The notes under the pieces were generated by a model. It was not told where the DNA came from, searched no databases, and worked only from the letters and a program-made list of their open reading frames with translations. 64,000 nucleotides of DNA from Escherichia phage vB_EcoM_IME537: the sequence record NC_054921.1; one strand, 5' to 3'. Within the stretch, counting starts at the first letter, position 1. Each line of letters starts with the position of its first letter. Positions 1 through 64,000 of the stretch are shown here, piece by piece. A program made the translations under genes and the position numbers.

Positions 1-209
1 AAGTCCATTAGATTATAATATGTAAAAGGCACCGGATTAACATCACTAGTCACAAGCACGTAATTAGCAACTGCTATAATTTCGTTGTTTTTAACGAATA
101 CAAACCGTGATTGATGCGAATGACCTGGACCTGCGTTTTCACGATTAATGATATAACACTGGGCACCTTTATATTTGTACGTGTCTTTGCACTTGTGCAT
201 TTGATAAAG
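1..209 (-). CDS. hypothetical protein, 5' partial at window edge (61.2-position ORF)
   Basis: Minus-strand ORF starting at ATG near 209 (MLYQMHKCKD...) and running off the window start. Confidence 0.3.
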
Positions 210-211
210 CA

Positions 212-505
212 TTATTCACCTACCACTTCAGCGATGATATTTTTATTATTGAAGTTTTTATCGCAATACAAAACATAATTATACTGCATTACACCACCAG
301 ACTTAAGCTGTTTTTGTACTTCAGCTTTCATTTCAGGACGATCACGCTCAACGATATTCATAATATCCGCTTCAATTTGAGTTTCAACCTCAGTCTGATC
401 TGCAGTCATAGACCACTCACACAAATCTTTATCATAACCTGCCATAGCAGGCTGAGCAGTACAAGAAGCCAAAGCAAAAATTGCAGCAAAAACAAATTTT
501 TTCAT
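212..505 (-). CDS. sp: Spackle-like periplasmic protein (inhibitor of gp5 lysozyme, superinfection exclusion)
   Basis: 97 aa with N-terminal signal peptide MKKFVFAAIFALASCTAQPAMA; size and position between 41 and 61 match T4 sp (61.3) as I recall it. Confidence 0.55.
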   Translation of the reverse strand: MKKFVFAAIFALASCTAQPAMAGYDKDLCEWSMTADQTEVETQIEADIMNIVERDRPEMKAEVQKQLKSGGVMQYNYVLYCDKNFNNKNIIAEVVGE

Positions 506-563
506 GATAATCTCCTCAGTAGTTTATGTTTATAATAGTATCTCAATTTCCAACAAAAGTAAA

Positions 564-818
564 CTATTTTATTTCCTCAAGTTCGTTAATCAATAAAAGT
601 TCTCTGACGCTAAAAACAAAGAAAAATGTGTTCCCATCAACCAGAGCATGACCGCTAATAGAACACCCTCTGCGGAATTTAGAAACTTCACAATCTAGAA
701 CTGTAAAGGGTTTTAATCCTATGACTTTAGCTGTGCGTCTATTCAGTTCACAACCACTTGCGAATTTTTCCAAATCTTCTTCTGATTTAAACTGATATTC
801 TCTATTAACTAGCATCAT
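564..818 (-). CDS. hypothetical protein (61.x region)
   Basis: 84 aa ORF preceded by an early promoter cassette. Confidence 0.45.
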   Translation of the reverse strand: MMLVNREYQFKSEEDLEKFASGCELNRRTAKVIGLKPFTVLDCEVSKFRRGCSISGHALVDGNTFFFVFSVRELLLINELEEIK

Positions 819-847
819 TTTCTTTTCTCCGCGATTAGCTGATAGAA

Positions 848-880
848 TTACTATAACACAACTCTATCAGCTTGTAAACT
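848..880 (-). promoter_or_regulatory. T4-type early promoter (GTTTAC -35, 18 bp spacer, TATAGT -10)
   Basis: Minus strand reads GTTTACaagctgatagagttgtgtTATAGT. Confidence 0.5.
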
Positions 881-902
881 ACTATTTTACTAGCATCAAT
901 AA

Positions 903-1166
903 CTATTTCTCTAACTTGACGATTTTACGAAAGTATCTTTTGCATTGACGAATCTGTCGCTTCGTAGGGCGCACAGCAAACTTAATAAATTCCACTCGAC
1001 CAAATGGAGGGCTTTCTTCTGCTGGAATATCTAACACCAATTCCCACGTATCCGCAATAAGTGCCTTGAATTGAGTATTTTTCCTGACATTATATGGAGT
1101 AGGTTTAAATAAAACGATATGCATATTATCCTCGGCAATCCACTTCGCATACTTTCTTATCATCAA
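903..1166 (-). CDS. hypothetical protein (61.4-position)
   Basis: 87 aa ORF, basic C-terminus. Confidence 0.45.
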   Translation of the reverse strand: MMIRKYAKWIAEDNMHIVLFKPTPYNVRKNTQFKALIADTWELVLDIPAEESPPFGRVEFIKFAVRPTKRQIRQCKRYFRKIVKLEK

Positions 1167-1308
1167 TGAAAGCTTTAACTAAAGCTTTATTAACTTCAGC
1201 ATATTGAGTAGTAGCCCATTGAACGTCATCTTTCATCATTGTAATTTCTTTAGTAAACATGCTTTCATTCTTAAACCACCCCATAAAAACTACCTTTACC
1301 AATTCCAT
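1126..1308 (-). CDS. dmd: Dmd-like antitoxin (inhibitor of host RnlA/LsoA RNases)
   Basis: 60 aa ORF MELVKVVFMGWFKNESMF... immediately downstream of gene 41; matches length and position of T4 61.5/dmd from memory. Confidence 0.5.
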   Translation of the reverse strand: MELVKVVFMGWFKNESMFTKEITMMKDDVQWATTQYAEVNKALVKAFIDDKKVCEVDCRG

Positions 1309-1335
1309 AACAATCTCCTCATTTAACCAACAAGA

Positions 1336-1368
1336 CTACTATACCATAGTCTTGTCAGCTTGTAAACT
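1336..1368 (-). promoter_or_regulatory. T4-type early promoter
   Basis: Minus strand GTTTACaagctgacaagactatggTATAGT upstream of the dmd ORF. Confidence 0.5.
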
Positions 1369-2794
1369 AAAATTTTAATTCATTTGCCAAAGCATCTAAC
1401 TGGGCTCGAGTAGATTCATTTCTTTGATAGCGATTCTGCTCAGCTTGTATCTGTTGTGAACCTGCTACTTCGTTCACTTCGGTTGGAGTAGAATCTTGCT
1501 CAATTTCTACCCATTTTTGATTTCCTTTTTGAACACCCATCAAAAACTTATTCCATTTATTCTTATCACCATATCGTGATTTGATTTGCTTAATGAGTTG
1601 CTGTTCAGCCGCTGCTAACTCCTCGGTTTCAATGACCGCAAGCATAAAATCGGCTGTTGCTGGAAGACCGGCAGATTCTGCAATATCGCTCATGTTAACA
1701 TCAGAAGAATCCCAAGCTTGCTTACCAACCTGTGCTGCAGTCCAAAGAACAGTTTCGGTTTCAACAGCTAGAGCACGCAATTCCTCTGCGATAGCTTTAA
1801 CAGTTGTGTAACTATTTTCTGAGTAAACTCTGATGCGACAAGATTTACAAATACCTAGATAGTCGACAATAATGATTGTTGGAACAAAATTCTTCTTGAG
1901 CTTTAATTCGTTTAAAAGCGATCGAAATGTATTAGCGTCTGCTCCACCAGTAGGATACTGTTTAACGATTAAACGTCCAAGAGTAGATTTCTCACGCCAT
2001 TTTTCCATTTTTCCTTTATATTCAGCGTAAGAAATATGCCCATCATCAATGTCATCAAGAGAAACGTCAAGCATATTAGCATCAATACGTTTAGCACAGA
2101 CTTCTTCTGCCATTTCCATGGAAATGTAAAGAACATTATGACCGAGCTGTAAATAATCTGCTGCCAATGAACACAGACCTAATGACTTACCAACGTTAAC
2201 ACCAGCCATTAAAACGTTCAGTGTTCCAGTTTCAGCTCCGCCTTTAGTAATTTTATTTAGAATTTTGAGTTTAAATGGAACCTTACGAGCTTTATTCATA
2301 TAAGATAGCCAACGTGCTTCATAGTCATCCATCCAATCATGACCAACGTAACTATCAAATGAAATTGATAATGCTTGGCGCATGATGTCAGGAATAGCAC
2401 CAACATCCGGCATTTTCTTATTTCGTTTTTCCGGAGGAAGCTCAGCATTGGTTTGAATTTCAATTATTTTAGACGTAGCATTAAACATCGCCCTTTGCTG
2501 AACATATTTTTCTGTTTCTTTTACTAACCAGCTGTGGTCTTCCGGAGAATCGGTTAGTTTTGAAATAAGTGTTTTTACACCAGAATATTCTGTTTCAGTA
2601 AATGAACTATTTTCTAATGCAACATTTAACGCATTAATAGATGGAACGCTATGATACTCATTAACATGTGATTTAATTAATTTGAATGTATTTTTAGCTG
2701 GACCACTTTCAAAATATTCTGAATCCATATATGGCCAAACTTTTGAAAAATAAGCTTGATCAAATATGAGATGAGAAAGAATAATTTCTACCAC
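1367..2794 (-). CDS. 41: replicative DNA helicase gp41
   Basis: 475 aa, DnaB-family P-loop (GVNVGKSLGLCSLAADY); same length as T4 gp41; followed by uvsX and 43 in T4 order. Confidence 0.9.
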   Translation of the reverse strand: MVEIILSHLIFDQAYFSKVWPYMDSEYFESGPAKNTFKLIKSHVNEYHSVPSINALNVALENSSFTETEYSGVKTLISKLTDSPEDHSWLVKETEKYVQQRAMFNATSKIIEIQTNAELPPEKRNKKMPDVGAIPDIMRQALSISFDSYVGHDWMDDYEARWLSYMNKARKVPFKLKILNKITKGGAETGTLNVLMAGVNVGKSLGLCSLAADYLQLGHNVLYISMEMAEEVCAKRIDANMLDVSLDDIDDGHISYAEYKGKMEKWREKSTLGRLIVKQYPTGGADANTFRSLLNELKLKKNFVPTIIIVDYLGICKSCRIRVYSENSYTTVKAIAEELRALAVETETVLWTAAQVGKQAWDSSDVNMSDIAESAGLPATADFMLAVIETEELAAAEQQLIKQIKSRYGDKNKWNKFLMGVQKGNQKWVEIEQDSTPTEVNEVAGSQQIQAEQNRYQRNESTRAQLDALANELKF

Positions 2795-2803
2795 ACTTAC
2801 TCC

Positions 2804-3160
2804 TTAAAGAAATTTAAATTTTTTCTTTGACCTTTTATTAAATGCATCTTGTAGTTGCATTGTAATACATTTTTCTACATGAGGAGCTAACTCAGCTTTT
2901 CTTTCTTGGTCAAGAACAGCAAAGTCCATTACGACTTTTCCATCAACCCAATCTAATTTTGTCACATACACAATGTGTGTAGAACCATCTTCTAGTTTAA
3001 TGACAATCTCCTGGATAACATTTTCCATGGCAGATTTAATTATCTTAAGGGATTCATTAAAAAGACGTTCTTTTCTTTCTTCTTCCCCCTCCGAAGAGGG
3101 GGATTCGTCGATAATTTCTAAATCTAAATCATCTTTATTCATTAAATTCTTCCATATCAC
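2804..3160 (-). CDS. 40: gp40-position protein (head assembly accessory)
   Basis: 118 aa acidic ORF between 41 and uvsX, as in T4. Confidence 0.45.
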   Translation of the reverse strand: MIWKNLMNKDDLDLEIIDESPSSEGEEERKERLFNESLKIIKSAMENVIQEIVIKLEDGSTHIVYVTKLDWVDGKVVMDFAVLDQERKAELAPHVEKCITMQLQDAFNKRSKKKFKFL

Positions 3161-4316
3161 TTAACTGATCTAGGTCAGTTTCTAAATCAGCTGCTGATTT
3201 ACTTTTACTTTCTGGAGATTTAAATTTTTCAACCTTTGAGTTAATTAATTCATCAACTTCAGCTTCAACAATTTCATTGCTATCAATAGCACCTAACTGA
3301 TAAGCACGTTTAATAGCATCTCGGAATGGCTGATGTTTAAATAAAGGACCCCAGAATGTAGTGCAATTGGTATCTTTTGCACGCCAAGATTTTTCTTCGC
3401 GAATCATCTCGCCGGTTTCTTCGTCAAGAAATTCACGAGCATACCAGCCATTTTTAGGTTTTACTACAAATCCTAATTCAAGAGCCATATCTAACAATCC
3501 AGAATAAGGATCGATACCACCGTCAAATTTAACATCAATAAAGAATTTACTTTTTTCTTTAACGGTACGAGATTTTTCTACATTTAGAACAAATTGATAC
3601 CCCTGAAGATCAGAACCATCTTTAATCTGGCGCTTACCGATAATGAATACAGTATCAGCCGAATACATTACGCCTGTACCACCTGTCATCACGGTTTTAC
3701 TAAACATTTCAATTGTTTCAATTGTATGGTTAACCGCAACACATGGAATGTTTTTAATACTAAAATAAGGAGTAACGATACGGAATAATGACTTCAGTGA
3801 TTTAGCACGAGTCATATCTGCCACAGATTTTTCATTCAAGGCATCTTCCGTTTCTTTCTTAGAAGCCATATTACCGATTGAGTCGATGAATACAATAACT
3901 TTTTCACCACGCTCGATAGCTTCAAGCTGATTCACCATATCAATTTTCAGCTGTTCAACTGACTGGATTGGTGTATGAATTACTCGTTCCGGGTCAACTC
4001 CCATGGATCGCAAATAAGCTGGAGTAATACCAAATTCGCTATCATAGAATAAACAAACCGCATCAGGATATTTGTTCAAATACGCCGCAACCATAGTCAA
4101 AGACATATTTGATTTAAAGTGTTTAGAAGGACCTGCAAAAATAGTTAAACCAGACTGCATACCGCCATCAATCGCACCGGAAATAGCAATATTAAGCATT
4201 GGGATTTTTGTACGGATTACATCCTTTTCATTAAAGAATTTAGATGTAGTCAGTTCAGCAGTCATTTTAGAAGTGGAAGCTTTAATCAAACGGGATTTTA
4301 AATCTGCAATAGACAT
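3135..4316 (-). CDS. uvsX: UvsX recombinase (RecA/Rad51 family)
   Basis: 393 aa; Walker A GPSKHFKSN, near-identical to T4 UvsX over most of its length from memory. Confidence 0.92.
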   Translation of the reverse strand: MSIADLKSRLIKASTSKMTAELTTSKFFNEKDVIRTKIPMLNIAISGAIDGGMQSGLTIFAGPSKHFKSNMSLTMVAAYLNKYPDAVCLFYDSEFGITPAYLRSMGVDPERVIHTPIQSVEQLKIDMVNQLEAIERGEKVIVFIDSIGNMASKKETEDALNEKSVADMTRAKSLKSLFRIVTPYFSIKNIPCVAVNHTIETIEMFSKTVMTGGTGVMYSADTVFIIGKRQIKDGSDLQGYQFVLNVEKSRTVKEKSKFFIDVKFDGGIDPYSGLLDMALELGFVVKPKNGWYAREFLDEETGEMIREEKSWRAKDTNCTTFWGPLFKHQPFRDAIKRAYQLGAIDSNEIVEAEVDELINSKVEKFKSPESKSKSAADLETDLDQLSDMEEFNE

Positions 4317-4393
4317 TCATTTTTTCCATAGGCATCATTATATTTTCCTCACTGGTTAAAGATAGGGTAATTATAACACAATAAATTTAGGCA

Positions 4394-5242
4394 TTAATCA
4401 ACTGCTATTGGATGAATAGCATTAAACTTATGAAACGCTTCTGATTTTTCTTTGCGCGAAACACACATACGAAGAACCTTTAATGGCTCGTCTTCTTCAC
4501 CTAATGATTTTCGTTTTTCAATATTAGAAGTTTTCCAACGAGCTTGCTCTGGAAACTCTCTATTGATTTGCTCGAGCGCTCTATTATGTTTTGAATTACT
4601 ACGAATTGAACTACATCCGCCAGGAGCTTGTGCTTTTCCAGATACAACTAGATATTTGAACAAGGCCAAATGCGGATAACCTTGATTAATTAAATTGAGA
4701 AATGCATACATATCTTCGCATAAATCAATTTTTCCATACCCAATTTGTTCTGTTGTAAGTTTTCCGAGGTCATACCAGGTATTCGTGAATCCATATGAAT
4801 TTTCACGATAATTACCCCAAGATGAAGTAATTTTAAAAATAGGTAGACGAGCATGGCCATGATAATACCCGCAATCCATGGCATCTTTAACGTATTGAAT
4901 CAATTCATAGAACTGTTCACGGGTTAATTGATTAATTTTATCTACGCAGCGACGATCATCTTTCTTTCGCATTGAACTCATACGAATAGTAGTATCATCA
5001 TCGATCATCCAAATTCGTTGACCTGCATACATATCAGTAATTGCTTTACGAGTTCCAGCAATTCCATTTACATCATCGGGAATAACTACAATTTTAGCTC
5101 TAGACCCGTAAGCGTCATAATAAGCTTTTTCTTCGTGTTCACGTACTACAATATGAGGTTCATAATCAGTCGGAAACATATCAAGGGCAGAAACTGCCCC
5201 TACGCGTTGATAGCTTGGAATTACGAATTGAATCATTTCCAC
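4394..5242 (-). CDS. putative glycosyltransferase occupying the T4 beta-gt locus (T2/T6-type HMC glucosylation enzyme candidate)
   Basis: 282 aa ORF between uvsX and 42; contains DDD/DxD-like motif (WMIDDDTT); does not resemble T4 beta-gt (351 aa, MKIAIINMGNN...). Confidence 0.45.
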   Translation of the reverse strand: MEMIQFVIPSYQRVGAVSALDMFPTDYEPHIVVREHEEKAYYDAYGSRAKIVVIPDDVNGIAGTRKAITDMYAGQRIWMIDDDTTIRMSSMRKKDDRRCVDKINQLTREQFYELIQYVKDAMDCGYYHGHARLPIFKITSSWGNYRENSYGFTNTWYDLGKLTTEQIGYGKIDLCEDMYAFLNLINQGYPHLALFKYLVVSGKAQAPGGCSSIRSNSKHNRALEQINREFPEQARWKTSNIEKRKSLGEEDEPLKVLRMCVSRKEKSEAFHKFNAIHPIAVD

Positions 5243-5973
5243 TCACCGTTATAATCTTTTTTCGCAATATGAGTTTCGCCAGTTTTCCACCAATGGTCAA
5301 CCAAATAAAAATGACGAGAATACACATGAAGGCTTCCAACATTCCATATAATGGAACCTGCTTTATACTGACGAGTTGAATCACCTGCATTCAAATCAGA
5401 TACTAATTTATCTAGTACGTATTTTTGCCATGCATAATCATTACGGAATCCAAAGACCACGTCATTTGAACGCATGCTTACTACTGCATTGACTTTCTTA
5501 TCACGAATCAGGTACTGTACTGTATTCGTACACATGAAATCTGACATACCATCTTTGTTGTAGTCAAACTGCATGGATGGACGAGTATAAATCATGATAC
5601 CGCGGCGAGAATCAGGATTTTGACCAAGTTCAGCTAAACACATATCATACTGGGCATAGTTATCTTCTGACCAGATAGCCCAACCATAATTCGAGTTAAT
5701 TTCACCTTTAGAAGATGCTACCTGTTGCCAAATCTTTGGCGTTTCGCCTGGAATATCTTTAACAAACAGACTTTGAGACTTATACCATTCAAGTTCACGT
5801 TGAATGTATTCATCATTAAGAGCACCAAAAATAAAAGGTTCATCTGCTACAAATGATGCGCCAATAATTTCAATAGTTTTAACACCAGTTTTATCAACTA
5901 CGAAATCTTTTTCCTTTAATGCAATTCCCAAATGAAGACGGGTTTCTTCAACTGTCATAGAGTCATTAATCAT
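5233..5973 (-). CDS. 42: dCMP hydroxymethylase gp42
   Basis: 246 aa, thymidylate-synthase-like; near-identical to T4 gp42 from memory. Confidence 0.9.
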   Translation of the reverse strand: MINDSMTVEETRLHLGIALKEKDFVVDKTGVKTIEIIGASFVADEPFIFGALNDEYIQRELEWYKSQSLFVKDIPGETPKIWQQVASSKGEINSNYGWAIWSEDNYAQYDMCLAELGQNPDSRRGIMIYTRPSMQFDYNKDGMSDFMCTNTVQYLIRDKKVNAVVSMRSNDVVFGFRNDYAWQKYVLDKLVSDLNAGDSTRQYKAGSIIWNVGSLHVYSRHFYLVDHWWKTGETHIAKKDYNGEWK

Positions 5974-6126
5974 TTAAACCTCAATTGATACATTCATATT
6001 TAACTTGTAACAGTAATAAGCTCCAGCCTAAAATAATAGTTGGAATCATACAAGGAACTGCTACGCTATAGTATATACTTATTATAATCATCAAGATTAA
6101 AAGCAATACTGCTAAAATTTTGCTTT

Positions 6127-6378
6127 TCATTCCTTCTCTCTGATGATAATTACTTGATTTTGCTGTACAGATTTTTTAGTTTCACCCGCAATTGACCAAA
6201 TAAATGTAATAAACCAACCAATGATTGACCAGTTAAACAGTAAAGATGTGAAAAAGATTCCTACTGTCGATTTTGACCCACGCATCAAGGCGATGAACCA
6301 CGGAAGCATGTATATAATAATAGCCAACACACCTGAAACTAAAACCATAAAAATTGAACCTGCTACTAAAGTTTCCAT
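6127..6378 (-). CDS. imm: immunity (superinfection exclusion) membrane protein
   Basis: 83 aa, two hydrophobic segments; size and position between 42 and 43 as in T4. Confidence 0.75.
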   Translation of the reverse strand: METLVAGSIFMVLVSGVLAIIIYMLPWFIALMRGSKSTVGIFFTSLLFNWSIIGWFITFIWSIAGETKKSVQQNQVIIIREKE

Positions 6379-6385
6379 GTTTTCC

Positions 6386-6766
6386 TCACTTAGTCAAATT
6401 TTTTACACATGAATTATAAGAATTTACTACATACTCCATCGGAGCATTTTTACCTGTACGCCATTGGTAATTATTAGCCCAATTTGCCCAAAGTTCAGCG
6501 CAGTAGCTTTCAATTTTTTCTTCACGCGTAATCACATCTGAATTACGATATGCTTGTGCAGATTCATCTGGACGAATAGCTTCGTCAAAATTCGCCTGCA
6601 TTTGTTCTACTGTCTGTTTTGGAGCCTCTTTATAACACTTAACATTAGGATTATAAAATTTGCTTGAACAGTTTACAATTTTTCCTACATCAGACTGATT
6701 TACTACCGGTCCTTGAGCTACACAACCAGTAAGACCCAATGCAATAACCAAAATAGCGATTTTCAT
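6386..6766 (-). CDS. predicted lipoprotein (signal peptide with lipobox LTGC)
   Basis: Start at MKIAILVIALGLTGC; the longer ORF-track start (6877) reads through the upstream promoter cassette and is unlikely to be real. Confidence 0.5.
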   Translation of the reverse strand: MKIAILVIALGLTGCVAQGPVVNQSDVGKIVNCSSKFYNPNVKCYKEAPKQTVEQMQANFDEAIRPDESAQAYRNSDVITREEKIESYCAELWANWANNYQWRTGKNAPMEYVVNSYNSCVKNLTK

Positions 6767-6797
6767 TTCATTCTCCAAATCCGTATCAGTTGATAGT

Positions 6798-6831
6798 TGT
6801 ATAGTACCACGGAAGAACAGAGATGTAAACA
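6798..6831 (-). promoter_or_regulatory. T4-type early promoter cassette (PeSL-like, family A)
   Basis: Minus strand GTTTACatctctgttcttccgtggTACTAT; about 70 bp near-identical to 50505-50585. Confidence 0.55.
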
Positions 6832-6917
6832 GTTTTGTGAAAAAAATTTTTAATGAATTCCAGAGGTCCAGAATCATCTATTTTTCCTAAATATAGATTT
6901 ATATTACTTGTGTGAAA

Positions 6918-6935
6918 AAGGGACCCGGAGGTCCC
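6918..6935 (-). terminator. stem-loop terminator downstream of gene 43
   Basis: agggacccggaggtccct hairpin followed on the minus strand by a T-run. Confidence 0.5.
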
Positions 6936-6948
6936 TAGATTTATTCTA

Positions 6949-9645
6949 TCAGCCAAACAGGAAGTCTAACGAAGCTTTTTCCTCATAGTCCATACCTGCC
7001 GATTCACACATACCCGCAAGCGGTTTAACAAACGATTTTTGGAACAAAGTTGAGTAGTCAATCCAAGACAGTACATCAGAACGAATTTCTTTTGGAAGTT
7101 CCGTACCCGACGGCCAAGCAATGCATTTATCGCCAAATGGATTTCCCTCACGTAATGGAAGAACCATTACCTTATTTCCATCCAAAATTGGAGCTACACC
7201 TAAACCATTAACAGCTCGACGATAAGTTAGCACCCCACGAATATGGAACGGGCATTTAAACCCTGGCCAACCTTTATCATCATATTTCGCTATATCATTC
7301 GCGGTTTTTACTTCAGCAATAACTTTATAATCAAGTTGACGATATTCTTTCTCAAAGTTCTTATAGTATTCTTGGACAGACTCTTCGCCTTCCTGAAGAA
7401 TACGACGAATACTTTCTTCAAGAGCTTCTTGCACTGCTTTTGGTGTTGAACTCTGTTGAGTTTCCATACCCATGATTTTTAGATGCGGTTCAGCAAATCG
7501 CTTATCTTCCATATCATAAACGTTCAGAGCATAACGTTTTTTCGCTTTCCAAAATCCACCAACACCCTTTGAACCAAGCGGAGGACAAGAAATAGCTTCA
7601 CGGTCCATATGCATCAGATGCTCGCGGTTATTCATATAATCACATAACTCACGATATGCAACATCAATCATAGGTTCCATCTTTTTCTTACCGAACTGAT
7701 TCATGAATTCAACTAAATCATTTTGTTCTTTAAAGCGATCAAGACCTACTTTTTCAATTACTTTATCTACACAAACATATACCGAATCAGTATCACCTGC
7801 TGCGATGAAATCTTCACCATCAGTTCCACATACTTTATTCAGATATTCATTAATTTTACGAGCAATCCACTGAATACCAACTTGACCGAAAATTGTGATA
7901 GCAGTAGCATTTCGCAAATCATAGTAACGGAAATGAATATTACCAAGAGCACCATAAAGACTGTTAATAAGAATTTTACGGTTCAGCTGATTTGTGTTAG
8001 CAAGTGTAGCTGCTTTTTCACATTCTTCGATCAGACTATTAAGAACAGATTCAGTGTAATTCGATAATTCGTTTAAGAAATCATCATTGAACTTAACATA
8101 TCGTTCAACTTCTGGTTTAGTTGAACAAGACCCTGCACCTTTCATAATAATCTTTTTAATAGCTTCGGCATTCATTTCTTCAGCGAACATTTTCTTTTTC
8201 CAATCTTTACGTTGGAAAAATACTTTAGCGATTTCCTTTGGAATGATACCTTCTTGATGCTTATCATACATCCATCCATTCGGAGAACAAGAATATTCAT
8301 CACTTGGCTTAGGAGCTGTTCCTGCGATATATTCATGAATTGGATGAACTTTAAACTGTCCACGAATAGTCTCAGGACTAATGTTAACCTGACGAATAAT
8401 GCTAGGATACAGAGACGTCAAGTCAAAACTCATAATGTATCGACGAGCAATCGGTTTAGGTTCAAACACAAATGCACCTGGAAAACTCTGTTTAACGTGC
8501 GAACCTTGTTGAGGAATAACCTTATGTTCACCTTTCAGTGAGTTAAAAATAATAGCATCCCAAGTTTTAATAGGACTCATTACACCAGAAAAAGGCATTT
8601 TAGCGTAATAAGACATACTTAAAACTAGATCGATAAACCCACGAATTTTATCAATTGCTTGAACTGATTCTACGTCAATGATGTTATAACTAATGTATCG
8701 TTGATGATTAGTCTCACGAAGTTTATTAATAGGACCATCGTACGGCAATTTACCTTTTTTGGTTTCGTGCTGAGCAACTGATTCCAAAGAGAACGATGGC
8801 AAATTAGTAAATGCGAACTTCTTGTACAAATCTAAATAATCAAGAATAGATACGCCATCAATAGAATAAATTTCTTTGCTACCGTACATATTTTGAATTA
8901 GTTTAGATTTTACTCGACCGATTGGAGAGAAACGTTTCATACTGCGTTCACCGAGAACCATTTTAACACGATTCATGATATACGGAACGTCAAATCCCTC
9001 AATATTCCAACCAGTAAAAATAGCAGGTCGTTTCTGTTCCCAGAGATTAATATATTCCATGAGCATATCACGCTCATTATCAAATGGCATATAAATTACT
9101 CGGTCAAGAATTTCTTGAGGAACTTCATCACCACCTTCACAGTCAAGCTTAGCAGCTAACTTTGCATCCCATTTTGATACTGAGCCGTACATTGAATTCA
9201 ACAAATCAAAGACGTAAAAACGGTCGTCAATTGAATCATAATGAGTGATAGCATCAATTTCATATTCTGCTTTCATTGGGTCAGGAAATTTATCGCCAGT
9301 AACCTCAATGTCACAGTTAGCTACACGAACAAATTTTCGGTCATAAACAATTTCTGAACCATATGTATCACTGATATAAGCGAGTTTAAAATCGTTCATA
9401 CCGAGAGCTTCGAGACCGATGTCTTCCATTCGTTTCATCCAATCTCGTGCATCTTTCATTGATGGAAATTTTTGAGGAGCACAGTTTTTACCGTAAATGT
9501 CTTTGTATTTTGATTCTTCCTTACAGTGTCTAAACATAGTCGGAAGATATTCTACTTCACGAGTACGTTCCTTTCCGTTTTCATCAATATAACGTTCAAT
9601 AATGTTATTTCCGACTGTTTCAATAGAGATATAAAATTCTTTCAT
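6949..9645 (-). CDS. 43: DNA polymerase gp43 (family B, with 3'-5' exonuclease)
   Basis: 898 aa, same length as T4 gp43; conserved motifs incl. YGDTDS-like (AAGDTDS) and SLYPS. Confidence 0.95.
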   Translation of the reverse strand: MKEFYISIETVGNNIIERYIDENGKERTREVEYLPTMFRHCKEESKYKDIYGKNCAPQKFPSMKDARDWMKRMEDIGLEALGMNDFKLAYISDTYGSEIVYDRKFVRVANCDIEVTGDKFPDPMKAEYEIDAITHYDSIDDRFYVFDLLNSMYGSVSKWDAKLAAKLDCEGGDEVPQEILDRVIYMPFDNERDMLMEYINLWEQKRPAIFTGWNIEGFDVPYIMNRVKMVLGERSMKRFSPIGRVKSKLIQNMYGSKEIYSIDGVSILDYLDLYKKFAFTNLPSFSLESVAQHETKKGKLPYDGPINKLRETNHQRYISYNIIDVESVQAIDKIRGFIDLVLSMSYYAKMPFSGVMSPIKTWDAIIFNSLKGEHKVIPQQGSHVKQSFPGAFVFEPKPIARRYIMSFDLTSLYPSIIRQVNISPETIRGQFKVHPIHEYIAGTAPKPSDEYSCSPNGWMYDKHQEGIIPKEIAKVFFQRKDWKKKMFAEEMNAEAIKKIIMKGAGSCSTKPEVERYVKFNDDFLNELSNYTESVLNSLIEECEKAATLANTNQLNRKILINSLYGALGNIHFRYYDLRNATAITIFGQVGIQWIARKINEYLNKVCGTDGEDFIAAGDTDSVYVCVDKVIEKVGLDRFKEQNDLVEFMNQFGKKKMEPMIDVAYRELCDYMNNREHLMHMDREAISCPPLGSKGVGGFWKAKKRYALNVYDMEDKRFAEPHLKIMGMETQQSSTPKAVQEALEESIRRILQEGEESVQEYYKNFEKEYRQLDYKVIAEVKTANDIAKYDDKGWPGFKCPFHIRGVLTYRRAVNGLGVAPILDGNKVMVLPLREGNPFGDKCIAWPSGTELPKEIRSDVLSWIDYSTLFQKSFVKPLAGMCESAGMDYEEKASLDFLFG

Positions 9646-9703
9646 AGATATTCCTTAGTTTATAGCCCGAGTTATTAGGCTCTTGATATATTATACTCCA
9701 AAT

Positions 9704-9720
9704 AAGGGCCGAAGCCCCTT
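9704..9720 (-). other. UUCG-tetraloop RNA hairpin (GGGC-UUCG-GCCC) in 43 leader
   Basis: Plus strand gggccgaagcccc; this tetraloop hairpin class is well known in T4 intercistronic regions. Confidence 0.45.
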
Positions 9721-9722
9721 GC

Positions 9723-10091
9723 TTAATTACCAATCGTATATTTGGGAACGAGTTTCCATTCATGTTTTTGCTTAAAAGAAATAACTCGGAAGTTATTAGT
9801 TAAATCTTTCATAAAAGTTCTTTGACCTGGAGCGATTTCAATCAGTCCCCAATCTTCTAACAGCCATGCAATCGAATCACGACGAACTTCATCTTCTTCT
9901 GTCATTTCAACCTGGCGACCATCCATACGAAGCATTTCTTTAAAATGAACGATATAGTATAGTCCTTTTTTCTGGAGAATATGACAGGATTGATACAGAA
10001 CTTTATCTTTATTATTAGCAATTCCCATACGAGTCAAAGTTTCTTTAACTTTCAGAAAATCTTCAGGTTTTTTAAGAGTAATTTCAATCAT
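9723..10091 (-). CDS. regA: RegA translational repressor
   Basis: 122 aa, essentially identical to T4 RegA from memory. Confidence 0.9.
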   Translation of the reverse strand: MIEITLKKPEDFLKVKETLTRMGIANNKDKVLYQSCHILQKKGLYYIVHFKEMLRMDGRQVEMTEEDEVRRDSIAWLLEDWGLIEIAPGQRTFMKDLTNNFRVISFKQKHEWKLVPKYTIGN

Positions 10092-10092
10092 T

Positions 10093-10656
10093 TTACCATT
10101 CCAATGCTAGTTTTTTGAGTTGTTTCTGTTCTTTTACATTCTTAGTCACTTCTTTCAAAAAATCATCCGTGACTAAACCTTTTAGTTCTTTTAATACTAA
10201 AGAAAGTTTTCCATTTTTAGTAAGAATTGATTTATAGTTAATTGCATCATTTGTATTAACTTGATACCGCTTAGCAAGTAACTTAATAATCAATACTTCG
10301 GTAGAATCTTCAACCAGTTTTGCCCATTTACCATATCTTTTACCACGAGGAACAGCAGCCATTAGATAATTAAAATGGGCTTCATCGCTTAAACCTGATC
10401 CAATTAAATTCATAGCATATACAGCTGGCATGCACTCAGGAAATTGTGATAATGCATTCTCAACCATGTATTTTGAATAATCTTTTTGAGCAATAGAGCA
10501 TTTAGTTTTATTATTAATAGCTCCAATTATTTCAAAAAACTCATTTTCAGCTTTTTCCTTAAAAGAATCAGCAGCAGATTGGACAGCTGTCCAATCTTTT
10601 GAATACCAAGCAACTTGATGCTCGTTTAATTGAATATCATCTTCAAATAAGCTCAT
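10093..10656 (-). CDS. 62: clamp loader small subunit gp62
   Basis: 187 aa, position between regA and 44. Confidence 0.85.
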
Positions 10657-10657
10657 A

Positions 10658-11632
10658 TCACTTCCACTGCATTTCGCATGCCAATTGAATGAAAAGATAT
10701 GCTAAATGTAATTCCGTATTAGCCGCAATTCCATGATACTGGTTATTTTCACCAACAATTTCATACATACGAATAATACTTTGCGGAGTTACGCGTGTAT
10801 AAATTTCTTCGGCAAGTTTACCTACGAACCACGAATAATCAGCTGCATATTTTGGTGCTAAAGCTCTGAGCTGTTTAACATCTTTATTTTTGAGAGATTC
10901 AAGAACATCATCAATAGCACCACGATCGTTAGTAACCAGTGATAAAATACCAGCATCCAAAACACCTTTAGATGAATAACTATCGAGCTCGCCAATAGTT
11001 TTACGAAAATCAGGAAAATTCTTTTTAACCAAAGCTGCTACAACTTTCATATCAGCTATAGCAATTCCTTCACGCTTACAGATTTCAGTCAATCGCCGAA
11101 TCATCTGCTTCATCATTTCAATTTTATCTTCATCGGTCGGTTGACCGAACGTAATAACTCGACAGCGTGACTGAAGTGGTTTAATAATACCATCAATATT
11201 GTTAGCAGTAATAATAATACTACAGTTTGAACTATAAGCTTCCATAAAGGAACGAAGATGTCGCTGAGACTCTGCTAATCCTGAACGGTCAAATTCATCA
11301 ATGACGATTACTTTTTGACGGCCATCAAATGAAGCTGCACTAGCAAAATTGGTCAAAGGACCGCGAACGAAATCAATTTTACAATCTGACCCATTCACAA
11401 ACATCATATCAGCATTTACGTCATGACACAATGCTTTTGCTACGGTTGTTTTACCTGTTCCTGGAGAAGGAGAATGAAGAATAATATGTGGAATCTTACC
11501 TTTACTTGTAATAGATTTAAAGGTTTCTTTATCAAAGGCGGGAAGAATACATTCATCGATAGTAGATGGACGATATTTCTGTTCAAGAATGTGTTCTTTT
11601 TCATTTACAGTAATCATAATTTCCTCATTCAA
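10658..11632 (-). CDS. 44: clamp loader ATPase gp44 (AAA+)
   Basis: 324 aa; Walker [11 protein letters not shown], Walker B VIVIDEFD. Confidence 0.92.
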
Positions 11633-11649
11633 GTTTTAGTGTAAATTAT

Positions 11650-11667
11650 AAAGGGCCGAAGCCCTTT
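11650..11667 (-). other. UUCG-tetraloop RNA hairpin between 45 and 44
   Basis: aaagggccgaagcccttt. Confidence 0.45.
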
Positions 11668-11668
11668 A

Positions 11669-12355
11669 TTAAAAGTCGTGGGTAGAATCAGCTTCAAGAG
11701 CTACTACATAATTCGCGTGTTCACCTTCAAATTTAGCAGCACCTTGTTTACCTTTTGCCCAGAGCAGAAGTTTATAATTTCCTGGTTGCATTTTCATATT
11801 TGCCATATTGATAATGAAATTAAATGTATTTTCACCATCATAATCACCAAGAGTCAAAGAATATTTAACACGAGTCAAAGCAGAATCTTCTACTTTATTA
11901 AAACCGTTAATTACGATTTTACCTTCTTTTACTGTGATAGCAATTGTATCAATCTGCAGACCACGAGATACACGCAATAGCTGTTGAAGGTCTTCAGCTT
12001 TAATTTCAGTAACAACAGATGCTACCGGGAATGGAATTGGTTTATTAGGAGCAACTACTGTACTCGGATCGGCTGCTGGCCAAAAAATTGTTGAACGGGC
12101 ATCAGCAATTTTAATATTACCATCTTCTGACTGGGAAATTTCTGCATCATCATTAACTAGAGACAGAATACCGAGAAAACCGTTCAAATCGTAAATTGCT
12201 ACATCAAAATCAATAGTGTCAGAAATATTTGCTTCCGCATAAGTTGTACCATTAACCGCGCGAGTCATAATAAATTGACCGGATTTAAGCATAATACCAG
12301 AGTTAATAGTAGCGAAATTTTTAAGCAGAGCAGTAGTATCTTTAGACAGTTTCAT
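11669..12355 (-). CDS. 45: sliding clamp gp45
   Basis: 228 aa, near-identical to T4 gp45 from memory. Confidence 0.95.
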   Translation of the reverse strand: MKLSKDTTALLKNFATINSGIMLKSGQFIMTRAVNGTTYAEANISDTIDFDVAIYDLNGFLGILSLVNDDAEISQSEDGNIKIADARSTIFWPAADPSTVVAPNKPIPFPVASVVTEIKAEDLQQLLRVSRGLQIDTIAITVKEGKIVINGFNKVEDSALTRVKYSLTLGDYDGENTFNFIINMANMKMQPGNYKLLLWAKGKQGAAKFEGEHANYVVALEADSTHDF

Positions 12356-12410
12356 GTAATTTCCTTCAATTCAAATGAGATTTAATTTTATAACTAATTT
12401 AATAAAGCAA

Positions 12411-12800
12411 TTAACGATTAAAATCAGCAGCAATTGTTTCCGCAACAATTTGAGCAGCAACAATTAGACGTTCATCTGCATTACCGCAATAATTATCTTC
12501 AAGGCGTTCACCGCATGAAGTCATAATAAATTTAGCACCAGCATTTAGAGATTCTGCCGTATGTTTGCGCATCAGTTCAATCCATTTATCACTCACTTCA
12601 CGATCGATAGCTTCATAATATGCATGACGAGCAGGTGCAGATTTAATTTTGTTCTGAATAACTTCCATTGCGTTATCAGAAAGAGACAAAACCCATGCTC
12701 GACGAATTTTATTTTGGTTTTGTGGATTTGATTCAGAACGCACGTGTTTTGGCTGAATATCTTTTACATCAACAGTATAATTCACAGTAATTTTAGTCAT
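12411..12800 (-). CDS. rpbA: RNA polymerase-binding protein RpbA
   Basis: 129 aa, position between 46 and 45 as in T4. Confidence 0.7.
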
Positions 12801-12809
12801 AATACACCT

Positions 12810-12998
12810 TTAGTCATAATAATCAGTAACAGTCCAAGCATCATTTCTGTTGGACATTATTTTCGTATATTCTGATTTAAATGCATTCTTAAGCATAGAT
12901 TCAGTAACTATATGCTCTTCATTAGAAAAATTATTTCTCAGAATATATCGTTTTATTTCAGGAATAGTTAATAGATGCTGTCCAGTTGAATATTCCAT
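12810..12998 (-). CDS. hypothetical small protein (45.2-position)
   Basis: 62 aa ORF. Confidence 0.4.
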   Translation of the reverse strand: MEYSTGQHLLTIPEIKRYILRNNFSNEEHIVTESMLKNAFKSEYTKIMSNRNDAWTVTDYYD

Positions 12999-13053
12999 GT
13001 TTTTCCTCCATAGAGATTATACTCTAATAAATTAAAGCATAATCTCTTATAAA

Positions 13054-14736
13054 TTAAACCATTACAGTAAACCGACCAACTTTCTTCATTTGAAGATGCT
13101 GACCATATGCTTGTGGGTCATGGTCTCTATGTGAAATAACAAAAACATTAGTATTTTTTAAACTATCTAAAATAGTTGAAATAGCTTTTACACCTTCAAC
13201 ATCGGTTGCTGAATCAAAAACTTCATCGAGAATTAGTGTGTTTATTTTAACACCTGAAACTTTTTCAGCAATATCACGCCAAGTAAATAAAAGAGCAATA
13301 TCAATTCGTGCTTTTTCACCTTGACTAAATGAAGCATAACTAAAATCTTCACGACCACGGGATTTAATTGTCTCATTAAATTCTTCATCTAATGTAAACA
13401 CATAATCCGCTTCCATTATTTTAAGATAATGGTTAATCTGCTTATTAAATAATGGAATGTACTTTTTAATAATAGCACCTTTAATACCAGAATCTTTGAG
13501 CATGTCAGTCAAAATTCCTCTGTGGTATTTTTCCATTACTAAATTAGTTTTTGTCTTAACAATTTTATCAAGTTCTTCTTGAAGCAGTGCTATTTCATCA
13601 GCATGGTCAATAAACTCAGATGATGCTTTTTCTATAGCCGCTTTAACTTTTTTAGCTTTATCTACCGTCGTGATTAAGGATTGCTTTTTATTGCGAATAT
13701 CATTTGCCAACGTCTGCTGGGTTTTAATATTATCTCGGTATTCATCAACAAGAACTTTTAAATTATCACGATGTGTTGAAAGCTGTTCAAACGAATGCGT
13801 GCATTCAGAAACTTTATCTTTAATTTTAGAAACAACTTTATCACCGGAACTTAATTGTGACAAACAGGTTGGACATAATCCACCTTCGTGATACATATTA
13901 ATGACTTTATTATATGAGTCAATTTTTGATTTAATTAAAAATGCTTCTTGACCGATTTTATTAAATGCATCAGTCGGGTCTTCATCTAAAACAATATTAA
14001 CTAATCTTTCATTAGCTTCTTCTATTTCCGATTTTAGCGTTCTAGCTTCTTTTGCCAAATCATCGTACATATTCTGCAGACGAGTAAGGTTGTCACCAGA
14101 CAATTTTTTCTGGCGTTCAACATTATCATTATATATTTTAATTTGCTGGATAATACTATCTTTTTTAACATCAAGCACTTGGTTTTGTGAATTTAATTCA
14201 CGTATTAGTGCTTTATTAAGCTTATCCATTTCAGCTAATGTTCCTACCTCGAGCAGGTCTTCGACGAGTTTTCTTCTTGCAGGAGTGGATAGGCCCATAA
14301 AAGGGGTATATCCAGCCGTGCCGAGTACGACGATCTGTTTGAAACTGGCGTATGACATTCCGATAAGCTGTTCAAATTCTGCTTGGAAATCTTTACTGCT
14401 GGCAGATTCATTAAGACGTGTACCGTTAACGGTGATTTCGAAAACATTTGGTTTTTGTCCTCTTTTGATATAGTACTTTTTCTCATCATATTCCATCCAC
14501 AGCTCAACTAAAAGCTCTTTCTTATTTGTGCTGTTTATTAATTGGCCTTTCTTTACATCACGAAATGGCTTGCCAAAAAGCCCAAATGTGATGGCTTCTA
14601 ACATAGTAGACTTACCACCGCCATTTCGTCCAGTAATAAGAGTTTTTTGAACCTTATCTAATTGAATGTCAATAGGATTTCCACCTACTGACATTATATT
14701 TTGATACCTAACTCGGTTTAGTTTAAAATTCTTCAC
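13054..14736 (-). CDS. 46: recombination nuclease subunit gp46 (Rad50/SbcC-like ATPase)
   Basis: 560 aa; Walker A GRNGGGKST near N-terminus, coiled-coil middle with CPTC zinc hook, C-terminal LILDEVFD. Confidence 0.9.
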   Translation of the reverse strand: MKNFKLNRVRYQNIMSVGGNPIDIQLDKVQKTLITGRNGGGKSTMLEAITFGLFGKPFRDVKKGQLINSTNKKELLVELWMEYDEKKYYIKRGQKPNVFEITVNGTRLNESASSKDFQAEFEQLIGMSYASFKQIVVLGTAGYTPFMGLSTPARRKLVEDLLEVGTLAEMDKLNKALIRELNSQNQVLDVKKDSIIQQIKIYNDNVERQKKLSGDNLTRLQNMYDDLAKEARTLKSEIEEANERLVNIVLDEDPTDAFNKIGQEAFLIKSKIDSYNKVINMYHEGGLCPTCLSQLSSGDKVVSKIKDKVSECTHSFEQLSTHRDNLKVLVDEYRDNIKTQQTLANDIRNKKQSLITTVDKAKKVKAAIEKASSEFIDHADEIALLQEELDKIVKTKTNLVMEKYHRGILTDMLKDSGIKGAIIKKYIPLFNKQINHYLKIMEADYVFTLDEEFNETIKSRGREDFSYASFSQGEKARIDIALLFTWRDIAEKVSGVKINTLILDEVFDSATDVEGVKAISTILDSLKNTNVFVISHRDHDPQAYGQHLQMKKVGRFTVMV

Positions 14737-14946
14737 AAAAGATTCCTTTTAATGTATCTTTTAGACCATTCTATCATATCATCATAATCTAAAAAGTATT
14801 CATCAAATTCAGCCATGCAAACAACACCTTGTGCTGCTTTTGATGTGATATAAATTATTCCAACATATCTAGAATCTTCTTCGGTGTAATCAATATTTGC
14901 TATGAATTCATCGTTAATGTCAAATGTCGAAAACTTCACAGTATGC
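14733..14946 (-). CDS. hypothetical small acidic protein
   Basis: ORF track 14733..14996; internal Met (MHTVKF...) chosen to reduce overlap with the neighbouring ORF. Confidence 0.3.
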
Positions 14947-15183
14947 ATCCTTAATACAAGATACAGCCATATCTTGTAATGATTTAGGTGTGTCATTATC
15001 TAAAATGTTGAAGTTAAAAGATACAGCCCAGTCAGTGCAGACCGTAACCTTTTTAATACAATTATCTTCAACTTCTAGCGGTTCAAACCAATATTCAATA
15101 ATTTCTTTATGCCCAATATCATCTTTTACTTCGCATTCAAAATGCTGACTCATCATAACATTTTTAAATTCATCAAAAGTCAT
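14920..15183 (-). CDS. hypothetical protein
   Basis: 87 aa ORF between 47 and 46. Confidence 0.4.
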   Translation of the reverse strand: MTFDEFKNVMMSQHFECEVKDDIGHKEIIEYWFEPLEVEDNCIKKVTVCTDWAVSFNFNILDNDTPKSLQDMAVSCIKDAYCEVFDI

Positions 15184-16199
15184 TGTGTTGCCTCTACATA
15201 TAACTGATTTGCATATTGAATAAGTGCTTCGCGATCAGAATCAGTGATGTCTGGAATTGCATTAATGTATTCTTCCATCAATGTCTGAAGAGATTGAACT
15301 TCAACTTCTTCATTATCATCTGACTCAACAGAGTTATCAATCTTTGACACAACTCGTAATGAATGCACAACTTTTTCTAGTTCAGATTCGAACTTCGTCA
15401 GATTTTTGTCTACCTCAGTTACTATAACACGTACTGACAGATTTGTAAAATCTTTGTAGTCAATTTTTCCCTTAAATGGGTATTGAATTCGACGATGCCA
15501 AGTAGTGTTGTTTGGAATAAATTCCATTCGTTCTGTTTCTGTATCAAACATCCAGAACCCGCGAGGGTCATTCTCGTCACCTGCAGTTAGTGTCCATGGT
15601 GTCCCAATATATCTGACGTTAGCAGCCTCAGAGATAGTATGGAAGTGACCAGACCACACTTCTTTATAAGTCTTAAGGAAATCAGGTTCAAGACCGTGAG
15701 ATTTCATTCCTTTATAAAAATAAAATCCATTCAGTTCCCAGTGACCAACACAAAAAGAAGCAGATGAAGTTTTGATGTGTTCAAGAATTTCACCAGTATT
15801 TTCTTCACACATCCAAGGAATTAAATCAATCAAACATCCGTCAAAATCTACTGTAGTAGGCTTATCATATACTTTAACATTAGGATATTTAGCCAAAAGC
15901 TCAGTAGAAGCATTTGGAGTTAAAGTATTTTTAAAGTGCATATCATGGTTTCCTACAACAGTATGTAGGGTAATACCAGCATCATCAAGCATTTGAACTA
16001 TTTCACGGGCAAACTCCATAGTTTTATGTGTGATTGCTTTTCGCACATCAAAAATATCACCATATTGAATCCATGTAGTAATTCCATTTTTCTTAGAATA
16101 TTCTATCGCCTGCTTAATTCCATCCAACTGGATTGATTGAACCCACTCATCATCGGCTTTAACGCCTAAATGCCAATCACCTAAATTTAAAATTTTCAT
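15180..16199 (-). CDS. 47: recombination nuclease subunit gp47 (Mre11/SbcD-like phosphoesterase)
   Basis: 339 aa; metallophosphatase motifs (GDWHLG, GDIFD, GNHD). Confidence 0.9.
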   Translation of the reverse strand: MKILNLGDWHLGVKADDEWVQSIQLDGIKQAIEYSKKNGITTWIQYGDIFDVRKAITHKTMEFAREIVQMLDDAGITLHTVVGNHDMHFKNTLTPNASTELLAKYPNVKVYDKPTTVDFDGCLIDLIPWMCEENTGEILEHIKTSSASFCVGHWELNGFYFYKGMKSHGLEPDFLKTYKEVWSGHFHTISEAANVRYIGTPWTLTAGDENDPRGFWMFDTETERMEFIPNNTTWHRRIQYPFKGKIDYKDFTNLSVRVIVTEVDKNLTKFESELEKVVHSLRVVSKIDNSVESDDNEEVEVQSLQTLMEEYINAIPDITDSDREALIQYANQLYVEATQ

Positions 16200-16359
16200 A
16201 TATCAAGAACCGTCATTGAAATGCAAAATAAAATTATTGAAATAAATCCATCTGGAGTGCTAAAGAACCCAATCCAACATGCTCTAGCAAATAGATAAAA
16301 TGCAAGAAAAAGTATCACATATCCAAGAAATATCATTATATCAAACTCCGTATAAAGCT

Positions 16360-16377
16360 AAAGGGCCGAAGCCCTTT
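16360..16377 (-). other. UUCG-tetraloop RNA hairpin immediately after alpha-gt stop
   Basis: aaagggccgaagcccttt. Confidence 0.45.
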
Positions 16378-17578
16378 ATTTTGTAATAATGTCAAACTGT
16401 TCTTTAAAGCAGAAGCTTGAATCTTGGTGCTGATACAAAAATTCATAAGCTTTTTCACGTTCACGGTCATAAAGAGCTCGGTCAGATGACAGTTCTTTAA
16501 TACGTTCAAATGTTGATTCCATGTCATTTTCATCAAACCAAACGATACCGCTATCGTGCGAAATTAATGGAGTATTATCAACACGGAATTTTAAATTTTC
16601 GCCAGTAGATTTCCAAAATACTGGAATTGTTCCACATGCACCAAGCTCGAGATGAGTATATTCTAAAGAACGCTGTAGATATTTTTTATCTAATTTACTC
16701 AGCTGATAACCAAATCCGGATTTACTCATGCGTTCAAGCATTTCGCTATTTACATAACGGTCGAGAATTTGCGTCGGCAAATTAGGAGCAATTTTAATTT
16801 GGTCTACTTGATGAAGACGATAATACTCGTATGGAATTCCTTTTTCTTTAATAGGAATGAACGCTGGAGAACGTTCCAGACCTTCCATAATAGTACTTAG
16901 TCCTGCAGGTTTAAGATGTTTTTCGTGAAAATCAAACATCTGATAAAAGCCTTTCCATGTAGTAGTACGACCAATCCAACGATTGATATTCATGTTAATT
17001 TCAGAAACATCTTTCCAGTAGGTTGATCGAACCTTCGCAATATCCATGGGAGGCTGAAAGTTATATACGGTCGGTGCTTCTTCAATATCATCAAATAGAG
17101 AAACAGTTTCCGGATACCATTCTTTCATCAGAACTTTATTAAAATCACCATTATCAGAATGGCTAAAAATAACATCAGCCCGACGAACAGTTTCTTCTAA
17201 TCCCAAATTTCGACGCAAAGAAAGAGAAGAATGGTCATGCTGATAAACTACAACACGAACCGAAGGTTTAATGTTATCAATAATTTTTTTATAGTTATTA
17301 ATGGTGTCTTCTTCAACTGAAGTAGCAGGAACTGAATTGATAACTAGAATATCACAATCATTTACCAGCTTAAGCGTTTTATCGTATTCTTTTGCCAATA
17401 AAACCGGAATTGAAAATGATTTATAATCATGCGCGCAATTACGAGTAAATGATTTATCTTTAGCATAAACCAAAGTTACTTCATGACCATTTTTAATAAA
17501 CCAATCACGCTGCTCAAGAGAAAATTTAGTTACACCGCAACCTTCAAGACCTCGAGCCATAAAAATGCATACTTTCAT
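16376..17578 (-). CDS. agt: alpha-glucosyltransferase (HMC-DNA glucosylation)
   Basis: 400 aa, near-identical to T4 alpha-gt from memory. Confidence 0.88.
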   Translation of the reverse strand: MKVCIFMARGLEGCGVTKFSLEQRDWFIKNGHEVTLVYAKDKSFTRNCAHDYKSFSIPVLLAKEYDKTLKLVNDCDILVINSVPATSVEEDTINNYKKIIDNIKPSVRVVVYQHDHSSLSLRRNLGLEETVRRADVIFSHSDNGDFNKVLMKEWYPETVSLFDDIEEAPTVYNFQPPMDIAKVRSTYWKDVSEINMNINRWIGRTTTWKGFYQMFDFHEKHLKPAGLSTIMEGLERSPAFIPIKEKGIPYEYYRLHQVDQIKIAPNLPTQILDRYVNSEMLERMSKSGFGYQLSKLDKKYLQRSLEYTHLELGACGTIPVFWKSTGENLKFRVDNTPLISHDSGIVWFDENDMESTFERIKELSSDRALYDREREKAYEFLYQHQDSSFCFKEQFDIITK

Positions 17579-17618
17579 TTAATATCCTCATTGTTTTGGT
17601 TTATTTTACCAAAAATTT

Positions 17619-17636
17619 ATAAAGCAATATAGGAGC
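17619..17636 (-). other. RNA hairpin upstream of alpha-gt
   Basis: taggagccgaggctccta inverted repeat. Confidence 0.35.
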
Positions 17637-17821
17637 CGAGGCTCCTATCCGCATAATACGCCATACAGAGGCTCATTAGAGCTTCTAAATTTTATGCGCT
17701 TATATGTTATAGTTCCTTCTGCTTTAGCTTTATCGTGAGCCTCTTTAAAGCGTCTCATCATTTCTACTTTAGAGGAACGAATTTTATTATAATCTATTTC
17801 AGAAGTCTGGGTGTTCATCTT

Positions 17822-18028
17822 TCACAGTTGCCACCATTTTTTGACTTGATAAGAATCAACCCACACTTTCATATTAGGGTCTGCTCTTACAATAGGAGGA
17901 TTAACTTCTTTAATTGAACTATCATGGTATTCTTTTTCAGAAATTTTCACACAAAGATGACCGTTCAAAGATTCAGTAAATCCTGCATTAATTTTAAGAC
18001 GCTTGAATTTTACGTGTGTAAGCATCAA
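17822..18028 (-). CDS. hypothetical small protein
   Basis: 68 aa ORF. Confidence 0.35.
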   Translation of the reverse strand: MMLTHVKFKRLKINAGFTESLNGHLCVKISEKEYHDSSIKEVNPPIVRADPNMKVWVDSYQVKKWWQL

Positions 18029-18311
18029 TCATATCCTCAATCTGCGATCTAGTAGTCTTCCAAAGAATACTAATGAGTTCATCATTATATGGCTGTTTTA
18101 GAATATCCCGACTTTTCTTGATAGCATATTCGTATTGAGCAAAATTATTATTTTCAGCTGCAATTTGAGCGTGTTTATAAAGACGGTTCAGTTCGCGTTT
18201 ATTTTTAGACAATAACTTATTTGCTTTTCTTTCTGCTTCAAGACGGTTCTTTTCTTCAATAGAAGAAATAAGCTTTTCCACTTCATCATTAATTTCGGGT
18301 TTATCAGTCAT
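17994..18311 (-). CDS. hypothetical protein, predicted helical/coiled-coil
   Basis: 105 aa ORF. Confidence 0.4.
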   Translation of the reverse strand: MTDKPEINDEVEKLISSIEEKNRLEAERKANKLLSKNKRELNRLYKHAQIAAENNNFAQYEYAIKKSRDILKQPYNDELISILWKTTRSQIEDMIDAYTRKIQAS

Positions 18312-18312
18312 A

Positions 18313-18531
18313 TTATTTCTCTAATATAAAATAAAAATCATCATCTGTTAAATGATACCGATAGTTTAATTCTACACCATTAGATTTAAAAGCGGTATCA
18401 TACGGATTTTCTGGATCAATATCAATGTCAAGAGCTAAAACTTCCCTGAGATACATTTTAAGTAAATAGGGAATAGCTTCAACTTCAGGTATTTCTTCCA
18501 AGAATCCGGAGAGGTTAATCGTTAGCCTCAT
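18313..18531 (-). CDS. hypothetical small acidic protein
   Basis: 72 aa ORF. Confidence 0.4.
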
Positions 18532-19072
18532 ATAAAAAATCCAAACTAGGAGAATCGTCTACAACACTTTTCTTTTCAGCCCCTGGTGTTCTATAGGTTG
18601 ATTCTTCGTAATGCGTCATTTTATCGTAGATGTCTTGAATAAAAGTTTCATCTACTAACGCAACCATATCGTCGTCACGACTGTCATAGACATTGTGAAC
18701 GAAGTAACTGTATTTCTTTGCAACTTCCTTACGTTCTTTTTTAATACGTTGGACGAATGCATTAAAACAAGCTTGAGTTATATATGCATGTGGGTTTTTA
18801 TATTTCGTTTCATCAAAATTATGAAGTCCTTTAATAGAAGCTTCTATACCATCTGCAATCATTTCTTGTTTCCAAGACTGGGTGTATCCTGAAAAGTTGA
18901 AACGTTTAGATAAGCCTTCTGCAATAAGCATAATGGCTAATCCGATAGTATCATTCTGACGAACTACTTTATTTGGGTCTTTATTATTTGCTAATTCTGT
19001 TTTCCAATCAATAATAGCTTGTAAAAGCTCTTTATTGTTTACGTAATTATATTTAGGCTTAGTTTCTGACAT
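18515..19072 (-). CDS. 55: late-transcription sigma factor gp55
   Basis: Start at [13 protein letters not shown] (second Met of the track ORF); near-identical to T4 gp55 from memory. Confidence 0.9.
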
Positions 19073-19150
19073 TTTCACCTCTTAGCTCAATTCATAGATC
19101 TATTATATCATAATATTTGAAGATCTATCTTAAAGCATAGAGGATATCAG

Positions 19151-19420
19151 TTATCTAAGTAAACAGTATGCTTGGAACACTTTCTCCATCATCTTTTTAA
19201 ATTCATGAATATCTATGTAATGACTAGTTAAATCAGCATGATATAAAAAGTCTAAAAACTTTTCATGTGTGCTAACATATTCGCTTTCATTTAATTCAGA
19301 AACATGGCTTTCCCAATATCCAACACCAGTCTTATTTGGGAAAAATGAAATTTTCATATATTGGTCAACATAGAAAATTCCATAATTTTCAATAGTAATA
19401 GAAATATTAATAAATTTCAT
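19151..19420 (-). CDS. hypothetical protein
   Basis: 89 aa ORF. Confidence 0.4.
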   Translation of the reverse strand: MKFINISITIENYGIFYVDQYMKISFFPNKTGVGYWESHVSELNESEYVSTHEKFLDFLYHADLTSHYIDIHEFKKMMEKVFQAYCLLR

Positions 19421-19632
19421 ACATTCATCAACTTAGCCGCTTCAAGAGCTGCATCTAGTGAATCAAATTGGTCAACATATTCAATCAGTTTACCGTAATT
19501 GGCATATAACCACCATTGGCTAAATTCATACTCAAGGATGAATCCGTTTCCTTCAATTTGAGTTAAACCAATGCCGTTTGTATTTACTTCATATCCGGCA
19601 AGACGTAAATCGTTAATAAGAGCTTCGTTCAT
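19417..19632 (-). CDS. hypothetical protein
   Basis: 71 aa ORF. Confidence 0.4.
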   Translation of the reverse strand: MNEALINDLRLAGYEVNTNGIGLTQIEGNGFILEYEFSQWWLYANYGKLIEYVDQFDSLDAALEAAKLMNV

Positions 19633-19634
19633 AA

Positions 19635-19961
19635 TTATGCCTTAGTAATTTTCAGGTCAGCAAATTTTTTCTTGCGTTGATTTTTCATACGACGAATAGT
19701 TTTATCAGAAATTTCATGCTTTTGATAAGCTTTAGATTCTACACCAAAAGCTTTAACATCAAATTCTGACAAGATATATTGAACCATCAATTCACGGACA
19801 GTATTTCGTCCAATCTTCTGATCATTCTGTTTCATCGTCTGATGAAGCTCTTTTTCCCATTTATCCAAAATTTGAGGAGTTACAATATCGCCTTTTTCTA
19901 GCAGAGAAACTACTTTATCATATGCATAAGAATTGATAGCGTTTTTAATTTGAATAGTCAT
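19635..19961 (-). CDS. hypothetical protein
   Basis: 108 aa ORF, basic C-terminus. Confidence 0.4.
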   Translation of the reverse strand: MTIQIKNAINSYAYDKVVSLLEKGDIVTPQILDKWEKELHQTMKQNDQKIGRNTVRELMVQYILSEFDVKAFGVESKAYQKHEISDKTIRRMKNQRKKKFADLKITKA

Positions 19962-19999
19962 ACATTATCCTCAATTGCATTAAAATTTTATTATCCAAA

Positions 20000-20015
20000 A
20001 AGGGCCGAAGCCCTT
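20000..20015 (-). other. UUCG-tetraloop RNA hairpin
   Basis: aagggccgaagccctt. Confidence 0.45.
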
Positions 20016-20214
20016 ATTTAAATTGTTTGGCACCCTTCCAGCCTTCGTACATCATTGCGGCTGATATTAATATTGCCCCTGAACAGCTTGAATATTTGTG
20101 ATTCCAAAACCAGTTCAGAAAAACTTCGTCATCAATACCTTGGGCTATCATATTTTCAAAGAACTGACGACGAGCTTCGGCAATTCGTTGTGATAATTTA
20201 GATTCAGGATTCAT
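20014..20214 (-). CDS. hypothetical small protein
   Basis: 66 aa ORF. Confidence 0.35.
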   Translation of the reverse strand: MNPESKLSQRIAEARRQFFENMIAQGIDDEVFLNWFWNHKYSSCSGAILISAAMMYEGWKGAKQFK

Positions 20215-20430
20215 TTAAATTTTCCAGTTACCATTTTCATCAATGAATTTAATCCAGTCATTTACTGACCACTTGGTCGTATCGCCTTTTGGAGCAACAT
20301 TTAAAGTGTATAATCCTTGTTTAAAAAGCATTCGTTTGATATTCATATTTTCCTCAGCTATAACGATAACACTCGTTTGATTTGCGCTTAGCAACTCGTT
20401 GAGAAGTATTGTAATCAAAATCGTCATCAA
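20215..20430 (-). CDS. hypothetical small protein
   Basis: 71 aa ORF. Confidence 0.35.
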   Translation of the reverse strand: MMTILITILLNELLSANQTSVIVIAEENMNIKRMLFKQGLYTLNVAPKGDTTKWSVNDWIKFIDENGNWKI

Positions 20431-20647
20431 TGTAAACTGATTTTTTCAACTTTCTTACTTCACTGCGTAATTGACGATTTAGCTCATCTTTAACTTCTGA
20501 ATCAATGCCTTTCATTCTACGCCATTTATCTGAGCGAAAAATGTTTTCAACCATATCTTTATGACTTACACCATCAGGAGCTTTACGCTTTCCGAAATAG
20601 TCATAATCACGTACTTTTAAATCTTTACGACGATACGTTTTACCCAT
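20354..20647 (-). CDS. hypothetical basic protein
   Basis: Track ORF 20354..20692; internal Met (MGKTYRRKD...) chosen as start to avoid overlap. Confidence 0.3.
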   Translation of the reverse strand: MGKTYRRKDLKVRDYDYFGKRKAPDGVSHKDMVENIFRSDKWRRMKGIDSEVKDELNRQLRSEVRKLKKSVYIDDDFDYNTSQRVAKRKSNECYRYS

Positions 20648-20822
20648 GGAGTTTAATTTCCTTAGCAACTGAACTAAATACAGCACGGTCACAAATCATC
20701 TGTTTATGTAACTTAAGTATAAGATAATAAACTTCAAAACCGTTTACGTAAGTAACACGAACAACATTACCATTAATAAAATAATATTGTCCCTTTTTAA
20801 TTTCTTTATCAACCACAACCAT
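20640..20822 (-). CDS. hypothetical small protein
   Basis: 60 aa ORF preceded by an early promoter. Confidence 0.4.
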   Translation of the reverse strand: MVVVDKEIKKGQYYFINGNVVRVTYVNGFEVYYLILKLHKQMICDRAVFSSVAKEIKLHG

Positions 20823-20849
20823 ATCAAATCCTCAAAGGCAATTCATATG

Positions 20850-20883
20850 TTAATAATACCATAGTTTGAACTTCTTGTAAACA
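20850..20883 (-). promoter_or_regulatory. T4-type early promoter
   Basis: Minus strand GTTTACaagaagttcaaactatggTATTAT. Confidence 0.45.
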
Positions 20884-20963
20884 ACTTTGTGAAAACTATT
20901 TTAGGGAATGATAAGAAGGGAACGATAGCTTAGAATGGTAATATACAGAATGTGAGAAAGAAA

Positions 20964-20977
20964 GGCCCAGAGGGCCC
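20964..20977 (-). terminator. stem-loop terminator
   Basis: ggcccagagggccc hairpin followed by a T-rich run on the minus strand. Confidence 0.4.
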
Positions 20978-20980
20978 GTC

Positions 20981-21302
20981 TTAGTCTTCTATGATATCTC
21001 TATCATATCCAAGTGAAATGAGAGTTTCTTTGAAGTGTTTAATGTTCTTTTGTCTAGAATCATTGATGAAAATGACTGGATAACGAATGTTAAGAGATGT
21101 GAATCCAGCGCGTTTAGCAAGAGATACAATCAGCGGACGATCATACTCAATCTTACCATTATTTGTAAGAACTTTATAGAAAGTAAAAGGAGCATTGAGC
21201 TCCTTTAGAAGTTTTGTAACTGATTGACATCCAGGACAACGACCTACTTCATCTGGAATTCCATAGACTTCAATCTTATTCTTTAAGTTCGAGTTTTGTT
21301 CC
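20981..21302 (-). CDS. nrdH: glutaredoxin/NrdH-like redoxin (CPGC active site)
   Basis: CPGC motif in ...KIEVYGIPDEVGRCPGCQSV...; true start uncertain (possible GTG near 21302, or ATG near 21355). Confidence 0.45.
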
Positions 21303-21587
21303 ACGAGAAATAATTCCTTGATAAGCCCAGTATGGCGGGTTAACAGAATCATCGCCAGAATTTTCTTCAGGAAAATAAACCTGGATAACAAATCCAGATG
21401 CATCAAAGGTAAAATAAACCGTAGGTAATTCACCTAACAATTCAGCACGGTTATTAATTTCTTCGAGTTCTCGTTCTCGTCCAGCCCAAAAACTAGGATT
21501 TAGATTACATTCATAGAAATAATAGTCATTACCGAACATATCAAAACCCTTCCAACTCTCTACCACATACCGCTCAAAACTAATCAT
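21276..21587 (-). CDS. hypothetical protein
   Basis: 103 aa ORF. Confidence 0.4.
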   Translation of the reverse strand: MISFERYVVESWKGFDMFGNDYYFYECNLNPSFWAGRERELEEINNRAELLGELPTVYFTFDASGFVIQVYFPEENSGDDSVNPPYWAYQGIISRGTKLELKE

Positions 21588-21589
21588 AA

Positions 21590-21829
21590 TTAAGCCTTTT
21601 TATCAAGAACAGCATTCAGTTTGTTAGTAATTTTATCCAGACGCTCATTGAACTCGCTAGAAGACAGTCCTTTTTCTGGAGAAATTAAGCTAATCACGAA
21701 AAATATAGCAATAAAAGGAATAAGAAAAATAGCACCAACTGCCATAAACAAAAAGAACGTCACAGTTGTAAGAAAATCAGCTAAACCTTTACGAAATTTA
21801 TACATATTTACCCTTAATTTATTAACCAA
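21590..21829 (-). CDS. small membrane protein
   Basis: 79 aa with a long hydrophobic segment (FLTTVTFFLFMAVGAIFLIPFIAIFFVISLI). Confidence 0.45.
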   Translation of the reverse strand: MVNKLRVNMYKFRKGLADFLTTVTFFLFMAVGAIFLIPFIAIFFVISLISPEKGLSSSEFNERLDKITNKLNAVLDKKA

Positions 21830-21919
21830 GCATTGATAAGTACTAAACTATACTGCGAATAAAATTCTGGACCAAAATGAAAAATCATATCATTTATAGT
21901 ATCAATAATATAATTCAGT

Positions 21920-22390
21920 TTAATCATGTTTCCACACCCCATCGGTATTTGACCAAAGCCGCTGATTATCTGAACCTCGCCACAGCTTTTTGGTCGGAAG
22001 ATTTTTCTCATACTTCCCATCAATAATAACATCAACATATTTAAGCATTTCTAGTTGTTTAATATCTTCAAACTTATATCCTGTCCACAACCAAATGCTT
22101 TTATTCGGATAAAGATTTTTTACCGTTTGAACAATGCAATGAACATCATCTCGGTTATCAGGATAAAGAGGGTCTCCTCCAGTTATAGTTAATCCTTCTA
22201 TATAATCATTATTCAAACATTCAATTAATTGTTCTAGTGTTTCACCAGTGAATGGAACGCCATTTCTAGCATTCCATGTTGATTTATTATAACACCCTTC
22301 ACATTTATGCAAACACCCCGTAACGAAAAGAACGACCCTGCATCCAGGGCCATTTACAAAATCGCAGGGATAAAATCTATCGTAATTCAT
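21920..22390 (-). CDS. nrdG: anaerobic ribonucleotide reductase activase NrdG (radical SAM)
   Basis: 156 aa with CxxxCxxC cluster motif (CLHKCEGC). Confidence 0.88.
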   Translation of the reverse strand: MNYDRFYPCDFVNGPGCRVVLFVTGCLHKCEGCYNKSTWNARNGVPFTGETLEQLIECLNNDYIEGLTITGGDPLYPDNRDDVHCIVQTVKNLYPNKSIWLWTGYKFEDIKQLEMLKYVDVIIDGKYEKNLPTKKLWRGSDNQRLWSNTDGVWKHD

Positions 22391-23680
22391 TGGTGTTTAA
22401 CCCTATGCATGATTTCTTTATTTTTGCCGAGATTAAATCCGCGTTCATTCGGATTTCCCAAATAACCACAAGTTCTTCTTATTGTGTTCATCTTTTTAGG
22501 ATCAGTTTCTCCACAAACAGAACAAACAAATCCGTTTTCAGTAGGAGTCATTTCATGGGTACTTCCGCATGTAAAACATTTATCTACTGGCATATTAACA
22601 CCAAAATAATCTAAATGTTGTGCAGCATAATCCCATACAGCCTCAAGACCTTTTAGGTTATTTTTCATATCAGGAAGTTCAACATAAGAAATGTGACCAC
22701 CTGTCGCAATGAAATGATATGGGGCTTCGCGAGAAATCTTTTCAAACGGAGTAATATTTTCTTCTACTGAAACGTGGAAACTGTTAGTGTACCAGCCTTT
22801 ATCAGTAACATCCTTTACACTTCCATATTTTTCGGTATCAAGTTTACAGAAGCGATAGCACAGGTTTTCAGCAGGTGTAGAATACAAACTAAAAGCAAAA
22901 CCGGTTCTTTCAGTCCACTGCTTAAGATGAGCATTCATTTTAGTTAAAATTTCTTGTCCAATATCACGACCGACAAGAATATTCAATTCGTGAATACCAA
23001 TGTATCCTAAGGACACTGAACTTCTACCGTTTTTAAATAACTCAATTATATCGTCATCAGGTTTAAGACGAACCCCGAATGCGCCTTCTTGGTAAAGAAT
23101 AGGAGCAACAGTAGCTTTAACTCCTTTTAAGGAACTAATTCTACACATCAATGCTTCAAAACATAAATCCATTCGCTCATTGAACAATTCGGCAAATTTC
23201 TGTTCATTGAACTGTGTTCCAATATAAGAATCTAACGCAATGCGAGGAAGATTCAGTGTTACAACACCAAGATTATTACGTCCATCAAGAATTTCATTAC
23301 CAGTCGAATCTTTCCATACACTCAAGAAACTACGACAACCCATTGGAGAAACAGGAATAGATGAACCGGTGATAGCTTTATTGTTCTTAGCCGAAATGAT
23401 GTCAGGATACATTCTTTTGCTTGCACACTCTAGAGCAAGCTGCTTAATATCATAGTTCGGATCGTCTTTATAAAGATTAACACCTTCTTCAACGAACATA
23501 ACAAGTTTAGGGAAAATAGGAGTTATCCCATCACGACCGAGACCTTTAATACGATTTTTCAGAATTGCTTTCTGAATCATTCGTTCAGTCCAGTCAGTTC
23601 CCGTGCCAAATGTAATTGTTACAAAAGGCGTTTGTCCATTAGAGCTGAAAAGTGTATTTACTTCATCATTATATTCAGCA
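22387..23680 (-). CDS. nrdD: anaerobic ribonucleotide reductase NrdD, exon 2 (C-terminal part; 5' boundary approximate)
   Basis: Class III RNR C-terminal region incl. Zn-ribbon cysteines (CFTCGS...CSVCG) and glycyl-radical-type C-terminus; reading frame interrupted upstream by about 1 kb containing a homing endonuclease ORF. Confidence 0.8.
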
Positions 23681-24724
23681 TGAGTCGCAAATTCATGCCC
23701 GTTTATATGAAACAACAAAATTTGGATAGTCCATAGATATGCAACGTTCTTTTATAGTGCTAGGATGAAAATTTAGCGCTTTAGCTGCTTCTATATAAGA
23801 CGTATACTTAATACCGTCAACAACCACATATTCAGGAACTTTATGAATAGTAGTCTTAATACTCAAAACAAGAGGATGAGTTTCGACTTCACTTTCAGTG
23901 CAATTTAAATATTCCGCTGCTTTTTTAAAACTTCTAAAAGTTTTATTTTTAAGCTTTATCGATACTTGTTTTTTACTTTTTCGACTATTGATATTATTTT
24001 GCACATGTTCCTTAGATCTTCCGTTTTTAGCATAATATTCAGCTACAGAAGATTTTATATTGTTTTTATGAGATTCGGATAACACTTTACCCTTATGAGC
24101 ATCTCTTAATTTTTGAATATGTTCTTCAGTATCCGGATGCTTATAAAACTTTTTACCGCCTATGGATTTATTTAAACATTTTTTGCTATAAAAATATTTA
24201 CGTATGACCTCTTCTTCATGTTTTAATGCATCTTTATAACTATCAAATGTTTTTAAAATTATCCATTTAGTAGGTGTATCAGTTTTTAAGCGTTCATTTA
24301 TATACTTAGATGACGTTGTGTAAGTTTTCCAGTTTGTGGGCTTGTTTTTAATTGTTCTAAATTTTTTATAACCGATATAAATGTCGCCATTAGAAAACTT
24401 AACTAAGTATGTAAATGCGTCTTTATCTTTTATTTTAGTACAACGTCTTTTTATCCATTTCATTGTTTCACCTCGTATTCATAAGATAATCTTATTTATA
24501 CAAGATGACTGCTGCATGTCGCCATGCAGATTAGACTATATCTTCATCTTTCGATGCCGGCCGTTTCGAATAGCATTAGCTTCTATTCTACACCGCTACA
24601 TTCATCACGGTTAGTCGTTAGGCATTTAGTTCAAAAGAACATTTAGCACGGGATTGTCTACTAGAGAGGTTCCCCGTTTAGACCGGTTTTACATGAGCCT
24701 GAATTAAATTAACTCATAAGCTTG
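23681..24724 (-). mobile_element. group I self-splicing intron in nrdD (boundaries approximate, +/-20 nt)
   Basis: nrdD split into 181-aa and 443-aa ORFs; intervening GC-richer non-coding core (about 24470-24720) plus GIY-YIG endonuclease ORF; matches the known T4 nrdD (sunY) intron arrangement. Confidence 0.75.
23693..24463 (-). CDS. intron-encoded GIY-YIG homing endonuclease (I-TevII-like)
   Basis: 256 aa; N-terminal GIY-YIG module (FTYLVKFSNGDIYIGYKKF); located inside the nrdD intron. Confidence 0.8.
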   Translation of the reverse strand: MKWIKRRCTKIKDKDAFTYLVKFSNGDIYIGYKKFRTIKNKPTNWKTYTTSSKYINERLKTDTPTKWIILKTFDSYKDALKHEEEVIRKYFYSKKCLNKSIGGKKFYKHPDTEEHIQKLRDAHKGKVLSESHKNNIKSSVAEYYAKNGRSKEHVQNNINSRKSKKQVSIKLKNKTFRSFKKAAEYLNCTESEVETHPLVLSIKTTIHKVPEYVVVDGIKYTSYIEAAKALNFHPSTIKERCISMDYPNFVVSYKRA

Positions 24725-25249
24725 GAATGCATCGTATACGTCTTTTTCTGTTTTAGATTGGGCATAATTCAATGCATCAGCGATTTGCCATTTTTCTGCA
24801 TCCTCAATATGTTTTGCATAGGTGCGTTTAACATAAGGAGAAAGTACTTTATCTACATTCGCAAAAGTCGTTCCGCCATATTGATGAGAAGCAACCTGCG
24901 CAGTAATTTGTGCCATAATTGCAGTAGCAACGCCAATTGATTTAGGAGTTTCAATCTGCGCATTACCAAGCTTAAATCCGTTCTCAAGCATTCCTTTTAA
25001 ATCTACTAAACAACAATTAGTAAATGGAAGAGCAGGGGAATAATCAATATCGTGGAAATGGATAATTCCGCTTTCATGCGCTTTCATAATAAAAGACGGG
25101 ACCATATTTTTGGCAATGTGTTTAGACACAATACCAGCCATAAGGTCCCGTTGAGTTGGAAAAACACGAGAATCTTTATTAGCATTCTCGTTTAAAAGGT
25201 CTTTATTAGTTTTATGAATCAATCCTTCAATTTCTTTTTCAATTGTCAT
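24725..25249 (-). CDS. nrdD: anaerobic ribonucleotide reductase NrdD, exon 1 (N-terminal part; 3' boundary approximate)
   Basis: N-terminal NrdD region (MTIEKEIEGLIHKTNKDLL...); the ORF-track stop at 24704 lies inside the intron. Confidence 0.8.
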
Positions 25250-25719
25250 TTTAAACTCTTTCTAAGCTGCTTCTTAAATGAAGCTATTAATTGTGTTTTG
25301 GTGTCAGATTCATTATATTCAAATCCTCTTTGAAGCATCTCAGCTATCATTTCCTCTTTTCCTAAACGAGAAAATTCCTTTGATTTATCTCCAACAAAGT
25401 TAGGGTGAATATTATTTTGGGTGTAATCGGATTTTAAATAAGTAAGTAAATTTTCTAACCATTCAAGATAATCAACGCCTTGTCCCTTTAAGCCAGAACG
25501 ATTAAATTTGTGCTTCATTTGACCTTCCGCAGCATTGCAGAGATTACAGAGCAATCCACGTACCTTTCCTGCTTTTGGTCCATTTAATTCATGGTCATGG
25601 TCAAGGTGATTAGCTTGAACATCAGGATTTAGTTCTCGTTGGCAAATTAAGCATTTACCGTTTTGTGCATTATAAAATTTTTGTTTTTCTTCTTTGTATA
25701 ATTTGCCAGTCAATAACAT
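25246..25719 (-). CDS. 49: endonuclease VII (Holliday junction resolvase) gp49
   Basis: 157 aa, Zn-binding CxxC...CNLCN; near-identical to T4 endo VII from memory. Confidence 0.9.
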   Translation of the reverse strand: MLLTGKLYKEEKQKFYNAQNGKCLICQRELNPDVQANHLDHDHELNGPKAGKVRGLLCNLCNAAEGQMKHKFNRSGLKGQGVDYLEWLENLLTYLKSDYTQNNIHPNFVGDKSKEFSRLGKEEMIAEMLQRGFEYNESDTKTQLIASFKKQLRKSLK

Positions 25720-25756
25720 AATAAAACCCTTACCTTGAATAGATAAGGGTATTTAT

Positions 25757-25936
25757 TATTTTCAAGTATTGTAAAACATTCGATGCAATCGCTTATATTG
25801 TCGAATCATCTTTTTAGTAGGACGAGAATAAGTTCCTACACAAGTGGTCATATTAGGGTCAGTAGGACTTCCTTTAATAAAAAGTTTCCAGACTTTACCA
25901 CCATTTAGCTTTTCAGTATAAATCAATTCAGTTTTC
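25757..25936 (-). CDS. hypothetical small protein (below ORF-track threshold)
   Basis: Hand-translated about 59 aa ORF (MKTELIYTEKLNGGKVWKLF...). Confidence 0.25.
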
Positions 25937-25937
25937 A

Positions 25938-26402
25938 TTAGAATGGCCTATCAGAAAAAGAAATTTGAGTTTCAAGCCATTCAATATATTCTGCCGCAGC
26001 TTGCATCAAATTTCCTTCATAACCATCGTTGTTTTCTTGCGCAGCTAATTTAGCTAATGCATATGAAATGCGTTCACCCTGAAAAGCGGCTTTAGGTTTA
26101 TGAATAGCTTGATCAACTCGTTCTACAACTTCTTCAATTTCGCCATTTTCTACTGATTCAGTATTCCACAAGCACCAATACGTAATTGGCTTATCATAGA
26201 TGTTAATAACCTTTCCGTCAGAAAGTTCAATTTCAATAATTCCAGTATCAGGTTCTATGTCATCTTCACATTCTTTTACAAGTTCACGAACTTTAAAGAC
26301 AGTACCTGCACTAAGTTCCGGCCAGTAATTACACAGCCCCTTATCAGCACGATTAATTCTAAACCACTTATCTACTGTAATCATGTCCCATCTCCATATC
26401 AA
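25938..26402 (-). CDS. hypothetical acidic protein at the pin position (possible Lon-inhibitor PinA homolog)
   Basis: 154 aa ORF between 49 and nrdC; track start is TTG; assignment by position only. Confidence 0.3.
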   Translation of the reverse strand: MIWRWDMITVDKWFRINRADKGLCNYWPELSAGTVFKVRELVKECEDDIEPDTGIIEIELSDGKVINIYDKPITYWCLWNTESVENGEIEEVVERVDQAIHKPKAAFQGERISYALAKLAAQENNDGYEGNLMQAAAEYIEWLETQISFSDRPF

Positions 26403-26506
26403 TTATGTCATTTATTGTAGGTTCATTATATACTGTTTCTTCATCAGTGTAAACCGGTTCTTCCGGCTCTGGCTCTACAGTTTCCCATCTAACCGCCCAC
26501 CAAGGT

Positions 26507-26716
26507 TTAACCCCGAAGCTTATTAAGTTCTTCATAATCAATCCAGGATTCTAGTCCTGATGGCAAATCATATTCAATTTCCCAAAGAAGTTCTTCAATT
26601 TTCTGAAGACGATCTAATTCTTCAGCTGGAATAGTAACCATTGACGGAGTTCTTGATACATTAATATCGTAAATCATATTTACCCCAGTTTGACCATACA
26701 ATCGCCGTATTTCCAT
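26507..26716 (-). CDS. hypothetical small protein
   Basis: 69 aa ORF. Confidence 0.35.
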   Translation of the reverse strand: MEIRRLYGQTGVNMIYDINVSRTPSMVTIPAEELDRLQKIEELLWEIEYDLPSGLESWIDYEELNKLRG

Positions 26717-26895
26717 TTAGAAATAGACTTTTCACCGTTAGAATAATAAACTTCGAGTTTAGCACGGTTATTTTTAATTTGAATAATCTTTGCTGTCATC
26801 AAAGTTCCATATCCATAATAAACTGCAACTTCATCACCTACATATACCGCGCTTCCGCGGTAGTCATGGATATAATCAGTTCCTTCGAGCATCAT
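26680..26895 (-). CDS. hypothetical small protein
   Basis: 71 aa ORF. Confidence 0.35.
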   Translation of the reverse strand: MMLEGTDYIHDYRGSAVYVGDEVAVYYGYGTLMTAKIIQIKNNRAKLEVYYSNGEKSISKWKYGDCMVKLG

Positions 26896-27155
26896 TTGAA
26901 GTATTCCCGCAATTGGTCAAATCCACCAATATGACTTCCATCAGGAGCAAATACCTGAGGCATCGTCAATCCGATTTGAGTATCACGACCTAGTTTAGTC
27001 AGAAGCTCAGCAATTTTCTCATCATCAAAAACACCTTTTTCCGGCATAATGTTGATAAATTCAAACGGCTGTTTCTTCACGGTCAAAAGACGTTTTGCAT
27101 TATCACAATACACGCATTTATGAATGTTGCTATCATAACCATATACTTTAAACAT
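26892..27155 (-). CDS. nrdC: phage thioredoxin/glutaredoxin NrdC
   Basis: 87 aa, CVYC active site; near-identical to T4 NrdC from memory. Confidence 0.9.
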   Translation of the reverse strand: MFKVYGYDSNIHKCVYCDNAKRLLTVKKQPFEFINIMPEKGVFDDEKIAELLTKLGRDTQIGLTMPQVFAPDGSHIGGFDQLREYFK

Positions 27156-27223
27156 ATTATTCCTTAATTCCTAATACTTGTTTAAAAGTCTCGTCGTAAT
27201 CAAGACTTTGGCCCGTTTGTTCT

Positions 27224-27445
27224 TTATGTTTGTATAATATCACTTACTTCTGATAGCATATTTTTATATGAACGAGTTAAAGCTGATTTAAGCACGCTGT
27301 ATCTATCAGGAAATTTACCATGTTCATTATAATAAGCTATTGCTAATTCACGGACTGCCTTTTCAGCAGTCTCCATATATTCTTTACGCTTTGTCATTTT
27401 CTTCTCGGTCAAATCGATGTTTACAATGACGACATTTATATTCAA
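27224..27445 (-). CDS. hypothetical protein
   Basis: 73 aa ORF. Confidence 0.35.
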
Positions 27446-27701
27446 GCTCTGGTTTACGCCAGTTAATCAATTGGACCTGTTCAGTACCACATTTTGGGCA
27501 GTTCGGAACATTCTTAGAAGCCCTTTCGCGGCGTTCAACCATAACCATAATGGCATCCCAAGCAGGAGGTTTAAAGTCTAGATCGTCACAGCCATGAATC
27601 TTTCCACGCATTTCTAAATCGTCTTCTTCACCAGCCATAATAATTTTAATTAGACTGGAATTACTTGAAGCTGCAATATCTTCTAATAAGCGCTTTTTCA
27701 T
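27384..27701 (-). CDS. hypothetical protein with C-terminal zinc-ribbon (CPKC...CRHC)
   Basis: 105 aa; four-cysteine motif. Confidence 0.4.
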
Positions 27702-28627
27702 TTCAATACCTCAATAGCATTACGTAAACCATTTGCTTTGGCAGTTAAAGCCTTAAGAACTTTAGTATGCTCTTCAATCTGTTTTTCAACTTCAATTAAG
27801 CGTGTATTAAGATATTCGCGTTCTTCACTCAGGTTATCAATCTTTTCTACTTTAGGTTCTTTTACAACTGGCTTATATGTATTAGGGTTCTTCAGTTTAA
27901 TTAGAATGCGTGAACTGTATAACATTGAACCATTATCTTCGGTTTCGTCATACATTTCCACTACGTCCATCATCTCCACCATCGTGCAGAGTTTATAAGA
28001 CAACGAACGAATAGTTTTGTTATGCTTATTAATTTCTCTAGCTGTCATGGTGCCGAGATTACGTGAGTAATAATAAGGAACCTGGATATTAATTAATACT
28101 GATGAACCACCTGGCTTGTGTGTTACTTCATCAGCAATAACCCAGTCCTTAACATGAACTGTATTTGTACGGTCATCGCCCGCGGTAAATAGTTTACGAG
28201 CATGCTTAAAAAGCATATTCACTTGGTCATTGAATTGACAAGCGAATTTATCAGCAAATTTAGTTTCAGGAATGGTAGATAACCAATCAGCCAAATGGGT
28301 CTTTTTAACATCGTTAACAATAGTAAATTCAACCAAATCGGTTATAGATGTCGCAGATTTAATGAAGCTCGGCTTCATAAAGTTTTTAATGTTATCACTA
28401 GCTACAGTAGAAGATAACAGACGAGAACGTTTAAACCATTGAAGCAAATTGCCTAACGAATGAGAATAAGCGTTTTGAGTATCTTTACAGATATGATTTT
28501 CCTGGCCAACATATTGAAAGAAATCACGAAGAATATTATTGATTACTGCTCTGTGCCCAATCTGATAATTACGGTGTTTAGTAATAAGACTATCAAAATA
28601 ATCAATATAATGTTTACGAGTTTTCAT
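27698..28627 (-). CDS. hypothetical protein, member 1 of a four-gene tandem paralog family with C-terminal coiled-coil
   Basis: 309 aa; MKTR... start; C-terminal heptad-like segment ([29 protein letters not shown]). Confidence 0.5.
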   Translation of the reverse strand: MKTRKHYIDYFDSLITKHRNYQIGHRAVINNILRDFFQYVGQENHICKDTQNAYSHSLGNLLQWFKRSRLLSSTVASDNIKNFMKPSFIKSATSITDLVEFTIVNDVKKTHLADWLSTIPETKFADKFACQFNDQVNMLFKHARKLFTAGDDRTNTVHVKDWVIADEVTHKPGGSSVLINIQVPYYYSRNLGTMTAREINKHNKTIRSLSYKLCTMVEMMDVVEMYDETEDNGSMLYSSRILIKLKNPNTYKPVVKEPKVEKIDNLSEEREYLNTRLIEVEKQIEEHTKVLKALTAKANGLRNAIEVLK

Positions 28628-28679
28628 GTTCTTCTCACTTGGTTAATGATTTATACTCCGAGCCATCCTTGGCTTTAAA

Positions 28680-29711
28680 TTACTTAATTAACTGTAAAGC
28701 TTGTTCAAGACGATCCAGGCGATTAACAGATTCTTCCCAAATCCTTTTAGCCTGCTCATATTCTTTCTGTGCTTTATTAGAAATTTCTAGAACTTCTTTA
28801 TAAGCTTTTTCTAGTGCAATAACTTCTGGACGAATTTCTACCGGTTCAAGTGAATCATCAAGACATTCCATTAGTTCCTCAAGGGTAGTTTCTTCTTTAG
28901 GAGTATTCACAATTTCATCACATTTTTGTTGGTAAATTTCTTTATCAGTCGGTGAGTACGCGCACTTTACTTCACGGAGACTAACTACAATTTTATATCC
29001 TTCCCAACCGCACATATTCTTAAAAGGATAAGTATGAATATTTTCTACCGTTTCCATACAAAATAATGCAGTCTCTAATTGACGAGTTATATCACTAGCA
29101 ATTGAGAAAAATTTATTAATGTTCTTTTGATTAGCTTCTGGTGTAAAAAATCCATAATTCACAAAAATAGCTGCTTTATTTTTATCAAGTTCATATTCTT
29201 TTATGATAATCATGTCAGAAGCCCAAGGATGAATTTGACGATAATCACCATAGCATAATTTAGAAGCTGATTTTAGAATTTGCTTTTTGAAAAGTCTGAA
29301 ATTACTAATCCAACGACGAGTAAAAATATTCTCAGGGTCTTCTTTATTATTAAGATGATAAGAATTAACATCACCGAACCAATTATATCCTACTACATCT
29401 TTGGTTCGTTTAATTTCTTTCCCAAAATTACCAAGAATATCCTGATTAACTAAATATGAAAGAAGACGAGAACCTTTAAAGGTTTCCTTAATATCACCTT
29501 TATCTTCGCGACTAGAAATTTTATGAACTTCATGAATAAATTTGCTGGAAGAAACAATGCTTACATCAATATTATTGAGCCATTGATTGATAATGGAAAT
29601 AACGTTATTCTGACTAGACATAGGTTTAACTTTATCATCAATAACGCTATTAAATGATTTGATATATTCGTTACGAGTCATATTAATCTCCTCAGTAGAA
29701 AGTAAGAACAT
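28680..29711 (-). CDS. hypothetical protein, tandem paralog family member 2
   Basis: About 333-343 aa (start probably MTRNEYIKSF); C-terminal coiled-coil. Confidence 0.5.
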   Translation of the reverse strand: MFLLSTEEINMTRNEYIKSFNSVIDDKVKPMSSQNNVISIINQWLNNIDVSIVSSSKFIHEVHKISSREDKGDIKETFKGSRLLSYLVNQDILGNFGKEIKRTKDVVGYNWFGDVNSYHLNNKEDPENIFTRRWISNFRLFKKQILKSASKLCYGDYRQIHPWASDMIIIKEYELDKNKAAIFVNYGFFTPEANQKNINKFFSIASDITRQLETALFCMETVENIHTYPFKNMCGWEGYKIVVSLREVKCAYSPTDKEIYQQKCDEIVNTPKEETTLEELMECLDDSLEPVEIRPEVIALEKAYKEVLEISNKAQKEYEQAKRIWEESVNRLDRLEQALQLIK

Positions 29712-29738
29712 TATACCACATCCTTGTGGTAAAGTAAA

Positions 29739-30761
29739 CTAGTTCAGTGCATTTAGTGCATTGTTCAGTTTAGAACGTTGCTTCGTGAGATTTTTGACTT
29801 TTTCTTGAGCTTTTTCTAGCATCTTTTCAGCTTCTAGCACTTCATTAGTTGCTTTAACGAGTTCATCATCTACTGCCTTGATAGACTTCTCAATCGCATC
29901 TGCATGCCATTTTTCAACAGGTTTAAGACTCGGATTTTCAATAGGAAGAAAATTCACTTTATTGAATTTCCATGCATCTTTATTACCTGAACTATACATC
30001 CAAAATTTAGGATCGTTTGATGAGTAATTGGATAAATTTAAGTTATCTTGCACTTCCTGCTTTTTCTCTTGTGTGACTTCGTCCTTTCTCAAAAAATCGT
30101 ATTTAAATGAAACGATCATATCAAGTTCATATGTTGTTGTATGTTCCCAATTTCGCTCAAAATGAGGTAAAATCTTAGACTGAACAGCGGCAACAACATC
30201 CATATACTTAAATGCTTCTGTTAACTGCGATTTAAGGCATTCACAAATTGAAAGAGAATTTTTTGTATTAGGTTTAAAGCTAATTCGTGCAGTTCTATTA
30301 TTTTCTTTTAATGGTCTTACTTCCATCTGAAGAGTATAACCATCAAATTTCAGATTCTTTAAGTTAATATCAGAACCTTTTAATCGACTCGCAGTTGATA
30401 AAATTTGTTTTAATTGTTTACGGAATAGAGCAATAAATCTCCATTCAATACGATAATGATTTGGATTGAAAAATCCAGATGATAAATCGACCTTACTTTG
30501 ACCGACGCCTTGAACAAATAGAGGATTTTTATAATCAATAGTTTTACAGAAATCGGTGAGCTGCTCACGAGCCGTCATTTGCGTAATATACCCTGCTTCG
30601 CTAAAATTACGCACCCATTCACCGCTATTCGTATACTTAAAGTGATGAATAACACGATTAACTTTATCAGGGTCTAAATTATTTTCACACAAAAATGTCA
30701 TAACATCACGGGTATAGCTGGCATTACGAACCATATCTTCAATTTGAGAACGAGTTTTCAT
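29739..30761 (-). CDS. hypothetical protein, tandem paralog family member 3
   Basis: 340 aa; MKTRSQIEDM start; C-terminal coiled-coil (EAEKMLEKAQEKVKNLTKQRSKLNNALNALN). Confidence 0.5.
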   Translation of the reverse strand: MKTRSQIEDMVRNASYTRDVMTFLCENNLDPDKVNRVIHHFKYTNSGEWVRNFSEAGYITQMTAREQLTDFCKTIDYKNPLFVQGVGQSKVDLSSGFFNPNHYRIEWRFIALFRKQLKQILSTASRLKGSDINLKNLKFDGYTLQMEVRPLKENNRTARISFKPNTKNSLSICECLKSQLTEAFKYMDVVAAVQSKILPHFERNWEHTTTYELDMIVSFKYDFLRKDEVTQEKKQEVQDNLNLSNYSSNDPKFWMYSSGNKDAWKFNKVNFLPIENPSLKPVEKWHADAIEKSIKAVDDELVKATNEVLEAEKMLEKAQEKVKNLTKQRSKLNNALNALN

Positions 30762-30769
30762 GGTGTTCC

Positions 30770-31693
30770 TTAAGATTTAAGTAAATCAACAATTTTAATT
30801 AACTTTTCACGCTCAGATTTAGCTTTACTACTCAATCCAGATAGTCTGAAAATTTCATCATCATATTGCTGAATAGAAATATTTAGCTCTTCAATTTGCT
30901 TATTAAAATAATCAATTTGTTCAGAATGTTTTTCGTTACTACGAACTGGTACAGGTTTTGTAGGCAATTTAGTTGAACTGGATTCATCCGGGCGATAAAT
31001 TAAAATACAACTTGAACCAATCGGACATTTAGCACCAGACACATATTCTAATGTTCCGGCTTCTTTTAAAACTTCAAAAGCTAAACAGAGATGATGACCC
31101 ATATTGGCATAATCTGTAGAGTGAGCTCTGATGTAATAATCATCTCCACGAGTACTAAATTTAAAGCATTTAAGGTCTTCTGTATTATTGGTCTTAAAAA
31201 TCATTTGTTTATCTAGACCTTTAGCTAATCGAGCGCCTAATGCTAATAATCGTCGTTGATTTTTCCACAAATCCGCAATCATTTGATCGAATGATAATTT
31301 TGGCATTAGTCGACCATAAAGGTCATATCCTTTATTATAATTACGAAGGATTTCACTCGCATTAATGCGAGACAACGCTCCAATTTTATTAAGGGCTTTC
31401 ATAATGCGTTTAGATAAAAGCATTCCAGACCCGTTTGGTCGCTGTAAATGTTTTTCTAATCCAAATCCAATATCAACTTTAAACTTATCTAAAATTTCGG
31501 CATGAACATCTTTATCAATAACATTCAAATCCAAAGTTGGGTTAAATCTATGAAAAAATTTATCTGGCTCTCCACGACGAAGTACAGTCCATTCATTTGA
31601 TTTTTTATTAACTAAAGATTTAATTACTGCATTGACATTATTAATTGCTACTGACATATTTTCCTCACTCAATTTCAATTTTACTAAATACAC
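30770..31693 (-). CDS. hypothetical protein, tandem paralog family member 4
   Basis: About 295-307 aa; C-terminal coiled-coil (QIEELNISIQQYDDEIFRL...). Confidence 0.5.
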   Translation of the reverse strand: MYLVKLKLSEENMSVAINNVNAVIKSLVNKKSNEWTVLRRGEPDKFFHRFNPTLDLNVIDKDVHAEILDKFKVDIGFGLEKHLQRPNGSGMLLSKRIMKALNKIGALSRINASEILRNYNKGYDLYGRLMPKLSFDQMIADLWKNQRRLLALGARLAKGLDKQMIFKTNNTEDLKCFKFSTRGDDYYIRAHSTDYANMGHHLCLAFEVLKEAGTLEYVSGAKCPIGSSCILIYRPDESSSTKLPTKPVPVRSNEKHSEQIDYFNKQIEELNISIQQYDDEIFRLSGLSSKAKSEREKLIKIVDLLKS

Positions 31694-32072
31694 AGAATAT
31701 GATTGAACAGACTACATAAGCACCGCACACAGATTGAACTAATACCATCCCAAAGAACCAAACAATATTATCAAACAGTGTCTGTTTTACGTCGAAAGGA
31801 CGTAAACTTACAGTAATATTATCACCTTTTTCTATTGAAGAATACATCTCTGGGGAAATATATTCACTAAATCTATAACCGTCTTTGAGTTCATATACAG
31901 CAATAAACGATAAACTAGACCCTTTTCCTTGTGTTCCTGTAATGGTATTAACTACAGTAACATCATAATCTTTATAATGCATATAATCATTAATTGCGTA
32001 ATAACCGTATGCAATTGCTATACATAAACAACATATCAATAAATTCAATCTTTTAATTATCAACTGTTTCAT
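31665..32072 (-). CDS. predicted membrane protein (N- and C-terminal TM segments)
   Basis: 135 aa with hydrophobic segments at both ends. Confidence 0.45.
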   Translation of the reverse strand: MKQLIIKRLNLLICCLCIAIAYGYYAINDYMHYKDYDVTVVNTITGTQGKGSSLSFIAVYELKDGYRFSEYISPEMYSSIEKGDNITVSLRPFDVKQTLFDNIVWFFGMVLVQSVCGAYVVCSIIFCVFSKIEIE

Positions 32073-32127
32073 AATAATCTCAATTAAAAGGGCTTAGAAC
32101 CATTATACCATCCTTGGTATAAAGCAG

Positions 32128-32655
32128 TTATGCGAGTACCGTCTTTAACCGTTCTTCAAACTTCCGAAGAGTATTTTGGCGTTCAGCTCTTTGCTTTTTG
32201 TAAGTTTCAATACGCTCTGAAATGAGAGTGTATCGTTCATTTACTGATTCTTTCATAAAATCAGGAATTTCACGAGAAGCTTTAATCTCGTCAAATTTAT
32301 CAATAACAGCTTGCTCTTCAGCAATTAAGTTATCATACATTAAAATATCTTTCTTGATGAACTCAATATCTTCTTGAGTTACACGAGATAATTTAGATGC
32401 TTTATCCTTTTTGTACTGTTCGTTAGTATCACGAGACCAGTGTAATGTACGATTTTTATTCGTATTTTTGTAAATTTCTACAATACCGATCTCATCAATA
32501 ATAACGATCCAATTCCAACGGGATTTGTAAATTTGTCCTCCATCAACAATGATTTCACCTCCGATTGAGATGTCGTTAAAGAACTTGCTTTGTGCTTCAG
32601 ATTTAAATTTACCATCGTTGTAATTTACCAGGTTGAAAATATCTTTAGCGTTCAT
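32128..32655 (-). CDS. hypothetical protein
   Basis: 175 aa ORF directly downstream of an early promoter cassette. Confidence 0.45.
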   Translation of the reverse strand: MNAKDIFNLVNYNDGKFKSEAQSKFFNDISIGGEIIVDGGQIYKSRWNWIVIIDEIGIVEIYKNTNKNRTLHWSRDTNEQYKKDKASKLSRVTQEDIEFIKKDILMYDNLIAEEQAVIDKFDEIKASREIPDFMKESVNERYTLISERIETYKKQRAERQNTLRKFEERLKTVLA

Positions 32656-32681
32656 TTTCTGTTCCTCCGTAGTTGATAGTT

Positions 32682-32714
32682 GTATAGTACCACAGAGGAA
32701 CAGTCTTGTAAACC
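32682..32714 (-). promoter_or_regulatory. T4-type early promoter cassette (family A)
   Basis: Minus strand GTTTACaagactgttcctctgtggTACTAT. Confidence 0.5.
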
Positions 32715-32715
32715 A

Positions 32716-33030
32716 CTAAAAGAAACTTCTTTCACAATTTTTTCCACTGAACCATGCGCTCACTGCTTTCTTAGTCTCAGGAGCAGTGTTATCCATAAAC
32801 CATTCAAAGGCAGCCTTTTTATGATTCTGGAGGGCTTCTCGGGCTTTAATCTGCTCACGGTCTATTAACACTAACATATGAGCCTTTCTTGTCACCATGG
32901 GCTTCTTATGATTTTTTGAATACTCCCAGTCATTTGTCCATCGCATTGTCGTTGCGAACTGAAATACTGCTTCTTTAATTTTAGTTTCGTAAATTTCACG
33001 AGCCTTTGAGTATAACATCACTACCTCCAT
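32716..33030 (-). CDS. hypothetical protein
   Basis: 104 aa ORF. Confidence 0.4.
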   Translation of the reverse strand: MEVVMLYSKAREIYETKIKEAVFQFATTMRWTNDWEYSKNHKKPMVTRKAHMLVLIDREQIKAREALQNHKKAAFEWFMDNTAPETKKAVSAWFSGKNCERSFF

Positions 33031-33100
33031 TCACCAGTTTAATTCTAGTCATCTTTTTAATGGCAGTCCATATAATCTATTTCTGAACTGCCTTTTTGTC

Positions 33101-33820
33101 TTAGGATTCTTCTAAATGTCTTTTCTGAAAAGTTGATACCATACTACGATACGGTTCATTTGGATATCCGTGTTTTATAGCTTCCTTTGTAAATTTTCTC
33201 CATCCATATTTAGTTTCTTTCCAAAGCTCGAATAATTCATCTTCATACTGCCATATAGTTAAATGAGAACGCTTTGCAGCTTTAATTCCATTAATATGCT
33301 TTTCTTTTACTGCAGGATTGCTTAGTTTCTTTTTAATAATATTACTAACTTTTCTAACAAAAACTGGGTCCTTATATCGTTGCGAAGTTTTTATTGAAGT
33401 GTTTAATTTAGCTTCCGGCGTGGATGTAACCTCTTTCATCTTTTTCTTCATATGCTGTATATGATTAGGATTTTTCCATAAATTTATAGAATGCTTTTTG
33501 CATTTTATCCTAGTTTCATCTGCAACCTTTCCTCCTTCACCCCCGTATGACAGGTTAACACAGTTTTTTCCATATTTCAATTTACCTGCCATGATATATA
33601 ATATTTCAGCTTGTACCATTTTATCATAATTATCAAAAACTTCTAAAACCGTTTTTGATAATATGTGGTCATTTGACACTTTTACACGTTCTATATAATT
33701 TCCACTACCAACATACGAATCATTGATGTTATTAGTTATATGTCGACCATAATAGTATTTCTTAATACCTGTCTTTAAATTTAATATTTCAGTTTTATAG
33801 ATAGTAAAATATTTTTTCAT
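33101..33820 (-). CDS. free-standing Seg-like GIY-YIG homing endonuclease
   Basis: 239 aa; N-terminal GIY-YIG-like module (YFTIYKTEI...KKYYYGRH...YVGSG) resembling segB in this window; basic C-terminal DNA-binding region. Confidence 0.6.
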   Translation of the reverse strand: MKKYFTIYKTEILNLKTGIKKYYYGRHITNNINDSYVGSGNYIERVKVSNDHILSKTVLEVFDNYDKMVQAEILYIMAGKLKYGKNCVNLSYGGEGGKVADETRIKCKKHSINLWKNPNHIQHMKKKMKEVTSTPEAKLNTSIKTSQRYKDPVFVRKVSNIIKKKLSNPAVKEKHINGIKAAKRSHLTIWQYEDELFELWKETKYGWRKFTKEAIKHGYPNEPYRSMVSTFQKRHLEES

Positions 33821-34797
33821 TTTAATAATACCGTTTCAGCAATTTCTTCCCAACCGTTTTTATCGGTCATAATAAAGTCAGCAAGATAAAGAGCAGTACG
33901 CAGTGAAACATTGCGTAAACGATTAACATTGACTTTCATCCATGATAATGCTTTATAAGTTTCTTCATCAGAAAGACCGCGCTTTTGCATCATGTCGGTT
34001 GAAAGAATAACATCTTCAACCCTGACCATAATTTCTTCATTAGTGTGAACACCCAAATCCAAATAAACTGAGCGGGATACTAATGCTTGTAAATGTGGAG
34101 CAAGTTTAGTACCACGGTCTAATTCGCGGTCAATGTCAACGTTTGTGATAAAAACAATCGTTCCTTTAAATTCAAACTCACGCTCAATGCCTTTTTCTTC
34201 TAAGTAAGAAGATGCAGTGCTCCAGCAGACTTTACGGGTCTCTCCAGTGTCCAGAGCGGCTTTTAGAAGATTAAGAATGTCCATATCAGAGAAAACATCC
34301 ACATCATCAATCAAAAGGACAGAATTCTCTTCACGATTATTCCAAAGTTGTTCATAAAGACCGATACCGGAGATTTTACCGTTAATGCTTTTATATTCAA
34401 TGTATCCATTATCATTTGCTTTATTCAAAGCTTTATCTAAAGAATACGTTTTACCAATACCTGCTGCACCAGAGATAATTAATGAACGAATGTTTCCGTT
34501 AATAATACCATTCGTCATCATTCCCATAACATTAAATCTTTTATTAATGCGGGTTTTCATATCTTCATATGATTCTTTAACTTCTTCAACTTTTACACCA
34601 TCATATGAAATGTCTGATTTGTAAACCCAAACACCGCGACGTTTACCGTCAATTTCAACAAAAACTTTACCATCTCCTTGTGCATCTACCGGAGCATTAT
34701 CTGGGAACCATTCACCTAAGAGCTCAAAAGTTCCAGAGATTTCTTTACCGAAGTAGATACCCTTATTGATAGTTACAGTTTTCATTTTATTCTCCAA
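33817..34797 (-). CDS. P-loop ATPase (AAA+-like)
   Basis: 326 aa; Walker A GAAGIGKT, Walker B VLLIDDVDVF. Confidence 0.55.
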   Translation of the reverse strand: MENKMKTVTINKGIYFGKEISGTFELLGEWFPDNAPVDAQGDGKVFVEIDGKRRGVWVYKSDISYDGVKVEEVKESYEDMKTRINKRFNVMGMMTNGIINGNIRSLIISGAAGIGKTYSLDKALNKANDNGYIEYKSINGKISGIGLYEQLWNNREENSVLLIDDVDVFSDMDILNLLKAALDTGETRKVCWSTASSYLEEKGIEREFEFKGTIVFITNVDIDRELDRGTKLAPHLQALVSRSVYLDLGVHTNEEIMVRVEDVILSTDMMQKRGLSDEETYKALSWMKVNVNRLRNVSLRTALYLADFIMTDKNGWEEIAETVLLK

Positions 34798-34818
34798 TTT
34801 TACATTTGTTTTGATAGG

Positions 34819-34852
34819 GTAATAGTATCACACTACTACCCTGCTGTAAACA
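34819..34852 (-). promoter_or_regulatory. T4-type early promoter cassette (family B)
   Basis: Minus strand GTTTACagcagggtagtagtgtgaTACTAT. Confidence 0.5.
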
Positions 34853-34854
34853 AT

Positions 34855-35118
34855 TTATTTTAATGTTCGCCAAATTTTTACTGCTTCGCGACGAGATACT
34901 TCTACAGCTCCAAGTTCTACAGCTTTTTGGCGTCGCCGAGCGTGTAAGTCATAATGTTTAATGCGTTTATCTTGAAACCAAGAACGTTTCATTCCTATTG
35001 CTTCTGCCATTTCGTGAAGCTCTTCAATATCTCCATCAGTGAACATATGACAATTTTTAGTTGGATGACCGCGAAGTTTCCATCCATGATTCATTAAAAC
35101 ATCTACGTAAACTGTCAT
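34855..35118 (-). CDS. DUF4031-like small protein
   Basis: 87 aa; MTVYVD...CHMF.D...EELH.MA..IG..R.WFQ...HYDL pattern as I recall for DUF4031. Confidence 0.45.
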   Translation of the reverse strand: MTVYVDVLMNHGWKLRGHPTKNCHMFTDGDIEELHEMAEAIGMKRSWFQDKRIKHYDLHARRRQKAVELGAVEVSRREAVKIWRTLK

Positions 35119-35264
35119 TGATTCTTCTCCAAATAAGTTTCGATAATTTTCTGAGCGAGATAAACTGCATTATCTTCAGTTGCATCTTCTAAGAAACTTT
35201 CAAAACACTCTGAAATTTCTTCTGTGTCAATCAACTTTTTTACTTCAATTGGTGTAATTTTCAT
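35115..35264 (-). CDS. hypothetical small protein
   Basis: Track ORF 35115..35333; start moved to MKITPIEVKK downstream of the promoter -10 element. Confidence 0.3.
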   Translation of the reverse strand: MKITPIEVKKLIDTEEISECFESFLEDATEDNAVYLAQKIIETYLEKNQ

Positions 35265-35298
35265 TTTGTTTTTCCGTTTAAGTGTTTGTTTTGATAGT

Positions 35299-35323
35299 TG
35301 TATAGTACCATAAGCCCGAAGGC
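35299..35323 (-). promoter_or_regulatory. promoter -10-like element fused to a UUCG hairpin (partial cassette)
   Basis: gttgtatagtacca family-A -10 segment followed by agcccgaaggct hairpin; no GTTTAC -35. Confidence 0.3.
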
Positions 35324-35329
35324 TCCCTA

Positions 35330-36343
35330 TCATTTATAATAACTTCGGTGGTTTTCAAGATAGACCTTCTCAAGGAAGTCATCCCAGAAACTCATGTCTA
35401 CTGTTTTAGGCATACCGTTCTTAGAAGCTTCAGTAGATGCTGCTTCTACTTGATCGACCACATCTTCCAAAAACTCTTGAACCGTTTTAAATGGATGTTT
35501 ACCCAACTTCACGTCAAGAATAAATGGAGCGTCTTGAAGTGGATAAACCAAGTCACCAGTTTTGTAAATTTCCAATAGTTGAAGTCCACCACGACAAGCA
35601 TGGCTCAGAGCTTTCCAGTCAATACCTTCGTTGGCTTCGGCCTTACGGGCACGTTCACCATATTCAGCATCTAATTTGTTCAGTGACTGCTTAAGCTCAA
35701 TAAGAGAAAGCGTTGTCTGATATTTACGACCCAACACAGTGTAGAACATTTGCGGGCCTGTTTTCTCATAATTATGGAACACCCATTCACAGAACTCGTT
35801 TTCTGGAAGACGATGCTTAATATCTTCAACTTTAGTGCGACGAAGTCTATCAGGGATTCCTTCTTGATAGTCGACCCACTGGTCAGGGATTTGATTAACT
35901 ACTTTCAATACATCACGTAATGCGGCCAAACGAGAACCCTTGACACCGTATTTAGAAGCTTGCTTACGGACATATCCTAAATAGGATTTCATGTTAGTCG
36001 TATAAAAACGAGAACGGTTGTCTTGAATAAACTTCCACACATCAGGCAAATCAGATTTAACCACTAGCTCAGGTGGAGTGTGAAGCATATCTAATGCTAC
36101 AGTTTCACCATCTGCTGCTAATTTAAAGAAATACTTAAGACTGTATAGTTCATGGTCAATATCATCTTTAGTGTTTTTAGATGATGTGTTGTTAGTGTTT
36201 TTACTCATGTGCTCTTTAACGTTTCCAATAAGAATATCACGAGCAGGAGGAACAAAGATTTCTTTAAAATCTACATCAGATTCTGGTGTAGAAGTTCCAT
36301 AAAGATGACTACCAAAATAACTTTTCATTACTGTTTTCATCAT
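35330..36343 (-). CDS. putative nucleotidyltransferase (Pol-beta superfamily-like)
   Basis: 337 aa; N-terminal GS...G.S..SDVDF motif (YFGSHLYGTSTPESDVDFKEIF) followed by a helical domain. Confidence 0.45.
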   Translation of the reverse strand: MMKTVMKSYFGSHLYGTSTPESDVDFKEIFVPPARDILIGNVKEHMSKNTNNTSSKNTKDDIDHELYSLKYFFKLAADGETVALDMLHTPPELVVKSDLPDVWKFIQDNRSRFYTTNMKSYLGYVRKQASKYGVKGSRLAALRDVLKVVNQIPDQWVDYQEGIPDRLRRTKVEDIKHRLPENEFCEWVFHNYEKTGPQMFYTVLGRKYQTTLSLIELKQSLNKLDAEYGERARKAEANEGIDWKALSHACRGGLQLLEIYKTGDLVYPLQDAPFILDVKLGKHPFKTVQEFLEDVVDQVEAASTEASKNGMPKTVDMSFWDDFLEKVYLENHRSYYK

Positions 36344-36801
36344 TCAGCCTTATATTCAATAACAGGACACACTTTAGCTTTACGAGCTTTTAAAAATTCA
36401 ACGATAATCGATTTCTTGGGTTGAATAGGAGGTAAACCTTTATACGCCCTATCAATGTTTTCTACGTGTAAAGCATAATCCTTTTTCCATTTATAATCTT
36501 TATATTTTTCACGCAAATGTGCAGGAATAACAAATGAACCGATAATAAGTAAAACAACAAAAAGCGCAAGTATAAATGCCGATGGAAGAAGAATCCATAA
36601 ACTACCGAAAATAAGCCAACGTTGTAGGCTTTCTGCACAAATAATTGTTAGCCCTACGAGTATAGCACATCCAAAAATAGAAACGAAAAATGTAGGAATG
36701 GCAATAGACCAAAAATATGCGCATAGTGTCTTAGGTCGTTGCCATTCATCGTTAAACAATTTGAATAATTTATAGTGCCAAGAGTTTTCATTAATAATCA
36801 T
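36340..36801 (-). CDS. predicted multi-pass membrane protein
   Basis: 153 aa with three or four hydrophobic segments. Confidence 0.45.
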   Translation of the reverse strand: MIINENSWHYKLFKLFNDEWQRPKTLCAYFWSIAIPTFFVSIFGCAILVGLTIICAESLQRWLIFGSLWILLPSAFILALFVVLLIIGSFVIPAHLREKYKDYKWKKDYALHVENIDRAYKGLPPIQPKKSIIVEFLKARKAKVCPVIEYKAE

Positions 36802-36803
36802 AA

Positions 36804-37325
36804 TTATCCTTTCATTGAAGGTGTAACAGTTGTTAAATACTTAATCATAGCCTCAGCTTCTGATTTTGATAATGAAATTTCTCCATTGTTTTGACGAATA
36901 GAAATAAAATCCGGATGACGGTCACCACCAGCTTTTAAAACACACATATAAGTATCAGTTTCATCTTCAATATTTGAAATGATTGAAGCAGTTCCACATG
37001 AATGCGGTTTTTGATAAATCAATACAGCTTTTCTTCCGCCATTTGACTGTTCATAAACTTTTAATACATCAAACAAATCACTTCTTTTATCAATAGCTAA
37101 AATGTTATTTTCATCTTCAATGTTAAATCCTTCGGATACTTCATAAAGTGTCACCCATAAATCGCCAATATCAATAACAGCGTTCACTTTTCCATGACTT
37201 TCAAGAGCATGACAAATTTTCTTGATTTCGTCATAACTCATTTTAATAATATCATCTCCTTGACTAAGAAAGATGTCATTTTTAAATTCAACACGAATTA
37301 AACCGCTTCCACTTGAAATAAACAT
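36804..37325 (-). CDS. hypothetical protein
   Basis: 173 aa ORF. Confidence 0.4.
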   Translation of the reverse strand: MFISSGSGLIRVEFKNDIFLSQGDDIIKMSYDEIKKICHALESHGKVNAVIDIGDLWVTLYEVSEGFNIEDENNILAIDKRSDLFDVLKVYEQSNGGRKAVLIYQKPHSCGTASIISNIEDETDTYMCVLKAGGDRHPDFISIRQNNGEISLSKSEAEAMIKYLTTVTPSMKG

Positions 37326-37480
37326 ATTTCCTCACTTTGAAATCATAGTTGGAATAACAGAATCAAGATAAGTCTTTAGCGCAATAGCTTCGTCTTTGGT
37401 AAATGTGACAATATGTGCTCGAGAATCATCAATTTGACGAATAGTTAAGACATCTCCTTCTTCATAGCATTTTGATACAT

Positions 37481-37873
37481 TTAAAACAGTTTCATCATTC
37501 TGATCGCACTGATCGCAAGCGTTAGTAATAATAGCATTGCAATTTTAAGCCATTTTAAACTATGTTTTCTTTCATTAGAATAATAAAAATATTTAATGTA
37601 AGTTATAAAATTATCCCAATTATTAATTGATAAGCATATTGACTCGCTTTCAATGTTAAATCCTGGGCATAAAGAATAGAAATGAATTTTATGCTCATCA
37701 TTAATGCTTACAATTTTATCAGTATAAGGATATTCAATTTGGGTTAAATGAATGATTTCACTAGGCGTAAAATATAGCATATCGTCTTCTTGCGTCAAAC
37801 GATACATGTTATTTACTTTTTCTATAGCCAATTCACCAAAAAGCGGACTAACTTCTAGTACTAATCGTTTCAT
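37481..37873 (-). CDS. hypothetical protein with C-terminal hydrophobic segment
   Basis: Track ORF 37481..37894; start moved to MKRLVLEV. Confidence 0.35.
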   Translation of the reverse strand: MKRLVLEVSPLFGELAIEKVNNMYRLTQEDDMLYFTPSEIIHLTQIEYPYTDKIVSINDEHKIHFYSLCPGFNIESESICLSINNWDNFITYIKYFYYSNERKHSLKWLKIAMLLLLTLAISAIRMMKLF

Positions 37874-37874
37874 A

Positions 37875-38153
37875 TTAATCCTTTTTATTGGCACGAATTT
37901 GTTCTAAAATTTTAGAATATTCCTTTGTATCAGATTTACGTACAATTGATACACTATAAGGCATACTATCGGTGTCTTTTATAAAGCGTTCCAAATGACA
38001 CTCTAACAAAATTTCTGGATTATAAATCGTGTACATCAAATTACCTGTTGCTCCACGATATTGGCAGATTTCTACTGATTGAACACCATTCCATAATTTT
38101 GTTAAAACTAAATCACCTACTTCTAATTTAGGAAAGCCCATGTTATTCACCAA
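37875..38153 (-). CDS. hypothetical protein
   Basis: 92 aa ORF. Confidence 0.4.
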   Translation of the reverse strand: MVNNMGFPKLEVGDLVLTKLWNGVQSVEICQYRGATGNLMYTIYNPEILLECHLERFIKDTDSMPYSVSIVRKSDTKEYSKILEQIRANKKD

Positions 38154-38328
38154 TTAAAGTTTCAATATAAGAATCAAGATTTACTTTAGCTTCTTCCATA
38201 AGAGTTTTGTATTTAATCTTGTTAGCATGTCCGGAGAAAGCTGATTCATCAATAATTGTTGATGTATGAACAGCTTTACTATACGTCTCAATTAATTCTC
38301 TTAATTTAAAAGCCTGCTCACTTGTCAT
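38143..38328 (-). CDS. small helical protein (paralog family with 38493-38666, 38656-38850, 38853-39071)
   Basis: 61 aa; MTSEQAFKLRELIETYSKAV... pattern shared with neighbours. Confidence 0.4.
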   Translation of the reverse strand: MTSEQAFKLRELIETYSKAVHTSTIIDESAFSGHANKIKYKTLMEEAKVNLDSYIETLIGE

Positions 38329-38438
38329 TACATACTCCTTTGAATAATATCAATAATGTTATTCACCAGATTATAAGTAAACATTGGGTAATTATATTGA
38401 ATCATCACATACACAACAAACAAAACTTTCATTCTCTT

Positions 38439-38471
38439 CTCCTTGGCAGTTGACAAGATTACTATACCATA
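38439..38471 (-). promoter_or_regulatory. T4-type early promoter
   Basis: Minus strand GTTTACaagttggcaaggttatggTATAGT. Confidence 0.45.
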
Positions 38472-38492
38472 ACCTTGCCAACTTGTAAACCA

Positions 38493-38666
38493 TTAAATGA
38501 CGTTTTCAATAAAATTCTGAAGCTTTGTATGAGCATCAACCATGATTTTCATTTCTTCTTTGGCGAAAGCTGTACCTCTTTCCCGAGCAGAACACTCATA
38601 GTCAGAAACTGCATTAGCATATTCTTCAATTAGTTTCATTAAAAACATCTGCTTTTCAGTTTTCAT
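38493..38666 (-). CDS. small helical protein (below ORF-track threshold)
   Basis: Hand-translated about 57 aa ORF MKTEKQMFLMKLIEEYANAV... Confidence 0.25.
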   Translation of the reverse strand: MKTEKQMFLMKLIEEYANAVSDYECSARERGTAFAKEEMKIMVDAHTKLQNFIENVI

Positions 38667-38850
38667 TATTCCACCTAATCATTTCAAGATATTGAACTAA
38701 CTTAGCTTTGGATTTATCCAAATCCTTTTTAGCTGCTTCTATACCGTCGTATGAATATCCTTCACAATGCTCAACTGCCAATTGATATGAATCTATTTCA
38801 ATATCACGTGCTAATTTAATGATTTTTTCAAACTGTTCGCGTGTTAGCAT
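38656..38850 (-). CDS. small helical protein
   Basis: 64 aa; MLTREQFEKIIKLARDIEIDSYQLAV... Confidence 0.4.
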   Translation of the reverse strand: MLTREQFEKIIKLARDIEIDSYQLAVEHCEGYSYDGIEAAKKDLDKSKAKLVQYLEMIRWNNEN

Positions 38851-38852
38851 AA

Positions 38853-39071
38853 TTAAACTCTCGTATTATGATCGATAATTTCATCAAGAAACATATCTAA
38901 CGCTTCTACAGCATTATCAACTTTAGCTTCAAGTTCTTCAATACCTGATAAGGCAAAGTTAATGCGTTCCTCATCTGCTTTACGAATTGAAGCCACTAAT
39001 TCCTTGATTTTATCCGCTTGTTCGATACTAATCATTATTCCACCACATATGAAAGAGAGAATATTGCACAC
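38853..39071 (-). CDS. small helical protein
   Basis: 72 aa; ...[22 protein letters not shown]... Confidence 0.4.
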
Positions 39072-39223
39072 GCCATGTGAGTTGCAACTTCATCACACAT
39101 ATTATAACGTTTCTTAAGAAGTTCTACAAGTTCTTCACTAGTAACTTCATCCATGTCGACGAAAAAATCACCATTAATGATGACGTAGATATTTCCTTCT
39201 TGATTGAGTGCTTCAATTTTCAT
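39035..39223 (-). CDS. hypothetical small acidic protein
   Basis: Track ORF 39035..39268; start moved to MKIEALNQ downstream of the promoter. Confidence 0.3.
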
Positions 39224-39248
39224 GATGTTCTCCTCTTTATCCGATGGT

Positions 39249-39282
39249 TGTATAGTATCACAGCTCAAATGGAAAGTAAACC
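39249..39282 (-). promoter_or_regulatory. T4-type early promoter
   Basis: Minus strand GTTTACtttccatttgagctgtgaTACTAT. Confidence 0.45.
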
Positions 39283-39318
39283 GGTAAAATGAAAAAAGTC
39301 TCCCGAAGGAGACTAATG

Positions 39319-39705
39319 TTATTCGAGGGAAAGAAGATACTTACTCTGGTAAAACATTCCAGTAATATCATCTATCGTGCTTTGAATGGCTGGAGGCATT
39401 TCTTTATAAATGCTGTTAGATTGGTCTAGTATACGATCAATCATTTTAATTGTGTCGGTAGGAAGTTTACTGGCATCCGGAATTGACGGCGTGTATTTTC
39501 TACCAGAATACCCCAAATATTGCTCACCAAATTTATCAATCAAATCTGGCAACTCGGAGAAAATAAAATCGTATGCTTTGTGTCTAGCATAATTTTTAGT
39601 TTCAAAATGCGCAGAATGAAAATAAGCTTGTGCAGCCATTAATAAACCTAAGTATTCATCTGCCTTTGAAGGTTTTCCACTTTGTGAAAAGTCGCTGAAT
39701 TTCAT
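39319..39705 (-). CDS. hypothetical protein (rI.-1 position)
   Basis: 128 aa ORF immediately downstream of rI. Confidence 0.4.
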
Positions 39706-39995
39706 TCAGTCTCCAATTTAATGTTCATAATTCTAGCGTATGATTGTGCCATCTCCGCGCCTCGCTCTATACATTCAAAATCGGAAGAGCACGGGTCATT
39801 TTTATAAGTCGTTCGCATAAAACTATAGAACTGTTCAGATGATTCTACGCTTTTGTTTTCAAAAAGCATATAAACGTGTCTAATACCAGATTCCATAAAT
39901 TTATCAAAATGAGGATCGGCATTCGCTTCAATCGGTGGAGATAAAGCAAACGCTAATCCTAGCATGGCAAATAGTGCCGTTGCTTTTAAGGCCAT
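39702..39995 (-). CDS. rI: lysis inhibition regulator RI
   Basis: 97 aa with N-terminal signal-anchor; near-identical to T4 RI from memory. Confidence 0.88.
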   Translation of the reverse strand: MALKATALFAMLGLAFALSPPIEANADPHFDKFMESGIRHVYMLFENKSVESSEQFYSFMRTTYKNDPCSSDFECIERGAEMAQSYARIMNIKLETE

Positions 39996-40007
39996 AAAGG
40001 CCTCCTA

Positions 40008-40220
40008 TCATTTTTGTCCTGTATTTACTTTATGCCGATGCACGGCCTTAACTTTATCAAGGTATTTTTCAAAATTTCGCAATCTAGTATAGTCTGCCGG
40101 AGATTGGTTGAGTGATACTTCTCGACGCAAAGCTGAAATGATATTTCCAACTTCCCTACGAATTTCATCTAATTGAAGAACAGTAAGATTGCGAAGTTGC
40201 TTTTCAGTTAATTGTAGCAT
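40008..40220 (-). CDS. hypothetical protein (rI.1 position)
   Basis: 70 aa basic ORF. Confidence 0.4.
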
Positions 40221-40262
40221 ATATACCCCTTTAGTTAGATAAACCTATTTATAACTTTTGCA

Positions 40263-40844
40263 CTAACCGAGCTTTTTAGTTAATTCATTCCAATGTTTTC
40301 TACACAAAGAAACATAAATTTCATCACCAATACAGATTTGATTACCTTCTTTAACGGGTGTTCCATCTTCCATTAATCGAGCTGTCATAATAGCTTTTTT
40401 ACCACAATGACAAACTGCCTTTAGTTCAATAAGTTTATCTGCAATCGCCAAAAGTTCTTTAGAACCTTCAAATAATTTTCCGGCGAAATCAGTCCTTAGA
40501 CCATAGGCCATAACAGGAACATTATATGTATCAACAATTCGGCTCAATTGATGCACCTGTTCAGTTTTTAAAAACTGGGCTTCATCTACAAATACGCAAT
40601 GAATATCTTTTTGTGCTTCAGCCCATTTATAGAACTCGAAAATATCCATATCATCTGTAATAATATTTGCTTCCTGCTTAATTCCAATGCGAGAAACGAC
40701 TTCACAGACAGAATCGCGAGTATCAATAGCAGGCTTAAGAACTAATACACTCATTCCGCGCTCTTTATAATTATGCGCAGCAGTCAAAAGAGAAGCAGAT
40801 TTTCCAGCATTCATTGCTGCATAAGTAAAAATTAAACTCGCCAT
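40263..40844 (-). CDS. tk: thymidine kinase
   Basis: 193 aa; P-loop AAMNAGKS and Zn-binding cysteines; same length as T4 Tk. Confidence 0.9.
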   Translation of the reverse strand: MASLIFTYAAMNAGKSASLLTAAHNYKERGMSVLVLKPAIDTRDSVCEVVSRIGIKQEANIITDDMDIFEFYKWAEAQKDIHCVFVDEAQFLKTEQVHQLSRIVDTYNVPVMAYGLRTDFAGKLFEGSKELLAIADKLIELKAVCHCGKKAIMTARLMEDGTPVKEGNQICIGDEIYVSLCRKHWNELTKKLG

Positions 40845-40853
40845 ATCACCTTC

Positions 40854-41039
40854 TTAAAGCGTATTCACATAAGCTATTAATTCGTTTTCTTTCTTATCAA
40901 ACCGATCAGCAAATTCTTCTTGCTGTTCGGGAGATAGCGGGCCGTATTCATCATAAAAGGTGTTTGCTTCTGTATGCTCATCTAGAAGTTCATGGATAAG
41001 CTCAAACAATTTATCTTTTTGTTCTTTACTCAGACTCAT
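40854..41039 (-). CDS. hypothetical small acidic protein (tk.1 position)
   Basis: 61 aa ORF. Confidence 0.4.
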   Translation of the reverse strand: MSLSKEQKDKLFELIHELLDEHTEANTFYDEYGPLSPEQQEEFADRFDKKENELIAYVNTL

Positions 41040-41205
41040 ATATTAATTTCCAGGAGTTTTAAAATAATTCGCTTTTGCTTAAATATTTCCATAGTTAAAT
41101 GACCAGTATCTTTTTGACCGATTCCAATGGCAAAACCTTTATTGACAGCGAGTTCAATTAAATTATCAAGCTCACGTAACACTTCATACTGTAACTCAGA
41201 ACTAT

Positions 41206-41418
41206 TCATTTCGGTTTACCTTCTTTAACGAAATCTGGATAAGGATAAAATCCCGAATAAAATCCTTCACCTTTATGATTGATGCATCCTTTATTAGAAC
41301 AATAGCACCAATAATCGAAATCACAAGCCATTTCATCGTTGCATAAAGCAAAAACAACTGGCCATTTACACTTTTCACAATGGGCATTTTTAAGAATACT
41401 AGTTTGGCTCATAACCAT
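41206..41418 (-). CDS. hypothetical cysteine-rich small protein
   Basis: 70 aa, multiple Cys/His (CEKCKW...CYCSNKGCINH). Confidence 0.4.
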   Translation of the reverse strand: MVMSQTSILKNAHCEKCKWPVVFALCNDEMACDFDYWCYCSNKGCINHKGEGFYSGFYPYPDFVKEGKPK

Positions 41419-41636
41419 GTAACCTTTAAGCAGTATTCTTCTACATGCTGTTTACGACCTTTCTTATCAATAAAGGTATATTCAACGAATGTTCCAATGT
41501 AGTCTTTATCTACGTCATGTGGACTATTAATTGGGCATTTAGTACGGCAAATGCGTTCCCATTGACGAATAATTACTGCCTTATTCTTTGGGTCATATGG
41601 ATGTGGATAATGTATATTCATAATAATGGTTCCCAA
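41409..41636 (-). CDS. hypothetical protein
   Basis: 75 aa ORF. Confidence 0.35.
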   Translation of the reverse strand: MGTIIMNIHYPHPYDPKNKAVIIRQWERICRTKCPINSPHDVDKDYIGTFVEYTFIDKKGRKQHVEEYCLKVTWL

Positions 41637-42085
41637 TCAACAATCACAATTTCTAATTTAGAGGAATATGTATCTAAAATCCCCTCAATAATATCCCAGT
41701 TCCCTTTACCTATGCCTGCACCAATCCTAGGCATATAGATTGTAGGTTTAATCAGTTTATTTTCACCAAACTCATTTAATTCTAACATACAATTCATTAA
41801 AGCGGAATACTCAAAATTTGGCCCTGGTTGAAATTGAGTATAAAGGTTGAAGCAATACGCTTTATGAGTCCTAAAGTATTTTTCATAGACTGAGTAAGAA
41901 CCAAGTTTAGTTACATCACCCCATTCAGTCTGTAATTTATCAGCTTCCAAAATTTTAGGGAAAGCTTTGGTTAATTGACCCGCTACGCCTGAACCCATAG
42001 TATGAAAACAATTGCATCCATGCGCAATATTTTTACCTTCAGCGAAAAGGGCGACAATATCGCCCTTGATATATTTTACAATCAT
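41618..42085 (-). CDS. macro-domain protein (predicted ADP-ribose binding/hydrolase)
   Basis: 155 aa; macro-domain-like motifs (GDIV...IAHGCNC...GSGVAG...PRIGAGIG). Confidence 0.55.
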   Translation of the reverse strand: MIVKYIKGDIVALFAEGKNIAHGCNCFHTMGSGVAGQLTKAFPKILEADKLQTEWGDVTKLGSYSVYEKYFRTHKAYCFNLYTQFQPGPNFEYSALMNCMLELNEFGENKLIKPTIYMPRIGAGIGKGNWDIIEGILDTYSSKLEIVIVDWEPLL

Positions 42086-42429
42086 CTAGTACTCAATCCT
42101 CGATTATAAGAATCTACCAAACGGTCAACCATTGAATGACAAGCGGCTTTATCTTTCTCCTCCGCAACTGAACATTCTAAGGTATTCCACTTTTTAGCAT
42201 ATCGTTTTAATAATGTATCGTTTTTGTATCTGCTTGATTTATCTCTTTCTCCGTCTTTATATGCATATATTAATTTCTGCGCAAATTCAGCTTGGCATGC
42301 TTTATTTTTCCCACAATAATCTGCCGCAGTGCGATTTACATACTCTCTAATTTCAGTATATGATGTATTTGCTAACGCAGAAGCAGAAAATGAAATTAAT
42401 CCTATACATAAAACCAAAATTTTAGTCAT
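42082..42429 (-). CDS. vs: Vs (valyl-tRNA synthetase modifier)-position secreted protein
   Basis: 115 aa with signal peptide; size and position between tk and regB match T4 vs. Confidence 0.55.
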   Translation of the reverse strand: MTKILVLCIGLISFSASALANTSYTEIREYVNRTAADYCGKNKACQAEFAQKLIYAYKDGERDKSSRYKNDTLLKRYAKKWNTLECSVAEEKDKAACHSMVDRLVDSYNRGLSTR

Positions 42430-42967
42430 TTACTATTTCCAAAAGTTTATTATTTTTAAGGTAATTAGCCTTTTCTAGGACTTCAGAAGCATATTTAGAA
42501 CCTGCTTTAACATTCCATCCCGAATTATAAGAGGATATTGCCTTTCTTATATCGCCCTTATGTATATTTAACCAATAAGAAAGTTCAATGTACGCCCAGG
42601 AAGCTGAATTGGACCGTTTATTCAACATTCTTTTTATTTCAGCATCGGTCATATTATAACCAAGTTCCTTAACTCTCGCTCGCATAGTAGGCAAATAATT
42701 TTGGAACATTCCATAAGCGTGATGCTTTGGTTTAGATTTTAAATTAACTCCGGCAGAGCTTTCTTGCCATAAAATAGCAGCCATTATATGACCTAATCCA
42801 CCCTTGTGGATATTTTTATGTGTTTTATATTTTCCATCCTTAGAAAATTGTTCCCCGAATTGATACGCGTAACGCATGTTATCGAGTTGGACATTACTGA
42901 AAGTATGCTCGGAGCTATGTGCCATCATTGAAATGGCCAATAGACCAGCGAGTAGTGCTTTTCTCAT
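42422..42967 (-). CDS. secreted lytic-transglycosylase-like protein (vs.1 position)
   Basis: 181 aa; signal peptide; SLT-like catalytic region (LWQESS...). Confidence 0.5.
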   Translation of the reverse strand: MRKALLAGLLAISMMAHSSEHTFSNVQLDNMRYAYQFGEQFSKDGKYKTHKNIHKGGLGHIMAAILWQESSAGVNLKSKPKHHAYGMFQNYLPTMRARVKELGYNMTDAEIKRMLNKRSNSASWAYIELSYWLNIHKGDIRKAISSYNSGWNVKAGSKYASEVLEKANYLKNNKLLEIVND

Positions 42968-42974
42968 GCTTACC

Positions 42975-43436
42975 TCATTGAGTTTTAATTACTGCTTTAG
43001 AAGCCTTTCCTGGTAAACGACGACTGTTGATAATTGCCATCCTACATTGAAGTGACGGGTCTTTGAACTTCGCGTTAGGTTTACAAACTGTAAATCCAAG
43101 CCAAAGATTTCCATCTGTGATTTCTAAACGTCCAGGACGATATTCAACCCCATCAATAAAATCCTCGTCAATGTCAGGACGCGGAGGCATACTCAGGAAT
43201 TCATTAACTTCTAAAACATGGTCTTTTATTTTGTGGAATAATTCAAAAACATATGTCTCATCAATCTCCCGTTGAATTGCACGGTCAAGAAGATGCTGAG
43301 AATATTTTAGATGAAACGATGAGACCCCTGCTGCTTTTGATGCCTCACGAATCTCATTGTTAATTTGACGAAACTCCGACTCAAAGTGACGACGAAGCTT
43401 ATTTCGACGGATAAAAACTTCTGTATTGATAGTCAT
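42975..43436 (-). CDS. regB: RegB endoribonuclease
   Basis: 153 aa, near-identical to T4 RegB from memory. Confidence 0.88.
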   Translation of the reverse strand: MTINTEVFIRRNKLRRHFESEFRQINNEIREASKAAGVSSFHLKYSQHLLDRAIQREIDETYVFELFHKIKDHVLEVNEFLSMPPRPDIDEDFIDGVEYRPGRLEITDGNLWLGFTVCKPNAKFKDPSLQCRMAIINSRRLPGKASKAVIKTQ

Positions 43437-43460
43437 ATTATTCTCCTCTTAACTGATAGA

Positions 43461-43494
43461 AAAATTATACCACAGTCAAGAGGAAAAGTAAACA
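43461..43494 (-). promoter_or_regulatory. T4-type early promoter upstream of regB
   Basis: Minus strand GTTTACttttcctcttgactgtggTATAAT. Confidence 0.55.
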
Positions 43495-43495
43495 G

Positions 43496-43816
43496 TTATT
43501 CTTTAAATCTAATCAATTTATTCATAGACTTTGAAACTTCTGCACGAACCTCATGTAGATTTTTGAGCTGTTCAAGACGCTGCTCATAGTAAGCAATTTC
43601 ATCTTCTTCGAGACAGTCCTGTGAATCTTCTTTAAGATAACGTGCATAGTCCTGGAAAGCGTTACGAACTACTTCCTGGAAGTCATCAAGACTTTGAATT
43701 TTCTTAGGAGCAACAGATACACGACGAGGGGCAGTATAATACTCATAACCAAACCCTGCGCTTAATTGGGCCATTAATATTTTTCCTCTGGTTGGAACAC
43801 AGCACGGCAAGCCCAC
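43496..43816 (-). CDS. hypothetical protein (vs.3 position)
   Basis: 106 aa ORF. Confidence 0.4.
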
Positions 43817-44076
43817 ATACTGGCTTCTTTGAGCTTCGTTTTAGCAATAGTTAACTGATCGATGCTTTCAGCATAATTCTTCGCGAATTCATAGTCTTCG
43901 CAATTATTTAGCACTTCCCAGAATTCGTCATATAAAGCATCAAAGATAAGTCCTAAACGAACTTCAGCGTCTTTAATAGCATTTACTTTACCGATTTTCT
44001 CTTCAGTGTGCGGCTTATAACCTTTAATATCTTCAATCATATTTGACTTCCTCACCAGTACATAAATCGTATTCAA
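43774..44076 (-). CDS. hypothetical protein
   Basis: 100 aa ORF. Confidence 0.4.
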
Positions 44077-44254
44077 CTAAACGAATAGGTTCATGAATTC
44101 CATATCCTTGAACAGAAATTTCTGTCGTAGGATAAATTCCATCAATATCGCCCATATTCCACGCTTCATTAAATTGCTGTTCGCCTGAATTACTAAACCA
44201 CTCGGCGAAAGCATTTAGCACATCTTCAGAACCTTCAATAATTATCTTTGCCAT
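44033..44254 (-). CDS. hypothetical small acidic protein
   Basis: 73 aa ORF. Confidence 0.4.
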   Translation of the reverse strand: MAKIIIEGSEDVLNAFAEWFSNSGEQQFNEAWNMGDIDGIYPTTEISVQGYGIHEPIRLVEYDLCTGEEVKYD

Positions 44255-44616
44255 TACAAACTCTCAGTAAAGGTACGAGCAATAACGTCGCGTTGCTGTT
44301 CCGGAGTCAGAGAGTTAAAGCGAACTGCGTATCCGGATACACGGATGGTCAGCTGCGGATATTTTTCCGGATGCTTAACTGCATCTTCCAGAGTTTCACG
44401 ACGCAGAACGTTTACGTTCAGGTGTTGACCACCCTCAATTTTAACTGTAGGCTGTGTTTCAATTTCAATTTCACGGGCATGCAAACCATAGAAAATTTCT
44501 GGGTCTACAAAAGAGTCCTCTTTAAAGGTTTTAGAGACAATAATTCGTGCTTGAATACCATCTTCAAAATAAATAGTACCTTTATGTGTGCCTTCAAGAA
44601 TTTGATATGCTTTCAT
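44254..44616 (-). CDS. autonomous glycyl-radical cofactor (GrcA/YfiD-like)
   Basis: 120 aa; C-terminal glycyl-radical signature RVSGYAVRF and a C-terminal about 60 aa that match my recollection of E. coli GrcA; local GC content visibly higher than flanking phage DNA. Confidence 0.7.
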
Positions 44617-44623
44617 ATAAACC

Positions 44624-45004
44624 TCAATTAGAAAATAAATTTATCCAAGATTGTTCTTTAATTAAAAATGGCTCAGAATCATATGCCATTAAACTCTGTG
44701 TGATTAGTCCTTTAAAAGGCCCATCAATAAATTCCATGGTAAAGTATGGAATTTTATTCATTAATCTCGCATTAGGAGCAGTACATAAAACTCTGCATCC
44801 TTTGAATACGCCTTTTTGCAATTTGTATTGCTTAGGATAAAATTCGCTTAAAATGTTATTTTTTGCCAAAATTTCAAAATGATTCACCAATTTATTTTTA
44901 ATAGTTTTTGGTGAAAAATAAAGATATTCGAAAAGCTGAGTGTCTGTCATCATTGCATTCCGATTACGAAAAACTGTGGACGAGTAATACCACCAATGCA
45001 GCAT
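44624..45004 (-). CDS. hypothetical protein
   Basis: 126 aa ORF. Confidence 0.4.
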
Positions 45005-45540
45005 TTACTATTGCAGCAGTGTTGCACAGTTTCAATATGAATATCGTAAATTTTATCCATATCAGGAGATTTAACAGGCTCATCGATTATATACAAAATT
45101 CGAGAAAGCGATAAACCTCTGAACTTGCTACCTCTATTACCAACAAAACTACGGACAGAATCAGTAAATAAACGGAATCGAATATCATCGCTAGAATAAC
45201 GAGAAAATTCTTTTTTAATGCGGCCCGCAGAAATTTTAGCGTAAGCTGAAGTATTAGAAAGAACAATAACTGTTCCACCATCATACAACCAATTAGCGGC
45301 AAAATTAGTTACTGCAGTTGATTTACCAGATTGTCTGCCACCATCTAAACGAAGTGTACAATATTCTTTAAATAAATGCGACGAATCAGGTACATAAAAT
45401 CCACTATTACAAATTTCTTCTACTCTAGCATCAGAATGGTGTGTAAAAGCATTCATCAGGGATAGATAAGGACCAGTTAAAAATGTTCTCATTTTATTCT
45501 CTCTAAATTTGGGCCATTCCATGGCGCATGAATTGTCCAT
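44950..45540 (-). CDS. P-loop NTPase-like hypothetical protein
   Basis: 196 aa; Walker A GGRQSGKST, Walker B-like LYIIDEP. Confidence 0.45.
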   Translation of the reverse strand: MDNSCAMEWPKFRENKMRTFLTGPYLSLMNAFTHHSDARVEEICNSGFYVPDSSHLFKEYCTLRLDGGRQSGKSTAVTNFAANWLYDGGTVIVLSNTSAYAKISAGRIKKEFSRYSSDDIRFRLFTDSVRSFVGNRGSKFRGLSLSRILYIIDEPVKSPDMDKIYDIHIETVQHCCNSKCCIGGITRPQFFVIGMQ

Positions 45541-45633
45541 TTCTGTATTTACCCATTACCGCACTTGGGCTCGACCTTATTACAGGTTGGCGGGAATCCC
45601 TCACAGAATCATGAGGTCCAGGTTGTTCCCATG

Positions 45634-46107
45634 TTATTTGAACGATTTAACGTACTGAATAGAACCTTTACTATTCACGAAAGCGATTTTACCATTTTTA
45701 TTATACATGGTAGCAGTACGCTGATAACCATAAGTTTGTTTACCAGATTGATAACCAACTAATGCGAAATTATCTTCACCCATTTTATTCTGTTTAGCGC
45801 GAATACGTTCATGTCCATGCGCCATAAGAACCTTAGCATCACCAGTTGCAATGGATCGACGAGTTTTTTCATCTTCAACTGTATTAACAAAATCATCAAA
45901 TGAATCAAATTTAGCATGAGATTTATTATACAGTTTTCCATCTACTGCATAATTATATCCCTGTACATCCATCTCAACTTCTGTACCATCATCTAATACA
46001 GCAGTAATTTTCTGTCCTTTTTTAAATTTCAAAAGATCAGTAAAAGATTCAGCAATAATTTGAGAATTAATAGCTGCTTCAGTAATAAATTCTTGATATG
46101 TTTTCAT
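45634..46107 (-). CDS. internal-protein-like head protein with capsid-targeting leader (ipIII/ipII locus)
   Basis: 157 aa; N-terminal MKTYQEFITEAA matches the T4 internal-protein capsid targeting sequence; located next to e. Confidence 0.55.
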   Translation of the reverse strand: MKTYQEFITEAAINSQIIAESFTDLLKFKKGQKITAVLDDGTEVEMDVQGYNYAVDGKLYNKSHAKFDSFDDFVNTVEDEKTRRSIATGDAKVLMAHGHERIRAKQNKMGEDNFALVGYQSGKQTYGYQRTATMYNKNGKIAFVNSKGSIQYVKSFK

Positions 46108-46147
46108 ATGTTTCCTTTAAATGTAAATATTTTAATTAGTAACTGTG

Positions 46148-46181
46148 AATATACTATCACAGTTCTAGGAGAAAGTAAACA
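46148..46181 (-). promoter_or_regulatory. T4-type early promoter
   Basis: Minus strand GTTTACtttctcctagaactgtgaTAGTAT. Confidence 0.45.
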
Positions 46182-46184
46182 ACT

Positions 46185-46715
<531 letters not shown>

Positions 46716-47171
46716 TTAAAAGAGGTTGTTCATTATTCGGTAAAGTGAAGGACCCATCACATATTGCCACTGAGTACGAGGAATAAGAGCAAAAGCGTCC
46801 ATCTCTGGAATCATAACGCCATCTTTATTTTCAAAATAAGACTCGCAATGGCAATTTCTAAACATCTCATGCTCTACTGGAATCGTATAATAAAATAACT
46901 GTAAGTCTTTATTACTAGAATATTTAAATACACCTAGGTCTTCTAGAAGGTCTGGATTATAATTGCTAAAACCAGTCTCTTCTAAACATTCTCTTCGTGC
47001 TGCATCTAGTACGCTTAAATCAGAATTTTCTACGCGGCCCTTTGGGATATCCCAGCGATGTGCCATCATTCCAGGCTTACGAGAACCAGTAACCCGTCCC
47101 ATGAATAAATCTTTATCTTCGGTCATAAAGATAATACCAGCTGATAGTGTTTTCATTTTAATTTCCTGCAT
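46716..47171 (-). CDS. nudE: Nudix hydrolase NudE (e.1)
   Basis: 151 aa; Nudix box GRVENSDLSVLDAARRECLEETG. Confidence 0.8.
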   Translation of the reverse strand: MQEIKMKTLSAGIIFMTEDKDLFMGRVTGSRKPGMMAHRWDIPKGRVENSDLSVLDAARRECLEETGFSNYNPDLLEDLGVFKYSSNKDLQLFYYTIPVEHEMFRNCHCESYFENKDGVMIPEMDAFALIPRTQWQYVMGPSLYRIMNNLF

Positions 47172-47641
47172 TCAGTGATAAAGTTATTTAAATTTTGAGT
47201 ATATTTCTTTTCATCAAAAATCTTTTGTTGTCTGCGTAGCCGCCATGGCATTTCAATGAACGTGTACCATATCCCAGATAATATTGCTGCTGTAAAAATA
47301 TTAACAAGTATGGTTAAAAGAATCCAATCTCCTATTCTGTCCATTGGATTTTTTATAAAAAAGTAAAATACGAATGATGTCACAGGAAGACTAATAATAT
47401 ACCACAGAATCATAATCTTATCTGTGAACCAATCAGCGTTCGTTAATTTAGCGCGACCATTATGAATACACACGAATTTATCATCTGTTGCAGTAGATGG
47501 CTTAACTGGTTGATATCCCATTCTAAACTCCCTAATCAGCAAATTTTTCATATCTTCGGAACAGCCATTCCAGTCAACTCTATCAACTGGAATGCCATCA
47601 TCCCCATCATCTAAATCATACCAGCGAGTTTTTAAAATCAT
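47153..47641 (-). CDS. membrane protein, tandem family with shared C-terminal motif
   Basis: 162 aa; two C-terminal-half TM segments; ends ...FITECRKLK. Confidence 0.45.
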   Translation of the reverse strand: MILKTRWYDLDDGDDGIPVDRVDWNGCSEDMKNLLIREFRMGYQPVKPSTATDDKFVCIHNGRAKLTNADWFTDKIMILWYIISLPVTSFVFYFFIKNPMDRIGDWILLTILVNIFTAAILSGIWYTFIEMPWRLRRQQKIFDEKKYTQNLNNFITECRKLK

Positions 47642-48000
47642 CTGATTTTCCTACAATCACTTACAAACTCTTTCATTGATTCATTTTCAATATAAGACAT
47701 GTAGTTATTATATTCTTTTAATTGTATTTTGTAATCCTTTTTTCTTTGCCAATTTATTTTAAAATTATCATAATGAAAATATAACATGGTACCAAAGAAT
47801 GAAAATAATGAAATCGCTATAGTAAAACGAAGTTCACTCCAAACCTCTGTTATAATTGCTGAACCATCGATGTTTAAAATAATACAGTCAATCATTAATC
47901 CAATAAGACTACCCGCAAGAGCTGTAAATACTGATACAGCAAGAATTAATAGTGCCTCAGGAAACGAATATTTGACTTTATTTAGTTTTGGCTTTTGCAT
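47638..48000 (-). CDS. membrane protein, tandem family member
   Basis: 120 aa; two TM segments; ends ...FVSDCRKIR. Confidence 0.45.
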   Translation of the reverse strand: MQKPKLNKVKYSFPEALLILAVSVFTALAGSLIGLMIDCIILNIDGSAIITEVWSELRFTIAISLFSFFGTMLYFHYDNFKINWQRKKDYKIQLKEYNNYMSYIENESMKEFVSDCRKIR

Positions 48001-48395
48001 CGTGATTCCTTAACAAATTTCATAATTTCATCAAATTCATACGCAGCAAGTTTAAGCTGATGTTCTTTTTTAATCTTTTTGCACTGGGCTTTCCACTCAC
48101 GTACGCGTTTACGATAATGTCTTCCTTGATACCAGTATCCTACCCAATTTACAGGTACTAATAAAAGCGGAATTATTAATGGAAGAATTAGTGTTGCTCC
48201 AAATATTGCACCAGATTCAATATCAGTCATAACGTCTATAACCATTCCAGCAATCAGCAGAATCACAAATGATACAGCTACCACAGGACCTATTAATACA
48301 TCAGTAGGAATTAGCTGACGCTTTAGTTCATACTTCACAGGTTTACTTGGAAGGTATAGTGATGGCTTTGACATATTCTCTACATTCCTTAACAA
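47982..48395 (-). CDS. membrane protein, tandem family member
   Basis: 137 aa; two TM segments; ends ...FVKESRCKSQN. Confidence 0.45.
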   Translation of the reverse strand: MLRNVENMSKPSLYLPSKPVKYELKRQLIPTDVLIGPVVAVSFVILLIAGMVIDVMTDIESGAIFGATLILPLIIPLLLVPVNWVGYWYQGRHYRKRVREWKAQCKKIKKEHQLKLAAYEFDEIMKFVKESRCKSQN

Positions 48396-48957
48396 ATTTT
48401 TCTAGTAATAAATCGCTTTCAAAATTAGGATTTTCCACGAATTTATCAAAAAGATCATCAACAATAGTCAAGATATTCTTTTTACTAAGAATACGCTTAT
48501 TTTCATATTTTGTTTCAGAATCAACTATAAGAGTAAAGAAATATTTCTTTCCCTGAAATTTTACCGTAGTATCAATATAGAACAAATTTGACTTTTGTAA
48601 ATTACGTTTAAACCATGCATCACTTAAACTATAAACGCCAAGATAATCATAATCGTCGTTTAAATAACAAACCGTCCATTCAGGAGAAATGAAATCAGTA
48701 AATTCAACATCAAAATCACACGTCAATGAATGAATTGATTCAATACTGTTAATGAGTATTCCAGGACGTATTAAAGACTTTTTACCTCTAGAAAATCTTC
48801 CAGAAAGACTTTCATCAGTTTCATATGAAGACCCCCAATAGTAATTACGTCCTTCTGCCATACGTTTAAGAGCATTTAGTAATTGGTCTGGAACATCAAC
48901 CTGTCTTTGGAACTCTTCAAACATTGAATTGAAATCACTTTGCATTTTCATTTTCAT
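48343..48957 (-). CDS. hypothetical soluble protein sharing the C-terminal motif
   Basis: 204 aa; C-terminal ...FVKECREYVKAITIPSK. Confidence 0.45.
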   Translation of the reverse strand: MKMKMQSDFNSMFEEFQRQVDVPDQLLNALKRMAEGRNYYWGSSYETDESLSGRFSRGKKSLIRPGILINSIESIHSLTCDFDVEFTDFISPEWTVCYLNDDYDYLGVYSLSDAWFKRNLQKSNLFYIDTTVKFQGKKYFFTLIVDSETKYENKRILSKKNILTIVDDLFDKFVENPNFESDLLLEKFVKECREYVKAITIPSK

Positions 48958-48976
48958 TCCTATTTACTCCAAGTAT

Positions 48977-48994
48977 AAGGGGCCGAAGCCCCTT
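48977..48994 (-). other. UUCG-tetraloop RNA hairpin
   Basis: aaggggccgaagcccctt. Confidence 0.45.
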
Positions 48995-48998
48995 ATCA

Positions 48999-49592
48999 TT
49001 ATTTCAGAGAATTAATGTATTCCTGAACATCGGCAGAGGTAGTTTCAACCCCGGAAATATTACCGTTAAAGGTTTCAACTCGAGCAAGAGTATCTTCAAT
49101 ATCAACCTTAGTCAGTGCTGCGATTTCAACTACATCATCAGCAGTACTAATTCCAAGGGCATTTGCCGCACGAGTTTCACGGATATATTCCAATTTAACT
49201 GCAAGTTCTTGGCGAGCATCATCTAACTCAACTACTTTCTTGGCGATTTCAATTCGCATTTCAGCATAACCATCAGCTTTAGTAGTCAACTGCTCAGCTG
49301 TTCGACGATATAGTAAACCGAGCTTAGCATGCATTGTTACATCTTGACCTTCGGAAAGAAGTTTGCGAATTTCACGCTCTTTTGATTCGGCTTGTCGATT
49401 CTTTTCGATAACAAGTTCACGAATACGTTTTTCTTCATTAATAGATTTAACAGAAGCAGTTTTTAGGTCTTTAATTTTATCAAGAAGTTTTGCTGCTGCA
49501 GCAGTATACTGTTCTTCGACAGATAGATTTTTAGCCATAGCAGAACCAAGTTTAGTGCGAATAAACTCAACAATTTTCTTCAGTGTGTTCAT
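48999..49592 (-). CDS. coiled-coil protein (possible PspA/IM30-like fold)
   Basis: 197 aa, largely helical heptad-like sequence; similarity to PspA is pattern-level only. Confidence 0.35.
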
Positions 49593-49635
49593 AGTATTTC
49601 CTTAGGTTAATTGAGATTTAAAATCTGCGGAAGAA

Positions 49636-50166
49636 TTATATCCCATTATTTGAGAGATGTAAACTATTTTTAATTTTACAAATTCGTTCAGCTTCATCGA
49701 TAGCAGCATTAATAATGCTTTTAGCTATAGGAGTACTAATACTAGTAGCTTTTACACTTAACACGATTTCTTTATCTTTACCAGGCCAACCCCACGATTT
49801 TTCACCGTGAGTGCCTTTAATTACAGCAGACACCTCAAGTGAGCATCCATTATCACATGTTTTTACATTAACAACCCAAGGGTCACTTTTCTCAATCGGT
49901 TTCTCAATCGGTTTATCCCAGTAAATATTAAGAATACGTGGAACATCAAATTTGGCAGGACAAATCTTAACCGTAAGACCTTCGCTTTCTAGCCAATTAA
50001 TAAGAGGGCGTTCATACAGGCGACGATGTGGGCTTGGGATTCGACAAGCCTTATGTCCGTTGCTTGCGGCTTCACTAAGCTGTTCTAATACCTGCTTTTG
50101 CATTATTGATAAAATACCATCAAAAGATCTTTCGGAAGTTTCATTCAGTTCGGTATAAAGAGACAT
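49636..50166 (-). CDS. hypothetical protein
   Basis: 176 aa ORF. Confidence 0.4.
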   Translation of the reverse strand: MSLYTELNETSERSFDGILSIMQKQVLEQLSEAASNGHKACRIPSPHRRLYERPLINWLESEGLTVKICPAKFDVPRILNIYWDKPIEKPIEKSDPWVVNVKTCDNGCSLEVSAVIKGTHGEKSWGWPGKDKEIVLSVKATSISTPIAKSIINAAIDEAERICKIKNSLHLSNNGI

Positions 50167-50221
50167 AACAGTTTCCTCAAATTATAGGCTCATAATATCT
50201 CAATCATGAGCCTATGTAAAC

Positions 50222-50485
50222 TTATTTCATATTATTGAAATATTCTTCTGCGATTTCGTCGTTATCATGGTAAACTTTAGAAGACAGTTTAACATAACCT
50301 TCAGCAGTGAACATGTTAATCACAACCTTTACAGTATACCACTGACCGTCTTCATTACCCATTACTGCATAAGTTTCAAACATCGGATGGTCAGGACCGA
50401 TAACTTTAATATCATTCACTGTACGACCGAAATCTTCTGAAACACATTTCATAAAGAAGTTGAACAGTTCGCCGTAATTATCCAT
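50222..50485 (-). CDS. hypothetical small acidic protein
   Basis: Start at MDNYGELF; the longer track ORF (to 50680) reads through the upstream promoter cassette. Confidence 0.4.
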   Translation of the reverse strand: MDNYGELFNFFMKCVSEDFGRTVNDIKVIGPDHPMFETYAVMGNEDGQWYTVKVVINMFTAEGYVKLSSKVYHDNDEIAEEYFNNMK

Positions 50486-50524
50486 TTCATTCTCCAAGTT
50501 GTTTTCTGTATCAGTAGTTGATAG

Positions 50525-50558
50525 TTGTATAGTACCATGGAAGAACAGAGATGTAAAC
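50525..50558 (-). promoter_or_regulatory. T4-type early promoter cassette (family A; near-duplicate of 6798-6831)
   Basis: Minus strand GTTTACatctctgttcttccatggTACTAT. Confidence 0.55.
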
Positions 50559-50699
50559 AGTTTTGTGAAAAAAAAAAATTTTAAAAAGTTTTGGGGAATT
50601 CTAGGGCAGGGAGGGGCAATTAAAAGATAGGATAATATATTATAAAGGGTATAAACTAAATGATGCCTAGAGAGGTCCAAAAAGGCCTAGATACCAAAA

Positions 50700-50726
50700 A
50701 GCCCCAACCTTTCGGCTGGGGCTAAG
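50700..50726 (-). terminator. rho-independent terminator
   Basis: gccccaacctttcggctggggc hairpin followed by TTTTT on the minus strand. Confidence 0.6.
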
Positions 50727-50730
50727 AATG

Positions 50731-51204
50731 TTATTTAATTTGTTTAGCAGACCAAATGCGGTCTTTGATAATTTTTTGGATGTCTTCAACATACTCAAGA
50801 GAGTGAGCATGCGGGTTATCTTTGAAACTATAAGCACGAGCTAACTTTTGGCCTTCAGTTTTGATTACTAAAAGCTCTTTAAGGATAGCTTCATATTTAG
50901 AAATAATTCCTTTAACAATATTTTTTTCTTGTGCAGCTTTAGGATCTGCTTTAGGAGCAGGTTTACCCGAAGCCTTTGCAAAAGCAGCGCCAGTAGCAAC
51001 TAAACTTTTCCAGGCCATACTAACTGCATTTCCCGTAAATCCTTCTGCTTTCATGTCGCGAGCAAACTGGAATCGTGATTCGTCAGAAGCATCTTTATAG
51101 GAATATTTACCCGCTGCAATGGCTGCTTTTGCGACAGCTTGAATTTCGGTGCTAGATGCTTCATTTAACACCGCTTCATTTAAAAATTGAGCATATGATT
51201 TCAT
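50731..51204 (-). CDS. hypothetical protein with variant capsid-targeting-like leader
   Basis: 157 aa; N-terminus MKSYAQFLNEA resembles the MKTYQEFIAEA internal-protein leader; Ala/Lys-rich. Confidence 0.4.
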   Translation of the reverse strand: MKSYAQFLNEAVLNEASSTEIQAVAKAAIAAGKYSYKDASDESRFQFARDMKAEGFTGNAVSMAWKSLVATGAAFAKASGKPAPKADPKAAQEKNIVKGIISKYEAILKELLVIKTEGQKLARAYSFKDNPHAHSLEYVEDIQKIIKDRIWSAKQIK

Positions 51205-51253
51205 CTTATTTCCTGTTCTAATTCGTGGATTTAATATATTATATTTATACTAA

Positions 51254-51280
51254 AAAGCCCCAACCTTTCGGTCGGGGCTA
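51254..51280 (-). terminator. rho-independent terminator (near-duplicate of 50700-50726)
   Basis: gccccaacctttcggtcggggc hairpin followed by TTTTT on the minus strand. Confidence 0.6.
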
Positions 51281-51284
51281 AGCC

Positions 51285-51586
51285 TTGCGGCAACCTTGTA
51301 GGGGTTCCACCTGCTAAGGCAAGTGTTTGTACGAAACGCCGGGATTCGAACCCGGTTATTAAGTAGTTGACGCTACTCAATATTTTTAAAAGGCCATATC
51401 TCGACCATATCCGAACGTTCCGTCAAAAACGCTACTCGGCTTACGGCAAAGATATTTCCTCGAATCGATAATTCGGTGCGCCGTTTCTGCTGTGATAGTA
51501 AAGAGCCAGAACACAGTAAAACTGTGGGAGGAAACTATACTCCAGGGAACATCAGTCCGACGACTTACCGGTAGCGACCCGGTTTC
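51285..51586 (-). ncRNA. stable small RNA region (T4 species 1/2, rnaC/rnaD-like) distal to tRNA-Arg
   Basis: About 300 nt without ORF, GC-richer, containing a tRNA-like T-arm (ccgggttcgaatcccgg on the minus strand); position matches the T4 rnaC/rnaD locus. Internal boundaries not resolved. Confidence 0.45.
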
Positions 51587-51937
51587 TTAATATTCTTTTA
51601 AAGAATCAATATATTCACGGCGTTTACGCCACAAATCAATTGCTTCATACGCGGATTCAGCATTTCGAATTAGCCGGCATTTATGTAAAGACTTATGATT
51701 TTGATATTGTGTAGATAACGGAATTGTATCTAAAAGGTCTTTACGATCAAAATATTCGTAACCATCTAAACCAAATGAACGATTTTTGAGAAATTGCCAA
51801 TGACCATATTCGTTTTCGACATAAACATAATCTGCATGCTGATAAAGCAAATTAATTACACGTTCAGAAATAACAGTATCATTATGATTAAAATAGAATG
51901 TTAAATCATGAACTACTAAATAAACATTACCTTTCAT
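51587..51937 (-). CDS. hypothetical protein
   Basis: 116 aa ORF between tRNA-Arg and the small-RNA region. Confidence 0.4.
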   Translation of the reverse strand: MKGNVYLVVHDLTFYFNHNDTVISERVINLLYQHADYVYVENEYGHWQFLKNRSFGLDGYEYFDRKDLLDTIPLSTQYQNHKSLHKCRLIRNAESAYEAIDLWRKRREYIDSLKEY

Positions 51938-51955
51938 ATTTTCCTCACTTATAAT

Positions 51956-52031
51956 TGGTCGAGGCAGTAGGGATCGAACCTACGACCTAGGACTTAGAAG
52001 GTCCTTGCTCTTCCTTCTGAGCTATGCCCCG
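51956..52031 (-). tRNA. tRNA-Arg (anticodon UCU)
   Basis: Cloverleaf by hand: acceptor CGGGGCA/TGCCTCG, anticodon loop CTTCTAA, T-arm GGTTCGATCC. Confidence 0.8.
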
Positions 52032-52034
52032 TAA

Positions 52035-52700
52035 TTAAAATTTCATTTTTCGACCTTTAAACCATCCTTCTGGAATTGGGTCAGTTTTCTTAATACGTTT
52101 AGAAACTTTTTCATCTAATGAATGAATCCACATCATACCAAATTGGGAATTCTTTTCTCCTTTCTGGTGATTATTTTTAGCGTGAATTTCTTTCATTTTA
52201 TTAATAGTTTCAGGAGTATGATGCTTATTTAAAAATCTGCTATTATTTAAAAATTTTTCCTTGTATTCAGGAGTTGACCACAAACGTTTAAATACATTTG
52301 AACCAATTTTACGATATTTTTCTTGAAGTAAAATATCATTTTCAAAACGTGATTTAAACGATTTAGCTCCTTTTAAGCTAGCATCTTTCTTCTGGTTTAG
52401 CATCCCAGGAATATTTATATGGTCCCATCCACCTTCACCGCCAAGTTTTAAATTATACACATCTGGTCTATTTAAAAACTCTTCTGTGACAATATTTTTC
52501 TCGGCTTCAAGCATAGATTCTTTATCATCAAAATACTCTAATATTTCTTTAGAGAAATTTTCTATACCATACTTGTCTTGGGCTCTTTTTAATAATTTAC
52601 CAGAACCCATATATCCATCATCTAAATTTTCGGTAGAATGCACACCAATATAAATTTTATTATTAATTTTATTTGTTATTTTATAAGTGTAATGGAACAT
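52035..52700 (-). CDS. segB: SegB GIY-YIG homing endonuclease within the tRNA cluster
   Basis: 221 aa; GIY-YIG module (YTYKITNKINNKIYIGVH...GYMGSG); located between tRNA-Arg and tRNA-Ile as in T4. Confidence 0.8.
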   Translation of the reverse strand: MFHYTYKITNKINNKIYIGVHSTENLDDGYMGSGKLLKRAQDKYGIENFSKEILEYFDDKESMLEAEKNIVTEEFLNRPDVYNLKLGGEGGWDHINIPGMLNQKKDASLKGAKSFKSRFENDILLQEKYRKIGSNVFKRLWSTPEYKEKFLNNSRFLNKHHTPETINKMKEIHAKNNHQKGEKNSQFGMMWIHSLDEKVSKRIKKTDPIPEGWFKGRKMKF

Positions 52701-52741
52701 AAATATCTCCTATTTCTAAGAGTATTTATGTTCCCAAAATA

Positions 52742-52813
52742 TGGCCCTGGGTGGAATTGAACCACCATCTGGCGATTATGAGTCGCTTGCTTGAACCTTC
52801 CAGCTACAGGGCC
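52742..52813 (-). tRNA. tRNA-Ile (anticodon CAU)
   Basis: Acceptor GGCCCTG/CAGGGCC; anticodon loop CTCATAA. Confidence 0.8.
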
Positions 52814-52819
52814 TTGATA

Positions 52820-52892
52820 TGCTGATTGACGGAATCGAACCGCCGACATCCTCATTACAAGTGAGGTGCTCTACCTACTGAGCTAAATCAGC
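52820..52892 (-). tRNA. tRNA-Thr (anticodon UGU)
   Basis: Acceptor GCTGATT/AATCAGC; anticodon loop CTTGTAA. Confidence 0.8.
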
Positions 52893-52899
52893 GAAATTA

Positions 52900-52986
52900 C
52901 GGAGGCGATAGGATTTGAACCTATGAGTCGCCGGAGCGACTGCCGGTTTTCAAGACCGGTGCATTAAACCACTCTGCCACGCCTCC
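52900..52986 (-). tRNA. tRNA-Ser (anticodon UGA), long variable arm
   Basis: Acceptor GGAGGCG/CGCCTCC; anticodon loop CTTGAAA; 87 nt. Confidence 0.8.
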
Positions 52987-52988
52987 AG

Positions 52989-53062
52989 TCTCCGCGGCAG
53001 GATTTGAACCTGCGACATTCTGCTCCCAAAGCAGACGCTCTACCAAACTGAGCTACACGGAG
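52989..53062 (-). tRNA. tRNA-Pro (anticodon UGG)
   Basis: Acceptor CTCCGTG/CGCGGAG; anticodon loop TTTGGGA. Confidence 0.8.
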
Positions 53063-53074
53063 TAAATTAAATTT

Positions 53075-53146
<72 letters not shown>

Positions 53147-53151
53147 AAATT

Positions 53152-53238
53152 TGGTGCGAGAAGTGGGACTCGAACCCACAAGGAAATCATTCCGCAGCAT
53201 TTTAAGTGCTGTGCCTTTACCAATTTGGCCATTCTCGC
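53152..53238 (-). tRNA. tRNA-Leu (anticodon UAA), long variable arm
   Basis: Acceptor GCGAGAA/TTCTCGC; anticodon loop CTTAAAA; 87 nt. Confidence 0.8.
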
Positions 53239-53239
53239 G

Positions 53240-53312
53240 CTGGGAATAAAGGACTCGAACCTTTGCATCCTGGAATCAAAATCCAGTGCCTTACCAACTT
53301 GGCTAATTCCCA
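53240..53312 (-). tRNA. tRNA-Gln (anticodon UUG)
   Basis: Acceptor TGGGAAT/ATTCCCA; anticodon loop TTTTGAT. Confidence 0.8.
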
Positions 53313-53409
53313 ATTATTAACAAAGGCTCTTAAGCAAGAACCCTTGATGATAGAGGGTATTAATCAGTGCGATATGAGTTAATAATAACAAATAATTCTT
53401 AAAGCATAT

Positions 53410-53697
53410 TTACCATTTATAATAATACATATTTACGATGCATTCAAGACCCAAAGGATTCTTGAAAATATCATATTCAAGAGGACCTTTTTCTGTTTCA
53501 ATAAAGAAATCAAAATTTACTGTATTAAATTTACGTTCTTCCTTCACTAATTTAACTTGAGAAGATGAACGGTCAATGTAAACCTTTTCAACTTCAAAAC
53601 ATGTTAAAATGCCATAATCATCAATCAAAGCTTTAGCCGCGTCTTGATCATATTTATATCCATTTTCAATGGATGATACTTTCGCATAAAGAATCAT
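53410..53697 (-). CDS. hypothetical protein
   Basis: 95 aa ORF. Confidence 0.4.
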   Translation of the reverse strand: MILYAKVSSIENGYKYDQDAAKALIDDYGILTCFEVEKVYIDRSSSQVKLVKEERKFNTVNFDFFIETEKGPLEYDIFKNPLGLECIVNMYYYKW

Positions 53698-53699
53698 TA

Positions 53700-54083
53700 T
53701 CAGCCTTCATCAACAATAGTGTGAGTATGGGCATTTACGATTTGCCACCAGTCAAAACTATCGCCAAATCGTTTTGATTTATTGTCTTCAATAATTTGGC
53801 GTAATTCATCTTCTGTTTCAGCATACGCAATCAAATCATCATATCCACCACGAGGATAATAATTATCACCTGCAAAAAGTAAAAAGTTTGGTTTAATGTT
53901 ATTGAACTCTTCAAGAGTAATAACTTTTCCTGACGGTTGAACAATCTCTACATATTTATATCCCAATTTTTGAGCAGCATCTACTGCTTCAAGCAGGGTA
54001 TCATGAGCCCATCCAATTTGGCAATCTGGCTTTTCAGATGGATTAGCCTGATAATCCGCGTACACTTTATACATTCTATTCAC
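53700..54083 (-). CDS. hypothetical protein
   Basis: 127 aa ORF. Confidence 0.4.
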   Translation of the reverse strand: MNRMYKVYADYQANPSEKPDCQIGWAHDTLLEAVDAAQKLGYKYVEIVQPSGKVITLEEFNNIKPNFLLFAGDNYYPRGGYDDLIAYAETEDELRQIIEDNKSKRFGDSFDWWQIVNAHTHTIVDEG

Positions 54084-54261
54084 CTTTAGAAATTTTATCC
54101 ATAACGATAGCGATTAAACCAATTAAAAATGCTACTACAAGTGAAAAAACATTTTCTGCTGTAGTCAATAATCCGCATATAAATCCAACAAACATTGAAA
54201 AACTAAAAGCGGAAACAGAAATTGCAATAGCAACATTTCGAATTAATTCACAACGTTTCAT
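54076..54261 (-). CDS. small membrane protein
   Basis: 61 aa, two hydrophobic segments; GAGGAG RBS and early promoter upstream. Confidence 0.45.
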   Translation of the reverse strand: MKRCELIRNVAIAISVSAFSFSMFVGFICGLLTTAENVFSLVVAFLIGLIAIVMDKISKGE

Positions 54262-54286
54262 TTTATTCTCCTCAGTAGTTGATAGG

Positions 54287-54320
54287 GTAATAGTATCACT
54301 ACCCTATCTAAAAGTAAACT
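54287..54320 (-). promoter_or_regulatory. T4-type early promoter cassette (family B)
   Basis: Minus strand GTTTACttttagatagggtagtgaTACTAT. Confidence 0.5.
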
Positions 54321-54553
54321 TATTTTTTACGAAAAATTGATTTATTTTCTGCTGCCCATTTTTCAATAACTGCAGCAGGACCAGTAACAACAATTTTATC
54401 ACCGTAATCTTCTGCGGCGAGTTGACCGAAATTATCTAATGCATCACGAAGAACTCCATGAGGCATTTCACCCATTTTATCTTTCTTACCAGTGTAAATA
54501 AACTCAACTTTTACATCAGCCGCTTCATTGATAAATTCTTTGAAAGTTTTCAT
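54320..54553 (-). CDS. internal protein (ipI-locus, capsid-targeting leader MKTFKEFINEA)
   Basis: About 77 aa from MKTFKEFINEAADVK; the track start (54619) reads through the promoter cassette. Confidence 0.5.
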   Translation of the reverse strand: MKTFKEFINEAADVKVEFIYTGKKDKMGEMPHGVLRDALDNFGQLAAEDYGDKIVVTGPAAVIEKWAAENKSIFRKK

Positions 54554-54584
54554 TTTGATTTCCATTTGGTTTTGTTTTGATAGG

Positions 54585-54618
54585 GTAATAGTATCACAAC
54601 TAAAACTCCATGTAAACA
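54585..54618 (-). promoter_or_regulatory. T4-type early promoter cassette (family B)
   Basis: Minus strand GTTTACatggagttttagttgtgaTACTAT. Confidence 0.5.
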
Positions 54619-54629
54619 ACTTTATGAAA

Positions 54630-54887
54630 TTATTTCAAATCTTCTAATCGTTTCTTCATCTTAGAACCATTTTTAGCAATTTCTCCTGCATCGGAGCATA
54701 ATGCTAAAAGTGCTTTAACTTTAGTTTGGTCTCCTTTAAAAGATGAAGGATCGACTGCAGCAGCAAGTTCTTTAATACGAGAGAAAAGACGCTCAGCTTC
54801 AGCTAAAGCCATTCCAAGCTTTACTTCCATACCGTGAGAAGATTCAGTGATAGTAGTTTTTGTAGCAAACTCTTTGAAAGTTTTCAT
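54630..54887 (-). CDS. internal protein (ipI-locus, capsid-targeting leader MKTFKEFATK)
   Basis: 85 aa; N-terminal MKTFKEFA leader. Confidence 0.5.
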   Translation of the reverse strand: MKTFKEFATKTTITESSHGMEVKLGMALAEAERLFSRIKELAAAVDPSSFKGDQTKVKALLALCSDAGEIAKNGSKMKKRLEDLK

Positions 54888-54913
54888 TTTATTTTCCTAA
54901 TTAATTTTGATGA

Positions 54914-54948
54914 GGTAATAATATCACTACCTCATCAGTATGTAAACA
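54914..54948 (-). promoter_or_regulatory. T4-type early promoter cassette (family B variant)
   Basis: Minus strand GTTTACatactgatgaggtagtgaTATTAT. Confidence 0.45.
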
Positions 54949-54959
54949 ACTTTGTGAAA

Positions 54960-55656
<697 letters not shown>

Positions 55657-55657
<1 letters not shown>

Positions 55658-56382
55658 TATAGTACCTTTAGTGTATTTTTAATTTTAGAAAAAAGTTCTT
55701 CAAGAGAACCATCGTTTGTAATTACTAAATCACCATCACGAATTGGCAATCCAGCTTCTGTAATATGTGTATCATTGGATTTTTGACCAGGACGAACTAC
55801 ATGAATTACTGTAGCACCCATCGCCCTAGCCGCATCCATTTCATGATCTTGACGAGTATCAGGAACGATATAATAATCATAACCTGAGTTAAATTTATCA
55901 AGATAATCTAAAGCAAATAATTTTACCCAATACATGCGGTCGAAGTTATTAACAATCAAATCCGTACCTAGGGCTTGCATCAGACGACGGACTGACCATT
56001 GATCTTCAATATTATTTATAACGTCAATAATCTTGTTACATGCTACGGAATCAACTGATTCTTGTCCTTCGTCCTCAAAAACACACACCCCCTTAATTGG
56101 GCTTTTACCGTTAAGATAGCAAAATGCTTGTTCCATAATCGTGATTACTTCTGATTTAGTCAGATTTAAATTAGTCTCACGATCATAGTCAATTCCTTCA
56201 AACTCTTTACGAGTTAAGCAAGGATAGTCAGTGTTTTCTGCAAATACACCCCATGCATAAGCCAATGCATCTTTAATAGGACCAGCAAGTTGATATTTAA
56301 CTGCAGAATAATTATTCATGATAAAATCTGCAGTAGTATCTTTTCCACTACGCTTTACACCACTTAAAAAGATTAGTTTCAT
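55657..56382 (-). CDS. 1: dNMP kinase gp1
   Basis: 241 aa; P-loop GVKRSGKDT; near-identical to T4 gp1 from memory. Confidence 0.9.
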
Positions 56383-56431
56383 ATGTTTCTCCTCAAATTT
56401 AGTTAAGATTATAACACATGAAACTGAAGCA

Positions 56432-56962
56432 TTAAACTTCTGCTATAATTTTGCCATCTTTTTCTACTTGAAAATACGTATAAGGAATCGTTGCTGTACA
56501 TACTAAAGCTGGGTCTGAATCTTCAGTGTAGCTAAATTCTACTTCAGACAGGTCAGAAACCCAAGGCTTATAAAAATTTATTGACATCACGATTTCAGTT
56601 TTACTATTATCTAAAATGTAAAGCGTAATGTATTCAGGACCTGTTTTTTGGGCAGTATTTTCACCTGTAAGATAGTTGCTAGTTCCTAGCATCCATTCAT
56701 ACATTCCTATCCACGACTTAAGCTCTTCATCAACTATAAATCTCACAATGAGTGGGTCGTACTCAAATGTAACACCTGGACGTTGTGCTCGGCCCAGTCC
56801 AAACGGCCCAGTCACGGTATCAGTAACAGGTATTCTAATTCCTGGAATAGGAACTGATTGAGCATTTAAAGTAAAAGCAGATGTAGTATTACTATGTGGT
56901 ATTGATACTACAAAGTTAGTTGTATTTGCTTGGTTAAAAATTTGTTGTAGTGCTTGCGACAT
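56432..56962 (-). CDS. 3: tail sheath stabiliser / tail completion gp3
   Basis: Start at MSQALQQIF with GAGGAA RBS (176 aa); the track start (57043) is an upstream extension. Confidence 0.75.
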   Translation of the reverse strand: MSQALQQIFNQANTTNFVVSIPHSNTTSAFTLNAQSVPIPGIRIPVTDTVTGPFGLGRAQRPGVTFEYDPLIVRFIVDEELKSWIGMYEWMLGTSNYLTGENTAQKTGPEYITLYILDNSKTEIVMSINFYKPWVSDLSEVEFSYTEDSDPALVCTATIPYTYFQVEKDGKIIAEV

Positions 56963-57068
56963 ATATTCCTCATAATGCTTTATAAATGTTGGTGGTATAA
57001 TGGGTCTAAGTCCCTTCCATTCAATTCCAATTAGAACAAACAATAGAAAAGAATGGAAGATAATAGAA

Positions 57069-57893
57069 TTAGATATTTGACCAGACTTTGTTTGCAGAGA
57101 AACGTTTTCCTTTTGAAACGAACTGCTGAAGTGGCATCAACACAACGTTCGCCCAGTCTTTCGGGGCGATTTCAACAAGGCTACCCATGATATTACCAGG
57201 TATATATGCCTTAATCATTTGGTCTGCACCCCTAAATCCTTTCACTTGACTCCAATCAATTTTTAATTTCGTTTTATTAGTAATAGTAGGTGTATTTGAA
57301 TATTGCTTTAAAAGCTCTTCTAGAAACTGTTGACGAGCTTTAGGTGGAATATAGTGCAAGTTCAATCCATACATTAAATTATGTTTACCTAAACCGAGGT
57401 AAATTATCAAAGGAAATTTATCCCAATAAGGAAGAGTTTCTTTGTGTTTAGCATCGTAAGCAAAAGCATATATTCGTCCCGGCTGCGGGCGAACAACTTT
57501 ATGTCCTTTTACCTGCTTAATAGTTTCAGCAAACCACTTTCTGGTTTTATTATTAATTGCTGCGCCTTCATTACGAATTTTATCACGCAATGTTTGTCTG
57601 AATGAATTTATCATAAGCAGTTGTCTTTCTTGCTTATTGAGTTTATTCATTGGTTTTGATTCAAGCTTTTGAATCTTTTCGGCTGTTTTAATTCCTGAAG
57701 CATATTTTGACATTGCCGAAGTAAACGTAGAGTATTTGATTCCTCTTTCTTCAGCAAATTGCTTTCCTGTCATTCCTTTTGCTTTGGCCTTTTTGTATTC
57801 AAGACCTATCTGAATCCATTTCTTTTCGTTTAATGATTGCTTAACCTTTGGAACTTGGGGAGTGCTTTCATTAATTATTTGAAAAATAGCCAT
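57069..57893 (-). CDS. 2: DNA end-protection protein gp2
   Basis: 274 aa, same length as T4 gp2; basic protein. Confidence 0.85.
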
Positions 57894-58345
57894 TATGCCC
57901 CCTTAAAGCCAAGAGCTCGTAATCCATCTTCTGTTAGAATTCTAAATTTTATTCCACGCTTTTCAGCTAACGATTGTGCTGCTTTCCATTTGTCAGTATT
58001 AACTGAATATGTATAAATTTCATTCATAAATCTTTTCTTCGCTGCGGTTGTTAGATGTGCTGGTTTAACTGGTGGTTGTGTTTCTTTTTTAGGCTTTATT
58101 TCAATAAAAAATTCTTGTCCAGAAGAATCTTTCATCCAAATATCCATGAAGTATCTACGTTTTTTCCCTTCTGCATTACAAAAATAAGGAATTACTGCTG
58201 TTTCACTGCCCCATGCAATAATTTCTGGATTTTTATCTAACCATTCAAAAAAGAATTTTTCCCAATTTGATCTATACGTAATTTTTTTAGGGTCACCTCT
58301 ATATTTTGATATATTTTTAGGAACCCATTTTCCAGAATATGCCAT
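57893..58345 (-). CDS. 4: head completion protein gp4
   Basis: 150 aa, same length and position as T4 gp4. Confidence 0.85.
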
Positions 58346-58352
58346 TGGATTC

Positions 58353-58379
58353 TCCTTATAAATAGATAATATATTTATA
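58353..58379. promoter_or_regulatory. divergent late promoters (TATAAATA) for gene 53 (plus) and gene 4 (minus)
   Basis: Plus strand TATAAATA at about 58353-58360; a second TATAAATA on the minus strand at about 58371-58378. Confidence 0.55.
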
Positions 58380-58392
58380 AACAGGAGGGCCC

Positions 58393-58983
58393 ATGCTCTT
58401 TACATTTTTTGATCCGATTGAATATGCGGCCAAAACGGTGAATAAAAACGCGCCGACTATTCCTATGACAGATATTTTTAGAAACTATAAAGACTATTTC
58501 AAACGCGCTCTTGCGGGATACCGCTTACGTACTTATTATATTAAAGGTTCACCACGCCCGGAAGAATTAGCAAATGCTATATATGGAAATCCACAGTTGT
58601 ATTGGGTTTTATTGATGTGTAATGATAATTATGATCCGTATTATGGATGGATTACTTCACAGGAAGCTGCTTATCAAGCATCTATACAAAAATACAAAAA
58701 TGTAGGTGGAGACCAAATAGTATATCATGTGAATGAGAATGGTGAAAAATTTTATAATTTAATATCATACGATGATAATCCATATGTTTGGTATGATAAA
58801 GGCGATAAAGCTAGAAAATATCCTCAATATGAAGGAGCACTTGCTGCGGTCGATACGTATGAAGCTGCTGTTCTTGAAAATGAAAAACTTCGTCAAATAA
58901 AAATAATAGCAAAATCAGACATCAATTCATTTATGAACGACCTTATACGTATAATGGAGAAATCTTATGGAAATGATAAGTAA
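58393..58983 (+). CDS. 53: baseplate wedge protein gp53
   Basis: 196 aa, same size and position as T4 gp53. Confidence 0.85.
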   Translation: MLFTFFDPIEYAAKTVNKNAPTIPMTDIFRNYKDYFKRALAGYRLRTYYIKGSPRPEELANAIYGNPQLYWVLLMCNDNYDPYYGWITSQEAAYQASIQKYKNVGGDQIVYHVNENGEKFYNLISYDDNPYVWYDKGDKARKYPQYEGALAAVDTYEAAVLENEKLRQIKIIAKSDINSFMNDLIRIMEKSYGNDK

Positions 58984-60694
58984 TAACCTCAACTGGTTTG
59001 TTGGTGTTGTTGAAGATAGAATGGACCCATTAAAATTAGGTCGTGTTCGTGTTCGTGTGGTTGGTCTGCATCCACCCCAAAGAGCGCAAGGCGATGTAAT
59101 GGGTATTCCAACCGATAAATTGCCATGGATGTCAGTTATTCAACCTATAACTTCTGCAGCAATGTCTGGAATTGGAGGTTCTGTTACAGGACCAGTAGAA
59201 GGAACTAGAGTTTATGGTCATTTTTTAGACAAATGGAAAACTAACGGAATTGTCCTTGGCACGTATGGTGGGATAGTTCGCGAAAAACCTAATAGACTTG
59301 AAGGATTTTCTGACCCAACTGGGCAGTATCCTAGACGTCTAGGAAATGATACTAACGTATTAAACCAAGGCGGAGAAGTAGGATATGATTCGTCTTCTAA
59401 TATTATCCAAGATAGCAATCTAGACACTGCGATAAATCCTGATGATAGACCATTATCAGAGATTCCAACTGATGATAATCCAAATATGTCAATGGCTGAA
59501 ATGCTTCGCCGTGATGAAGGATTAAGACTAAAAGTTTATTGGGATACCGAAGGATATCCGACAATTGGTATTGGTCATCTTATCATGAAGCAGCCAGTTC
59601 GTGATATGACCCAAATTAATAAAGTTTTATCAAAACAAGTTGGTCGTGAAATTACCGGAAATCCAGGTTCTATTACAATGGAAGAAGCGGTAACTTTATT
59701 TGAACGCGATTTGGCTGATATGCAACGTGACATTAAATCACATTCTAAAGTTGGCCCAGTTTGGAAAGCAGTTAATCGTTCTCGTCAAATGGCGTTAGAA
59801 AATATGGCATTCCAAATGGGCGTTGGTGGCGTAGCTAAATTTAACACAATGTTAACTGCTATGTTAGCCGGAGATTGGGAAAAAGCATATAAAGCCGGTC
59901 GTGATTCATTGTGGTATCAACAAACAAAAGGCCGTGCATCCCGTGTTACCATGATTATTCTTACAGGGAATTTGGAATCATACGGTATTGAAGTGAAAAC
60001 GCCAGCTAGGTCTTTGTCTGCAATGGCTGCTACTGTAGCAAAGTCTTCTGACCCGGCTGACCCTCCTATTCCGAATGATTCGAGAATTTTATTCAAAGAA
60101 CCTGTTTCTTCATATAAAGGTGAATATCCGTATGTTCACACAATGGAAACTGAAAGCGGTCATATTCAGGAATTTGATGATACCCCTGGGCAAGAACGAT
60201 ACAGATTAGTTCATCCGACTGGAACGTATGAGGAAGTATCACCATCAGGAAGAAGAACAAGAAAAACCGTTGATAATTTGTATGATATAACAAATGCTGA
60301 TGGTAATTTTTTAGTAGCCGGCGATAAAAAGACTAACGTTGGTGGATCAGAAATTTATTACAACATGGATAATCGTCTTCACCAAATAGATGGAAGCAAC
60401 ACAATATTTGTGCGTGGCGATGAAACTAAGACAGTTGAAGGTAATGGAACTATCCTAGTTAAAGGTAATGTTACTATTGTAGTTGAAGGTAATGCTGACA
60501 TTACAGTTAAAGGGGATGCTACTACTTTAGTTGAAGGAAATCAAACTAATACAGTAAATGGAAATCTTTCTTGGAAAGTTGCTGGGACAGTTGATTGGGA
60601 CGTTGGTGGTGATTGGACAGAAAAAATGGCATCTATGAGTTCTATTTCATCTGGTCAATACACAATTGATGGATCGAGGATTGACATTGGCTAA
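58967..60694 (+). CDS. 5: baseplate hub/cell-puncturing protein gp5 with lysozyme domain
   Basis: 575 aa; internal lysozyme domain paralogous to e (EMLRRDEGLRLKVYWDTEGYPTIGIGHL); C-terminal VxGxxxxx beta-helix repeats. Confidence 0.92.
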   Translation: MEMISNNLNWFVGVVEDRMDPLKLGRVRVRVVGLHPPQRAQGDVMGIPTDKLPWMSVIQPITSAAMSGIGGSVTGPVEGTRVYGHFLDKWKTNGIVLGTYGGIVREKPNRLEGFSDPTGQYPRRLGNDTNVLNQGGEVGYDSSSNIIQDSNLDTAINPDDRPLSEIPTDDNPNMSMAEMLRRDEGLRLKVYWDTEGYPTIGIGHLIMKQPVRDMTQINKVLSKQVGREITGNPGSITMEEAVTLFERDLADMQRDIKSHSKVGPVWKAVNRSRQMALENMAFQMGVGGVAKFNTMLTAMLAGDWEKAYKAGRDSLWYQQTKGRASRVTMIILTGNLESYGIEVKTPARSLSAMAATVAKSSDPADPPIPNDSRILFKEPVSSYKGEYPYVHTMETESGHIQEFDDTPGQERYRLVHPTGTYEEVSPSGRRTRKTVDNLYDITNADGNFLVAGDKKTNVGGSEIYYNMDNRLHQIDGSNTIFVRGDETKTVEGNGTILVKGNVTIVVEGNADITVKGDATTLVEGNQTNTVNGNLSWKVAGTVDWDVGGDWTEKMASMSSISSGQYTIDGSRIDIG

Positions 60695-61223
60695 TATACT
60701 TCCAATGAGCGCTGATTTAGGAGAATCCATGGAAGGTTCTTCTATCGACGTCACCTTTACCGCTCAATTAGAAACAGGTGAAACGTTAGTATCTATAAAT
60801 ATAACTAGTTACGAAGAAACTCCTGGGGTTTTAGTAGAAGAAAATCGTTTATATGGAACGTATGAATCTGTGTTTGGATTTGGAAATGACGCATTGAAAT
60901 ATCGTTTAGATGATGAATTTAAAACTGCTGCTTCATGGGAAGACCTTCCAACTGATTCTAATACTCAGTTATATCTATGGAAAGCTCCTCAAAACCTCCA
61001 GAAGACATTCACTTATGAAGTAACATTAATATATGACTACCAAGAACAAAGTGAATCTGGAGGTTCTGGCAGTAATTCTAGGTCATCTTCTGATACTACT
61101 GAACCAACGGATCCTCCTGCTCCAATAAGAAAAACTCTTGTTAAAAATTACACAAAAACTATAGTTGGAAATTGGAGCCGTTGGGCTAATAAATTGAGAA
61201 GCTACGTATATGAGAGGCAATAA
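60666..61223 (+). CDS. 5.1: gp5.1-position baseplate-associated protein
   Basis: 185 aa ORF (start may be the internal Met near 60705). Confidence 0.6.
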
Positions 61224-61516
61224 TGTCAGGATTAAGTTATGATAAGTGTGTTACTGCTGGCCATGAAGCATGGCCTCCAACAGTTGTGAATGCTACACAA
61301 AGTAAAGTATTCACTGGAGGAATTGCTGTTCTCGTAGCAGGTGATCCAATTACAGAACATACAGAAATTAAAAAGCCATATGAAACACATGGCGGAGTGA
61401 CACAACCTAGAACTTCTAAGGTATATGTCACTGGAAAGAAAGCTGTTCAAATGGCTGATCCAATATCATGCGGTGATACTGTGGCTCAGGCATCATCTAA
61501 AGTATTCATTAAATAG
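61223..61516 (+). CDS. 5.4: PAAR-repeat spike tip protein gp5.4
   Basis: 97 aa; same size and position as T4 gp5.4. Confidence 0.8.
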
Positions 61517-61524
61517 GATTTAAA

Positions 61525-63507
61525 ATGGCAAATACCCCTGTAAATTATCAATTAACAAGAACAACAAATGCTATTCCCGAGATATTCGTCGGGGGTACAT
61601 TTGCTGAAATAAAACAAAACCTCATTGAATGGCTTAATGGCCAAAATGAATTTTTGGATTATGATTTTGAAGGCTCAAGATTAAACGTTCTGTGTGACCT
61701 TTTAGCTTATAATACATTATACATTCAGCAGTTTGGTAATGCTGCCGTATATGAAAGCTTTATGCGTACTGCTAACTTACGTAGTTCAGTAGTTCAAGCG
61801 GCGCAAGATAATGGATATTTACCTACTTCAAAATCAGCTGCTCAAACTGAAATTATGCTAACTTGTACAGACGCATTGAATAGAAATTACATTACTATTC
61901 CTCGTGGTACTCGCTTTTTAGCATATGCAAAAGATACTTCTGTTAATCCTTATAACTTTGTCTCTACCGAAGATGTTATTGCTATTCGTGATAAAAATAA
62001 CCAGTATTTTCCACGTTTAAAATTAGCCCAGGGACGTATAGTAAGAACTGAAATCATTTATGATAAATTAACACCTATTATCATTTATGACAAAAATATA
62101 GATAGAAACCAAGTTAAACTATACGTTGATGGAGCAGAATGGATTAACTGGACAAGAAAGTCAATGGTTCATGCTGGTTCTACATCAACAATTTACTACA
62201 TGCGTGAAACTATTGATGGAAATACTGAATTTTATTTTGGTGAAGGTGAGATTTCTGTTAACGCGGCAGAAGGAGCATTGACCGCTAATTATATTGGAGG
62301 TCTTAAACCTACCCAGAACTCTACGATTGTTATTGAGTACATCAGTACTAACGGTGCAGATGCGAATGGTGCAGTCGGATTTTCATACGCAGATACATTA
62401 ACAAATATAACTGTCATCAATATTAACGAAAATCCAAATGATGACCCAGATTTTGTTGGGGCAGATGGCGGCGGCGATCCAGAAGATATTGAGCGTATTC
62501 GCGAATTGGGTACTATTAAACGCGAAACCCAGCAACGCTGCGTAACTGCAACCGACTATGATACATTCGTCTCAGAAAGATTCGGTTCTATTATTCAAGC
62601 GGTTCAGACTTTCACTGATTCTACTAAACCTGGTTATGCATTTATTGCTGCTAAACCTAAATCAGGACTATATTTAACTACTGTACAACGTGAAGATATT
62701 AAAAATTATCTAAAAGATTATAATTTAGCTCCTATTACACCATCAATTATTTCTCCTAATTATCTTTTTGTTAAGACTAATTTAAAAGTCACATATGCTT
62801 TAAATAAGCTGCAAGAATCAGAACAGTGGCTAGAAGGTCAAATAATTGATAAAATTGATCGTTATTATACCGAAGACGTAGAAATTTTTAATTCATCTTT
62901 CGCTAAATCTAAGATGTTGACATATGTAGATGATGCAGATCATTCTATCATTGGCTCATCCGCGACAATTCAAATGGTACGTGAAGTACAAAACTTCTAT
63001 AAAACGCCTGAAGCGGGTATTAAATACAATAATCAAATAAAAGATCGTTCTATGAAATCTAATACGTTTTCATTTAATTCTGGACGAAAAGTTGTAAATC
63101 CTGATACTGGTTTAGAAGAAAATGTATTATATGACGTTCGTATAGTATCAACAGACCGAGATTCTAAAGGAATTGGTAAAGTTATTATTGGTCCATTTGC
63201 TTCGGGTGATGTTACAGAAAATGAAAACATTCAGCCATATACAGGCAATGATTTTAATAAATTAGCAAGTTCCGATGGACGTGACAAATACTATGTTATC
63301 GGTGAAATAAATTATCCAGCTGACATGATTTATTGGAATATCGCTAAAATTAATTTAACATCCGATAAATTTGAGGTTCAGACTATTGAGCTATATTCTG
63401 ATCCAATAGACGATGTTATTTTCACGCGCGATGGTTCACTGATTGTATTTGAAAATGATTTACGTCCACAATACTTAACTATCGATTTGGAGCCTATATC
63501 ACAATGA
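61525..63507 (+). CDS. 6: baseplate wedge protein gp6
   Basis: 660 aa, same size and position as T4 gp6. Confidence 0.9.
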   Translation: MANTPVNYQLTRTTNAIPEIFVGGTFAEIKQNLIEWLNGQNEFLDYDFEGSRLNVLCDLLAYNTLYIQQFGNAAVYESFMRTANLRSSVVQAAQDNGYLPTSKSAAQTEIMLTCTDALNRNYITIPRGTRFLAYAKDTSVNPYNFVSTEDVIAIRDKNNQYFPRLKLAQGRIVRTEIIYDKLTPIIIYDKNIDRNQVKLYVDGAEWINWTRKSMVHAGSTSTIYYMRETIDGNTEFYFGEGEISVNAAEGALTANYIGGLKPTQNSTIVIEYISTNGADANGAVGFSYADTLTNITVININENPNDDPDFVGADGGGDPEDIERIRELGTIKRETQQRCVTATDYDTFVSERFGSIIQAVQTFTDSTKPGYAFIAAKPKSGLYLTTVQREDIKNYLKDYNLAPITPSIISPNYLFVKTNLKVTYALNKLQESEQWLEGQIIDKIDRYYTEDVEIFNSSFAKSKMLTYVDDADHSIIGSSATIQMVREVQNFYKTPEAGIKYNNQIKDRSMKSNTFSFNSGRKVVNPDTGLEENVLYDVRIVSTDRDSKGIGKVIIGPFASGDVTENENIQPYTGNDFNKLASSDGRDKYYVIGEINYPADMIYWNIAKINLTSDKFEVQTIELYSDPIDDVIFTRDGSLIVFENDLRPQYLTIDLEPISQ

Positions 63508-64000
63508 CAGTAAAAGCACCTTCAGTCACTAGTCTCAGAATTTCCAAGTTATCCGCAAATCAGGTGCAAGTACGCTGGGATGACGTTGGTGCTAATTTCT
63601 ACTATTTTGTAGAAATCGCTGAGACAAAAACAGACTCGGGGGAAAATCTCCCGAGTAATCAATACAGATGGATTAACTTAGGATATACTGCAAATAACAG
63701 CTTCTTTTTTGATGATGCCGACCCATTGACATCATACATTATTAGAGTAGCCACAGCTGCGCAAGATTTTGAGCAGTCTGATTGGATTTATACCGAAGAG
63801 TTTGAAACTTTTGCTACAAATGCTTATACATTTCAAAACATGATTGAAATGCAATTAGCCAATAAATTCATTCAGGAAAAATTTACTCTTAATAATTCTG
63901 ATTATGTTAATTTTAACAATGACACTATAATGGCTGCGTTGATGAATGAATCATTTCAGTTCAGCCCATCATATGTTGACGTTTCATCAATAAGCAATTT
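63504..64000 (+). CDS. 7: baseplate wedge protein gp7 (5' part; continues beyond window)
   Basis: ATG at 63504 overlapping the gp6 stop; open frame to the window end (MTVKAPSVTSLRISKL...). Confidence 0.75.
   Translation, partial: MTVKAPSVTSLRISKLSANQVQVRWDDVGANFYYFVEIAETKTDSGENLPSNQYRWINLGYTANNSFFFDDADPLTSYIIRVATAAQDFEQSDWIYTEEFETFATNAYTFQNMIEMQLANKFIQEKFTLNNSDYVNFNNDTIMAALMNESFQFSPSYVDVSSISN

Follow-up and report, generated by a model that had tools for sequence, protein, structure and literature searches.

Two probable injected internal proteins, Ip5 and Ip6, encoded at the ipI locus of Escherichia phage vB_EcoM_IME537

Analysis of a 64,000-nucleotide stretch of DNA of Escherichia phage vB_EcoM_IME537 (NC_054921.1; this whole stretch is called the window below) indicated that the slot of the T4 ipI gene holds a cassette of two genes for probable injected proteins, ip5 and ip6. 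In this reading, to which we give a probability of about 0.8, Ip6 would block the type IV restriction enzyme McrBC, Ip5 would be an independent effector, and the promoter-bearing cassettes around the genes would allow modules to be swapped between phages. The finding is real, ordinary and already known: the genes, their names, the logic of the leader, the plasticity of the locus and a function for one protein of the pair have all been published.

Genes of the slot, their flanks and their spread

The source phage is a T2/T6-like Tequatrovirus, and the 2.1-kb stretch around ip5-ip6 showed 96% identity to phages Ge15, GiZh and T6. The genes are ordered gene 3, gene 1 (dNMP kinase), 57A, 57B, ip5, ip6, the homologues of tRNA.4, tRNA.3 and tRNA.2, and a tRNA cluster with segB (Table 1). 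The first-pass annotation had placed the two genes at the ipI locus, and this was confirmed by the order 57B, x, tRNA.4, tRNA.3, tRNA.2, tRNA genes, which is that of T4. While T4 carries one gene (ipI) between 57B and tRNA.4, IME537 carries ip5 and ip6; 57B/Acb1 and the tRNA.4 homologue are the conserved flanks of this variable slot. As Acb1 is an anti-CBASS/anti-Pycsar nuclease, the ip slot lies within a small counter-defence cluster. About 9% of the 2.1-kb query was not aligned to T6-type phages by megablast, probably within the tRNA.3 homologue; tRNA.3 is 136 aa long in T4 and T6 compared to 127 aa in IME537, and is unannotated in GiZh. The tRNA cluster (51956-53312) contained eight tRNA genes according to ARAGORN, namely Arg, Met(cat), Thr, Ser, Pro, Gly, Leu and Gln.

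Table 1. Features of the IME537 window discussed in the text.
Feature	Position	Strand	Evidence and remarks
TAGT-type beta-glucosyl-HMC-alpha-glucosyltransferase (T2/T6-type)	4394..5242	-	PF20691; 98% identical to GiZh enzyme; adjoins dCMP hydroxymethylase
alpha-glucosyltransferase (AGT)	16376..17578	-	PF11440, E 5e-236
Third leader-bearing gene, 157 aa	45634-46107	-	MKTYQEFITE/AA (slash, predicted cut); phrog_3155 'internal virion protein', full-length, E 6e-102
segB-like GIY-YIG homing endonuclease, 221 aa, between tRNA-Arg and tRNA-Met	52035-52700	-	phrog_314
tRNA.3 homologue, 127 aa	53700-54083	-	GTG start; 8-nt overlap with tRNA.4 homologue
tRNA.4 homologue, 61-aa predicted membrane protein, downstream boundary gene	54076..54261	-	phrog_1692, E 5.8e-35; annotated tRNA.4 in GiZh and T4
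Cassette between ip6 and tRNA.4 homologue	54262..54319	-	TTTACT-N17-TACTAT; 12-bp hairpin (54308..54281)
ip6 (ipVI), 77-aa internal-protein precursor	54320..54553	-	ATG start at 54553; protein begins MKTFKEFINEAADVKV
Cassette between ip5 and ip6	54554..54629	-	promoter TTTACA-N17-TACTAT (54616..54588)
ip5 (ipV), 85-aa internal-protein precursor	54630..54887	-	ATG start at 54887; protein begins MKTFKEFATKTTITESSHG
Cassette upstream of ip5	54888..54959	-	early-type promoter TTTACA-N17-TATTAT (54946..54918); 13-bp hairpin (54937..54908); ribosome-binding site AGGAAA
57B = Acb1 (anti-CBASS phosphodiesterase), upstream boundary gene	54960..55415	-	PF23474, E 2.6e-60; synteny with T4, T6 and GiZh

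Two distinct genes with a common MKTFKEF leader and divergence thereafter had been proposed from the letters of the sequence, and this description held: both ORFs were found at the coordinates of Table 1, and BLASTP aligned Ip5 with Ip6 over residues 1-7 only, all of them identical. At the DNA level the two genes had a 31-nt repeat in common (90% identity), which takes in the ribosome-binding site as well as the first codons. In the mechanical list of ORFs ip6 appeared as 54619..54320 with a TTG start; the methionine of MKTFKEFINEAADV corresponds to the ATG at 54553. This start was backed by a GGA-type ribosome-binding site at a spacing equal to that of ip5, and the resulting gene is 234 nt long, in agreement with the annotations of T6, GiZh and Bas37.

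All 64 kb were scanned in six frames for the leader motif MK[TS][FYL]x[ED][FY]. Three matches were obtained, each opening a minus-strand ORF (ip5, ip6 and the 157-aa ORF 46107..45634), and their position at the starts of such ORFs is not due to chance. The 157-aa ORF directly adjoins the lysozyme gene e (46185..46679), and no denV-like ORF was seen between the two. It is the sole internal-protein gene at this second locus in IME537, compared to ipII and ipIII in T4.

Both genes of the first locus were readily identified. Ip5 was 100% identical to Ip5 of RB15 (CAA84462, a GenBank record of 1994) and to Ip5 of T6, PST and Bas37 (bas37_0261), and matched phrog_3499 over positions 1-85 of 85 (E 1.2e-49). 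Ip6 matched phrog_8111, 'internal virion protein', over positions 1-77 of 77 (E 2.2e-51), and shared 94-97% identity with its counterparts in T6 and GiZh (96% with GiZh ipVI and 94% with T6). T6 and GiZh carry the same two genes at the same position between 57B and tRNA.4, with the same flanking cassettes as IME537, while in RB15 ip5 is followed by ip9, ip7 and ip8, and ip6 is absent. The name ip6 was taken from database annotations (GiZh, PST, VR7, UniRef). The names ip5 and ip6 reportedly date from 1994. According to Repoila et al. (1994, as cited in PMC12373910, PMC3012670, PMC9026906 and PMC2839356), the internal-protein loci of T-even phages are polymorphic, with at least 10 Ip types that are alike in the leader only, and with promoter/stem-loop elements around them.

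Occurrence was counted in 50,697 phage records. Ip5 was found in 495 of these, 267 of them at an identity of at least 80%; the other approximately 228 records carried a paralogue of about 48% identity beside the lysozyme gene e, and the Ip5 fold family therefore occurs at either internal-protein locus. In Escherichia phage EcNP1, one of these approximately 228, the paralogue is 93 aa long, has the leader MKTYSEFLSE and lies next to e, and a T4-type ipI occupies the first locus. Ip6 was present in 244 records, T4 IPI in 291, and the whole ip5-ip6 cassette (DNA, at least 80% coverage) in about 155. The ip5-ip6 arrangement is thus about as common as T4's own, and within this group no internal protein is more widespread than Ip5.

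Leaders, predicted processing and relation to the T4 internal proteins

The MKTFKEF of Ip5 and Ip6 equals residues 1-7 of T4 IPI and belongs to the capsid-targeting type MKT(F/Y)(K/Q)EF. In both proteins the leader is closed by the motif (L/I)xE of the gp21 prohead protease, which is expected at the end of a leader of 10-19 residues; the first-pass annotation had named the lack of a processing site as an observation that would speak against it, and an IxE site was present in both. The Ip5 leader (MKTFKEFATKTTITE/SSH, the slash marking the cut) has an ITE/S site at residues 13-15, with a predicted cut after E15, and is a shortened version of the T4 IPI leader (MKTFKEFTSTTTPVSTITE/ATL). The Ip6 leader (MKTFKEFINE/AAD) has an INE/A site at residues 8-10, with a predicted cut after E10, and is of the 10-residue type of IPIII, Ip7, Ip8 and Ip9. 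At the level of motifs, the ends of both leaders aligned with ITE/A of IPI and IxE/A of Ip7, Ip8 and Ip9.

The IME537 Ip6 leader MKTFKEFINE/A differs from the commoner form MKTYQEFIAE/T. Codons 4-12 of IME537 ip6 (AAAGAATTTATCAATGAAGCGGCTG, encoding FKEFINEAA; within 54518-54553, minus strand) were identical in DNA to RB15 ip7, and the remainder was ip6; T6 and Bas37 ip6 carry MKTYQEFIAET where IME537 carries this ip7-type leader. Such a mosaic suggests gene conversion between the leaders of different ip genes.

From the biology of T4 IPI and IPIII together with these motifs, a path for both proteins can be proposed. The N-terminal capsid-targeting sequence (CTS) of each precursor would bind the scaffolding core of the prohead, gp21 would cut after the IxE motif (at E15 in Ip5 and at E10 in Ip6), and the mature proteins of 70 and 67 aa would stay with the DNA inside the head and be injected along with it. 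Co-injection would bring both proteins into the cell ahead of all phage gene expression. The function of the CTS in T4 and processing by gp21 have been reviewed (PMC9026906). The predicted mature form of Ip5 (70 aa) has a pI of about 9.2 and is predicted to fold as a helical hairpin. Mature Ip6 (67 aa) has a predicted pI of about 6.8 and a predicted beta-alpha-beta-beta-alpha-beta fold; its AlphaFold2 model (pLDDT 79.5) did not reproduce the fold of IPI*, in which N- and C-terminal helices flank two beta-sheets.

A close parallel is T4 IPI/IPI*, which has the same slot, the same upstream cassette, the MKTFKEF leader, an ITE site very like that of Ip5 and a small size. IPI* is injected and inhibits GmrSD, a type IV enzyme of E. 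coli CT596 (PMC3012670). In the proposed alignment to T4 IPI, BLASTP covered only the leaders of Ip5 and Ip6, and neither protein was near-identical to IPI. T4 IPII and IPIII, encoded near gene e, are likewise CTS-bearing, processed by the protease, injected and directed at one defence variant each; they differ from Ip5 and Ip6 in their locus, their MKTYQEFI(A/T)E leader and their unrelated mature sequences. Of T4 Ip1, Ip2 and Ip3, every protein inhibits a GmrSD variant of its own (PMC12373910). When PDB sequences were searched with profiles of Ip5 and Ip6, no relative of known structure appeared below E 0.03, and searches against Pfam, NCBIfam and PADLOC gave nothing above noise. For Ip6, a search of 5.8 billion proteins and an exhaustive HMM search of 1.84 billion representatives (4 clusters) returned close phage relatives only, and therefore no distant homologue that could serve as a source of mechanism.

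Ip6 and McrBC, DNA glucosylation, and a lead for Ip5

The evidence on Ip6 function comes from its orthologue in Bas37 (Escherichia phage KarlGJung, MZ501089), whose cassette DNA was 97.6% identical to that of IME537. In Bas37 the slot contains an 85-aa gene (bas37_0261) and, as the second of two, a 77-aa gene (bas37_0260); the authors of the HIDEN-SEQ preprint placed the latter at the T4 ipI locus, where Bas37 has two different genes (bioRxiv 10.1101/2025.11.20.689424). In their work bas37_0260 was needed by Bas37 on E. coli K-12 BW25113 and dispensable on a strain without McrA, McrBC and Mrr, and insertions in the gene were about 30-fold depleted in the McrBC-positive BW25113 compared to four clinical strains (bioRxiv 10.1101/2025.11.20.689424). 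A clean bas37_0260 knockout was specifically sensitive to McrBC, i.e., the protection concerned McrBC and not GmrSD (bioRxiv 10.1101/2025.11.20.689424).

IME537 Ip6 and bas37_0260 were identical at 73 of 77 residues (95%). The differences, at residues 4, 5, 9 and 11, comprise three residues of the leader and the first mature residue (A in IME537, T in Bas37), and residues 12-77 are identical; after processing, the two proteins would thus differ in their first residue only. As the mature proteins are near-identical, the function can be transferred, and with good confidence Ip6 is predicted to be an McrBC inhibitor. Direct binding to McrBC is assumed as its mode of action, by analogy with IPI* and GmrSD. 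The earlier proposal that alternative proteins at this locus target different host defences is thereby borne out for Ip6 through a published orthologue; since the McrBC result appeared in 2025, the idea was supported but already in print.

The glucosyltransferases of IME537 offer a reason why such a protein may be of use. The window encodes an AGT and a TAGT-type enzyme (Table 1), and no T4-type beta-gt was seen in the window at its usual position next to the dCMP hydroxymethylase gene. T2 and T6 have only an alpha-glucosyltransferase and a second enzyme of the TAGT type, which adds glucose to already-glucosylated bases (PMC13216743, 2026). Alpha-glucosyltransferase alone leads to about 80% glucosylation, and about 80% is also the minimum for escape from McrBC and McrA (PMC13216743). 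An AGT combined with a gentiobiosyl-forming TAGT, and no beta-gt, may accordingly leave about one fifth of the hmC sugar-free, at the threshold of McrBC sensitivity. Phages with the T2/T6 sugar set would then be borderline targets of McrBC, and a pre-made, injected inhibitor would make sense for them. While T4, with full glucosylation, has the GmrSD inhibitor IPI in the slot, IME537 combines the T2/T6-type sugar set with Ip6.

For Ip5, our literature search found no assignment of function. We propose that it may be a second, independent injected effector. Transposon data in print suggest as its target a defence of the uropathogenic E. coli CFT073. Insertions in bas37_0261 were about 4-fold depleted on CFT073 relative to K-12 (log2FC -2.09, adjusted p shown as 0), and log2FC values on the other strains were -0.01 (CFE299), -0.01 (CFE303) and +0.26 (CFE336) (Extended Data Table 7, bioRxiv 10.1101/2025.11.20.689424). 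The result is given in the supplement of the preprint without discussion by its authors (bioRxiv 10.1101/2025.11.20.689424). Insertions in the upstream 57B orthologue of Bas37 were depleted on CFT073 as well (log2FC -1.56, adjusted p 0.003; bioRxiv 10.1101/2025.11.20.689424), which makes a polar effect possible, and the Ip5 signal could be an artefact of polarity or of this particular strain. CFT073 has a GmrSD homologue, c5421, and a related enzyme of UTI89 restricts T2 and T6 (PMC4437046). Tentatively, and with the odds rather against it, Ip5 might enter with the DNA and inhibit a defence of CFT073, with the GmrSD-family protein c5421 of the immigration control region as candidate target. 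That Ip5 targets a host defence is a lead and not a result.

Promoter-hairpin cassettes and alternative readings

Each gene boundary of the slot in IME537 carries a cassette (Table 1), and the three are copies of one direct-repeat element of 60-70 nt in which the hairpin overlaps the -10 box. All three matched the published PST/T4 consensus TTTACW-N17-TAYWAT (PMC4122927). In the copy upstream of ip5, the promoter was of the T4-early type in the promoter scan and overlapped the hairpin (RNA fold -17.4 kcal/mol, z -4.4); this copy was nearly identical to those upstream of T4 ipI and T6 ip5. In the middle copy the left hairpin arm was degenerate (fold -10.9 kcal/mol, z -2.3). The promoter of the third copy, upstream of the tRNA.4 homologue (fold -16.4 kcal/mol, z -4.0), was read off the alignment, as it scores under the threshold of the promoter scan. 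With their consensus promoter and overlapping AT-rich hairpin, the cassettes resemble PeSL and PeSL-like elements, although the middle copy has lost its left hairpin arm, unlike these. Exchange of modules at internal-protein loci and PeSL elements have been described (Arbiol 2010, PMC2839356; Comeau 2014, PMC4122927), and the elements of the internal-protein loci are, according to their authors, analogues and not homologues of the RB49 PeSLs (PMC2839356; PMC4122927).

In an alignment with T4 and T6, the element upstream of T4 tRNA.4 looked like an ip6-type left half joined to a tRNA.4-type right half, the pattern expected if modules recombine inside the shared core. The cassettes would drive transcription of each gene, and their near-identical copies may serve as recombination sites at which ip modules are swapped between phages. 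No late promoter (TATAAATA) was found directly upstream of ip5 or ip6, the nearest on the same strand being at 56013-56020 inside gene 1; the sequence thus offers no explanation of how the two proteins would be made during head assembly. A scan for intrinsic terminators found none in the region.

Three other readings of the locus were weighed. Ip5 and Ip6 might be generic head-filling or DNA-condensing charge neutralisers with no anti-defence target, encoded at a locus that varies under little constraint. The basic pI of mature Ip5 resembles that of IPI* (9.0), both Bas37 genes were non-essential on a restriction-free host (HIDEN-SEQ preprint), and the lack of any Pfam, NCBIfam or PADLOC family for either protein fits such a role. 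However, the orthologue of Ip6 shows a phenotype specific to McrBC, the near-neutral mature Ip6 would be a poor DNA counter-ion, the three T4 proteins Ip1, Ip2 and Ip3 are each directed at their own GmrSD variant, and the 100% conservation of mature Ip5 across many phages argues for constraint, so that we regard a mere filler role as unlikely. Somewhat lower still we rate the possibility that MKTFKEF is a recombination scar or a translation-initiation module copied along with the cassette, and that Ip5 and Ip6 are ordinary early proteins of the cytoplasm that do not enter the head. The shared stretch does run on from the repeated upstream cassette, each gene has an early-type promoter with no late promoter nearby, and the ip6 leader of IME537 is mosaic with RB15 ip7. 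Nevertheless, conservation was seen at the protein level and included functionally mapped CTS positions (PMC9026906), both proteins have a downstream IxE site at the canonical distance, the leaders of Ip5 and Ip6 differ in length just as those of IPI and IPIII do, and an McrBC inhibitor that is synthesised only once the DNA has entered would come late.

The least probable of the three is that Ip5 and Ip6 together form one two-component McrBC inhibitor. The genes lie side by side, and about 155 phage records have both; however, on McrBC-positive K-12 the mean count of Bas37 insertions was 263 in ip5, which was not depleted, compared to 8.4 in ip6, which was depleted. In addition, RB15 has ip5 without ip6, and a separate promoter cassette precedes each gene. 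A single ip5-ip6 system was therefore rejected, being largely refuted by the Bas37 transposon data and the gene order of RB15.

With two separately acting injected proteins as the preferred reading, the 77-aa gene can be annotated as a probable injected McrBC inhibitor, while most GenBank records list it as a 'hypothetical protein'. An McrBC inhibitor together with incomplete glucosylation of the T2/T6 type would provide a simple, checkable rationale for the different genes in the slot of T4 and of T6-type phages. The small residual value of the locus lies in this rationale and in Ip5, a very common and perfectly conserved protein for which CFT073 provides a testable lead to a target.
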